A DNA stretch of 64,000 bases, from NCBI GenBank assembly GCA_977017645.1, contig OZ360229.1, positions 26,350,001 to 26,414,000 on the forward strand, written 5' to 3'. The DNA comes from Torpedo marmorata (Eukaryota). Shown here one piece after another: positions 1 to 64,000 of the stretch. Position 1 is the stretch's first letter. Each line of letters opens with the position of its first letter. A program made the translations under genes and the position numbers. The notes beneath the pieces were generated by a model that saw only the letters and a list, made by a program, of their open reading frames with translations, ran no database searches and was not told where the DNA came from.

Positions 1-678
1 GAGCCACATAAAAGAATATTGAGAGAGAAAAAGGGGTGAAAAAGTGCCACCAAATTTTACCTCCCTTTGTCCCAAATTCTTACATCTGAGGGATCCATTT
101 CCCTTTCAACTCCTTCATTCTTTTTGAACACCTGAATACCTCTTAACTTCCTCAGCTTGAGGAATGCAAGATATGAATGTGGTTCAGGTGGAAAAGATTG
201 CCTCAATCAGATTGACTTAATCACACTGACATAAAGTTGCTCCTGGTCTAGCAATACTCACGTCCGTAAGAGTTACATTGAAATCTCACCATGACTTTGT
301 CTCTTCCTGTCTCTGTAACTTCCTCTAGCCCTACAAGCCTCGACGAACACAGTCCTCCACTGACCATGGTTGGTGGTCAAGCTAACAGAAGCCTGATTCC
401 TCCCTGAAACCTCTCATTTTGTCACTAAGACTTCACTAAGAACCATATCACTTTGCCCACATTCTTTTTCTATCCTAGTGCTTTTGTATGTGACCCAGTG
501 TTAAGTTTTGTTTATTACATCACCTTCAAAATACTTTGAGATATTTTACTACATTAAAGACACTATCAAAGCAAGTTGTTATTGTTAAAAATCTTCTGCT
601 GAGAATGACACATTGTACCTTGGCCAAACTCATGTATGTAACTGAGAATTCCTACTTATCTCTCCTTATCAGAACCTA

Positions 679-3600
679 TCAGAATCAGAATTTATTGTCA
701 TGAACAAGTCATGAAATTCGTTGTTTTGCGGCAGCATCATAGTGCAAACATTCATATTATAACCATCTTACGACATTACTATAAAAATATATAAATAATA
801 GTGCACGAAAAGTAAGGCAGTGTCTTTGGTTCATTGGTTATTCAGGAATCTGATAGCAGCGGGGAAGAAGCTATCCTTGTGCCATTGAGTGCTCGTCTTT
901 AGGTTCCTGTACCTTTTTCCTGATGGTAGCAGAGTGAAGAGGGCATGGCCTGGGTGGTGGGGGTCTTTGAGGACAGAGGCTGCTTTTTTAAGACACCGCC
1001 TTATGTAGATGTCCTCGATGGAGTGAAGTCTGGTGCCTGTGATGTCACAGGCCGAGTTAACAACCCTCTGGAGTTTATTCTTGTCCTGAGAGTTGGCGCC
1101 TCCATACCAGGCAGTGATGCAACCAGCCAGAATGCTCTCCACGGTACACCTGTAGAAGTTTACGAGAGTCTTCGGTAACATACCGAATCTCCTCAGACAC
1201 CTCACAAAGTATCGCCGCTGGCGAGCCTTCTCTGTGATTACATCAACGTGGAGGCTCCAGGACAGATCCTCGGAGATGTTGACACCCAGGAATTTGAAGT
1301 TCTTGACCCTCTCCACTACTGAGCCCTCGATGAGGACTGGGTCATGTTCCCTGACTTCCTCCTGAAGTCCACAATCATCTCCTTGGTTTTGCTGACGTTG
1401 AGCGCAAGGTTGTTGTCGTTTCACCATTCAACGAGCTGATCTATCTCCCTCCTGTACGCTTCCTCATTGCCGTTTGTGATTCTGCCAACAACTGTGGTGT
1501 CATCGGCAAACTTGTAGATGGCATTGGAATTGTGCCTGGCCACACAGTCATGGGTGTATAACGAGTAGAGCAGTGGGCATCCTTGGGGTGCGCCTGTGTT
1601 GATAATCAGTGAGGAGGAAACGTTGTTTCCTATTCGTACTGACTGTGGTCTTCCAATGAGAAAGTCAAGGATTCAGTTGCAGAGGGGGATACAGATGCCT
1701 AGAGTTTGTAGCTTCTTGACCAGCACTGAGGGAATAATGGTATTGAAGACCGAGCTGTAGTCGATGAAGAGCAGCTGTATGTATGAATTGCTGTTTTCGA
1801 GGTGATCCAGAGCTGAGTGGAGAGCCAGCGATATTGTATCTTCTGTGGAGCGATTGTGACGATAGGCGAATTGCAGTGGGTCCAGATCTTTGCTTAGGTA
1901 CGTGTTAATTCTGGCCATGACCAGCCTCTCAAAGCATTTCATCACAGTAGAAGTTACTGCTACTGGGCGGTAGTTGCTGAGGCAGGTCACACTTCTCTTC
2001 TTGGGTTCCGGGATGATTGATGCCCTTTTGAAGCAGATGGGAACCTCTGACTGCCGCAATGAGAGGTTGAAAATGTCCGTGAACACCGGCTAGTTGGTTG
2101 GCGCAGATTTTCAGTATCCTGCCAGGTACGCCGTCAGGGCCTGACACCTTGTTAGGGTTCACCCTGTTCAATGATGTTCTGACGTCACCCTCAGAGACAG
2201 ATATCACAGGGTCCTCAGCCTTTTCAGGGATTATAGTAGGTACTGTTTGGTTCTTCTTCTCAAAGCAGGCATAGAAGGTGTTCAGCTCATCGAGTAGTGA
2301 AGCATCACAGCCATCTATAATGTTCACCCTCGCTTTGTAGGCTGTAATGGCCTGCACTCCCTTCCATAGCTGGCATGTATCTGTCTCTGTCTCTGTCTCT
2401 AGCTTCCTCCGGAATTGCCACTTTGCTTCAGAGATGGCCTTCCGCAGTTCGTGCTTGGACTTCTTGTGAAGATCCCGATCCCTGGCCTTAAACACCCTTG
2501 TTCTCGCCCTGAGCAGGTTGCGAATTCTCTGATTCATCCAGGGCTTCTGGTTGGGGAACACCCGGTACTTGCGCATGGGCACACACTCATCCACGCAGGT
2601 CTTGATGAAGTCGGTGACACCTGTTGCATATTCATTCAGGTCTATGGATGAGTTCTTGAATATGTTCTAGTCCACCGATTCAAAGCAGTCCTGCAGACGC
2701 TCCTCCGCCTCCCTCGACCATACTTTTGCCGACCTCACCAATGGTGCTGTGGTCTTCAGTCTCTGCTTGTACGCCGGGAGTAGAAGTACAGCCAGTTGAT
2801 CAGACTTGCCGAAGTGCAGTCGTGGTATGGCTCGGTATGCGTTCTTCATGGTGGTGTAGCAGTGGTCGAGTGTGTTGGTTCCCCTGGTCTCGCTTGTGAC
2901 ATGTTGGTGGTAGTTTGTCAGTGACTTCTTCAGGTTGGCCTGATTGAAGTCCCCCACAATGATCGGGAAGGCATCAGGATGTGCTGTCTCATGGCTGTTT
3001 ATCACAGTGTTCAGTCCCTCCAGTGCCAGCCTGACGTTAGCCTGGGGCGGAATGTACACTGCGACCAGGATGATGGCGGTGAACTCCCTCGGCAGGTAGA
3101 ATGGGCGACACTTGATCGCCAGATGTTCCAGGTCGGGGGAGCAGGACTGGGACATGACCGTCACGTCTGTGCACCACGATAAATTGATGATGACACAAAC
3201 GCCGCCTTCCCTGGTTTTTCCAGACGCCGGTGTTTGGTCAGCGCGATTGAGGGTGTAGCCCTTGGGCTGCAGTGCCGTGTCCGGAATGTCCGTGTTTAGC
3301 CATGTTTCTGTAAAGCACATCACGCAGCACTCCCTGATGACTCTCTGATGTTGAAGTCTGGCTTGGAGTTCATCAAGTTTGTTCTCCAAGGATTGTACGT
3401 TGGCCAGGAGGATGGTAGGGAGCAGAAGCTTCAGGTCCCAGCGTCTCAGCTTGACCTGTAGCCCCCCCTCTGTGTCCACGTGGTCGGGTCTTCTTTACCT
3501 GGTTCGCTGGTAGTTCCCGCAGTGTTTAAACGGTCCGTGCGCTGTCCCTTTAAATCCTCCGCAATGTTTAAGTGTACTGAGTGCCTGCTGTCTGCGACTC

Positions 3601-3875
3601 CCGCGAAGTTTAAATGGCCCGTTCTCTGGCTATTTAAAACTCCCGCGGTGTTGTTGTTGTACTTGCGTGAGCTGTTTAAAGGTTCCGCGGCCTGATGGAG
3701 ACTGCTGATTCTGCCGATTCCAAGGTCTGCCAGAGATCTTAGTACATCCATGTTATCGGGTATGTTTGATTTTATGTTTCTCGTTTTTTTGTTTGATTTT
3801 TAGAAGCTCTGAACGGGGATATTTGATTATTCCCGTCAGAGCTGCTCGCAAAGAGGCGCCGCTGTAAGGCGCCTA
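679..3875 (-). mobile_element. Rex1/Babar-type LINE, near full length, disrupted (APE endonuclease + RT)
   Basis: ORF 2667-3479 has APE motifs (LANVQSL, FTETWL, GDFN, LDH, SD). RT pieces at 831-2594 (GPDG, YRPVA, QFAY, FADD) are split by a stop and frameshifts. The 3' end reads TGACAATAAA(TTCTGA)n on the minus strand at ~679-700. Confidence 0.9.
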
Positions 3876-4210
3876 GATTCCCAAGGTTAGACAGAACAAC
3901 AGTGAAAGTGGAAATACTAAAAAACTATCCTCTAAAGCATGAGTCATTCCATTGCAAGGAACACATGGAATTACCCTGTGGGATATTTTCAAAGATTAAG
4001 ATCATTATAGGTCAAATTACTGTAAATTAGTACAATTTAGTTTGTTGTTTTACTGTAAACACACAAGGTTAACTGCGGCTGATGGTTAGCTTTCAGTATT
4101 CCATGTGAATGACGGGGTAAGTCCACCACTAGAATGGCGTCAAGATTTATCCTGCTTCCTTTTCTGGTTGTTAGTCAGACACTGTGTGTCTTCCTTTGTG
4201 AATCAGTATT

Positions 4211-4803
4211 GAACATAGAACAGCACAGTACAGGCCTTTTGGCCCTCGATGTTGTGCCGACCTATATACATATACCTACCAAAAAAACTAAACCCTTCCT
4301 AGCTCGTAACCCTCTATTTTTCTTTCATCCATGTGCCTGTCCAAAAGTCTCTTAAATGCCCGTATTGTTTCAGCCTCCACCACCACCCCTGGCAAGGCAT
4401 TCCAGGCACCCACAACTCTCTGTGTAAAAAACTTACCCCTGATGTTACCCCTAAACTTTCCTCACTTTACTTTGTACAGATGTCCTCTGGTGTTTACTAC
4501 TCCTGCCCAAGGAAAAAGGCACTGGCTGTCTACCTTATCTATGCCTCTCACAATCTTGTAGACCACTTTTAAGTCACCTCTCATCCCTCTTCGCTGCAAA
4601 GAGGAAAGTCCTAGCTCTGCTAACCTTGCCTCATAAGACTTATTTTCCAATCCAGGCAACATCCTGATAAATCTCCTCTGCACCCTCTCCATAGCTTCCA
4701 CATCCTTCCCATAATGAGGTGACCAGAACTGAACACAATTTTCTAAGTGTGGTCTCACCAGAGATTTGTAGAGTTGTAACATGACCTCTCGACTCTTGAA
4801 CTC
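4211..4803 (-). mobile_element. CR1 LINE 3' fragment
   Basis: CR1 ORF2 C-terminus (LYKSLVRPHLE..VQFWSPHY..LERVQRRF-like) with a tail ending GTGCTGTTCTATGTTC. Confidence 0.9.
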
Positions 4804-5255
4804 TTTTTTTTTGAATATTTTATTTGTATTTATTATAGCCAAACATATTATCAATAACAAAAATTATACATCATCAAATATAATATTCGTCTGCTGACTA
4901 TTATACTAAAAAAAAAACAAAATTACTAACAAAGGAAAACCCACCCACGCAATTCCCCCCTAAAAGAAAAAAAAAGAAAAAAGAGAGAAATAGAATAAGA
5001 AAAAGTTGAAATAGAAAAGGAAAGAAGACGTTGGAGGCTCGTCACCCACCCCGCAGGCTTAAATTACTTGGCATACTCGGATTTCTGAAGATGAAATGGA
5101 CATAGGTCCTGGAGGCGAGGAGGGGCCTGGTTATAGATTTACAGCCATGTGTTGTAAATATGGAGTCCAAATCTTTAAAAAAAATACCATATCTATTTCT
5201 AAGATTATAGGTAATCTTCTCAAGGGGAACACAACATGAAGGAGTACCGCACCTC
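4804..5255 (-). mobile_element. L1 LINE 3' fragment with poly(A)
   Basis: PLEKITYNLRN motif shared with the other L1 copies in the window, a long low-complexity 3' UTR, and a T run at 4804 on the plus strand. Confidence 0.75.
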
Positions 5256-5825
5256 AGATGCATTTTGAAAGAGACCTTAAACTGAAGTCTCAGGTGCATC
5301 CAACTTTTCCTGTGACACCAGTTCATGGAAAACCCAGGGGGAATTCATTCTGTCTGGTGTCCTGATCACTGCATTTCCATAGCAACTACACTTCAAAAGT
5401 TATTTCCGTTTTTATCATCCATCCTTTGGGTATTGAATTGCAAAGCATCTTGCAATGCCCGAAGTGAGGAATGGTGCTACATAAATGCCATTCCATCATT
5501 TCAGTTTCAGGGTGAATAGCAGTTATTGTTTGTGCACGACAGTTACTCTTCAGCAATATTGAAGAAAATTGTTTTGAAAGTGAAAGTTGCACTTAGAAGG
5601 TTTTATTACACTAAAAGGGCAATGTTCCTCAATTAAACCTGACATTAGCGAAGCTGTTTTTTTCACTGCTCCTGGGGAAGCCCCACACAGTGAAAATGAA
5701 AATCAAAGTTGTGGATTTCAAGCAAAGGCATACAGGCACCTTAACGTCAACAATTACTGTCCACTGCTCAGCCTAGTCTTTGTCTACAGTCCACACCATT
5801 GTTATCTCACTGCCCTCCTTAGTAC

Positions 5826-6077
5826 TGTCCCACTGCCCAGTCCAATCACAGCCAGCCAGTCATCCAGTGATGTCCCACTGCCTAGTCCAATCGCAGCCAA
5901 CCAGCCATCCAGTGTTGTCCCACTGCCTAGTCCAATCACAGCCAATCAGCCATCCAGTGGTGTCCCACTGCCTAGTCCAATCACAGCCAACCAGCCATCC
6001 AGTGATGTTCCTCTGCCCAGTCCAATCACAGCCAACCAGCCATCCAGTGATGTCCCTCTGCTCAGTCCAATCACTCA
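5826..6077. repeat. 45-bp minisatellite, ~5.5 copies
   Basis: Unit TGTCCCACTGCCTAGTCCAATCACAGCCAACCAGCCATCCAGTGA repeats at 45-bp period. It explains the repetitive ORFs in three frames. Confidence 0.95.
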
Positions 6078-6158
6078 CTGCCCACAACTCACGCCACTGA
6101 TATTCTATTGCCCACCCTAGTACTATCCACTGGCCATCTTGTCTGCCCTCCCAGGTGA

Positions 6159-6378
6159 TAAAGGTAAATGTAAAGGTTCCATTATTGTCACGTAATACTA
6201 CATTTAGAATGTAACATACATGAAATTCTTTAATTTTTGTCTACCGTAAGGCAGACAGAGAGTCGCTACTTTGTTCAGCGCCCCTCACAGAAACCTACAG
6301 CACCTGGTGTTCCTAGGCGGTCTCCCCTCCAAGTACTGACCAGTCCGAGATCAGACAATCCCAGTCGTATTCAGGCTA
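6159..6378 (-). mobile_element. 5S rRNA-derived SINE (5S head + LINE-like tail)
   Basis: 6291-6378 is the reverse complement of vertebrate 5S rRNA (GTCTGATCTCGGA...CTGGTCAGTACTTGGAGGGGAGACCGCCTAGGAACACCAGGTGCTGTAGGTTT) with an ~18-nt deletion over box A. It is followed by a ~130-nt tail ending GTGACAATAATGGAACCTTTACATTTACCTTTA. Confidence 0.85.
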
Positions 6379-6503
6379 TCCCTCTACAAACTCCATTTAC
6401 TGTCCACTGCTCACGCTACTGCCTCGAGTTGCCTACACTATTTCCCAATCATTATCCACTTCCTACCCCAGCGATAGTCCACTGCCCACCCCAGACTCCA
6501 CTG

Positions 6504-6505
<2 letters not shown>

Positions 6506-6554
<49 letters not shown>
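6506..6554. repeat. (GT)n microsatellite
   Basis: About 24 perfect GT units. Confidence 0.98.
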
Positions 6555-6556
<2 letters not shown>

Positions 6557-7431
6557 AAAGAGAGGGAGAGCTAAGGTGAGTGATAATGACATTATGAGTA
6601 TTAACTGTTTCATATTTTCTAAACTCTAATATTTTATAATTCCTCTCCCAATCCCCAGCCAACACAAAATATTTTTGTTTTTTGGATAGAGCTGATGTAT
6701 GAGGCACGTTGGTTCTCATTAAGCTCAATTTTAATATGGACTCATCTTGCAGTCTCTCAATTTACCTCCGGGATGCCTGAAATGCATTTGGTGCCATAAT
6801 GATCTCAGACCACAATGTCGTACCCCATCAAGTTATTATCAGGATTATACAATGTCGGCTTAGGATAGGGATACAATGAGAGGATTCTGGGTTCAATAGA
6901 GTAGAGTGGGTAACATCCATAGAAAGTAAGAAATGTGTGATCCCATAAGCATCTGGAAAAGTAGAAGGTGATCCTATGAAGAGCTGAAAAAGAATCACAA
7001 TCTTGAACCAGCTGGAAAGGGAAGTGTGACTCCACAAACAGCAGGGATTGAGACGTGTCTGATGCACAACAAATTAATCAGATTTTGAGTAAAATTTCTT
7101 CAGAGTCCAAAAAGAATAAGGCAGTGTGGAAATTCTGCTGATCTCATGAGCTCACGAAGCATATTTCCTCACTGCCAGGAACATTGTGTGATATACGTGG
7201 GCTGATCTCCTGCTTGTATCTCTTTCAGGGGAAAAAAAAGCCCCTACAAGGAGAGATAACAGAAAAATGAATGAAGTTCCACCCCTCCCACCACCTTACC
7301 GAGGCTGACTGTGGATGTAAGGAGGAGGAAAAATGAATGGAGCAAGTTCTTTGGTGCCCAAGGAATTTATACCTTTTGGCACAGAATTAGAAACTGGCTG
7401 GCCCTATTTATAAAGGGAATGTTCATTCTTA

Positions 7432-10400
7432 CAGAATCAGAATCAGAATCAGAATTTATTGTCATGAACAAGTAATGATATTCAGTGTTTTGCAGCAGCA
7501 TCATAGTGCAATTAACATTCATATTATAACCATCTTACAACATTACTATTAAAAATTATAAATAATAGTGCACGAAAAGTAAGGCAGTGTCTTTGGTTCA
7601 TTGGTTATTCAGGAATCTGATGGCAGCAGGGAAGAAACTGTCCTTGTGCCATTGAGTGCTCGTCTTTAGGCTCCTGTACCTTTTTCCCGATGGTAGCAGT
7701 GTGAAGAGGGCATGGCCTGGGTGGTGGGGGTCTTTGAGGATAGAGGCTGCTTTTTTAAGACACCGCCTCATGTAGATGTCCTCGATGGAGTGAAGTTTGG
7801 TGCCTGTGATGTCACAGGCCGAGTTAACAACCCACTGGAGTTTACTCTTGTCCTGAGAGTTGGCGCCTCCATACCAGGCAGTGATGCAACCAACCAGAAT
7901 GCTCTCCACGGTACACCTGTAGAAGTTTACGAAAGTCTTCAGTGACATACCAAGTCTCCTCAGACACCTCACAAATTATAGCCACTGGCGAGCCTTCTTT
8001 GTGATTGCATCAACATGGAGGCTAAGGACAGATCCTCGGAGATGTTGACACCCAGGAATTTGAAGTTCTTGACCCTCTCCACTACTGAGCCCTCGATGAG
8101 GACTGGGTCATGTTCCCCTGACTTCCTCCTGAAGTCCACAATCATCTCCTTGGTTTTGTTGACATTGAGCTCAAGATTGTTGTCGTTACACCATTCAACG
8201 AGCTGATCTATCTCCCTCCTGTACGCTTCCTCATTGCCGTTTGTGATTCTGCCGACAACTGTGGTGTCATCGGCAAACTTGTATATGGCATTGGAATTGT
8301 GCCTGGCCACGCAGTCATGGGTGTATAACGAGTAGAACAGTGGACTAAGCACACATCCAAGGGGTGCGCCTGTGTTGATAATCAGTGAGGAGGAGACGTT
8401 GTTTCCAATTCGTACTGACTGTGGTCTTCCGATGAGAAAGTCAAGGATCCAGTTGCAGAGTGGGGTACAGAGGCCTAGAGTTTGTAGCTTCTTGACCAGC
8501 ACTGAGGGAATAATGGTATTGAAGGCCAAGCTGTAGTCGATGAAGAGCAGCCGTATGTATGAATTGCTGTTTTCGAGGTGATCCATAGTTGAGTGGAGAG
8601 CCAGCGATATTGCATCTGCTGTGGAGCGATTGTGACGATAGGCGAGTTGCAATGGGTCCAGATCTTTGCTTAGGTACGTGTTAATTCTGGCCATGACCAG
8701 CCTCTCAAAGCATCTCATCACAGTAGAAGTTAGTGCTACTGGGCGGTAGTCGTTGAGGCAGCCCACACTACTCTTCTTGGGTACCGGGATGATTGATGCC
8801 CTTTTGAAGCAGGTGGGAACCTCTGACTGCCGCAATGAGAGGTTGAAAATGTCCGTGAACACTCCGGCTAGTTGGTTGGCGCAGATTTTCAGTACTCTGC
8901 CAGGTATGCCGTCAGGGCCTGATGCCTTGCGAGGGTTCACCCTCTTGAATGATGTTCTGACGTCGCCCTCAGAGACAGATATCACAGGGTCCTCAGCCTT
9001 TTCAGGGATTCTAGTAGGCACTGTTTGGTTCTTCTCAAAGCGGGCATAGAAGGTGTTCAGCTCATCGGGTAGTGAAGCATCACAGCCGTCTATAGTGTTC
9101 GCCCTCACTTTGTAAGCTGTAATGGACTGCACTCCCTGCCATAGCTGACGTGTATCTGTCTCTGTCTCTAGCTTCCTCCGGAATTGCCACTTTGCTTCAG
9201 AGATGGCCTTCTGCAGGTCGTGCCTGGACTTCTTGTAAAGATCCCGGTCCCCGGCCTTAAACGCCCTTGTTCTTGCCCTCAGCAGGTTGCGAATTCTCTG
9301 ATTCATCCAGGGCTTCTGGTTGGGGAACACCCGGTATTTGCGCGTGGGCACACACTCATCCACGCAGGTCTTGATGAAGTCGGTGACACCTGTTGCATAT
9401 TCATTCAGGTCTATGTATGAGTTCTTGAAGATGTTCCAGTCCACCGATTCAAAGCAGTCCTGCAGACGCTCCTCCGCCTCCCTTGACCATACTTTCGCCG
9501 TCCTCACCACTGGTGCTGTGGTCTTCAGTCTCTGCTTGTACGCCGGGAGTAGAAGTACAGCCAGGTGATCAGACTTGCCAAAGTGCGGTTGTGGTATGGC
9601 TCGGTATGCGTTCTTCACGGTGGTGTAGCAGTGGTCGAGTGTGTTGGTTCCCCTGGTCTCGCATGTAATGTGTTGGTGGTAGTTTGTCAGTTACTTCTTC
9701 AGATTGACCTGATTGAGGTCTCCCACAATGATCGGGAAGGCATCAGGATGTGCTGTCTCATGGCTATTTATCACAGTGCTCAGTCCCTCCAGTGTCAGCC
9801 TGACGTTAGCCTGGGGCGGAATGTAAACTGCGACCAGGATGATGGCGGTGAACTCCCTCGGCAGATAGAATGGGCGACACTTTTTAAAAAAAATATTTTA
9901 TTTAAAGTTTTTAATCACAAAATACATAAGGTAAAATATAAAATTCTCAAAATACTTGTGATACATTTTCACCCCCCCCCTCCCACCCTCCCCTCCCTAA
10001 CCCTCCCATCCCTACTAATCTAATAAAATAAAAATAAAAAGAGAATAAAAAAGATAGAGTAAGGAGAATGTCAATCTAAAAAAAAATCTATAAACTAATT
10101 TTATTATGGAGGTTAGGTTCGCCAGTAGATCGGATGTCCAGAGATCTTTAAATCCTTAAACCAACAGCTTTCATATATGGGCTCCAAATTTTTAAAAAGA
10201 AATGATATTTATTACGTAAATTGTAAGTAATTTTTTCAAGTGGTATACATGAACGAAGTTCTGCATGCCATCTTTCTAACCCTAAATCTACATCAGATTT
10301 CCAAGTAATAGCAATACATTTCTTTGAAACAGCTAAAGTAATTCGCAGAAATTCTATTTGATACATATTTAATTTTATCTTAATACTAAGTTTTCTAATA

Positions 10401-10886
10401 TCTCACAGGTTAAATATAGAATAACGCAAGCATCTTATAAAGCGAGAATAATTTCTGATCATTCACCTTTATTAATATCTTGTATAATTCCGGAAAAAGA
10501 AAAAACTGTATATAGCTGGAGATTTAATTCTTCTTTATTAAAATGAAAAGATTTTTGTGATTATATGAGAAGGGAAATTCAGGAATTTTTACAAATAAAT
10601 TCTAATTCTACTGATAATAAATTTATTATTTGGGAAGCTTTAAAGGCTTATTTAAGAGGTCAAATAATAAGCTATTCAGCTAAAATTAAGAAGGACTATC
10701 TTCGGGAGGCAGACAATTTAGAGAAGGAGATTGAATACTTAGAGAAGGATTTGCAAAAAAATAAATCAGATCAAAAAAGGAATAATCTAGTTGGAAAAAA
10801 ATTACATTATAATTTATTACAAACATATAGAATGGAAAAATTAATTGAAAGAATGGGCGACACTTGATCTCCAGATGTTCCAGGTC
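7432..10886 (-). mobile_element. Rex1/Babar-type LINE, 5'-truncated, interrupted by an L1 at 9883-10849
   Basis: A 549-aa RT ORF (7969-9618) is highly similar to the first copy and has a (TTCTGA)n tail at 7432. The APE sequence resumes at 10850-10886 after a 16-bp duplication. Confidence 0.92.
9883..10849 (-). mobile_element. L1 insertion with inverted 5' part and 16-bp TSD
   Basis: 9883-10404 is an L1 3' end on the minus strand (SCIPLEKITYNLRNKY, 3' UTR, A-tail). 10405-10849 is the L1 EN C-terminus/linker on the plus strand (ISDHSPL, IWEALKAYLRGQIISYS). TSD AGAATGGGCGACACTT at 9867-9882 and 10850-10865. Confidence 0.9.
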
Positions 10887-11010
10887 ACAGTTATAAAGTG
10901 ATTAACTTGGAACGTATCATTAATTATTCAAGTGGAAATGATAATTGTACAAATAGTTATATGCAATTATTTACTACATTGATTAGTGCTAAAAAAAATA
11001 ATAATTTATA

Positions 11011-11195
11011 CGTACAGCACAGTAACAGGCCCTTCCATTAGCCCGTGCCGCCCAATCACACCCAATTAACGTGCAGCCCCGGTATGTTTTTGAAGTGTGG
11101 AAGGAAACAGGAGCAAACTCGTGCAGACAGTGCCGGATTCTAATCCGGGTCGTTGGCGCTGTAATAACGTTGCGCTAACTGCTACACTAACCGTG
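11011..11195 (-). mobile_element. tRNA-derived V-SINE (HE1-like), internally deleted
   Basis: A/B-box-like head, partial V-domain and a CR1-like tail GGCCTGTTACTGTGCTGTA. It is similar to the copies at 35966, 43206, 44641 and 54642. Confidence 0.8.
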
Positions 11196-11436
11196 TTTTA
11201 ATGAGTCAGAACAAAATCTCTTTAAATTTATAGTTTCTTCAAGAAGTGATTTTGAAAGGTTCTACAAGTTGAAGATACCAGATATGATTTCTGCAGCCCA
11301 GGTTCTTGCTGTGAAGTTCCCTTCTTACATTTAATTATTTCTCTTTTTTCCTTTTAAACCCTCCTGGGAATCAACCCATTTCAATCCATCATTCACCTGC
11401 CATATCATTGTGGGTCAAATGTTGCAGTCAGACAGT

Positions 11437-11790
11437 TGTACAGCACAGAAACAGACCCTTCGCCCACAATATCCATGTTAACCTTTCTGCTCATCTACAC
11501 TAATCCCATTTTCCCACATTAGGACTATATCCTTCTATGCCTTGCCTATTTGCATCTGTTTAAATGCCTCTTAAACAGAGTATTTGTACCTGATTTCACC
11601 TCATCTGGCTGCTTATTTCAGCAGTCAATTAACCAGCAGCTCATCTTTTTGGATGTAGAAAGAAACTGCTGGAGCACCCAGAAGAGAACGTGCAAACTCC
11701 ATACAAATCGCACCAGAGGTCAGGATTGAACCCGGCTTGCCTTGCACTGTAGTGAAGCTGCACGATCTGTTCTATTACTCTGCCACCCAA
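11437..11790 (-). mobile_element. Old CR1 3' tail plus V-SINE remnant
   Basis: TACAGCACAGAAACAGACCCTT tail motif, followed by an AGAACGTGCAAACTCCA V-domain remnant. Confidence 0.55.
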
Positions 11791-11884
11791 GCTTTTGTCC
11801 TATTCCCTCCTTATGTGATCAAGGTTAACTGCCTCTATCATTCCTCCAAGTAAAAACAATGAAAATATTGCTGCTTTTTTAAAT

Positions 11885-12460
11885 GTGTGGTCAGTTAATA
11901 GCAGTCTCATTTCTGAGTCAGAAACTACAGGGTGCAAGGTGCACTCCAGCCATTCTCAACAGGGGCCATACCGCCTCCCCTGGGGGCTACAGCACATTTA
12001 AGGGGGGGCCATGGTGTGAAATCATAAATTATTTTTAATGTTTTTTATATAGCCGGTAGAAGAGAAGAACGGAAGAAACCAACTAAACTTGACTGCTTCA
12101 CAGGGAAGGGGGCCTATAAACTTTGAGCAGAGTCCTAAGAGGGCCATAGCCAAAAAAAGGTAGAGAATGGCTGGTCTACTCTGAAGTCCTGAACATCAAA
12201 TGTAGGCTGCGTTGCACAGGGAAAGTAATTGCGTTGGTGGTGCAATGTTTTGAATGTGCTTTAGAACTGAGATTGAGCTATTTCCTCTGTTGAGGATAAA
12301 ATTTCCATGGAGAAATGCATTCGGGCAATCCCCTGGGCAACAATTATCCCTCCACAAAATTACTTAAGAACATCAGCTGGTTCAACACGTTGCAGTTTGT
12401 GGACACTTGCTGGGCGTAAATCAATTGTTGGGTCTTCTGTATTACAACAGTGACTGCATT
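11885..12460 (+). mobile_element. Degenerate Deu-domain-like SINE interrupted by a hAT MITE
   Basis: tRNA-like head remnant and a Deu-like core (GCAGTTTGTGGACACTTGCTGGGCGTAAAT...ATTACAACAGTGACTGCA). It resembles reverse-strand copies at 33600, 48820 and 57810. Confidence 0.5.
11947..12173. mobile_element. hAT (Charlie-like) MITE
   Basis: TIRs CAGCCATTCTCAAC / GTAGAGAATGGCTG with a degenerate 8-bp TSD GTGCACTC / GTCTACTC. A second copy lies at 62511. Confidence 0.8.
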
Positions 12461-12468
12461 TAAATGTA

Positions 12469-13675
12469 CCGTATTTGACGGCATATAAGACCCCCCTTTT
12501 TTTACCAAAAAATCGCCTCAAAAACCACCCCAGGTCTTATACGCGAAGGTGACATTTTGGTGCCGCCATTTTGGGTACTGAGTGGAGTCCAGGAAGCGGG
12601 ACCGCAGCTTGGCGGACCACATTCCCTTGGGTGGCCCGTGCTTTCTGGACCCGCCGCCGCCGCTCACTTCCCCCGGTAAGAGGCTCGCTCTCTCCCTCCC
12701 ATTCGCTCTCCCCACCCGCCCGCTAGCTCGCTCTCGCCCGCTCCCTCCCCGCCCGCTTGCACTCGCCCGCTCTCTCCCCGCCCGCTCTCTCCCCGCCCGT
12801 TCGCTCTCCCCGCCCGCCCGCTCGCTCTCTCCCGCTCTCTCCCCACCCGTTCGCTCTCTCCCCGCTCACTCTCGCCCGCTCTCTCCCCGCCGTTCGCTCT
12901 CCCCACCCACCCACTCGTTCGCTCGCCGCCCGCTCTCTCCCCGCCCGTTCGCTCTCCCCGCCCACCCACTCGTTCGCTCGCCGCCCGCTCTCTCCTCGCC
13001 CATTCGCTCTCCCCACCCGTTCGCTCTCACCCACTCTCTCCCCGCCCATTCGCTCTCCCTGCCCGCTCGCTCTCGCCCGCTCTCTCCCTGCCCGTTCGCT
13101 CTCCCCGCCCGCTCGCTCTCTCCCCGGCCGTTCGCTCTCACCAACAGTGCTTTGAGGGGAGCGCTGGGCCTCGATGATCAGCCTTTGTTCGACGAACACG
13201 AACCATCGAGCAAATTGAATGAGGCGCGGGGCGGGTGGCAGCGAGCGAGCGGCCTGTCAAGCTCAGCTCAACAGGCCGCCTGCTCGCTCACTGCCACCTG
13301 CGCCTCATTCAATCTATTCGGGGGGCCGTGCGCGTCGAACAAAGGCTCAGCGTGGAGCCTGATCATCGAGGCCCAGCGCTCCCCTCAAAGCAAGTGATCG
13401 ATTGTCTGCTCCCCGCGACGGAGGGCCTGGGCCCTGCCCGTTGTCTTGGCTTCTCTCCCTCCCACCCTCGCGCGCCCGCAGGTCCCGGCACACCTGTCAA
13501 TCAATTAGCGTTTGGACGGTGGGGGGGGGAAGAAGCCTGAGCCTCGGCGTGCGGCAGACAGGAGAACGTGTTGCTGCTGTGAAGGTAAATACAGTAAAAC
13601 AATTTTTTCCTGAAATCTCACGCTAAAAATGGGGGGTCCTATATTCCAGTGGGTCCTATATGACGTCAAAAACGG
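12469..13675. mobile_element. Non-autonomous Tc1/mariner-superfamily (Tc2/pogo-like) DNA transposon
   Basis: ~25-bp TIRs CCGTATTTGACGGCATATAAGACCC / GGGTCCTATATGACGTCAAAAACGG with TA on both sides. No transposase; the interior is CpG-rich. Confidence 0.85.
12685..13140. repeat. Degenerate C-rich tandem repeat (CGCTCTCCCCGCCCG-like)
   Basis: Dozens of variants of CTCTCCCCGCCCGTTCG. They are the source of the low-complexity shadow ORFs. Confidence 0.9.
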
Positions 13676-13714
13676 TATTTCCTTCCCTGCAAATTACTTT
13701 GAGATACCCTGAAA

Positions 13715-14540
13715 NNNNNNNNNNNNNNNNNNNNNNNNNNNNNNNNNNNNNNNNNNNNNNNNNNNNNNNNNNNNNNNNNNNNNNNNNNNNNNNNNNNNNN
13801 NNNNNNNNNNNNNNNNNNNNNNNNNNNNNNNNNNNNNNNNNNNNNNNNNNNNNNNNNNNNNNNNNNNNNNNNNNNNNNNNNNNNNNNNNNNNNNNNNNNN
13901 NNNNNNNNNNNNNNNNNNNNNNNNNNNNNNNNNNNNNNNNNNNNNNNNNNNNNNNNNNNNNNNNNNNNNNNNNNNNNNNNNNNNNNNNNNNNNNNNNNNN
14001 NNNNNNNNNNNNNNNNNNNNNNNNNNNNNNNNNNNNNNNNNNNNNNNNNNNNNNNNNNNNNNNNNNNNNNNNNNNNNNNNNNNNNNNNNNNNNNNNNNNN
14101 NNNNNNNNNNNNNNNNNNNNNNNNNNNNNNNNNNNNNNNNNNNNNNNNNNNNNNNNNNNNNNNNNNNNNNNNNNNNNNNNNNNNNNNNNNNNNNNNNNNN
14201 NNNNNNNNNNNNNNNNNNNNNNNNNNNNNNNNNNNNNNNNNNNNNNNNNNNNNNNNNNNNNNNNNNNNNNNNNNNNNNNNNNNNNNNNNNNNNNNNNNNN
14301 NNNNNNNNNNNNNNNNNNNNNNNNNNNNNNNNNNNNNNNNNNNNNNNNNNNNNNNNNNNNNNNNNNNNNNNNNNNNNNNNNNNNNNNNNNNNNNNNNNNN
14401 NNNNNNNNNNNNNNNNNNNNNNNNNNNNNNNNNNNNNNNNNNNNNNNNNNNNNNNNNNNNNNNNNNNNNNNNNNNNNNNNNNNNNNNNNNNNNNNNNNNN
14501 NNNNNNNNNNNNNNNNNNNNNNNNNNNNNNNNNNNNNNNN
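13715..14540. other. Assembly gap (N run)
   Basis: Continuous Ns. Confidence 1.
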
Positions 14541-14650
14541 AGGCAGGTTAGTATACAAAAGAGATTTGCTGATTCCACTTCTGTGACCAACAAAAATAAT
14601 TCAATACTTTCCTTTCACTGTGTCTCATGGTACTTGCTGGACGAGTCAGA

Positions 14651-15551
14651 AGGCCTTTTCACACCGCCGAGTTCATGTAGGCAGACCGTCCGATTTCCTG
14701 GGAACTTACCTGTAAAATGTCCAATTTGAAAAGGGCCAACCTGGCATGGCGGGTCAAAATCGACCGTGCTCCGAGACCTAGTCGGAGGTAGTCGGAGCCC
14801 GGCCAATTTAACCCACCAGCCGTCCTCTGGCGGTCTGAAAAGGCAAACGGCTCACCTCGTAATGTTACTGACGTCAGCGTGTGCGTGCTTGCGTCACGTA
14901 AAACCCATAAAAATAGAAATAAGAGATACAACAATATAAAAGTTACTTTAATGATGGCAAAGGGACCTAAGCCACAATATTAAAAGTATTTTAAAATTGA
15001 AAGAATTGTAGCTTACCGAGATCATAAAACAACGGGCCAGCTCAGGGTGGCTCAATGCGGGATCAAAGGCCATCTTCGTTACCCATAATCCCCTACGCAG
15101 CTGGAACTGCTCTGCATTTCCCTGGCGCTGGCAAAGTGGCAGAGCGTGTTCCAGCTGCGTGGGGGATTATGGGTAACAAAGACGGCCATTGTTCTCGCAT
15201 TGAGCCGCCGCCCTGAGCGGGCCTGTTGTTTTTTGAAACATTGTCCTGTCCAATTATGATATCCCAGAGTATCCCAGATATACCCCAGGCATATCTAGGT
15301 GCATCACAGATGAGTCTAGATATGATTTTGATCTGGACTGTACATATATATTTCGCCTGAAATCCAGTACCGACTGACGGTCGTTCAACAGCTGACATCT
15401 TTATCTCAGTAAGCTCTGAAGCGGGAACCGCGTTGGCATTTCAGCAGCTCCCGGACCTGCTTCCCTTTAATCCTGAGAGTCAGACGAGGACAGGGGAACA
15501 TAGCGCTGAAGGGTAAATAACCCGTTTTGTCAGCAGAATGCTGGGCTCGGA
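14651..15551. mobile_element. Putative non-autonomous DNA transposon (PIF/Harbinger-like end), truncated by L1
   Basis: Begins AGGCCTTTTCACAC with a nearby inverted copy TTGAAAAGGGCC. CpG-rich, with an internal ~205-bp hairpin at 15026-15232. The second terminus was not found. Confidence 0.4.
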
Positions 15552-15552
15552 T

Positions 15553-16397
15553 CAATTTAATCTTGATTTATGAATTCCTGTTTTAGGAAGTTTCCTCTGT
15601 AGCAATCTGTACATTTGAGAAATAAATTTAGGCACACCTCCATTAGTAACTAATAATTCCAATTCAGTCTGTCTTGGTAAGGTCAAACCGCGGCCCAACC
15701 TTTCCCCTAAAAATGCCCTAATTTGATAATAAGCAAAGATTGTATTATTTGCTACACTAAATTTATCTTCCATTCTCTGAAACGTAATAAATTTACCAGC
15801 TTCAAAACAATCATTTATTTCCTTAATTCCCTTTTGGTACCAAATTTTAAATAGTTGATTATCAACAGTAAATGGAATAAGTTCATTTTGATATAGAAGC
15901 ATTCTTCGAGAAATTGATCCTTTCGCTCCTATTTCTCTATCCACTCTATTCCATATTTCTAACAAGTGCCTAAAAATAGGAGAATTTTTCCCTCTTGTTA
16001 ATAATAATTTAGAATTCCATTTATAAATGACTTCTTCTTTCAAATCCTCTCCTATATTATTTAATTCTATTCTCATCCAAGCAGAGAGCTTCCCTAAATC
16101 AAACAATTCGTTAATAAATTTTAGTTGGGCTGCTTTATAATAATATTGAAAATTAGGAAGTTTTAGACCACCCATTTCGTAGTTCCAGGTTAATTTCTCC
16201 AATCCCACTCTCGCCAACTTTCCTTTCCACAAAAATGTCCTAATAATTAAATTTAAATCCTTAAAAAACTTCTGAGGGATTTCATAAGGAATTGATTGAA
16301 AAAGATACTGAATTCTCGGAAAAACGTTCATTTTAATACAATTTACCCTTCCCATTAAAGTTATAGGCAAATCCTTCCATCTCTCCAAATCCTTTTT
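15553..16397 (-). mobile_element. L1 ORF2 internal fragment (copy B)
   Basis: 278-aa ORF (WKDLPITLMGRVNCIKMNVFPRIQYLFQ..GGLKLPNF) paralogous to 21336-22330. Confidence 0.9.
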
Positions 16398-16602
16398 TAG
16401 GGCTCCATATTTTCAAAAAGAAATGATATTTATTACGTAAATTATAAGTAATTTTTTCAAGTGGTATAGCTGAACGAAGTTCTGCATGCCATCTATCTAA
16501 CCCTAAATCTACATCAGATTTCCATGTAATAGCAATGCATTTCTTAGAAACAGCTAAAGCAATTCGCAAAAATTCTATTTGGTACATATTTAATTTCATC
16601 TT

Positions 16603-19600
16603 TGTTGTGGATACACGCAGTCTTGGTACGCCTAGAATACACTACAGATTGGCGACGAGGATCGAAACGAACTTCCCTAACAAGGAAAGGGAGGAGAAGA
16701 AAAGAAGAACGAAAACCTACCACAGCAGTGAGCTCCACAGGCTCACTCACAGAGAAGAAAGAAGGGAAAACGCGGGAAACGACTCAAAATGGCAGACAGC
16801 CGTTTCGGAGAGTACAAAGACTCAGAAGACTGGTATGACTACATTGAAAGATTCAATATGTACTGTATTGCCCACAATGTAGTTGATACACCAGTAAGAA
16901 AAAGGAAACAAGCTCTGTTTCTGTGAAGTGGGAAGCAAAACTTTTAAACTTATGAAGTCCCTTTTGGCACCTGAAAGACCAAGTGCTAAGACTTATGATG
17001 AACTATGCACAGTAATAGGGGAACACCTATTTCCCAGACCTGTAATTATTGCAGAACGTTATAAGTTTTATTCCAGAAAACAAATAACAGGCGAGCCAAT
17101 AAGCGAATATTTGGCTGAGTTACGCAGACTATCAGAACGTTGCGACTTCGGAGAATTCTTAAATGATGCATTAAGAGACCGATTGGTCATGGGTTTGGCT
17201 GACCGCAACACCCAATAACGATTACTAAGTAAACCTGATTTAAATATTAGGTCTGCTTATGCTACAGCGTTGAGTTTCGAAATGGCCAGCCAAAATATTG
17301 ATATTATACAGGGAGAACCCTCAACAGTAGGGTTTGTTGCAAAACCTAACCGACAACAATGCTTCCGCTGCGGGAAAAGCAACCACAGCTCTGACAACTG
17401 TTATTTTAAAAAAGCCAAATGCCATTATTGCGACAAGGAAGGACATATAAAATCGAGATGTCCAAGCAGAAAATTACTATACCAAAAAAGTTATAAACAA
17501 AAGCAAAAATATAGCAGACAAGCTTCCAAAGTAAACAAAATTAAAGAAAAAGATGAAACTCCAAGCGATGAGTCCACTAATGACTCAGAGGAGGAAAAGG
17601 CAGTGGATGTAACACAGGCGGTGGATGTAATGCATGTCCACAGTGTCGGGGACAAGAAGTTGGAAATTTATGTTGATGTTAAAATCAATGGCAAAGCTAT
17701 TCGAATGGAATTAGACACCGGAGCCTCGGTAACTCTAATGCCAAAGAACATATTATTCGAAATGTGGCCCAACCTTACCATAAAACAATCCGACATACTA
17801 TTGAGAACAGTCACAGGGGAAAAAAATCAAAGTAATTGGTAAATGCAATGTTAAGGTCGAATATAAGGGTAAGATTTCAAAAGACTTACCCATCGTCATC
17901 ATTGACGCCAAGGGAAAAGCCTTGTTCGGAAGGAACTGGTTATCACACATCCAATTGGATTGGATGGAAATCAGGTCAGTACTGAAGATTCAGACAGAAA
18001 ATGAACCAAAACTGACACAAGTGCTGAAGAAGTATCAAGCCTTATTTGGGAAAAGCCTAGGGAGAATCAAAGGAGCTGAAGCAAAATTACAATTGAAACC
18101 GGAAGCTGAACCAAAGTTCTATAAGCCAAGGACAGTGCCTTTTGCAATAAAAGACAAAATTGAGGCGGAACTCAACAGATTAGAAAGCGAGGGAATCATT
18201 GAAAAACTGCAATACAGTGACTGGGCAGCTCCGATTGTGCCAGTCCGAAAAACGAATGGAGAAATCCGAATTTGCGGAGACTATAAAGTCACAATTAATC
18301 AAGCTCTGCAAGTACCAGAACATCCCATGCCGAGAGCGGAGGAATTATTCCAATCCCTAAATGGCAGGAAAAAATTCACTAAGCTGGATTTATCTCAGGC
18401 ATATCAACAAGTTAAATTGGATGAAAAATCAAAGAAATATGTGGCAATCAATACCCATCTGGGATTATTCACATATACGAGAATGCCGTACGGAATATCA
18501 GCAGCGCCTGCAATATTTCAAGCAATCATGGACAAATTACTACACGGGATAAATGTAGGATGCGACCTGGATGATATTATTATCACAGGGCGGGACGATG
18601 CGGAGCATTTATCAAACTTAGAAAAAGTCTTAAATCGACTACAACAAGCGGATGTCCGCCTGCGAAAAGACAAATGTGTATTTATGGTACCCTCAGTAAC
18701 GTATTTGGGATTTACAATTAACAGTGAAGGAGTACAAATGAATGCGACAGGTACCAAAGCCGTCCGCAGTGCACCCTGCCCAACAAACAGGGCAGAACTA
18801 CAATCGTTTTTCGGTTTAGTCAACCATTATCGTAAACACATCCCAAACATGTCCACCCTGTGCAACCCACTGAACCAGTTACTAAGAAAAGACCAAAAAT
18901 GGTGCTGGAATACCAAAGCAAATGATGCCTTTAACCGGTTAAAGAGACTATTAACCTCAAGCAATAATGTACTCGTTCACTACGATCCTAACAAAGAGGT
19001 GACCCTAGCGGTGGATGCCTCACCAGTGGGTTTAGGAGCAGTACTGTCACAAATCACCGAAAAGGGAGAACAACCAGTGGCTTATGCATCTCGGTCCTTG
19101 ACAGCTTGTGAATGCAATTATGCACAATTGGAAAAAGAAGGACTGGCCATAATATTCGGAATCAAAAGATTTCACCAGTACTTGTATGGAAGGAGATTCA
19201 CCTTAGTAACTGACAACAAACCACTAAGTTTAATTTTAGGCCCTAAAAAAGGCATTCCGGTATTAGCGGCGACAAGAATTCAAAGATGGGCCATAATGCT
19301 CGCCGCTTACGATTATAAGTTGAAACATAAACCAGCAACACAAAACGGACATGCCAATGCTTTATCACGTTTACCCCTACCAGAAACGGATCAAACAGAA
19401 GAGATAATCCACTGGACAGCAGAGGCCACAGCTCTTAACCAAGAACAGCTTCGCCATCTGCCCATTACAGCCAAAATAATCAGCAAAGAAGTAAGGAATG
19501 AACCAACGCTGGCCAAAATCTTGTATTTTACATTAAATGGATGGCCAGAAGGGGACACTATCTCTCCAGACCTTAAACCTTACTATACCCGACGTAATGA

Positions 19601-21122
19601 AATAACGATCGAAGAAGGTTGTTTATTGTGGGGTGCCAGAACGATTATCCCAAGAAAATGGCAAAAAGACATACTTACAGAGCTTCATGACAATCATCCT
19701 GGAATGGTCCGAATGAAAGCGTTAGCATGAATGCACGTTTGGTGGCCATCAATGGACATAGATATCGAACAAACCGTACGAAAGTGTTGCACTTGTCAAG
19801 ACATGCAACCCAAAGCCCCACAAGCCGAAGCAAACCCATGGAAATAGCCTTCACGACCATGGCACAGAATTCATGTGGATTTTGCAGGTCCCTTCATGGG
19901 GGAGAATTTCTTTATTGTTATCGACGCACACTCCAAATGGCCAGTGGTATCACACATGCGTACAACGACAACAATTCAAACGATTGAAAGATTGAGAACT
20001 ATGTTTGCATCATATGGATTACCAATGGAATTGGTCTCAGACAATGGGCCTCAGTTTACATCGGATGCTTTTAGAATGTTCTTACGTAACAACGGTATAC
20101 ATCATGTGCTCTCAGCACCGTACTACCCAAGCACTAATGGAGAAGCTGAACATTTTGTGTGAACATTTAAAAATGCTATGAAAGCGGGCAAATCGCTAAA
20201 CTTTTCCTGGAATCACAGAATAGCGAATTTCCTCGCAGGATACAGAAATACGCCTCACTCAACAACTAAAAGAACACCAGCAGAATTGATGTTTGGACGC
20301 AGTTTACGAACACGGCTCTCGGCTGTGCACCCTGACATCGGGCGTCGTATTGAACACGCCACTTCGCCAACTAAACCGACCAGATCTCTGGAAGTGGGAG
20401 AAAGAGTGTTGGTACGAGATTACAGGGATAATAAAGAAACGTGGATAAGGGGCGTTATCATTAAGAAGTTAAGCCCTTGCTCGTATTCCATACAAGTAGA
20501 GACTAACATATGGAAACGACACATCGACCAACTGAGAGCAGTAGAAGATCCAATAATGACATTGCCCACAGATGAGCCCCAAGATTTGCCAGTTTGGGTC
20601 AACGACGATGAGGCTGATCTAGAGAGTCCAGAAAAGGCAAAAAGTCCCGAGAAGGCAAAGAGTCCAGCCGAGAAGGCAAAGAGTCCAGAAAAGGCAAAAA
20701 GTCCAGGGGTTCCGACGGCATCAGAAGATCACACCGACAACGAAGTCCTCCGGAACATTTGAAAGACTATGTACCATGAACAGGACACTTGACATGTTAT
20801 GATTATCAGTATCACAATGACATTTGGTAGTCGTAGTTCTTATTGTTGCATGATTTTGTAGTTGTAGTTTGTAGTTGTAGTTTCCTCAGTAGTTACAGTA
20901 GTTTTACATACTTGTTACCAGGGAATGTTTAATCATCTATATTCTGTGGGGGGAAGAGTGTTGTGGATACACGCAGTCTTGGTACGCCGCGTATGACGTC
21001 ATGACGTCTTACGCACTATATAAGGCGTAGCGCGGGAAACCATTGTTAGTTTAGTAATAAAGGATGAATGAAGCACCACGTCTCTGTGTGCTTGTGTATA
21101 TCTAAACCTAGAATACACTACA
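16603..21122 (+). mobile_element. Gypsy LTR retrotransposon, Mag-type, defective
   Basis: 5' LTR 16603-16646 (internally deleted), 3' LTR 20959-21122 (TG..CA, TATATAA, AATAAA), TSD ATCTT. PBS TGGCGACGAGGAT matches the tRNA-Ser(GCT) 3' end; PPT GGGGGGAAGAG. Gag has two CCHC knuckles, followed by protease LDTGA, RT, RNase H and integrase. Confidence 0.95.
16789..20762 (+). pseudogene. Gypsy gag-pol, disrupted
   Basis: In-frame stops near 16925, 17217, 19729 and 20161, and frameshifts near 17830 and 19850. The RT motif reads DLDD instead of YLDD. Confidence 0.9.
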
Positions 21123-22704
21123 ATCTTGGTACTAATTCTTTTAATATCTCCAAATAAAAATATCATAGGATCCATTGGGAGTGTAATTCTTAATACTTTA
21201 TCTAAAAACTTTTTAACTTTCAACCAAAAATCAAATATCCTTGGACAAAGCCATGTAGAATGTACAAAAGAACCTTCCTCTCTATTACATCTAAAACATA
21301 AACCAAATAGTGTCGGATTAAATTTCTTTAATTTCTTAGGTGTTAAATATAATTGATGGAAAAAAATTATATTGCACTAGTCTATATCTGACATTAATGA
21401 TCTTTGTCATACTTAATATACATAATTCTTTCCAATGTTCTTCATCTATTGTTACATTCAGATCTGATTCCCATTTTAATCTTGATTTGTGAATTCCTAC
21501 TTTAGGCATTTTTCTCTGTAATAATCTATACAATTGAGAAATAAATTTATTTACACCTCCATTAATAACTAATAATTCCAGTTCACTTTGTCTTGGTAAA
21601 GTCAAACTATAACCCAACCTTTCAACTAAAAATGCTCTGATTTGATAATAAGCAAAAAGTGTATTATTTAATACATTAAACTTTTCTTTTATTCTCTGAA
21701 AAGTAATAAATTTACTAGCTTCAAAACAATCATTTATTTTCTTAATTCCCTTTTGGAACCAATTTTTAAATAATTGATTATCAACAGTAAATGGAATTAG
21801 TTTATTTTGATATAAAGGCATTCTTCGAGAAATTAACCCTTTCCCTCCTATCTCCCTATCCACTCTATTCCATATTTCTAACAAATGTTTAAAAATAGGA
21901 GAATTTTTCCCTCTTGTTAGTACTAATTTAGAATTCCATTTATAAATAACTACTTCTTTCAAATCTTCTCCTATATTATTTAATTCTATTCTAATCCAAG
22001 CAGAAGATTTTCCTGAATCAAACATTTCATTAATAAATTTTAATTGAGCTGCTTTATAATAATTTTGAAAATTAGGAAGTTGTAAACCACCCAATTCATA
22101 ATTCCAAGTTAATTTCTGCATACCTACTCTAGCCAACTTTCCTTTCCACAAAAACTTCCTAATAATTAAATTTAAATCTTTAAAAGATTTCTGAGGAATT
22201 TCATAAGGAATTGATTGAAAAGATATTGAATTCTTGGAAAAACATTCATTTTAATACAATTTACCCTTCCTATTAAAGTTATAGGTAAATCCTTCCAACT
22301 TTCTAAATCTTTTTTAATTTTCATAAATAATGGTAAATAATTTAATTTATATAAATTAACTAATTTTGTATCAGTCTTTATTCCCAAATATTTAATTCCT
22401 TCCTTTGACCATTTAAATTGTGTAATTTCTTTACATTTCCTATAATCCCCTTGTGTCAATGCCATAATTTCACTTTTATCAGAATTAATCTTATAACCAG
22501 ATATTTCCCCATATTCTTTCAATAAAACATTCAATTGTATTAAAGAAGTAATAGGTTTTGTCATATAAATCAATACGTCATCTGCAAATAAACTAATTTT
22601 ATGCTCTTCGAACCCATTTTTAAGACCGATCAAATAAACAAAGTTACTGTGTAGACAAATCATTTTAGGGAAGCCTGCAGATCCTTCTTTGAGGTAATAT
22701 CAAT

Positions 22705-23305
22705 TGGAGGCAGTGCACGAAAGACCTGGAGAAACTCAGCAGGTCACTCAGCATGTATGCAGTCAATGATTTGGGCCTGAGCCCTTCTTTAGTGTGGTAA
22801 TGCGGTGTAGAATTGAAGTGGTTGGCTGCTGGTAGGTCCTTGCTGCTGTAGTAGACAGAGTGAAGGGTTCAACAAAACAATCCCCCAATATGCGTCCTGT
22901 CTGGCGATGTAGAGGACACCACAACGTAGACAGAGCGAAGGTTTTCAACAAAGCAATCCCTCTATCTGTGTCCTGTCTACTGATGTAGAGGAGACCACAA
23001 TGGGAGCACCAGATGCAGTAGAGGATCCCCGCAGATTCACAGGTGAAATGTTGCTTCATTGGAAGGGCGGTTTGGGGCCCTGAATGGAGGTGAGGGAGGA
23101 GGTGTGTAGCACTTCATATGGTCACAGGATTAAGTACCAGGAGGGTGCTTGATGGGAAGGGATGAGAGGATGAATAAGTCACGGAGAGAACGATCCCTAT
23201 TGAGAGGGGAGAGGGGAAGGGAGGGGAGGGGAGGGATGATGTGCTTGGTGATGGGATCATGTTGTAGGTGACGGAAATTGCAGAGAAATTGCATCTGTTT
23301 GAAGG
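22705..23305 (-). mobile_element. Penelope-like element remnant (GIY-YIG endonuclease region)
   Basis: Translations FTCESAGILYCIWCSHCGLLYI..TGRILGDCFVE and NFRHLQHDPITKHI..RDRSLRD, plus the terminal CTGGAGAAACTCAGCAGGTCA motif shared with other Penelope termini in the window. Confidence 0.8.
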
Positions 23306-23542
23306 GCTTTGTGCATGACAGGAGCAATGTTCTATAACTTGCTTCGGGTAACCAGAGATGCCACGTGGTCTTGTTCCCTTCTGCTTATCATATAGTCTGT
23401 CCAAGATCTTGGACCAACATCTAAGCAATCTTAATTCAAGTTCAACTTCATTATCATCCGACTGTACATATATAACTAGATGAAACAGCATTTCTCCGGA
23501 CCACAGTGCACACACAATACATGACACATAATAATTACGTAT

Positions 23543-25557
23543 TGTAGCGGCGCGCACTCGCATAATGAGGCCTTTGTTCACCCTGATGGCAGGCAAGTCC
23601 AAAGACGTCACTTGGGACACGGCGTCAAACGAAGCTTTTGAGCAGACCAAGAAGGCGCTGGCAAATGCTACCCTTTTAGCGCACACGAGGGCCGAAGCCC
23701 CCAAGGCGCTTACGGTCGACGCATCCGACACGGCCATAGGGGGAGTCCTCGAACAGCTCGTCAAGGGTCAGTGGCGACCACTCGCCTTTTTCAGCCGGCA
23801 CCTGCGACCGCCAGAGGTAAAATGCAGTGCTTTTGACAGAGAGCTTCTGGAACTCTACCTGGCCGTCCGACACTTCCTGTACTTCCTGGAGGGGAGAGAG
23901 TTCACCGCCTACATGGACCACAAGCCCCTCACCTACGCACTGGCTAAAGTCTCGGACCCATGGTCAGCCCGGCAACAGAGGCACCTGTCGTTCATCTCAG
24001 AGTTCACTTCCGACGTCCGCCACATTGCAGTGAAGAACAACGTCGTCACCGACGCACTGTCTCGCCCCACACTCCTCCCAGTGGGCATCTCGTCCTTGGG
24101 TATTGACTACACTGCACTAGCGGCGGCACAGCAGGCAGACCCTGAAATGCTGGCCTATCGCACCGCCGTCTCAGGCCTCCAGCTACAGGACATCCCTTTC
24201 GGCCCAGCAGCAGACCGGCTCCTTTGCGACGTTTCCACAGACAGGCCCAGACCAGTGGTTCCGGCAGCGTGGAGACGCCGGGTGTTCGATACTCTGCTCA
24301 ACCTGTCCCATCCATCCATCCGAGCGTCCATTAAACTCGTGGCGGACAGATTTGTCTGGCACGGATTGCGCAAGCAAGTGGGACACTGGGCCAGAACCTG
24401 CGTTCACTGCTAAGCCTCCAAGGTACAGCGACATGTTAAGGCCCCGCTCCAGCAGTTCCAGCTGCCAGACAGGAGGTTCCAATACGTCCATGTGCACATC
24501 GTCGGTCCACTGCCAGTCTCCCGGGGCTACAGGTACCTGTTACCATGGTGGACCAGTTCACCAGCTGGCCAGAGGCAGTCCCGCTCACGGAAGCCAGAGC
24601 ACTGATCGCCAACTGGATCGCTAGGTTCGGTCTACCCACGGACATCACTTCGGACAGAGGGGCGCAATTCACTTCGACTTTGTGGACGGCATTGGCACAA
24701 CTCCTGGGCACACAACTGCATCACACCACGGCGTACCACCCCCAGTCCAATGGCCTGGTAGAACGTTTCCACCGCCACCTCAAGTCGGCACTGATGGCTC
24801 GCCTGAAATGCCCCAACTGGTCAGATGAGCTTCCTTGGGTCCTGCTGGGCATTCGGACCGCCCCTAAAGAGGACTTGAGTTCTTCCTCCGCGGAGTTAGT
24901 TTATGGCGCCCCCCTGATGGTACCAGGCGAATTCATTCCAGAGGCCAGCAGTACGGAAGAGACTCCAGTTGCAGTGCTGACGAGACTGCGGGACAAGGTG
25001 GGGACCCTTGCACTGGTCCCGACCTCCAAACATGGTCCAACACCATCTTTCACCCTCAAGGACCTGCAAGACTGTGAGTATGTCTTTATTCGCAGGGGCG
25101 CACACAGGTCACCTCTACAGCGACCGTACGAGGGACCGTTCAAGGTGATCCAGAGGAATGGAACCACGTGCATTGTGGAGGTGGGTGACCAGCAAGAGAC
25201 TTTTACAATAGACCGCCTGAAACCGGCACACTTGGACATTGACCAACCGGTAAGTGTGCCCGCACCGCGACGGCGAGGCCGGCTACCCAAGCAAGGTGCA
25301 CAGGATGGGGGCACCAGGTCCCCGATGGACTTTTTCTGGGGGAGGTGGTGTAGCGGCGCGCACTCGCGGATCTCAAACCGCCATCGGGGACAATGGGGCG
25401 TCCGGAACTACGCGCTCGGGGTGGGACTTCCGGAAAGGGCTCTGACGTCACTTCCGCCCCGGGAATAGTACCTTCATTTTGAATCCAGTAAAGACTTCAT
25501 GATTGAACTTCATAGTCTCTGCGTCTTTAATTGATAGCACGCCGTAGCGCGACTACA
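23543..25557 (+). mobile_element. Gypsy LTR retrotransposon (CsRN1-like), internally deleted
   Basis: Only 19 bp of the 5' LTR remain (TGTAGCGGCGCGCACTCGC), joined directly to RNase H (VDASD..LAFFSR..AFDRELL) and integrase (SDRGAQF, YHPQSNGLVERFH, PYEGPF). PPT 25338-25348, 3' LTR 25349-25557, TSD GTAT. Confidence 0.92.
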
Positions 25558-25647
25558 GTATATACTTAAAAATATAACATACAAATAAATATATAAAACT
25601 ATTTTGAAATAATTTACTCGCTTACAGGATAGAGTCACCTTGGAGGC

Positions 25648-28188
25648 TGTTGTGTTGAGAAGAGTATCAGGTTCGGTGGGTTCACAGAGAGATGTGTCTG
25701 AACACAAGTGTTACAATCTCACATAACTTTTATTAACACACGGGAAACAAACAGGGGAGAACATTAAACGGTACGCAATTACTAATTCACGTAAGCAACG
25801 ATACAGACATTCACCTCAGACATCAGTTAGACTCCGACAACGGTAAACCTATATTCCACCCCGCTCACACACTATAAACAGGGACTCTTACACACACTCC
25901 CGGTTCCCTGATCAATGGGTGTGCGGCTCTATGGCAAGTATTGATCTATCGCAATACTACGGCTCAGCTTCAGTGTAGTGCACACCTTACCTGTAACCCT
26001 TCCAGCGACGTCCACGGTAGCGACCTGGCATGGAGCGGTGTTCGGGGCTTAGACCACGAGACAGAGAGAGCGAATGTGCCATGCGAGGTGTGCACTAATT
26101 CGTGTCCAGAGTCCAACCTTGACTGACAGGTGATGTGACTTCCGAATAAGTTTCAGACGGGGGGGGAGGGCACGTGACCACCCGCAATACACACATTCCA
26201 GACAGTCAAGGAAGCCACGTTTCCTCCACACACAACATTCCACCCCTCGGAAGCCACATCACTCTGGAATCACAATGATGACAATCAATGACTCTATGTA
26301 CATGTTATAACTAAAAAACAAAAAGACGTGTTTAAAACAAAATGATACCAATCAAGCGGATTAATAAATACACAAGTGCCTTCCGTATGCTGGACAAGGC
26401 ACATAATCAAGTTCAATGACAGCGCCTCACCAGTCCTGGCGAACATAGCGGCGGTGGGGATGCCATTTAAGCGGGTACGATCTATGCCCGCACGTACTAG
26501 GGCACGGTACAAGTCCCTACAGACCTCGCCATTCCTGTTTTCCCCATATTTTGTCTCCACCCGGCGATCCTGTGCGGGGACCCCCTTTGCGGCTGCTCCC
26601 CGTTCTAGATACTCCAGCCCTTCCAGCAGGGCAATGGCTTCATGGACCGCCTTGCCGCTTGCTGTTCCCATCAAGGGCAAGACCACCTCTCTGAGGTCAG
26701 GGTGATTAGATGCCCCGCCAAGGCGGGGGATACCCTGACGTCCTCAGGGAGGTTGCGCCCGGGAGCCCCGCCGTAGAGGTTGGTGATAAGGGGCTCATTC
26801 CCTGATGACACTCGTGCCCTCGCTAATGGTATGCCACTGCAGTCAGCACGTCAGGTCCCACTCTAACAGCGTGGGAAACCTGGCCCGCACCGCAGCTACT
26901 ACCCGGTCCCACAGCGTGCTTCCCTCCACAATCCCTTCAGGATGCACCCGCAGGGAGTTATTGACTGAGTGCTGTGTGGACAGACTACCCAAAGAGCCAG
27001 CCTCCAGATGGGACAGGCGGACATGGGGGGCCCCCTCGTCCCACAACTGGAGTAGCCAGGCAGCCAGATGCTCGCCCGCCGCTGGCGGTATCTGTCCGCC
27101 AGCACAGCCAATTCCGTGGCGGAGTACACTCTCAATATAACCTCGCACCGGCCCCTCTCCCGTTCGCTCGGACCCTCACCGTTCTCGGCACTCTTCCCAT
27201 TTTGCTGAACCTCAAGGTGGTGCCAGAACTGTGTGGTCACCGGCCGGGCTTGCAAGGTGTCCGGAACGTAGGGGGGTGGCACGCGTAGTTCACGTGTCTC
27301 TGCAAAGTCATCATCATCCAACCACACATCCCCATCCCCCAACCATGCATCACTCTCCTCCCCGCACATAATGATCGCCCTGATCTTAACTGGGTCGCTG
27401 GGTCAACCTGCCAGCCAGATCGATGGGCTGCCTGAAGCTGCCACGCTTTGATCAGCTGGCAGGCAGCTTCAGTGTACTTTGCTTCTACGCGGCTTGTGCA
27501 TGCCCTAGCAGCGTCCAGTGCATCCCGCATGGACTCGCGCTCGATGGTTATGGATTCTATCTGCTCGATGTTCTGAGCACACTGCCTGCTTAATTCCAAC
27601 GTGATAACCCACTAGTGCCTCAGTTGGGATACTAGTAGCCACTACTCTCCCTGGTCCCAGGAAACGCCAGTTCCTCCAGAAGGGAGACCACGTGGTGCCC
27701 TATCTTCTGCCCGTGGGGGTCCAACCTGTTTAGCTAATTTATTGGCCTGGCGTGGCTTATCAGCCACGCTGCCAAACGGCTGAATCCCTGACGGTCATCG
27801 GTCCACCCGGGGATTTTATACTCTGACCCCGGGGTCCCTTCCCTATTTGTGGGTCACCTCCTGCTGCCCCCGTTGATGAGCAGGTACACAATAAATCATG
27901 CACCCGACAGGACACCTACACACACAGTTATTAACACAATCTCCCACATGGTTAAGACAATCTCCCACTCCAACATGGTTAAAACTCCACGTGTGTCCAG
28001 TCGTAACTCTTTGAACCCTGCTCGCAGCGTCAATTGTTGTGTTAGAAGGGTATCAGGTTCGGTGGGTTCACAGAGAGAAGAGTCTGGACACAAGTGTTAC
28101 AATCACACATAACGTTTATTAACACATGGGAAACAAACAGGGGAGAACGTTAAACGGTATACAATTACTAATTCACGTAAGCAATGAT
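25648..28188 (-). mobile_element. Class III (ERV-L/ERV-S-like) endogenous retrovirus, gag-only
   Basis: 3' LTR 25648-26237 (TGTTGTGT..ACACAACA, AATAAA) and PPT GAGGGGTGGAA. Partial 5' LTR 28035-28188; tRNA-Ser-like PBS at 28012-28033. The ~1.8-kb interior carries ERV-L/S gag motifs and no pol. Confidence 0.85.
26430..27980 (-). pseudogene. ERV-L/ERV-S-like gag (frameshifted)
   Basis: Coiled-coil, then WLGDGDVW, the PPPY late motif, LQARPV, YSATEL..RQ..GEHLAAWLLQLWDEG and DLYRALVRAGIDRTRLNGIPT. No CCHC knuckle. Confidence 0.82.
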
Positions 28189-29130
28189 CTATATGATAAT
28201 CTGGTCATTGGATCAGCAAATTTGCAGATGACACAAAGATTGGAGGTGTTGTGGACAGCAAGGAAGGCTTTCAAAGCTTGCAGAGGGATCTGGACCAGCT
28301 GGTAAAATGGGCTGACAATTTAATGCAGACAAGTGTGAGGTGTTGCATTTTGGAAGGACAAACCAAGAAAGGGCACACAGTAAATGGTAGGGCACTGAAG
28401 AGTGTGGTAGAACAGAGGGATCTGGGAGTGCAGATACATAATTCCCTGAAAGTGGCGTCACAGATGGATAGAGTTGTAAAGAGAGCTTTTGGCATATTGG
28501 CCTTCATAAATCAAAGTATTGAATATAGGAGTTGGGATGTTATGGTAAAATTGTAGAAGACATTGGTGAGGCCAAATTTGGAGTATTGTGTGCGGTTTTG
28601 GTCACCTAACTACAGCTAAGATATCAATAAGATTGAAAGAGTGCAGAGAAGATTTACTAGGATGTTGCCCGAACTTCAGGAAATGAGTTATAGGGAAAGG
28701 TTAAGCAGGTTAGGACTTTATTCCCTGGAGCATAGAAGCATGAGGGGAGATTTGAATGAGGTATTTAAAATTATCAGGGGGATAGACAGAATAAATGTAG
28801 GTAGGCTTTTCCCACTGAGGATAGGTGAGATGCAAACCAGAGGACATGGGTTAAGGGTGAAAGGAGAAAGGTTTAGAGGAAAAATTAGGGGGAACTTCTT
28901 CACACAGAGAGTGGTGGGAGTGTAGAATGAGCTGCCAGCTTGAAGTGGTGAATGCAGGCTCAATTTTAATTTTTAAGAAGAATTTGGACAGGTACATGGA
29001 TTGGTGGGGTTTGGAGGGCTATGGTCAGAGTGCAGGTCAGTGGGACTCGGGAGAATAATAGTTTGGCACAGACTAGAAGGGCCGAAGGGCCTGTTTCTGT
29101 GCTGTATTGTTCTATGGTTCTATAGTTCTA
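28184..29130 (+). mobile_element. CR1 LINE 3' fragment (HER1-like)
   Basis: SKFADDTKIGG and ERVQRRFTRMLP motifs, tail TTCTATGGTTCTATAGTTCTA. Confidence 0.92.
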
Positions 29131-29384
29131 AGTGAGTTGGACAGGTTTTTAACAAAAAAAGCAATAATTCTATTGCCATTGTCAATACCACATTTCCCAC
29201 TCCAGATTCATTTAATTAACTGATTTTAAACTACCCTGAACTCATGGGCATGAATGTTTATTCTACTCACCAGATTATTAGCCCAGTGAATTAACCACAG
29301 CACTGTTGTATCCCCTGAAGTGCAAGGCATTATCTTTTACTAATGGAATAGACCTCCCATTAGTGAAACATTATGCCTTACACT

Positions 29385-29610
29385 GGAATTGGAACAAAAG
29401 AAATTAGACAGGGAATTAGAACAAAAGAAATTAGACAGGGAATTGGAACAAAAGAGATTAGACTTGGAGGTAGCCAGGGAACAAAAGAAATTAGACAGGG
29501 AATTGGAACAAAAGAGATTAGACTTGGAGGCAGACAGAGAACAAAAGAGATTAGAGAACGAGGAGAAAATTAAGCAATATGAGCTGGAATAGATTAAATT
29601 GGAGAGAGAC
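29385..29610 (+). repeat. 27-bp/60-bp tandem repeat encoding an E/K/R/L coiled-coil
   Basis: ELEQKKLDR units and a 20-aa higher-order repeat, in frame, with one stop near the end. Confidence 0.8.
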
Positions 29611-29611
29611 A

Positions 29612-30838
29612 ATGACTGTTTAAGTTTACGAATGCTTGGCCTGCTTTTCTTCTCTGATGACTTTCCCTTTTGGTAGATTCACGAGGATTGCGACTCCAAA
29701 TCCGTTTTGGATTGAGGCGTGTACTTGGATCTCACAGCCTGTCTTGCTGATCTCACGCCTGTTCTTCACAAAAGTTGTTTTTTTCTCAGGATTTTGCTGA
29801 GACAGGAGGTCATGTGCTATTCTCCCAGCCTTTTCCCCTGGGATGCACAAGCCTGGATTTTGCTGTGTTCTCCAGCTTTTGCAACTCCAAACACAACTGA
29901 ACCTCAATGCTTTTTGCAGAGGTTTGCACCTGCTTTTGCAAAAGTGCAACAAAGTATCTCTCCACAGTCTGTCTCTCTCTGGTGTCTCTCTCTCTGTGAG
30001 TGCAACAAGTCCTGGGCAAGTTAACTCTTTCAGTAGCCGGTCCCAGTGTGTACTCCAAAAGACTTCATCCTTCCTGCTGACCGTCCACAGTCCAGCCGCC
30101 CAGTCGACTGCCGTCGGTTCCGCACGGGCTTTGAACAGCCCGTTAAAGGAGCCGACAGTGGTTTTATTTGAGATCCCGCAACCGCGGGGTCTGCGCCCAA
30201 GATGGCAGCGCCTATTAATCGGCAGCAGCAATGAGGGGCTGCAGACTCCGGGGAAGTGGGGGACTGGAGCAGGGCACCAGTGGACGGGAAGATCACCCCC
30301 GTCTGAGAAGGAGAAGCGGAGGAGATGACCCACGGGACGGTGAGCACAGCGGCGGACCGGTGAGGGGCTCTGAGGCTGAAGGACCAGTGCATGCGGCGGG
30401 CTGCTGGCGACTCGAGGCGAGGAACCCGCGGAGGCTGTGGGCTGCTGGAGACTGCTGTCGGGGGACTCACGACGGGCTGCGGACTGCTGGAGGTTGGCTC
30501 GAACTGGCTGGAGGAGTACCAGGTATCGGAACCGGGATGTGAGGGGGTGCCGAGGGCGACCTGACCGTGTTGGAGGTTTGGATCTGGGGCTCGGGATGCC
30601 GATCATTTGGACTGGACTCTGTGTGGCTGCGGAAGCGCTGGAGGCGAATCTATGGACACTCGGTGACTCTGGGGGGACTCTCTTTTGCTTCTCTTTCTCT
30701 GACTGTAAGGAATGTTAGAGGCGCTTAGGCAATTTCTGCCGATGGCGAATCTGTCTGCCTTGCAGCAGGCAAAAAGAAATTTTGTGGTATATGACACTGT
30801 CTTATTGCTGTGACAATAAATTGAATCTTGATCTTGAA
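29612..30838 (+). mobile_element. Long non-coding GC-rich retroposon with LINE-type tail (5' boundary uncertain)
   Basis: Ends GTGACAATAAATTGAATCTTGATCTTGA. The last 150 bp recur almost identically, inverted, at 44269-44419. No recognisable protein domain. Confidence 0.65.
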
Positions 30839-32205
30839 ATGGTCAGTCATGGTGCATAACACTGTGTTCTTCTATTTAACACTATACCTCATTCACTTTT
30901 TGTTTTATTGTTAAGACTATCCCTTTTGTTTTCATTCTATTTATGCTGCACCATGTATAGGCTGACGTGCCTGGATAGCATGCAAAACAAAGTTTTCATT
31001 GCATAGCATTACACGTAACAATTAACTATTCTATTCAAATCAGTCTAGGGTTGGATTTCCATGCAGTTCAAAGATAAGTGCCCTGACTGTCTATGTCCTT
31101 TGGTGAGATAATAAAAAGCCAGGAGTAAAACAGGAACTTTTCAGCAAGCCTCTATCACTCTATTATCAGCTCAATTGCTTTCATTCCATTTGTTCTACAT
31201 TAGAAAGGGGTGACTTAATTTCCTTTGCAGCTAACTCTTCTGCCCGCTTCTTTGCTTATCACCTCACTGCCAAGAGCATTGCTCTCTCTGCAGAGTTATT
31301 AATAACTTAATGATTCTCACCTTGCTCCTGTTTGCATTCTGATTCTCACCTTCGTTTAAGTTCTTTCTCACGAGTTGAAGAAGAATGAACCAACATTCAT
31401 AGAGCATTTTCTTACACTCTTGGAGCAGCACAGGTGCCAATGCTCAAGCATTTAACTTTTGAAGAAAGATGGGAAAGAATATGAAAGAAATTGTCCTTAA
31501 AGAGAGGAAATCTTCCAACCATCCCTGGATTAGATTGTACAGGATCACAGACCCACCAAAGAGGTTGACACTTTTAATAGGCTCCTCAATTCATGGGCAG
31601 TTTAAAATGGATAATAAATGCTGATGTTGCTGTTTGTGTCCACATCCTGTGGATAAACAAGGTATGAGCAATCAATTTGTGTACAGCAAGATGTCACACA
31701 AAGCAAATGAGACTGATTATAAGTTACCTGAATTTAATAGGGCATGCAATGAAGTGGGGTATTTGCAACTGCTCTCCTCCTCCACCGTCTGGCCTGAACT
31801 AAAGTCATTGTCTCCAGTTCTGCAAAATGAGGAGTATAACTGCGTTCAAGCACTTCATCTCCAGACGCTAATAGATTGGTGGCTGCTCATCAGAAACATT
31901 GACAACATAACCTAAAAAGAGTGCAAACATTGACACATATGCATTACCACCCACAGCTGAGATGCTATCAGCAACAAAGAAAATAGGATTTAAGTTTCAC
32001 ACTCTTGAAAGCACTGGTGCAGAAGATGCTAACTTGCTTTTTGACCCCTATGAGTTCTTAGCACTAGTGGTTACCAGCAGGTTCCTCAAAAGTTTTGTGA
32101 TGGTCTGAGAAAAGCTTCATTCCCAGTTCAGATCACAGTGATTACTCTCCTCAGCTTTTCCCAAATGACGGCACCATGTTGTTGGACTAGTACCATTGTA
32201 ACTAA

Positions 32206-32440
32206 AGTAAAACACGAAAATCTGTAGACACCGTGGTTGAAGTAAAAAACACAAATGCTGGAGAAACTCAACAGGTCAAACAGTGTCTTTTATGTAGCAA
32301 AGGTAGAAATACATAACCGACGTTTCATCAAAGTACGATGAAGGGCTCAAGCCCGAAACGTCGGTTATGTATTTCTACCTTTGCTACATAAAAGACACTG
32401 TTTGACCTGCTGAGTTTCTCCAGCATTTGTGTTTTTTTAC
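32206..32440. mobile_element. Penelope terminal fragment in inverted arrangement with TSD
   Basis: A ~95-bp near-perfect inverted repeat around GATGAAGGGCTCAAGCCCGAAACGTC, flanked by direct repeats TACCATTGTAACTAA at 32191 and 32438. Confidence 0.85.
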
Positions 32441-33064
32441 CATTGTAACTAAGCCTGATGTTACTAACATGAAACCGAACAGCACAGCAACAGGCCCTTT
32501 GGTCCACAATGCCTGTGCTGAACATGCTGCTAAAGTAAATTAGATCTCTTCTGCCTGCACATGATCTATTCACCTCTATTTCAGACATATCATACGTCCA
32601 CAGACTTGGAGCTGTAAAATGTAGAGTGAAGGTCTTTCTACCTTTTCTCATCAATACAGCTGAGACCAGAACCATGGCTTTGCCCAATTCTTTTGTCAAG
32701 TCATTTCCACCTTACTTTAAAAAGTATCACTTAACAAATATATTGAAGCTTTGTTTGGAAACTTCATTCAGGCCCTCACTGAAGGAGCTTTGGGCTTGGG
32801 CTTCAAAATATTTGAACACAAAAGAAGAAAGAGAAACAAAGGAAATGTTTCCTTTTTTGAAATTGGATGTATATTATCAATCATGCATTAAAACAGAGTC
32901 ACAGCCTAATAGTGTGGAAGTGCTTTTGTCATGGAGGCTGAAACAATTCAAGGGTATTGTCTAATGTGAGGAATAAATGCTCGTGATTCCAATATCTTAC
33001 GGCAAATAAAAAAAAATAAAAAAGAAGATTGAATGCCTTTCATGACAAGCACTGGAGAGGTGGA

Positions 33065-33220
33065 GACACACGAGAAAGTGCAGACGCTGACATTTGGATT
33101 AAAGAAGAAACAACCTGCTGGAAGAATTCAACAGGCCTTGATGAAGAGTTCCGATCCGACACGTCGACACGGATGCTGCTCAACCCACTGAGTTCTTCCG
33201 TGGAGATTGTTTTTTACTCA
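33065..33220. mobile_element. Degenerate Penelope terminal fragment
   Basis: TGCAGACGCTG..TGCTGGAAGAATTCAACAGG followed by TTGATGAAGAG..GACACGTC and an inverted CTGAGTTCTTCC. Confidence 0.55.
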
Positions 33221-33614
33221 AGAACTAGAGAAGGTTAGGTTAAACCACACCAAAGATGAGTAGGTTAAAAAGACAGCTAATGAAGGGGTTCAAAGCAAAT
33301 TGTGCCTTCCCAAAGTAAATATGAGAAATGGCACATATTTAATAATGACACTAATGAGTTAAAGAGGTAGTTTGAAGATGATTTTTATATATGCTAGGAT
33401 GCTCTAACATGGTCAAAGCAAATAGATTTTTAAGATAAATATTTGAGAAAAAAAATTGAAAGTAAAATGTGACTAAGATGAAGAAAAGGCTAAGTGGGTG
33501 ACAGTTCCAAAGAGTCGGCATAGGGGCAAGCCCTTTAGGCAACAGGGTATTGTGGGAGATAAAGAAGATGACTTTCATTCCCTTAGCATCCACCACGTTA
33601 ATTTCTGCTACCCT

Positions 33615-33960
33615 GAAAAGCATTTAAGTGCAAAAGAATTACTTTGGAAGTGTAGCCTTTGTCATAAGGTAAGAAACACAATCCCAACTTGTGCTTCAGA
33701 AGCCCCCACAAACATTAATGTGATGAGGGGCAGATCGTCTATATTTAATGACATATTTGCCAAAATGCTCAACCCACAACCCACCTCACACCCATCCATC
33801 CTTGTCCCCTATTACATCTACCTAAAGTTTCAGACAAGGCCTCGGTTTAACATCTTATTCACAGGAAATATCTCCAACATTGCAGCATTACATTAGTATC
33901 ATGATGAAATAATAACCTAAACTTCTGCGCTAGAGACAGGAGAACATCTGAGTAAGCTAC
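33615..33960 (-). mobile_element. Degenerate Deu-domain-like SINE
   Basis: Similar by eye to 48820-49205 and 57810-58150 (TACTTTGGAAGTGTAG.., CCCACAAACA.., GGCCTCGGTTTAACATCT). Confidence 0.5.
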
Positions 33961-34355
33961 ATGATAACATTTTCAGTAACTAGCACTTGGAATGAACCAA
34001 GAGTGACCAACTTCTGCCAAAGATCTAAAATAAGAGGGAGGGGTGGGGCAGAGGGACAGAGCAGGAAGTGCTCCAGGCTCACAGCTCCAGGGTCCAGGAT
34101 CAATCCTGACCTAAGGTGCTGTTTGTGTGGAGTTTAATTAGTTGAGTTTCCTCACATATCTCAAAGAGGCGCTTGATGGTAAATTATCCCTCAGTATAGA
34201 TTAGTGGCAAAAACACTCAAAGAAGAGTTGATCGGCATGTGCAAAAGAGAATAAGGCGCAGAAGTACAGGGAAATAAGAAGGGGAAATGGGACCAAATGG
34301 AAATATTCTTCTGGGTGCCAATATAGACCTGAAGGACAAAATAGTCTCTTTCTGT

Positions 34356-35960
34356 GTTATGCAAACAAAGAGTTGCTGGAGGAACTCAGCAGGTCAGAGA
34401 GCAGCCATGGGTAGCAATGGTCAAACAACGTTTCAGGTCTGAACCCTTTTTCAAGACGAAGATAGAATAAGTAATATTTGACGTCTGTGGTGGGTAAATT
34501 AATGGAAAGCGTTCTTAGAGATAGTGTGTATAAGTATCTGGAGAGACAGGGTCTGATCAGGGACACTCAACACGGATTTGTGCGTGGAAGGTCATGTTTG
34601 ACCAATCTTGTTGAATTTTTTGAAGAGGTGACTAGGACTTCAGTAAGGCCTTCGATAAGGTTCCGCATGGGAGGTTAGTTAGGAAGGCTCAGTCGTTAGG
34701 TATTAATTTGGAGATAGTCAATTGGATTCAACAGTGGCTGGAAGGAAGGTGCCAGAGAGTAGTAGTGGATAATTGTTTGTCAGGATGGAAGCCGGTGACA
34801 AGCGGTGTGCCTCAGGGTTCGGTATTGGGACCATTGCTGTTTGTCATATACATTAATGATCTGGAAGATGGAGCGGTAAATTGGATTAGTAAATATGCAG
34901 ATGACACTAAAATAGGGGGAATTGTGGATGATGAAGAGGGTTTTCAAAGATTGCAGAGGGATTTGAACTGCTTAGAGGAGTGGGCTGAAAGATGGCAGAT
35001 GGAGTTTAATGCTGATAAGTGTGAGGTGCTTCATTTTGGAAAGAATAATCAAAGCAAGACATACGTAGTAAATGGGAGGGCATTGAAGAATGCAGTGGAG
35101 CAGAGAGATCTAGGAATAACGGTGCATTGTTCCCTAAACGTAGGATCGCATGTGGATAGGGTGGTATAGAAGGCCTTTAGTATGCTTGCCTATATAAATC
35201 AATGCATAGAATATAGAAGTTGGGAAGTGATGATGAAACTGTAAAAGGCATTGGTGAGACCAAATTTGGAGTACTGTGTGCAGTTCTGGTCACCAAATTA
35301 TAGGAAGGATATCAACAAAATAGAGAGAGTGCAGAGAAGATTTACAAGAATGTTGCCTGGGTTTCAGCATCTGGAATACAAAGAAAGATTGACCAAATTA
35401 GGTCTTTATTCGTTGGAACGTAGAAGGCTGAGAGGAGATTTGATAGAGGTATTTAAGATTATGAGGGGGAGAGATAGAGTTGATGTGGATAGACTTTTTC
35501 CATTGAGAGTAGGGGAGATGGATACAAGAGGTCATAGGTTGAGGGTTGACGGGAAAAGGTTCAGGAGTAACATGAGGGGGAACTTCTTTACTCAGAGAGT
35601 GGTTGATGTGTGGAATGGGCTTCCGGGAGAGGTGGTGGAGGCAGGGTCAATTCTGTCATTTAAGGAAAAATTGGATAGGTATATGGATGGGAGGGGAATG
35701 GAGGGATATGGGAAGGGTGCTGGTAGGTGGGATTAGAGGAGGGTACTTGGATCGGTGCGGACTAGAAGGGCCGAACTGGCCTGTTTCTGTGCTGTAGTTG
35801 TTATATTGTTATATGGTTATATAGTAGGGGGAAAGAAGGTGGGAGAGAGGTCCAGAGATGACTGATGATTTCTACCCATGGATGTTGTCTGACCTGCTGA
35901 GTTCCTCCAGCAATTCTTTGTTTGCTCGCGATTCCAGCATCTGCAGCTCTTTCTGTGTTA
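34356..35960. mobile_element. Penelope inverted terminal fragments flanking a CR1 insertion
   Basis: GCAAACAAAGAGTTGCTGGAGGAACTCAGCAGGTCAGA at 34361 and its reverse complement at ~35888-35926. Confidence 0.7.
34478..35822 (+). mobile_element. CR1 LINE, 5'-truncated RT
   Basis: QHGFVRGRSCLTNL, SGVPQGSVLGP, YADDTK and VRPNLEYCVQFWSP motifs, tail GTTATATTGTTATATGGTTATAT. Confidence 0.95.
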
Positions 35961-35965
35961 TAATA

Positions 35966-36610
35966 GGGGGCGGCACAGTTAGCGTAGCGGTTAGCGCCAT
36001 GCTGTTACAGCGTAACCAACCGGGGTTTGAATCCGGCGCTGTCTGTAAGGAGTTTGTACGTTCTCCCCATGTCTGCGTGTGTTTCCTCCGGGTGCTCCGG
36101 TTTCCTCCCACCATTCAAAACGTACCGGGGTTGACGGTCAATTGGGTGTAATTGGGCAGCACGGGCTCGTAGAACCATAGAACCATAGAACATTACAGCA
36201 CAGAAAACAGGCCCTTCAAGTCTGTGCCAAACCATTTTTTTGCCTTAGTCCCACTGACCTGCACCCAGTCCATAGCCCTCCATACCTCTCCCATCCATAT
36301 ACCTGTCCAAATTCCTCTTAAATGTTAAAATTGACCACGCATTCACCACTTTGGCTGGAAGCTCGTTCCACACTCCCACCACTCTCTGTATGAATAAGTT
36401 CCCTCTCATGTTCCCCCTAAACCTTTCCCCTTTCACTCTTAACCCATGTCCTCTGGTTTGTATCTCCCTATCCTCAGTGGAAAAAGCCTATCTACATTTA
36501 CTCTGTCTATCCCCCTCATAATTTTAAATACCTCTATCAAATCTCAAATCAAATCATGGGCCAAAAAGGATTGTTTCCGTCTAAATGTCTAAATCTAAAT
36601 GTCTAAATTA
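35966..36610 (+). mobile_element. HE1-like V-SINE interrupted by a CR1
   Basis: tRNA-like head and V-domain GAGTTTGTACGTTCTCCCCATGTCTGCGTG..CCGGTTTCCTCCCAC. The (GTCTAAAT)n tail resumes at ~36555. Confidence 0.85.
36171..36545 (-). mobile_element. CR1 3' fragment
   Basis: GERFRGNMRGNLF..VVGVWNELP, with an (AGAACCAT)n tail on the plus strand. Confidence 0.9.
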
Positions 36611-37524
36611 AAAAATTTAAGGATAAGATAAACTGGTGTGGATTTGGGGCACAAAGTACCCTGGTGAAAATATGGAGCTGCATCAAAAATTCAACACCTT
36701 TCACAATAGTGTTTTGAGCTGCGATAGCTGATATAGGTACCAAACACTTCCTGCTGCATGTTTAACTTTCATTAGCTGTCAGCTTTCTGGCTATCAAAAT
36801 AAAACTTCACTTCAAACAGCTTTTGCATATTGCCTGTGGCAGAGGCTTAGCAACATTAAAAGGAAATGTGTTGAGGGCTGGGTGGACTGGAGTGTTCGGT
36901 GGTTAGGAGATTCACTTCATGTCCTGTGGTTGACTGGCTGGGTACGTTTGTCAGAAATGTCAATTGTCCTCAGCAGTTTTTTTACAAGCTTGTGAGTCTG
37001 GATTAGGAAGGAAAGCATTTCAATGCCTGGAACTAGATTGAAGTACATTTAATAGAATTGCAGAGATATTGATAAGTGAGTTGATTGCCTAGTTAGAAGA
37101 GATATTCTAGTCTTGAGTGACTGAAACATTCTTGTCTGAGCTTGACCTTTTTTTAAAATCGCAAAATAAATCAATGACAACAGCAAGGAGACTGATGAAA
37201 GTTGTATAAATATGTTCTAGATCTTCAGGCAAAATCTTAGTTGATTTGATGCAAAGTAAATGGTTTTACATTCATGGAATTAACTGTTGGCAAGCTGATC
37301 ATCAATACACATGACCTCATTTTATCCTTCTTTCAGCTTCTGATGTAAAACAATATGTACAACCTTGTTCACCAAACTTCTGTATGGGACCTTTATCAAA
37401 AGCTTTCCAAAAATCCAAATATATCACATCCACGCGTTCTCCCTCACTTACATACAGTACATCCTCAAAGAACTCTAGCACATTTAAGTCAAACATTGTG
37501 TTCGGGTGCCTGCCGACATTATTT

Positions 37525-37565
37525 CATACCTTGATGAAGGGCTCAAGCCCGAAACGTCGGTTATG
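37525..37565 (+). ncRNA. Minimal type I hammerhead ribozyme motif in a Penelope terminal fragment
   Basis: CATACC-TTGATGA-A-GGGC(TCAA)GCCC-GAAAC-GTC-GGTTATG gives stem I, a U3-variant core, stem II, a palindromic mini stem III and a GUC site. Confidence 0.7.
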
Positions 37566-37744
37566 TATCTTTATCTTTGCTACAGAAAGTACACTGTTTG
37601 ACCAGCTGAGTTTCTCCAGCTTTGTGTTTTTACTTTATTTCAGACTCCATGTTGACCTTGTTCAATCATTTTATCACCTTTTAAGTCAGCGTGGATGAAG
37701 TTAGGCCAAGGGCCTGTTTCTGTGCTGTATAACTATGACTATGA

Positions 37745-38800
37745 CTCCAAATGTTTTGAAACATGTCCCTTATTATAGATTCCAGCATTTTCCCAGCTGC
37801 CGATATCAATTTTTATCTCCCCCCCCCCCCCACTCTTTATTAAATGGCAGGCCCACATTTGTTCCAGGAAATTCGCAGGAACCATTCCAAAATCTAAAGA
37901 ATTTTGGAAGGTAATAACCACAAAATCCCTAACATCTAAAGCCACCTCTTAAAAAAATCCAGGAAATAGATCATCAGGTTCTTAGGATTTATCAGTTTTC
38001 AAGTTCTCTAGTTATTTTGATTTTTCAATATTTCTGGGAGATTTTCTTTGAGTCTGCTGGAAAGCCAAACACAAATTATTTGTGTCATTTTTTTATTCCT
38101 CATTGTAAATTCTCCCGTCTCTGTCTGGGAAGGACCCTGGTCTTTTCCTCCTTGCACGCTGTGTTTATGTTTCACACTAGTTTACTCATATTCTGTTTTC
38201 CCTTTCCTTATTGATTTCTTGGTTATCCTTTGCTGAACTCCATGTCATCAGGCTTACTGCTTTTCCTGGCATCTTTAGAAGACTTGCCTTAAATTTAATA
38301 TAATCTTTATTTTTCACCCAAATCATACTGTGTTTGCGTGACTTCTAGGAATATGTATTTATGCAAATTATATAATGAGTTTAAATACCAATTCACCATC
38401 AGATCATTTAATATGGTTTCCCAATCTACTAATCGATCTATCCTTCATAACTTCATAGTTTCCTTTCTTTAGATTGATTAGCCTAGTTCTGGAAAGAACT
38501 GGATCACTTTCAAACTTAATGTAACCTTTTATTAAATTATGGTTACTCTTTCCTCAGGGCTCCTCTACAACAAGCTCATTAATTGCACAGGACTAGATAT
38601 AAAATAGCCTGTTCCTGAGCTGATTTCTTCAAAACTAATATGGAAATACATTTTTATACAATCCAGGAATTTATCCTCTAGTATTTGATTTACCTGGTCT
38701 GTGTAGGTAAAAGTCCCCTGTGATCATTGTTTTACCCGTTACCCGGATCTCTAACTTCCTTCTTTGTATCTCGCCCTACATTGCAACTAAAATTGGAGGC
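37745..38800 (-). mobile_element. Highly degenerate old CR1-like LINE
   Basis: Residual translation ALDVRDFVVITFQNSLDFGMVPAN and a GDF-like motif near 38712. Confidence 0.5.
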
Positions 38801-39077
38801 TTAGAAATAACCCCCACACATTCACAGCTACATTAAGTGGGATCTGATTGTAGGCCCCACCCTGGTTATCTGGGTCTCAAACGTTAATCAACAATAACAA
38901 GAACAGAAGCCACAAGACCAACTGTAGCCACCACAGTGTCAACTACAATAACATTAACAATAACGACAACATAAGCCATAATACGCACAGTGGCAACAAC
39001 ACTAACAGAGAAACTAACAGAAGCAGCAACTACAGTTATAAACACCACTGTAGACTGAGCTTAAATTTGTGACTCCC

Positions 39078-39560
39078 GAAAACTTCAACAGGTGTACTGT
39101 GGAGAGCATTCTGGCTGGTTGCATCACTGTCTGGTACGGAGGTGCCAACACTCAGGACAAGAAAAAACTCCAGAGGGTTGTTAACTCGGCCTGTGACATC
39201 ACGAGCACCAGACTTCACTACATTGAGGACATCTACAAGAGGACATCTTAAGAAAGCAGCTTCTATCCTCAAGGACCCCCACCACCCAGGCCATGCCCTC
39301 TTCACTCTGCTACCATTGGGAAAAAGGTACAGGAGCCTAAAGACAAACACTCAGCGGCACAAGGACAGCTTCTTCCCCGCTGCCATCAGATTACTGAATG
39401 ATCAATGAACCAAAGATACTGCCTTACTTTGACTTTTCGTGCACTATTTTTATTTATTTTTGTAAGGTGGTTTATATAAATATTTGCACTGTGATGCTGC
39501 CGCAAAACAAAGAATTAACTAATTTCATGACTTGTTCATGACAATAAATTCTGATTCTTC
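39078..39560 (+). mobile_element. Rex1/Babar 3' fragment
   Basis: CTVESILAGCITVWYGG..HPGHALFTLLP and a tail TGACAATAAATTCTGATTCT. Confidence 0.92.
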
Positions 39561-39904
39561 TGAATGGGGCAGTGGGAGCTTCACTCTCGATTTAACCTAT
39601 TATCATCTGGGCCTTTATCACTAGGCTGTTATTTTGTATTTGCATGTGTGTTTTTATGCTGTCTGTGCCCAGTGTAGAAAGAGCTTTATACCATCTACCC
39701 ATGATGTCCCAGCCTTGATGTGTAGTGGGTGCTTTACTCTGTACCTAATTCATGCTGTCCTGGTCCTGGCTGTGTTTGATTGACAGCCTGGGGGGAACTT
39801 TACTCTGTAGCTAACCTGTATTGTCATCATCCACACGGTTTGATGTAACAGTGCACAGGCTTTGCTCTGTATACAGTCTGTGCTGACCATGGCTATTGAG
39901 TCAC

Positions 39905-40260
39905 AATAGACTGCAGATGCTAGAATTGGAAACATAATCAAACGGCTGGAGGAACTCAGTGGGTCAGGCAGTTTCCATGAATGGAAATGAACAGTTCACA
40001 TTTTGGGTCAAAAGCCTACATCAGGACTGAGAAAGAAGGCAGGCTGTATTAAAGAGCAGAGGGGAGGGGGTCAGTGGGTGATAGGTGGACCAAGGAGAGA
40101 TGAAAGATGATGGACAAATGGAGCCAGGTGATGTTGGGAGGTAGAGGCAGGAGCGTTATTGGTGGAAGCAGACAAAATGGAAGATGGAGCCAGGTTTGGG
40201 GGGTGGGGGTGAAGGTGAGACAGCTAAAGGAAGGAAGTGGGTTATGAGATAGGAGACCGA
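39905..40260 (-). mobile_element. Old Penelope remnant
   Basis: CTGCAGATGCTAGAA..GCTGGAGGAACTCAGTGGGTCAGGCAG followed by a purine-rich stretch. Confidence 0.55.
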
Positions 40261-42244
40261 AGGAGATGGCTATGGAATGTTTGACAGAATAGTCCAGAGC
40301 AAGCTATGCTCTTACCGAAGGATCCAATTCATTATCATTAAATGTCAGTGAAATTGATATGTTAAGTCATGTTCACTACAATTATATGGTTGACTGAAAG
40401 GATTAATGTACAGTGATAGTCCTGCTTTTATTTCAATACTCATTGGCGCATGTGACAGGATGACAGAGACTTGATGGCACTTTAATATTGGATGTATTCC
40501 CCAGGTGAATGGGCTGAAACCTCTAGGCTCGTGACAGTGCACTGATGTCACCAGTATCACCCAATTTCTGTTTATTGGTGGAAAAGGGAGAGAACAGGTA
40601 CAGAGGATTATTGTGTTGCTCAAGAAGCATCATTACAGGTCGGCAGCAATGAGTTAAAGTTTTCAAGGCAAACATGCAGTTTTATACACATTGCACTCAA
40701 GTGCTACCATAATAGAAACTAGGAAGTCAGACATTATGGAGTGCAGGAGCTCTGATGTTGCATGGAGATCAGGACTGTAGAGAACAGGTTAGTATCTGGA
40801 AATACCAAGAGAGTTACAAGAAGATGGGATCAAGTAGAGTGGAAAAGAGACTGAATGCACAGAGAGTGGAAAGCTGAAGCTGCCTTCTTCTTCCTGCTTC
40901 CCTCTGTCTGAGGAAGACCAGAGTGCAATGCGAATCATTTTTCTATTTGTTTCTATCTACACTGCCCCAACGTAAAACACTAGTACAAAGTGGGATGTGT
41001 GCAGGAATTTAAGTCTGACTGCTTTTGGAGAGGTACATTAAACACATACATACAATACACATTTACTCATATGCCCATGTTTTTTTTAAAGTGCTTATTA
41101 TTGTTTGGAGAGGCCTTAATCCCACCCCACCTCACAATCTCCCTTCAGCTAAAAAATCATTTGCGTCCTCATTCTAAAGCAACCAGTTTCATTTTTTGAA
41201 TCTCATTCTGTATATAACTTCTTCACAGAAGTTAGAATCCTGGTGCTTCTGAGTTGTAACATCGACTATTTCAATGTTTTTTTTTAATGATATGAAGATC
41301 AAAATGCACATTCATCCATTGTAATCGTCCTGAGGATTTGTATGGCCTCTCTAATATAACTCTGTATTCCATTGTTTATTTTCCTTCTTGACTTTATCTA
41401 CTTCTGGTGCAGTTTTAATATCTTGTGAACTTGCATTTTGAAATCTCTCTGCCTCAGTTGCAGTGGTGATGCCTCTGAGCAGGGAAGTCACAAGTTCAAG
41501 TCCTATTCAAGAGATTTGAGAAAACTGATGTTGGCTGACACTCCAACTGCATCATGGAAAGAGTACTGTACAAGTGGAGAGGTCAATCTTTATTTGAAGT
41601 AAAGTTGGGTGGTTCTACCTGCCTTGGCTGATGTTTATGAGGCAGTCTACCGTGAAGAATTGATGGATATATGCATGGATTCAGGTCTCCAGTTCTTGAG
41701 CGAGCGAGAGGGAGAGCAGGAGTGGGAGAGGGAGAGAGAAAAAAGCTGACAGCGGATGGGATAAAAGTAATATTACTTGACTACATGGAGCTATAGAAAA
41801 GAACAAATTTAATTTGTCACAACTACATATGAATCTCAAGAGAAATTAAACATAAATAAAGTATAAACTACATGTAAACAAAATTCTCTTTGTACAAAAA
41901 CACCTCTGCTGATACACAAAATATATGAAGTTGTCCAGAAAATAAAAAGCAAATATTCATTAACTTTGGTACAAATATGAATATCAATCTCAATATTACA
42001 TTTCTGTCCTGATGGTAAAGTCAAAAATATAGAACATTTCAGCTGAGTATAGCCTGATTTCTGACAATCAGTCCCAGATACTTATCTCACAACATTTGGT
42101 TTTCATTGAGGAGATAAGACAGAGGAGCAGTGACTCAGTGCAAAGTGCCTCATTTTCAATAGCTTCCAGTTTCTTTATCTTATGTTTTTTTAGACAGAAG
42201 TACCGAGATTTTCCCATCATCAATTTGCATACTTACCCTCCGGA

Positions 42245-42535
42245 GTGGCCGTTCACACAGGATGGACGTTTACACTAACCTCCTGCGTTACGGTGATTCC
42301 AGAGGGTGGACGTGGGTCGACGTCGACTCGGACGTCGTATTCATTAATCCATTTTTGCGGACCACCTGCAGTTCAGTTCAGACTGCAGGCAGTCCGCAAA
42401 AATGTCTAGGGCTGCTGCAGGAAAAATGTCGGGACGGAAATTAGTTACTAATTTCCATCACGACATTTTTACACAGCCAGTATAACGGGAAATTTCTGAG
42501 ATTTTCCTGTTATGCAGCGGCTGTGTAAAAGTCAT
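42245..42535. mobile_element. Putative Harbinger-like MITE
   Basis: CpG-rich patch in AT-rich DNA with ends TGGCCGTTCACACAG / CTGTGTAAAAGTCA and a terminal hairpin TTTTACACAGCC..GGCTGTGTAAAA. Confidence 0.45.
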
Positions 42536-43205
42536 AAATGCATATATAAAGTTAATGGGCAATCATGCTCGCTCATGATCCTGGTGTCAATTATTTCTTT
42601 CAGTGGGGAAATAATCTTCTACTTCCTGTATTCTGGAGTGAAAACTTTACTCATGTTTCTGATTGTGCCAAGTCTGCTGCCTTTTGATAACTGCAAAAAT
42701 ATTTGGAGAATAGGGGCTTTAAAAACAGAACAGAAGTTACTAAGCAGCATGCAACTTTTAACTTGGCTTTTGCAGTTTTAACTGTTAAGCCAGTAGCACT
42801 GACATTTAATTTCTATTTTTTTTCAGTGCAACACAAAATTTTCTTAGAAAGGTATGAGAAACATAGGATGGGCTACCCCTTCTAATTATGAAGCTCTTAG
42901 GGATAATGAAGATTTGATATAACTGTGGGTTACACCATTGATTTGCCACCCTGGACTGATTCTCTGCATTCTTATCCCACTCTCTACAGATATCCATGCC
43001 ATGTAGACTTAATCTTTCTAGTTTGCTGATGGTCCTTGAATATTTTTTGTTACTCATTCTAATCAAATGAGTTTGATCTTGAAGTTAAAGATACTTACCG
43101 GTAATTAAAACTTTTTGAATTGTGACTAAATTTAGTAAAAAACCTTTTTAAAAAAACTGACACTGATTATGTTAACCTGCACCTAGACAGAAAACATTCA
43201 CAAGA

Positions 43206-43440
43206 GGTAATAGCGTAGCGGTTATTGTGACACTATTACAGTGCCAACGACCCAGGTTCAAATCTGGCACTGTCTGTAAGGAGTTTTTACGTTCTCCCCG
43301 TGACCTGCGTGGGCTTTCCCTGGGTTCTCTGGTTTCCTTCCACCTTCCCAAACATACAGGGTTGTAAGTTATTTGGGTGTAGTTGGGCAGCACGGGTCTC
43401 AAAGGCCAGAATTGGCTTTTACCATGTTGTAAATAAAAAA
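43206..43440 (+). mobile_element. HE1-like V-SINE
   Basis: Head and V-domain as in the other copies. Confidence 0.85.
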
Positions 43441-44268
43441 AATGTTCTATAAAGCAGAGAACGGGTCAGGAATCAAATTGTGGCCACATTATTTCACTCT
43501 GATCGAAACTCTGGTCCTTACAATTCCTGACCATGATATGTAGGATCTTGTTGGTGCTGATGGCATGAATCTCTCTTAAATCAGTTATATCAGTTGCTCG
43601 GTTGACAAACAGAAGGGCAAGAAAGAAAATCATTGTTTGGATAAGAAAATGGCTTTAAGTCTCCAGACAGTTGTAACTATACTTTGTAGCACACTCATGA
43701 ACATTCTTTAAGATCCTGAAGAAAAAGCTGAAGATTGTTAATAATTATTATTGTTTGCCTACATTTGTCCAAGTATGCATTTGTCCGTGTGTGTGTGTGA
43801 GACTGATATTGTGCACACGTGCAAGTGTCTGTGTGTGCATGACAGCAAACTTTAGAGCTTGTCTAATGTAAATGCACATCATGACTATAAATGAGTGTGA
43901 GGGCAGTTGTGAGAAAGCACATTTGAGACAGTGTTAGTGCACATGGAAATGTGTGAACAAGAAAGTGCAAGAGTGAGCAAGATCACGTATTTCTGTGAAT
44001 GAGAACGCAAGGGCAAAACCATCTGTGCACGTATGTGTTGGGTGAGTCAAGGCTCAAATCAAATGAAGTTCACATATAGGCATTTCTCAGCTTCTCTCCC
44101 CGTTTGTACAAATTACCTCATCCTGAGAATATGCACAATTTCTTTCCAAAGCCTTTGGATTGAGATCATTCGAGATTTGACCCTGATCTTGATGTGGAAC
44201 ACCGATAATGGGTCCAATAAATCAATGTGCCTATATGTTCTGCTCAGCTGAAACGTGTGTGGCAACAC

Positions 44269-44419
44269 ATTCAAGATTCAATTTATTGTCACAGCAATAA
44301 GACAGTGTCATATACCACAAAATTTCTTTTTGCCTGCTGCAAGGCAGGCAGATTCGCCATCGGCAGAAATTGCCTAAGCGCCTCTAACATTCCTTACAGT
44401 CAGAGAAAGAGAAGCAAAA
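44269..44419 (-). mobile_element. 5'-truncated copy of the 29612-30838 retroposon tail
   Basis: Reverse complement of ~30683-30832 with one visible mismatch. Confidence 0.9.
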
Positions 44420-44640
44420 ATGATTGATTGGAATGGTGGCCAAAAGTTGAGGAACAGGAAATATTTAAATGAAGTCACTGCACCTCTAATGAAGAAATAC
44501 AGCAAAACGTTATTTAAGAGTGTCCAATTAAAATAAACTACCAGCTTTTGGCATTACATGGAGGCAGGGCCCTCATTTCAGCGTAGAAAAAAATGAAATC
44601 ATGGGTCTTTAATTAAAACCAATAAGTTTAGTGCAGCTTT

Positions 44641-44890
44641 GGACGGCACGGTTGGCGTAGTGGTTAGCGCAACGCCTTTACAGTGCCAGTGATCAGGTCC
44701 AGACTGGGGTTCGAGTCCCGCGCTGTCTGTAAGGAGTTTGTACATTCTCCGCGTGTCTGCGTGGGTTTTCCCCGGGGGCTCCGGTTTCCTCCCACCGTTC
44801 AAAACGTACTGAGGGTGTAGGTTAATGGGGTGTAAATTGGGCGGCATGGACTGAAATGAACTGTTACTGTGCTGTATGTCTAAATTTAAA
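44641..44890 (+). mobile_element. HE1-like V-SINE
   Basis: GGCGTAGTGG A-box, GGTTCGAGTCC B-box, V-domain and tail CTGTGCTGTATGTCTAAATT. Confidence 0.9.
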
Positions 44891-46549
44891 AAAATTTTTT
44901 TTTTTTTTACCCAAATCGGAGAAAATATTTTAATAGCCGCAGAGTCCATGGTAACAATGGAAGCAGTGGACACTTTAGCATGTTACACAAGAAAAGCCAG
45001 AGTGCATGTTTCTCTTTGCCTTTAGAAACCAACAAGCAAATTCAGACACAAATGTCCATCCAGTGTAACTGGAGTCATGCAGTTTGGTAATGCTGGTGGT
45101 TCCACTCCCACAATTAACTGGGCGTTTTAAAACTACACCACTGAAAAATATTCAAATGCAAATCTGGTGTAAATGACAAAGATAATGCATGCGTGCACAG
45201 CAACAGCTTGAATTGAGAAACCGCTTCTCTCCAGCTTCTCCATCCTCGTGCATGACTATTTCATATTGTTAGAAGTTTCTATTTTTTCTTTTACCATAAC
45301 AATCTTTTTTTATTTTCAGAAAAAAATTGCCCTGAGCAGCCTTTTGCTAGTTATCTACTCACAATAACCGACAACTCACTCAAATATCTAATTCCTATTT
45401 AAACACTATTAGACTTGCTTAAATCATATCTTTGCCAGTCTAAACCTCAAGGGTTTTGTTTGGTATTTCTATAACTTGCCTGAATGATCCAAACATACAT
45501 CCACCCACCTCTTTCCCACCCCACTCCAGCTAGGCAAGCTTCAAGAAGGTATGCTCGATTTGTTCCTTTTTTGCTTCCAAATCAACTTCAATGCCATCCA
45601 GTCAGCGATAAAGCATTTCAGATTTGTGCAAGTCCTTGCTGAGCATTAGGTGGCAATAGTATGTTGATGTATGTTGCCATTGGAAGCAGGAAACCTCCTC
45701 TGCCCTGTCCCCAGTCAGATAGGAACCTACTTTAGTTAGCTTCATTATTATTATTCCAGTGCACCCTCCTGCACTAAGCTATTTTAACACTCAGTATTAA
45801 ACATCAATTTATTGAGTTGCTATGAATGGAAGATGTATGAGCATGACAAGAAGAAATTTTACTTCAATACCAGCCAATTGAAAGAGTGTAGGTATTAATA
45901 TGAGGAAGGGGCAACATAGTGAGTTCACATGGGGCATAAGCTTTAAAGTTGAGGGAGGCTTGAGTTTATTTTACTCTTGATCCCTGAACCACTAGGTACA
46001 TCTAGTTGAAATAGTGGAACAAGATTGATCAGAGTTATTTAAGGAAAATACAAAGAGAAATGAATCACTTCACAAGGACTCTAGGGTAAAGGGGGTGCCA
46101 TCTCATCTCCCACATAAAAATCCTTTCCATTTCATCCCACCACATTTTAAATATTGAGCTCCCTTGTCCCAGAGACTCCTTTGAGGAGTTGTTATCCTCC
46201 ACGTTCGTAATGCCCAAAATACAGCAAAGGTCACCTTCCCAGCCAAACCTGAGGGGTTCAACTATTGGGATTGGAGAGTGCAATTTGCTGTTTGGATTCA
46301 ATCACCTGCTTTTCTACAAGATTTGATCGTCCCAGCTTCTGCAGGCACAATGCACACCAGATTACCTCCACATAACCTTGAGTGAAAAACATGCAGAATC
46401 TGAGAAATTCAAGGTCACAGATGTGGACTCCAGGATTAAGAACAACTTTTCATTGCTATGTTTGTTTGCAAGAAGACTTCTCAAATAATTATGTTATATA
46501 GAATGCACCATAGATATCAGTCAATCCCCATATTTTTGTCATTGTGAAC

Positions 46550-46555
46550 TTTATT
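46550..46555 (-). terminator. Candidate polyadenylation signal of the PRDM1-like gene
   Basis: AATAAA on the minus strand ~500 nt after the stop codon, following AU-rich sequence. Confidence 0.4.
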
Positions 46556-47049
46556 TTTTAATAAAGAGAATGTTCTGTTCCTTAATAAATAAGATATAAG
46601 ATTTAGAAGAATAAACTTGTATCTGAATGTCTGTTAACCAATAAAAAATATATCATTTTCTGTTGCATAAATATATCTAATACACCCTGAGAAAGCACTG
46701 AAAGCACAACTGGTTATCAAACCAAAGGCTGAATCTGAACATCACCCAGACTCAGGAATGACCATGTGTTGGGGAACTTCTGACTGAATGGATAAGAACT
46801 CAAGAAATGCTGGAATCAATTAACAATTTGTCAGATCACGCAACAGAGACTACTCCCTCGGGATGAATAAAATAGCACACACAAGAAAGAGTTTGGAAAT
46901 ACTATGTCCACATTTCTTTTCTGGGTTCAATTTGCTTAATATTATGAATTTTTCTTCTAGATTGTCCAGCATCTTCCTCTTACGATGTCCTGCTTTTAAT
47001 GATGAGTTCATTGAATCAGTCCCAGCACATGATAATGATTGTTACACAA

Positions 47050-47607
47050 TTATAGACAGGTTTCTTGTTTGACACTGATGGGATGCAGAGTTGCTGGTCC
47101 ATGATGAAATTGTATTAGATTAGAAGTCTTGGTCCTTTCATGGTGGACAGAGAATGGATGATTGTCTCCACTGTTCTTGTGACATGATGCTTTGAATTGG
47201 TCCTCTTTGTGGTCCTTGTCCAAGCAATGGACTACAAGCTGCTTGGTTACCAGCTCAATCTCTGATGCTGTGGCAGCATTGTCCAATCTTTCTGCATTCT
47301 CACTCATGTCAAATCTATTGATTTCATCATCAATCTTGAAGAGTTCCTCCTTAGACCAGTTGGTCTCTGATGCCATGCCACAGTTGCCATTCAGGTGGAT
47401 TTTCAGGCTGCATTGGTGGATGTAGCATTGGGAACAGTGGTGGCACTTGTGTTGCCGCTCTTTGCTGTGCAAGCGTCTATGGAGCTTGAGATGGACAAAC
47501 TGGGTGAATTTAGCCGAGCATTGCTTGCAGTGATATGGCCTCTCTCCAGAGTGCAAACGAAGATGGGTTTTTAGATTACTGGTACTACTGAAGCGTTTGT
47601 GGCACAC
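47050..47607 (-). CDS. PRDM1: PRDM1/Blimp-1-like last coding exon (ZF3-ZF5, acidic C-terminus)
   Basis: VCHKRFSSTSNLKTHLRLHSGE..KFTQFVHLKLH..YIHQCSLKIHLNGNC..VKQET. AG acceptor at 47608-47609 and TAA stop. Confidence 0.95.
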   Translation of the reverse strand: MCHKRFSSTSNLKTHLRLHSGERPYHCKQCSAKFTQFVHLKLHRRLHSKERQHKCHHCSQCYIHQCSLKIHLNGNCGMASETNWSKEELFKIDDEINRFDMSENAERLDNAATASEIELVTKQLVVHCLDKDHKEDQFKASCHKNSGDNHPFSVHHERTKTSNLIQFHHGPATLHPISVKQETCL

Positions 47608-48451
47608 CTGCCGGAGGAAAGATGCAAAAATGAGTCAGGAACCAACAGGAGCAAAACTCTTAAGTTGAGTTTCATTCTTGTCCCACTAGCTATGTGGGTT
47701 AAAATTGGGGCCAATTTCAATGTTTGGCACGTCCTAAACTGCTTTCTGTTTGGATGTTATCTGTAATGGCCTGCATTTCATCGTGATTCTCTTTTCCTTC
47801 CTCATAGCCACCCCCACCCATTCCCATCTCATCTCTCTGCTGAAGACACTGAACCATGAAGTTTCCAGACACTAGTCATGATCAGAAGCCTTATTCAAGC
47901 AAACCAACCTTTGAGAGTCTCCACAAGAGGTAGCAACCAATAGAGATTTGCACACAAACAGTGTGCAATGTTAAAAATGTAGCAGCACACCAGGGGAACT
48001 CCTGAGGCTTGATTCAACATTGTCAGTCGTTCAAAGATTTCTGGGACTCCGAGGATATCAGTGTGAAGCCTGGTTAAAGTCTGTCCTGCTGGGCCCTCGC
48101 CCTCAGGCTCCAATTGAGAGTGAACCGATGGCATCAGCCTTGGCCAGTTAGACCTGGTACCAGGAAAATCTCAGGATTGGAAATGTTCCCAGGTACTGTC
48201 AGCAGTAGGGCTAGCATGAGCCCAACAAGTGTGATAATTTAGGCTGTTACTAATTTTGCCAAGATCATTTTCAGGACTTTAAGGCACACTACTAAAACAG
48301 ATGAATGAATTACCATTGATGGTATACAACCATGGTGTGTGTCACAACTGCACATGGTGCCTTTTGCAATTAAGACCAGGGACCATGGTTGCAATTTTGT
48401 TTTTAATTACCACAGTCCCTTTCCAAATTTGCCTTGCATGAGCTCTCTTAC

Positions 48452-48580
48452 CTGACACTGGTGAGGCTTTTCTCCAGTATGTACAAGGTAATGCTTCTGG
48501 AGATGGGCCAACTGCGTGAACGTTTTACTGCAAGTGTGGCAGGAAAAAGGTCTCTCTCCACTGTGGACCCTTAAATGCAC
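48452..48580 (-). CDS. PRDM1: PRDM1-like zinc-finger exon (129 bp)
   Basis: [37 protein letters not shown], with AG/GTAAGA boundaries and phase 0/0. Confidence 0.95.
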
Positions 48581-48819
48581 CTGCAAGGAAAGAAATGGAG
48601 TTACATCACAGACTGTTGGCAGCAGGATCTCATGCTCCATCATAATTGCATTAGTAATAATTGCACCACATATTAACTCTCTTTATAGGAGGGTGACTCA
48701 TTCCTTGAAGATTTCCTATACGTCATAGGCTAAGGCCTGTAAACTGACAGTTCACTACCAAAAGGATACGTGGCATGTACCACATAAAAGAAAGGAAAAA
48801 AATGCATGATAACAGTACT

Positions 48820-49205
48820 TTTCAGGATCTCCCAGAGCCAATTAATCACTTTTGAAGTTTAGTCTCTGTTGCAGTCAGAAATGCAGCAGCTAATTTATGC
48901 ACAGCATGTTTGCAAAAACAACCACATGACAATGACCAGCTTATCTTCATTTCATGATTTTCACTGAGAGATATCAGTGAGGACGCAAAGGACAACACCT
49001 TGCTCTTTGTGAGATCTTTTATATCCACCAAAGCTGGCAGATGGGGTTTCAGGTAAGTGTTTCATTTGAAAAGTGTTTCAGGCAGTGTGACACTCCCTCT
49101 CCAATCCACTGGAGCGTCAGGCTGGCAGACGTGACCAATTGTTTGCAGTGGAACTTGAACTCAAGGCTTTTGGGCACTGAGATAAAAGTGCCACCCAAAT
49201 GAAGC
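48820..49205 (-). mobile_element. Deu-domain-like ancient SINE in the PRDM1-like intron
   Basis: TCACTTTTGAAGTTTAGTC..GCAGCTAATTTATGCACAGCA..GCAGATGGGG core and a tRNA-like head remnant (GGAACTTGAACTC). Confidence 0.55.
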
Positions 49206-51001
49206 AGTGAAGTTACATCCTCCACCTCAAAGATGCAATTATACAGTCACAAAGAATGCTCCAGCAGTCATGTTGTTCCCAGTCCCCTGCTGCTTATCTT
49301 GCTCAACCGTGAAACAATTTATCACTTTTTCAGGTGCAAGTTTGCTAAAGCATGAAGAAAGTTTCTTCCGGACCTGACTGCATCAGGCATACAAAAAACA
49401 TTTACTGAATTTTATTTTTTTCCCCACTGCAGGTATTATAAGATACTTTTATTTACAGCATATTTTTAAAATTATCTTTCTGTGGAGGGTGAATACCATT
49501 GGCGGTATTTAATGTCCACCTTCTGATTATAATGTACTGATGGGCTATCTTCTGGTATGGTTTGCTGACTGTTTGGCTAGTCCAGTGGATAGTTGAGAAT
49601 CAACCTCAATAGTGTGGCACTGGAATGAGATCTAAGACCATATTGGGGAAGGGAGCTCAATGCTACAAGTAGTCTGGGCTTGAGTGCAAGTCTGAGCAAG
49701 TTAATGCAAGTATAATTCCTTCCCCAATTATACAGGCTTTTTTTTTTTTAAAAACCTAAAACCGTTTCAAGGCTACTTTTACAAATAGCAGATTTTTGAA
49801 AACTAACTTTAAATTCAAAAATAACCGCAGCAAGATTTGAAACCACATTGTCTGGCATATTTTTATTTGGGAACTTTTGATTTCATACAGCAGGATGAAC
49901 AAACCTAAAAACACCAAATTCAGCCACATAACAATGATGCCTTTGATTTCGTTGAAAGAACCACACTGGGTTGATTTTAGACTAGCTTCGCCAATAATGT
50001 TTTTGAAGCACATCAAATAACTCAGCATCAATTTCACTGTAGAACTTTAGATTGCCCTGAGATCAGTGTTACTCCAATATGAAACAAAGAAAGAGATCTT
50101 AATCCTTGTACATCTTCTTTCATCAATGAACCCTTTTTTTCCCCCATTTAATCTTATCTGGTTTGCACATTCTACCCTTCTCCATTTTTTTTCTCTGCAT
50201 CTTAACCCCAACTCTAAAACATTTAACTATAACCACTGCCAGTTATGATGATACATCATTGAGCTGAGCCATTAACTCTGCTTCTCTCTTCACATCTGCT
50301 GCTGGACCCTCTCAGTATTTCCAACATTTTGGGTTTTTTTTCCCCCCTCAGGTTTCCACCATATCTACGATTTTCTTTTTGTTTTGAGGTGCCAGAGTCC
50401 TGCACACAACAATTTCTGGGTGAATTTAAAAAAATATATACGAGTGGGCCAATCAGCCCCTCATGTCTGCTACCACTTTCTGCACTAAACCCATTTCCCT
50501 TGATTCCTTAATATCTAAAAGCCAATCAATAAATTGCTTTCTTAAATATACTCAGTGATTGAGATACCAACACTTTCTTGAGGAGAGAATTCCAAACATT
50601 TGGTATTCTCGATGAAGAATTTTCTCATTTCCACCTTAATTTGAAAGTGACCCCTGGTTTTAGATCCAGAGCCAAGGGAATCATCACCTCCCCATTTACC
50701 CTGTCAAACCCCACCAGAAGTTTGTACGTTTCAACAAGGAAGCAATCTATCTTTCTTAATTACCATTAAGAAATTGCCAAAGCTTTTGTGGGCATTTCAG
50801 TACATTTTTCAAATAATTCCTTTCTTGGAAGAGGGAAGGTGGAAACAGCAGCACTCACAGAAGGAGTTACGTGCTTATGCATATCCTACTGATGCTAACA
50901 GTGGGGAAACACAATGGAGCTCAACGTTGTCCTAGCTCGAGTGCAAGTCTGAGCAAGTTAATGCAAGCCTTGCTTGCAGAAAGACTGTAAAGAATGCTTA
51001 C

Positions 51002-52038
51002 TTTTAGGTTAGACAGTTGACCGAAAGTCTTGGAACACACGTTGCAGTCGTACTTGATCTTCCCATTCTGCTTCTTTAGTGGATAGGGGAGTGACTTAAA
51101 ACCAGGGAAATCTGCAGAAGTCTTTGGTTTGCTCAAATTCATTGCCTCTTCGCTCCCCGGAACCCATGAGGTAGCTTTCAGCTGCATTGGCAGTTCGGAG
51201 TTTATTAAGGTGCCTGAAGGAAGTGGCTGGGTGAGAGATGTTTCCTTCAGGCCAACCCCTGGAGCCATGGGCGAGAAGGCGCTGGTGGGAGCAGGGATAA
51301 GAACTCCCCGTGGCTGCTCAGGGACATGACACTTATGGCCCTCTTCTGCAGGCAGCATGACAGGCAACACATTCGGACTCATCATGGGATATGAGAGGCA
51401 GTCCCTGGCAGCAAAACCGCCACAAACTGGGGGCATCCTGCCAAACAGGCTGAGGTTGTTCAAAGTGGCTGGGCTGTTCATTGGGTGAAGGCCGCTAAAT
51501 CCAGGTGAAGAGTTGGGGAGTATAAATCTTGCATAGTGAGAAGGCAGAGCACTGTACGGATACATGTATTGATGCTGGAGGTGGCCTGGAGACGGGTACA
51601 TGGGATAGGAAACCAAGTCCTCAGCGCGGCTGTGATATCCATTCAACGGTAGGGGGAATTTATTGGGAGGTGAGGTAGTTGAGTTGGGAGACAGAATCCA
51701 AGGGGGTTGTTGAATAACTGAACTTTTGGATCTTTGGTTTGAACTGTTTCTGTCCAGTGGTCTTTCAACATCCTTATCATCATTGATCCTTGAACCGTTT
51801 CTGACCGGCACAGATCTGCTCATTACATCTGGGTGAAGTTTTTTACTGAAGTCCATTATTTGGTTATCTGGAGTGATGGGCGGGGTATCTCTTTCGATAT
51901 ACTCTACGTCCACCTTTTCTTCCTCATTCTTTGTGTTGTTAGCATTGAGTTTTTGGCTTTCGTGAATATAATCTTGGTTGTGAGGTAGCTGGCCAGTGTA
52001 TTCAGGCACCAGATCATTGTATCCCTTGAGATTTTGTC
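51002..52038 (-). CDS. PRDM1: PRDM1-like large exon (Pro/Ser-rich region to ZF1)
   Basis: Open for 1037 bp, phase 1 to 0. Contains LIPAPTSAFS, EEAMNLSK and LPYPLKKQNGKIKYDCNVCSKTFGQLSNLK; TTTCCAG acceptor and GTAAGC donor. Confidence 0.95.
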
Positions 52039-53536
52039 CTGGAAAGACAAATTGGATAGTTAATCGGGGGAAGGATAAACAGAAACAACACAGACTAATG
52101 AAGGGTGGTGGAATGATGAGTCACAATACTCAGTGCAAGATAAACAAGCAACACTGAAACATTGTGTCAAGGAGAGGAGGTATCAGAGATGTAATAATTT
52201 ACTGAAATTGTGCTCTAATTCCAAGTCACTCTGGGCTAATGGCTAACCAAAAAAATCATGGCTTTCCGAGCCTTACCATGCGATCTAGGCCAACGCTTCA
52301 CCACAGTGTACAAATTGAGCCATCATACTTCAGCTCAAATAGATCTAATAGATTTTGTGATCATCGTTGTGAGAAAATGCCAAAAGTTCACCCCCCACCC
52401 ATGACCAGACAAAACTTATCTGAACCAAAAACACCAAAAGCAGATTTATGTTAACTCATTGCTATTTTGGAGTCCTACTGTGCACAAAAAAAATGTCTGC
52501 CATGTTTCTGACAACAAAACAGTGACTTCACTTGAAAAAGAGATAAAAGATCATAAAAAGTGCTGCCACAATAGGGGTAGAGGAGCAATGGAGAAAAAAG
52601 AACTTTACATTCATGGATTGTTAGGTAAAGCAAATATGAAGAATTGAAGGTGGTTTTTAAAGTCTTTCTGGCTTCCTGAACTGTTGGACAAGTTTTTTTT
52701 TTGTATTTCCCAGTGACTGGGGGAATTGACAATACTGAGAACACACGGACACTAATAGTATGGGGAGAGAAACAAAACGGAAAGTAAATAAAAATCATGC
52801 GCGGTGAATTATTAAAGCATTTCCCCACTTTTGATGGATGACGTTTCTATTGCCTTTAGTACATGTTCGTGCTCTGGTTAGCTCGGAATGTTTAAAAGCC
52901 ACTTGAAACACATGGATGGGGCTGGTGTATTGAGTCCAGCTTCAGAGATGACTGGGAGACGTGTAGGAAGACTGGAACAGTGCCCAGCTTTTTGAGACAG
53001 GATGGGATGGATAGTTGGTGGGTTTAGGCACACAAAGGGTTACATTAACTCAGAGTTTAGCAGAACTGCTGGAGTAAAAGTGCATGTGCTAAAAGATTAA
53101 CCAAAGATGAGCCTCCTGATAGGAGGCAAGACACACTGAACTAGAGTTCCTCTTTCACTGGCCAAATCATTTCTGAAGAAACTTAAGTGGGCGGACTCTT
53201 AGTGCAAGGTGCTCACGACTGTGGGGAGATCGCAGTCATTCTGAATTTTGCTGAATCATACAATGATACTGTGGAATTATGTGCCTGAAGTCAGCAAATC
53301 TAGTGAGACAGAAAGCACCAATACTGCTTTACTTTAGAAATGAGTAAGAAACCATATTAACGGAGTTATTGACTTTTATTCCTCCTCCTCTCCACTGACA
53401 TAATGGATGCAATTTTTATTTAATATATTTTGCGTAAATTGGTTCAGAGACATGACTTTAGTAAAATGGCATCCTTACAACAGCTGCTTCAGTTCAAAGG
53501 GCTCTTGATTAGCTGTAAAATACTGTAGTGCATTTC

Positions 53537-53610
53537 CAGAATCAGAATTTATTGTCATGAACAAGTCATGAATTTCGGTGTTTTGCAGCAGCATCATAGT
53601 GCAATTAACA
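53537..53610 (-). mobile_element. Very short Rex1 tail insertion
   Basis: CAGAATCAGAATTTATTGTCATGAACAAG.. matches the tails at 679 and 7432 and is flanked by CATTTC on both sides. Confidence 0.85.
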
Positions 53611-53908
53611 TTTCACAGTCTTTAGATACAAGCCGTTTTTCCTGTTTGCTATTTTAACAAGTATACCATCCTGTTTACCACCATGGCCATTGGAGGAAAG
53701 TTATTTGCAGCCTGTGGCTGCCCTTCAGATCTAGCGCATGACTTTAAACTGCAATGTTTTAACTTGGCCTCTTTCATTGCTCTCTCCTGCACTGTCATTG
53801 AATGTTATGGTTAAGGACTTCACTGCAATTCCCCATCCACCAAACCATTGGCTTCTTCCACAGATAGTAGGTGGTAATTGATCCACCAGACAACATGGCA
53901 CTAACCAG

Positions 53909-54217
53909 TAGAACATAGAACACTACAGGCCCTTCAGCTCTCGATGTTGTGCCACCCTATATATTCCTACCTGAAAAAAAACCCTTCCTAGCTCGTAACC
54001 CTATTTTTCTTTCATCCAGAATCAGAATTTATTGTCATGAACAAGTCATGAAATTCAGTGTTTTGTGCCTGTCTAAGAGTCTTTTAAATGTCCCTAATGT
54101 TTCAGCCTCCACCACCACCCCTGGCAAGGCATTCCAGGCACCCACAACTCTGTGTAAAAAAAAACTTACAGCTGATGTCTCCCCTAAACTTTCCTCACTT
54201 CACTTTGTACAGATGTC
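53909..54217 (-). mobile_element. CR1 3' tail with a ~48-bp Rex1 tail nested at ~54017-54064
   Basis: Matches 4211-4485 except for the inserted CAGAATCAGAATTTATTG..GTGTTT. Confidence 0.85.
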
Positions 54218-54641
54218 AGTATTGTGCAGGATTCATTGCAATCATGGTCTCAGCACATAGCCTCCTTCCTGATAGCAACAGGATACATCCAATATTGCAA
54301 AACTCTGTCTCTCAAACGACACTGGTCCAGCTTTATACCACATTCTGAAGGGGACAGATTCCTCAGCAGAGTAACATCAACCATGCAGTAGGGTTAGGCA
54401 TTGCATTCCCGATCACAAGAATGGTGCCTCTGATTTTTTGCCATTTACTTTTAAATCTGTTTTAATGTCTGGTTACTATTCTTCACGCCACTCAAAACGG
54501 TTTCACTTTTTCTCTATAAGAAACCAGTACTCTTACCTGGTTAAAGTTGCAATCCCATATTACACCCTCCGACTATCATGCCAACCTAACAACAACTCAA
54601 AACAGCTTTAGAATAGATGGCAGTGACATCAACTCCATATA

Positions 54642-54871
54642 GGGCGGCACGGTTAATGTAGCAGTTAGCGCAACGTTATTACAGCACCGGCAATCAGGAC
54701 CTGGGTTCAAATCCTGCGTTGTCTGTAAGGAGTTTGTACGTTCTCCCTGTGTCTGCTCTGGGTTCTTCAGTTTCCTCCCAACGTTCAAAATGTACTGGAA
54801 GTTGTAGGTCAATTGGGTAGCAGGGGCTCGTAGGTTGAAAGGGCCTGTTACCGTGCTGTATGTCTAAATTT
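54642..54871 (+). mobile_element. HE1-like V-SINE
   Basis: Head, V-domain and tail GGCCTGTTACCGTGCTGTATGTCTAAATT. Confidence 0.88.
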
Positions 54872-55786
54872 AACATTTATATTATCCATGAGCTAGCCAC
54901 TCATTGCCCCATCACAAGATTCATTTCTTTCGAAGTGTGTCAGGCTGCAATTGACGTGAGCAAATTGCTCATTGCAAGTCAAACAATACCCAGCTAAAGA
55001 TCAATAGTTTCAACATCGGAATGCTGAAGGGCAACTACTGCAGTTCCAGGCATTTCCTTCTGTGATATGTTTATCATAGCCTATACCAGGCTACACCTTA
55101 ATCTAACTACATATACAGATTTGTATTGAGTAACATTTATCTGTCAGGCATATGCTGGTTGCCTTAACCCAGACACCCATCTTCAAGTAAGAGAGCCAAA
55201 GAAAGATACAACCCACCAAATTTCCTCAGACAATCAAGCACCCATTTACTTTAATCCCACTAAATATAATTTTATTTTCTCAAAAAATCTGTGTAGGTTG
55301 GCGGTTTAATTGGTAGTCAATTAATCTACCAACCTGCAGGACTTTGGGATATGGGAGGTAAGCGGAGCTCTGGGAGGTAACCCATGTAATCGACGGAGAA
55401 CTCCAAATCCGTCGGTATACAGTATCAGTGTTACATTCTGATCCCAACTTTCAAATTCTTTCCTGCTCCCAATGACTGGAAACGTCTCCAACCCTCAATA
55501 TTCCAGACTTCTCCAAATTATTCCTGCTGGATATCCTAGTTTAACTTCATCATTCTTGTTTCTACTTTTAGTGAATAAGTCAAACTTCAGAATTTTCTCC
55601 CTAAACCATTTCAGCTCTCTTTCCACCTTGAAAGTGGAGCATAAAACCTGCCTGTTTCAATAAACCTTTGGTCACCTGTCCATCAGTGTCAACTTTTGTC
55701 TGAATACGCAGTTGTTTTATTTTAAAAAACTATAAAGTAGTAGTTTTATAATTGCTATATAAAGCAATTTTAGAAATTCAAATTAT

Positions 55787-56400
55787 TGTGGTAATAAATA
55801 CGTGGGATTAATTTTGACAAGTGTAATGGATCTGTGTTAATATTAATATTTAGGTTAATGTTAAGCTGTATTTCCTGTAAATATGTTTTAGTTAATGTAA
55901 TGGGTTTGGAACAGGGTTACACACACACCCATACAATACATTCAGAAGTGAGGTCATCTTTCGGAGTCGTGACATCTGCAAGACAGAGTTATGAAGGTCA
56001 CATGGTTTCCAAGAAACTGGAGCTGGCAACTGTAAAGATTCCAGTAAGTGGTCACATGGTTTCCAGAAATTAAGACTGATCTCATTGATGATGTAATGTC
56101 ACATGATTTTGAGGAATATATTGTCAAATTCAGACATTTTGAGTCAGTTCAGAAGTCGAGACCCTGTGAGACAACACAGGCGTTGGACCTTTGTAAAAGG
56201 ACAGAGTGGAATTACAGTAACCGGAACAGGTCCTGTTATGTGTTACTCCTAATAAAAGGGGAATACAGAAATAAGTGGATTTCGAAAGGGAGACCACTTC
56301 CCGACTGCTCTTTTGAAAATAAAGGGTGCAGCCTCATCGTGGAAAGAAACTCCATAACTCTTAAGAGGGAGTTAAAGATCACCAGTGTGAGAGTTTAAGA
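55787..56400 (+). mobile_element. Possible LTR fragment
   Basis: TG start and an internal repeat GGTCACATGGTTTCCA x2. No matching end or TSD was found. Confidence 0.3.
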
Positions 56401-57814
56401 AGAACTCTCTTCCTGGAAAACAGCTCAACAAGATTTGTGAGTTTGAAAAGTCTAATGACTGAATCAATGTTAACAAATACTTCATTACTGCTTTTAAGCA
56501 ACAATTCAAAAGTACAAGATGCATAAAGATGTAATAAATTGCTAAATATTCAAAACTTGCTGATGTTTGGTACTTGTGTCTCTGCCTATCTCCTACTTGC
56601 ATCGTCCAATACTCCTATGCTTGTATACCGATAATATCTCCCAGTTCATGAATAAAATAATTTAAAAACTCAGTTTTTCAAAGTTGCACATGATTCTGGC
56701 CTCCCTCCTATTTCTGTAACCTCTTCCACTCTTACAGTCATCCATTAACTCAATTTTATTTCAGATCTTTCCTCTTACAAAGTGCCAGCTCCTTTGTACC
56801 ACTTTTGGAATTTTATGAATTGCTGTTAAGCTTTGTTTCTAAACCTCTTTCACTGTGTTTCTCTCCATTTAATACATGTTGGCTCCTTAATATGTCCCCT
56901 AAGAGATCTGGGATGTCATCATTATACTTGACATTGATATTATTTTGAGATGTCTTAAATGTACTGTATGCTATCATAAGCACAGATGTGTTGTAATTAC
57001 ATTCATAAAAAAGCCCTTGCAATGCAAAGAAGAAAGTTTATTTTCAAGGTAGTGGAAAAGGCAATTGAAGAAATATTTTACTAATCTATCCCTCCTCACT
57101 CTGAATCCTGCATCTCAATGAAATTAATTTCCTTTGGGGCAGGAATTGGTGGGTATGTGAAACTGAATAAATAGGCATCTTGAGTTCTAGAGGAGAGGGT
57201 GCTCATTTCACAGTTGAAAGTGTTGAATCACAGAAAACAGTTGACAACCTGCGGCCATTTCACCTCTGAAAATAAGGCATAATATTTGCATTGTTAGTAA
57301 TTTTCACCTTCTCCCTCCTGCCACTCAGTCCAGTTTCACTAAATTCAAACTGAAACAGAAAGTCGAGTTAAATATCAGTCAGTCGGATCCACATCATTAC
57401 AGAATCCAAAAACCAGGTGAGGTTTTCATTGACTCAAATATTGACTGTTTAATAAACGGCAGCGTAATGCTGAGAGGAAAATCAATGCAAAGGTCAACTT
57501 GATTAGACTGAAGCTAAGCGCCCTCTGTTTACGTGGGATTTGTAGAGTTGATGACAGTTGATTATAGCTCTACAGATATTAATAGAAGGGTGTGAGAAGT
57601 GAACTGTTTTATTTATAAAAACTGATTTTCACTCTCCTTCCACCTGACCCTGCACCACCACCTCATGCTTCAACCATACTGAGCAATGTTTCTCCTGTTC
57701 CCTCTTCCAGTTATCAAGATCTTGTCACTTAATAGTTTAACATTTGTGCATCAAATCTTATTTGGCAATAGCTTCTTCCAAATATCCTCTCTCACAACCT
57801 CAGGTTGATAAATG

Positions 57815-58150
57815 GTTTGCACTTTTATGGCGTCTTTATCATCTCAGGACATCCCAAAGTACTTCATAGACAATGGAGTGCTTTAGGAGTGCTGTTCTAT
57901 GAGAGAAAATACGGGAGTTAATTTGCACGCAGCAAACTTCTAACAAAACCAATGTGATAATCTGATATTTATGACGTTGATTGAGAGATAAATACTGATA
58001 AGTGGCAGAGCAAACTCTTCTGCCCTTTTAATGCTGTTGAATTTCTTTCTTCCGAAGGCAGGCAGGCCCTCAGTTTTACAGCTCATCTGAAAAAACTTAT
58101 GGGATACTTTCAGTTCGAAGTGTAGTGCATAGTTCATCAGAATGGGACCT
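57815..58150 (-). mobile_element. Deu-domain-like ancient SINE
   Basis: CAGGACATCCCAAAGTACTTCA..TAATTTGCACGCAGCAA..GGCCCTCAGTTTTACAGCTCATCTGAAA. Confidence 0.55.
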
Positions 58151-58372
58151 GTTTGTGGTGAAGTGCTAGAATTAAATATAATATCTACCTTGCAACATAA
58201 TCCAGTTTATCTTCAACACTTCAGTTTTCAAATGATGGATATCATTGTGTAACAAAATACAAATTAGCCTGTTTATAAATGGCAAACCACCAAAAGTTCA
58301 TAACCAACAGAGTCCAAGAATGCGACATTGTGAAAGAATAGTGACTCACACTCATAAGTGAACATGACTTGT

Positions 58373-58678
58373 GTTACGAACTAACAAGCCCTTTCTAGCA
58401 CTAACACAGGAACAGCAATGGAAGATGCACCAGACAGTGGGAAATTCAAAATAATAGTTTTTATTAAACTATTAATCACATAACATTTCTTACTTAACTC
58501 TAAACTTACTTAACTCTAAGCTTAACCCCACTATGCGCGAATGTAATTGTGTAAGTGTGTGTGTGGTCAGATTTCAAACCATTACAGTTTAAAACTCAAT
58601 TCTGGAAAGTCAGTTTTAAAGTCCAGTATTTTAAAGTCTTGTTGAATTTGAAGGTCTTTTAAATTGTAGTTCAGAAGT
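58373..58678 (-). mobile_element. Possible LTR 3'-end fragment
   Basis: TGTTACGA terminus with a minus-strand AATAAA ~90 bp inside. Confidence 0.35.
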
Positions 58679-61051
58679 GATTATTATGTGCTGTGTACCG
58701 TGGTCCAGAGAAACACTGTTTCATCTAGTTGTACGTGTACAATCATACGTAATAAACTTAAACTTTATCTTTGTGTTCAGCTTGAAGTTGTCTGTCATAA
58801 TCCCCACTTACTACACTGGACAACAAAAATCTTGCTTCCTGAACACTTTTGAGTGTATTTTATGGATTTTGGGCTGCTGATCATGAAAATCACCTTAACA
58901 TTTTCCTATCACATACTGTTTTTTAGATGTAACCTATTTTTGTGATTTCCTGTCATATTTTAAGTCTACTTCAAGCTTACAAAACCATGAAGTTTAACAT
59001 GTAATTGAAAATTCCAATTTTTATTCAGGAAGCAAACCTTCTGAAAATAATTTGTTGTCCAGTGCTATCGACATGGAAACATTGACCAGCAGAAGCAATG
59101 ACCAATGACTGCGAGATTGACTGGTTTTCCCTACTCTCCAATGCAGGACAAGATGCAGTGACACAGATAAGTAGTCAGCTATTTTTTTTACTTTTCTATT
59201 TATTTATTTATTTTTTATAATAATAAAAAAAAAAACCTGCGTCTCTCTGCAACAGTGATGAGACCATGATATTGAGAGAGCAAGTACAGGCTTACTAAAA
59301 CCCCAGAGTAGGGAGAGAAGTAGCAGAAAAAAAAAACTTTTCAATTTGTGGCTGCAACACATAATAAAAACCTGTTCAGCAGGGCTAACACTTGTCAACC
59401 CACAGCAGTAGCCAACAAAGAATTGCTGCTCATTAATCAACCAGCAGTAACAAGGCCCCAACTGCAAAAGTGATATTATACAAGAGGATGCTGAGCCAGG
59501 ATGAAGTTACTGCTCTGTGATCAACTTTTACAAAATAAATCTAAACAGCCTGTATTAGAGGGAAATTCTCCTGCATACTGTGGGTAAACCAGACCAACAG
59601 ACAAATGAACATACCTGCATACATCCATGTACCCTCATGCACAGATATTCATATGCAAATGTGCTTACAATGCATACATACTAAAGCACATACCAATGCG
59701 TACATACTTACATGTACACAAACACATTCAACCCGAAATACACAAAGGCACCAGACACAGGCTTCTTCATCCTTTGTTTCAATCAGTTGTTCATCTTTAC
59801 TCTTGATCTTGTTTTAAACACCCACATTCACCTGTGAACCAACCAAATCCTTACCCTCGTCACATGCACTCGCTTTCTCACCTATCCCCTGTCTCTCTGC
59901 GTTTGTATATTCAATGTAAAAATCTACCCACGTTTCGATTTATTTTTTACAAATGAATGCCCAAATCCTTTGAGAGATACTGGACAGCACGAGGCATACC
60001 AGCCAGGTTCTGTTTTAAGGTTCCGGAAGCATTCTTGGATAATTTCTACATGACGTCCTCACTTCAACACTCCAAGATATCACAACTGCAAACCTGAATC
60101 CTATTCAAACATACCACAGACCCATTAACTGAACACACAAAAAAAATTCAGGATATATTTCAAAACGTATAGCAAGTGAAAAAATAAAATAAAAAAGTCA
60201 TGGAAAAACAAAGCTTTATAATTTTCATAAATCTTAGCCCCAACTGCACCTTCTAATCTCACCTCTTAAAAACAATCAATTCTCACCCACGTCTTTGAAG
60301 TGTTTAAAAGGCACAACCCAGACTACAGCTGCAGATTAAAATACAAAGGAGAACTGTTTGAAAGTGTAAATTATTTCTCTTAAAAGATTTATCTCACTAA
60401 CCACATCTCAAGTTAAAATAAAAGGAATTACCAGACAGATCTCCCTTTTGTATCAGGGTTTCACTGAATACCAGCTTTGAAAAAGAGGACATTTGAAACT
60501 TTTGGCAATCTCCCTGTGACATCCACCTTTCAGATTTTAGGTCCAACATTTTTTTCCCTCAAGAGGTGAGAGTGATTGAACCTTTGACTGCTGAACTTTA
60601 AATGGAACCTGTCTTTTCTTTATACTGAGCTCATACAGAGTTCAGTGAAAAGTTCTGGATCAAACAGGCTGATATCGCCCCATCCCAACTGCCCTAATGC
60701 CTCTGTTGGGCTATGGGTTTGGGTCAACGAATCGGAAGCTTTTGAGTAAAGCGGGACGGAGTGATGATGGAGCAGGAGAGTTAATAGGAGGCACAATATC
60801 CCAAATTAAATTTTCGTTGAGTTAATGTAACTCTTGGCACTGCCCGCACCGGCCCCAAATCCAAATGTCTCAATACCCCAACATGGGCAAATGTGTCCGA
60901 ATTGGCTGGGTTAAACATTTAAGCCATGCGCAGTCGCCGGAGTTACTAAAGGAGCAACTACGAGTGATCCGGAATGTTGTTCCTTTCCTGTGATATCTGC
61001 CGTGACCCGCTGCTCCCACTGGCGACGGCCAGTTACTGCCACTCGCGTCCC

Positions 61052-61165
61052 CTGTTGTTGAATTTGCTTTCATTTCTAGCTGCGGCTACGAAAATGCTAA
61101 CAGATCAGCTGTTGTTGAATTTGCTTTCATTTCTAGCTGCGGCTACGAAAATGCTAGCAGATCAG
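61052..61165. repeat. 57-bp tandem duplication in a CpG-rich intronic region
   Basis: CTGTTGTTGAATTTGCTTTCATTTCTAGCTGCGGCTACGAAAATGCTA(A/G)CAGATCAG occurs twice with one mismatch. Confidence 0.95.
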
Positions 61166-61605
61166 CACGGGCCGTGGCATGGTGCAGGTTGTGGCTCGGG
61201 GCGACAGCTGTAAAGCTTCAGACACACTGACAGTGGGCAGGGGAAGATCAACAGTTGGTGGGTCTGCCGGAACAGAGAGAGAGAAATAAAGAGCGCATCT
61301 TGCCGTTTGTATGGGGAAAGAGGGTGGCGTTCACCTGTGGGTAGGGGGCAGTTAAAAGGGGATACCTTTTGCAATCCACATGACAACACTTACCCTCATC
61401 ACTCGCCGGTAATCAGAGTCTAAGGGTGCGTGCGAGAGCATCCATTCAACATTATGACAAAAGTTGCACATTTATTTATGATTAGCTGTTTAAGCGACCA
61501 CTGCGGGAAGGGAGGGGGTGTACTTTCAATCAGATAAGAACAGAAGCACATTTCCATTCTCCCCGAACCCGACAAAATATAACTTTTAAAAAAACGGAGA
61601 CTCAC

Positions 61606-61858
61606 TGAGTTTCAGCATTACCACGTCGCCAGTTGAAGGGTAGTTCAACCTCTCGGCGAACTCTCGGCTGTACCAGACCAACAGCTCATCGCTGGGTGGG
61701 ATTGGTTTCACGGTGTAGAAGTAAATGTCGGTGCCATTCTGACAGGCAACGAGGTTCTGCTCCGCCGCCGAGTGTGCGGGGTTCACGTACCGCATCCAGT
61801 TACTCTTGCACTCGTTGTAGCCGTCCAGGAAATGTTGCAACCTCCCGGAGGAATAAAC
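61606..61858 (-). CDS. PRDM1: PRDM1-like PR/SET-domain exon (253 bp)
   Basis: [60 protein letters not shown] acceptor and GTGAGT donor; the phase fits the next exon. Confidence 0.95.
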
Positions 61859-62510
61859 CTATGGTGAAAATTACAGTAACGTAAACATAGCGCTGGATGC
61901 ATTGCTTTTTTTTTTAATGTAAAGATCGAAAATAGGTTCCTGATACCACAATAAATGGATCAGTAGAACACAAGTAATCAACCTTCTCCATGTAATCACG
62001 GGACCACTTCTGCGCTGTTCAGTGTTACTGTGCGTGGAGCAGAAACAAGAGTACGATTCCTCACACCTCCCTCTTTACAGATTCTAATAAGACTAAAGCT
62101 GTCATGATAAGCGAGCTATTTATAACAGCTATCACATGATAACATTTGATGACGCGACGTTTCTCAGGGTTGGATCTTTCTCTGTGTGTGTCTGTTTCAC
62201 GCCCTTGAATTTTTACAATCATTGACCTCACCCATCTCTCTCCGGCAATTTTCCGCCAGTTAATGCCTTCCAGATCAAGAAGTTAAAACAGCTGATGTCA
62301 TTTGTTGTTTCTTTTCTGAATGAGGAGATGGCAGTAAGCCAGGGGATTTTGGACAAGGTGCAGGAATCGAAATGCAAGTATGATGCCAAACATATCGTTT
62401 CGCCTTTGAGATTATTCTACTAATAGGAAGGACTAATCGACAGTACCTGACCACAAATTCCCCTGGTGCCATCCGACCAGGGACCCTGCTCTTTCAGAAA
62501 CCCTCAGTCT

Positions 62511-62737
62511 CAGCCATTCTCAACAGGGGCCCTGGGGACCACCCACAGCACATTTAAGTAAAAGCCTTGTTTTCTTTTCACCTCTTGTAACAAAAAATGT
62601 TGTGTTTTATGTAATCGGTTGGAGAGAAGTACAGAAGAAACCAAAAATTGACTGCTTCACAGGGAAGGGGGCCCATAATCGGAGTTGAGTGCGGGGGGAG
62701 GGGGGGGGCATAGCTGAAAAAAGGTTGAGAATCGTTG
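62511..62737. mobile_element. hAT MITE, second copy
   Basis: CAGCCATTCTCAAC..GTTGAGAATCGTTG, with an interior similar to 11947-12173. Confidence 0.75.
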
Positions 62738-64000
62738 CTCTAGTGCATTAGTTTACTGGTGATTCTCGCTGATCCTGGAGCTAAACACCGAGGAGGACCC
62801 AGCACAATTCTCTCCACGTTCCAAATATGCCCTTTACTGAGGGTTTATCAAGATTTTTTTTCTCCCTGAGCCCACTGTTACTATCTCCACAATTACTGAC
62901 GATTAGCTGGGTCTCACTGTCATCGACTCCCACTGGGGTGCCGTTCCCATGGTACCATCTCCCTCTAGGGCACAGGTAGGTGTTGTGGGCACTGCATCCA
63001 CTGGGGTATAGACTCCTCAGGCACCAACCCAGTGGCACTTGAGTGCCATGGGCATCAATATTCACCAGTTGCGACTCCTGTGGCACTGACTGACCAGGGC
63101 AGAGCTCCCATGGAGACCAACTTCCACCAAGAGAAGGCTCTCAAGAACTATGTCACGGGCACCAACTCCCAGCAGTGCTCAGACCATGGTCAGGATTTCA
63201 TTGCTGTAGAGGTGCCAAAGTTCACTGAGCCTGGTCCACAAAGCACCAATACATTCTTGCTGCTGCACTGATTTCCAGTGAACCAACAACAGTATCATTA
63301 AGGCATTTCACTCTTTGCAAAGTTTCTCACAGAGAAATATTAGGCAAATGAGCAAAGCTTGACCAGACATTGAAGCTTTTTTTAAGGAGCACAATTAGGC
63401 CATGCAGCCCATTATGTCTGCTGCACTATTCAAATCATGACTGGTGTATTTTTCCTCTCAACCCCTTTCTCCTGCCTTCTCCCCATAACATTTATTTCAC
63501 ACCCCAACTAATCAAAAACCTATTAACCTCTGCAATGATTTGGCCTCCACTACCATCTGTCTGGCTGAAGAAATCCCTCCTCAAGGAGTATCACAAATGA
63601 AGAAAAAATAAGTAATTAGAGATAAGGACGTTCATGGACGGTACTTCATAGCTTTACCCCTCAAAGTGTAGCTGCTAATGGTGGTTCCATATAAATTGGT
63701 GCGAACAAGCGTTTAGAATTGGAGGCAAAGGTATCCCAGAGAGTTTGGACATGGGATGAGATTTGGATATGATTCTTGGGTGAAGTTCATCCAGATCCTG
63801 AAGACTGATAACATTTTGAGTACATCTATCATGGAAGTACGTAAACAATACAGCCCAGAAACTACCCATTTGTCCCAAACTGTCAATGGCACCCTTATTG
63901 CTCCATGGAACCTCTTAATGCCTTTCCTTATCCAAATATATTTGCATATCTCACTGTAACAAAGTACAATCAGCTTCCAAGGTGGGTGGATGAGGTCTCA

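Follow-up and report, generated by a model that had tools for sequence, protein, structure and literature searches.

The provirus at positions 25648–28188 of the window, by which we mean the whole 64,000-nucleotide stretch of Torpedo marmorata DNA analysed here, raises the question of whether an element that carries gag but no pol has multiplied in this genome as a gag-only family, in the manner of the mammalian MaLRs and as an earlier note on the sequence had proposed, or whether it is what remains of an ordinary provirus. The answer that we consider very likely is in two parts: the locus is a dead copy of a pol-bearing family (family A) with a single deletion, and a separate gag-only family (family B, about 1,500 junction matches) was probably co-packaged with family A and copied by it. 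The proposed MaLR-like gag-only family does exist, as a lineage with its own gag and its own junction, but the element at the locus does not belong to it.

The locus and its relatives in the genome

The anatomical elements previously claimed for the locus (a 590-nt LTR with inverted ends, a PPT, a partial second LTR and a Ser-like PBS) are all present (Table 1), as are the quoted peptide motifs, which lie scattered across three frames interrupted by stops. The claim that gag at the locus is accompanied neither by a CCHC motif nor by pro, pol or env was likewise borne out for the whole element (25648–28188), and a Pfam scan of the locus gag frames matched no Gag family. The 3' LTR is ~71 nt shorter than the family LTR (660 nt); aligned with the 5' LTR remnant over 153 sites, it shows seven transitions and four transversions, 11 differences in all. 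With the exception of one base, the PBS is the complement of the 3' ends of host tRNA-Ser genes; the tRNA-Ser 3'-end pattern occurs at six places in the host genome (control 0), three of which are called as tRNA-Ser (two TGA, one CGA), in keeping with the priming by tRNA-Ser that had been suggested.

Table 1. Features of the provirus, with positions in the window
Feature	Position	Strand	Remarks
3' LTR	25648–26237	−	590 nt; 8-nt terminal inverted repeats TGTTGTGT/ACACAACA
PPT GAGGGGTGGAA	26238–26248	−	Identical tract in families A, B, C and E
Remnant of non-coding 3' region, final ~190 nt	26249–26436	−	197 nt left of the 740-nt segment common to A, B, C and E
Deletion junction	26425–26448		Unique; L014 position 1607 fused to 5943; 4,336 nt missing
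gag, A type, class III	26437–27976	−	Broken by several frameshifts and stops; C-terminally truncated; MHR-like QX3EX4W; no CCHC
PBS, tRNA-Ser	28015–28032	−	One mismatch
5' LTR remnant, 3' 154 nt	28035–28188	−	K2P 0.076 vs 3' LTR; remainder lost at CR1-like LINE fragment

Several other features lie in the neighbourhood of the provirus. The 3' fragment of a CR1-like LINE (28189–29130, plus strand) adjoins the 5' LTR remnant and occupies the place of the missing part of that LTR. A Gypsy-like element (23535–25540, plus strand) with RNase H and integrase frames, an rve match and an LTR-like end stops ~100 nt from the 3' LTR and is unrelated to the provirus; a second Gypsy-like gag-pol (17219–20762, plus strand) has CCHC, protease and RT frames. 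A 27/33-nt tandem repeat (29384–29552, plus strand) contains an open frame with repeated ELEQKKLDR-like units. About 19 kb from the provirus lie exons of a PRDM1-like (Blimp-1/ZNF683 group) zinc-finger gene (47050–47634 and 50921–52120, minus strand), the second of which is 90% identical to its counterpart in Narcine bancroftii, 75% in skate, 68% in shark and 57% in elephant shark, in agreement with the cartilaginous-fish host that had been deduced from the letters of the sequence; by this comparison the host is likely to be an electric ray.

The locus interior, searched against the 6.2-Gb genome, gave 6,102 first-look candidates; this number, together with the LTR-PBS-gag-PPT-LTR layout and the 1.8-kb interior, might suggest that the locus element itself belongs to a MaLR-like gag-only family that has replicated. 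To this reading we assign practically no likelihood. A 24-nt pattern across the gag-to-3' junction (≤3 mismatches) was matched once genome-wide (control 0) and, when the 40 top matches among the candidates were scored, none of the other 39 spanned the junction and only the locus copy continued beyond position ~1600 in one piece. Pol sequence is kept in 17 of the 20 closest relatives fetched. Compared with the natural copy L014, the locus has lost ~4.3 kb comprising the end of gag, pro, RT, RNase H, IN and most of the 3' region, and its gag is incomplete because the deletion begins ~75 codons upstream of the family gag stop. In a gag tree of natural copies (46 rows) the locus copy is nested with the pol-bearing copies L001, L002 and L080 (98/98). 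Internal deletions of this kind are frequent, ten of them, with breakpoints that are all different, having been found in nine copies of family A, and in contigs from the sequencing runs of two organisms, which cover the family, the locus junction was bridged by none of the listed pieces.

A junction that is matched once and a gag that is nested among pol-bearing copies point to a one-off deletion, and we are nearly certain that what lies here is a class III provirus of an ordinary, deleted kind; the junction search, which the earlier note had named beforehand as the check on its proposal, went against a replicating family at this position. The locus also lacks most of the 3' segment, of which at least 600 of the 740 nt remain in 48 of 50 copies of family B, in all three type C mosaics and all 12 copies of family E (both described below) and in 23 of 26 copies of family A, counting copies that reach the 3' end in a sample partly chosen on that end. 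The loss of this segment may be the reason why the locus copy left no progeny.

Family A and its retroviral class

Family A has the layout LTR-PBS(Ser)-gag-TAG-pro-RT-RNase H-IN-non-coding (1.2 kb)-PPT-LTR, with an interior of ~6.1 kb. Its full copies have Pfam matches for RT, RNase H and integrase, the protease match being weak; the existence of a pol-bearing helper, which had been predicted for elasmobranchs, is borne out in the same genome. The gag-TAG-pro junction was matched 520 times (24-mer, ≤3 mismatches, control 0), type C mosaics included. TAG stands at the gag-pro column in nine of 15 A copies; the frame runs on through pro, which is in frame with pol, and pol continues in one frame to its own stop. 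The RT has a YIDD motif and the LTRs have TGT...ACA ends. Because the 3' region (1.2–1.4 kb) has common stops in all six frames (22 B-type and four A/D-type copies), we conclude that there is no env. After the integrase, where mammalian-type ERV-L has a dUTPase, family A leaves no space for one: the alignment of copy L028 to residues 914–1577 of a Pol from the stingray Hemitrygon, a protein without a dUTPase match, shows no gap of that size.

Exact target duplications of 5 bp flank 16 of 22 full copies (three of five in family A, 13 of 17 in family B) and none of 4 or 6 bp was seen; 5 bp is the value given for ERV3 (PMC4299795). The best solved-structure (PDB) matches of the A RT are foamy virus RTs, and its closest named proteins are from Hemitrygon (65–70% identity), followed by those of lungfish, amphibians and birds. 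In an RT tree of 50 rows, which includes no mammalian ERV-L, HERV-S, MaLR or SnRV sequences, the clade that family A and the E lineage make up with two Hemitrygon RTs (SH-aLRT 88) has as its neighbours sequences from Xenopus, lungfish, turtle, newt and galliform birds (97), with Gypsy-like RTs far off; the neighbouring clade includes a Pol of X. tropicalis with the DYRGLN motif of XtERV-S (P0030), probably of XtERV-S type.

The Gag protein of family A is 31% identical (E 3e-30) to an ‘Fv1-like’ Gag of Hemitrygon, itself a weak match to DUF5535 (E 0.0027); the relationship to Fv1 that had been claimed is sustained. A profile search with Gag returned 329 relatives, which include proteins from Narcine, killifish and pipefish annotated as ‘Fv1-like’; CCHC was present in none of the 149 relatives scanned from the best 150 of these, and Gag_p30, Retrotrans_gag and Ty3_capsid were matched by none of 46 Gag homologues, the outcome of a comparison with Gypsy and class I Gag that had been suggested beforehand. 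An Fv1 cluster in the ESM Atlas (0.90) serves as a lead only. A word-based homologue search and a PDB sequence search with the A gag frame were both empty, and a ray Gag modelled with AlphaFold gave a structure (mean pLDDT 39, pTM 0.19) too poor for a fold search.

In family A the in-frame TAG is followed by GGAGGCCAGGG, a context which we take to resemble gammaretroviral readthrough signals. With the Retrotrans_gag clusters that stand among the top ESM Atlas matches (0.91), this context would fit a derivation from Gypsy or from class I (gamma/epsilon) and not from class III. Such a derivation seems to us extremely improbable in view of the foamy virus RTs found as best structural matches, the place of the RT in its tree (among ray, frog, lungfish, turtle and bird sequences and apart from Gypsy-like RTs), the length of the target duplications, and a Gag that has no CCHC and no match to the Gypsy or gammaretroviral families; an in-frame gag stop, moreover, also occurs in the class III element XtERV-S (PMC8278194). 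The class III (ERV-L/ERV-S-like) identity first proposed for the locus is upheld by the Ser PBS, the 5-bp duplications, the zinc-finger-free Fv1-like Gag, the in-frame gag-TAG-pol arrangement and the YIDD RT, and the assignment of family A as an env-less class III ERV holds. An element of this kind would have spread inside cells, and its Pol would have been made by stop-codon readthrough.

A gag-only family and its relation to family A

Family B has the layout LTR-PBS-gag-stop-3' region-PPT-LTR, with the same 3' region as family A and an interior of ~2.9 kb (examples are L047:5312–8208, L065, L069 and L117). Most loci selected through the 3' end common to the families proved to be of this type. 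The B junction, which joins gag, at its stop, to the last integrase codons, was matched 1,485 times in the 6.2-Gb genome (24-mer, ≤3 mismatches, control 0), and the junction region was spanned by all 40 matches scored; by junction counts, B outnumbers A about 3:1. Among loci that carry the B junction, all 38 read (35 B, three C) are without pol, which was likewise found behind B gag in none of 20 further loci picked by gag alone (from 32 new matches), although these 58 loci, out of ~1,500 of B type, all come from the top matches and a rare pol-bearing element with B gag could be missed. B insertions carry distinct 5-bp target duplications. The gags of B and A are 65–70% identical, the core being ~35% divergent, and in the gag tree (46 rows) B forms one clade at 0.39 substitutions per site from A (100/100). 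We are confident that this genome contains a true gag-only family of satellites, one likely to have depended on family A. The LTR-LTR K2P divergences of the two families overlap, with medians of 0.059 for A (n=5) and 0.067 for B (n=17); a divergence of ~0.06 corresponds to roughly 14 Myr at the mammalian rate, or to 140 Myr if the rate is ten times lower, as PMC4422223 assumes, and no date is adopted here.

A spliced-RNA origin of B was considered and rejected, since B keeps the putative acceptor with the bases that precede it and its junction joins the end of gag to the last integrase codons. Nine near-equal B-junction matches lie within ~4.5 Mb of one contig (C47, 95.3–99.9 Mb); this cluster is probably due to segmental duplication, not retrotransposition, and inflates the junction counts slightly.

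In the LTR tree, which includes 18 of the 34 available B rows, A and B each need 12 changes, the mean after shuffling being 10.2, and hence do not cluster, and in the tree of the 3' segment, with 16 of 47 B rows, A and B show 12 and 11 changes, of which at least five and four, respectively, are forced by strong branches. Identity between A and B is 0.86–0.88 in the first ~300 columns, equal to that within the groups, as against 0.57–0.68 in the gag core. Mosaics are present among the fetched loci: type C, in which A gag is combined with part of B gag and with the 3' end of B, in three copies (L004, L015 and L041), and type D, with an E-like gag and the B 3' end, in one (L034). Family E (for example L125–L144 and L035) is a second defective family with its own LTR, gag and short relics of pro and RT; its copies share breakpoints (536 junction matches; 24-mer, ≤3 mismatches, control 0) and use the same 3' segment as A and B, and its gag lineage, the third, has a pol-bearing relative (L135). 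The E Gag appears by eye to be very close to the Hemitrygon protein P0005. A putative role in cis for the 3' segment is plausible; when part of the segment was examined for RNA structure, compensatory change was seen in none of 80 pairs, so that covariation lends this role no support.

From the mosaicism, the intermixed LTR and 3' trees, the homogenized leader and the overlapping ages, we infer that B was mobilized in trans by A. Our working hypothesis is that B RNA would have been copied and inserted by the RT and integrase of A, and that template switching in mixed particles would have homogenized the LTRs, leader and 3' end of B with those of A, while the gag core stayed distinct, and would also have generated the type C mosaics. 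Template switching after co-packaging has been argued for bovine ERVK C/D, MusD/ETn and recKoRV (PMC10924933). Alternatively, B may have been copied not by A but by a pol-bearing parent of its own with a B-type gag, now rare or lost, in which case common ancestry would explain the ends. Such a parent would be in line with purifying selection on the stem of B gag (see below) and with the pol-bearing relative that the third gag lineage has in this genome. We hold it to be quite improbable, however, as pol lies behind B gag in none of the 58 loci read, A/B mosaics exist, and the LTRs and 3' ends of B are scattered among several subgroups of A, a pattern that shared descent by itself would not produce at a gag dS of 0.8.

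In B Gag the MHR is altered: its W, which all 18 A motifs and 15 of 16 E motifs contain, is found in none of 30 B motifs, and its R in one of 30 matched B motifs, against 14 of 18 in A; since B Gag is without these two consensus residues, B would probably have depended on helper Gag for its capsid too. The B frame is open (0.1–0.6 stops per copy per 50 codons, against 1.2–4.4 in the other frames), the group indels of B relative to A (15, 27, 3, 12, 3 and 15 nt) are all multiples of three when one 58-column end gap is set aside, and an ATG is common to 13 of 16. For B gag against A, dN/dS is 0.30 (428 codons). Polarized synonymous and non-synonymous changes number 18 and 8 on the B stem and 29 and 13 on that of A, which is the same ratio, the distance-based values being 0.45 for B and 0.22 for A. 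For variants common within B, dN/dS is 0.76 (1.22 without CpG); within A it is 0.51 (0.39).

The open frame, the indels in multiples of three and the common ATG, together with the clean stop at the B junction and an MHR change that is family-wide, could be taken to mean that B Gag was functional during the expansion, either as a packaging aid in cis or as a dominant-negative or Fv1-like limiter of A, and that B was more than a passenger RNA. This is unlikely in our estimation: the variants common within B show no selection, and the open frame of a master copy can be merely inherited. The purifying selection on B gag may predate the loss of pol and, given this possibility, the ratios within B and the missing aromatic residue and arginine of the MHR, we think that B mostly rode on the Gag and Pol of its helper.

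At its N terminus, Gag carries a Met-initiated, TM-like extension (19-residue hydropathy 2.1–2.7; ~27976–27850, minus strand, at the locus), which was found in 13 of 14 A copies and 10 of 10 B copies whose frame is open for at least 45 residues ahead of the conserved N-terminal motif, and also in some copies of E, but in none of the seven relative Gags tested. IAP gained a membrane-targeting signal on losing env (PMC10924933) and, by analogy, the extension may be such a signal. It is tempting to go further and to suppose that rays independently evolved a MaLR-like community, in which an env-less class III helper would be attended by two or more large defective families (B and E) and by A/B mosaics, all relying on the shared 740-nt 3' cis segment, the TM-like leader of the helper Gag would serve intracellular budding, and the B Gag, with its altered MHR, would have been kept as a non-capsid factor steering packaging or limiting the helper in the fashion of Fv1. 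Taken as a whole this scenario is, we believe, distinctly unlikely.

Comparison with known systems

Both class III ERVs in cartilaginous fish and gag-only satellites (MaLR, ENS-1, Bik) were already known. Class III RT loci made up the majority of ERV matches in six chondrichthyan genomes (2,843 loci; PMC11089739), and elephant shark ERVs had been described earlier (PMC4422223). The Xenopus tropicalis element XtERV-S resembles family A in its Ser PBS, TGT...ACA ends, in-frame gag/pol stop, YIDD RT, QX3EX4-hydrophobic-X2R MHR and lack of a zinc finger, but is young and has env and a dUTPase-like region, whereas family A is old and has neither; no gag-only satellite of XtERV-S is described in the portion of that report available to us (PMC8278194).

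Among gag-encoding non-autonomous ERVs, the mammalian MaLRs form, with MERV-L/HERV-L, a pair comparable to B and A, that is, a class III non-autonomous family beside an env-less helper. They retain only small traces of retroviral homology (PMC6466679), whereas B keeps a recognizable gag of ~500 codons and LTRs nearly identical to those of its helper. The derivation of the ends of B from the ray family A argues for an origin separate from that of the mammalian MaLRs. Chicken ENS-1/ERNI with ENS-3, a sister group to ERV-L, and the zebrafish BHIKHARI elements Bik-1 and Bik-2, which carry gag without pol, are, like B, gag-encoding non-autonomous ERVs from outside the mammals. These elements are young and expressed, with developmental roles (PMC12067270), whereas B is old and degraded and has an altered MHR. 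Bovine ERVK[2-1-LTR] C/D, MusD/ETn and KoRV/recKoRV are like B in that the LTRs and flanks of the helper are kept and the centre is swapped, in recombining with their helpers and in outnumbering them, but they belong to class I/II and have a mostly non-coding centre (PMC10924933), whereas the centre of B is a divergent open gag. We found no published gag-only class III family in rays, although Repbase, Dfam, supplements and most subscription journals, which could list one, lay outside the search; the parts seen of PMC6001957, PMC11905727 and bioRxiv 2021.11.23.469661 contain nothing on the present family.

With family B, cartilaginous fish join the groups that have gag-only class III satellites, which supports a repeated, convergent origin of such elements; knowledge of the host range of retroviruses is unchanged. 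The flagged locus is itself ordinary, and it is through this locus that a large and cleanly defined helper-satellite system was exposed. In mammals so little retroviral homology is left that the origins of MaLRs are difficult to trace. In the ray satellite, by comparison, gag can still be read and the junction can be dated; there are also mosaics formed with the helper, and helper copies number in the hundreds. Sequence analysis can therefore ask when pol was lost, whether the satellite Gag was under selection and which cis segment the parasite needs.

The closest RT (65–70%) and Gag relatives are ray class III ERVs among the RefSeq models of Hemitrygon akajei and Narcine bancroftii, under the label ‘Friend virus susceptibility protein 1-like’. 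Near-intact gag-pol models occur in the Hemitrygon cluster, and the seven relative Gags tested are without the N-terminal hydrophobic extension of A and B. Three Hemitrygon akajei RefSeq entries (P0163–P0165) from a related class III family are long gag-pol models almost identical to one another, which suggests that this family was recently active in the stingray; in these models the gag stop may be bypassed by a predicted intron. A further cluster (P0381) consists of class III Gag-like proteins labelled as Klebsiella pneumoniae, which are likely to represent vertebrate contamination of the assemblies.
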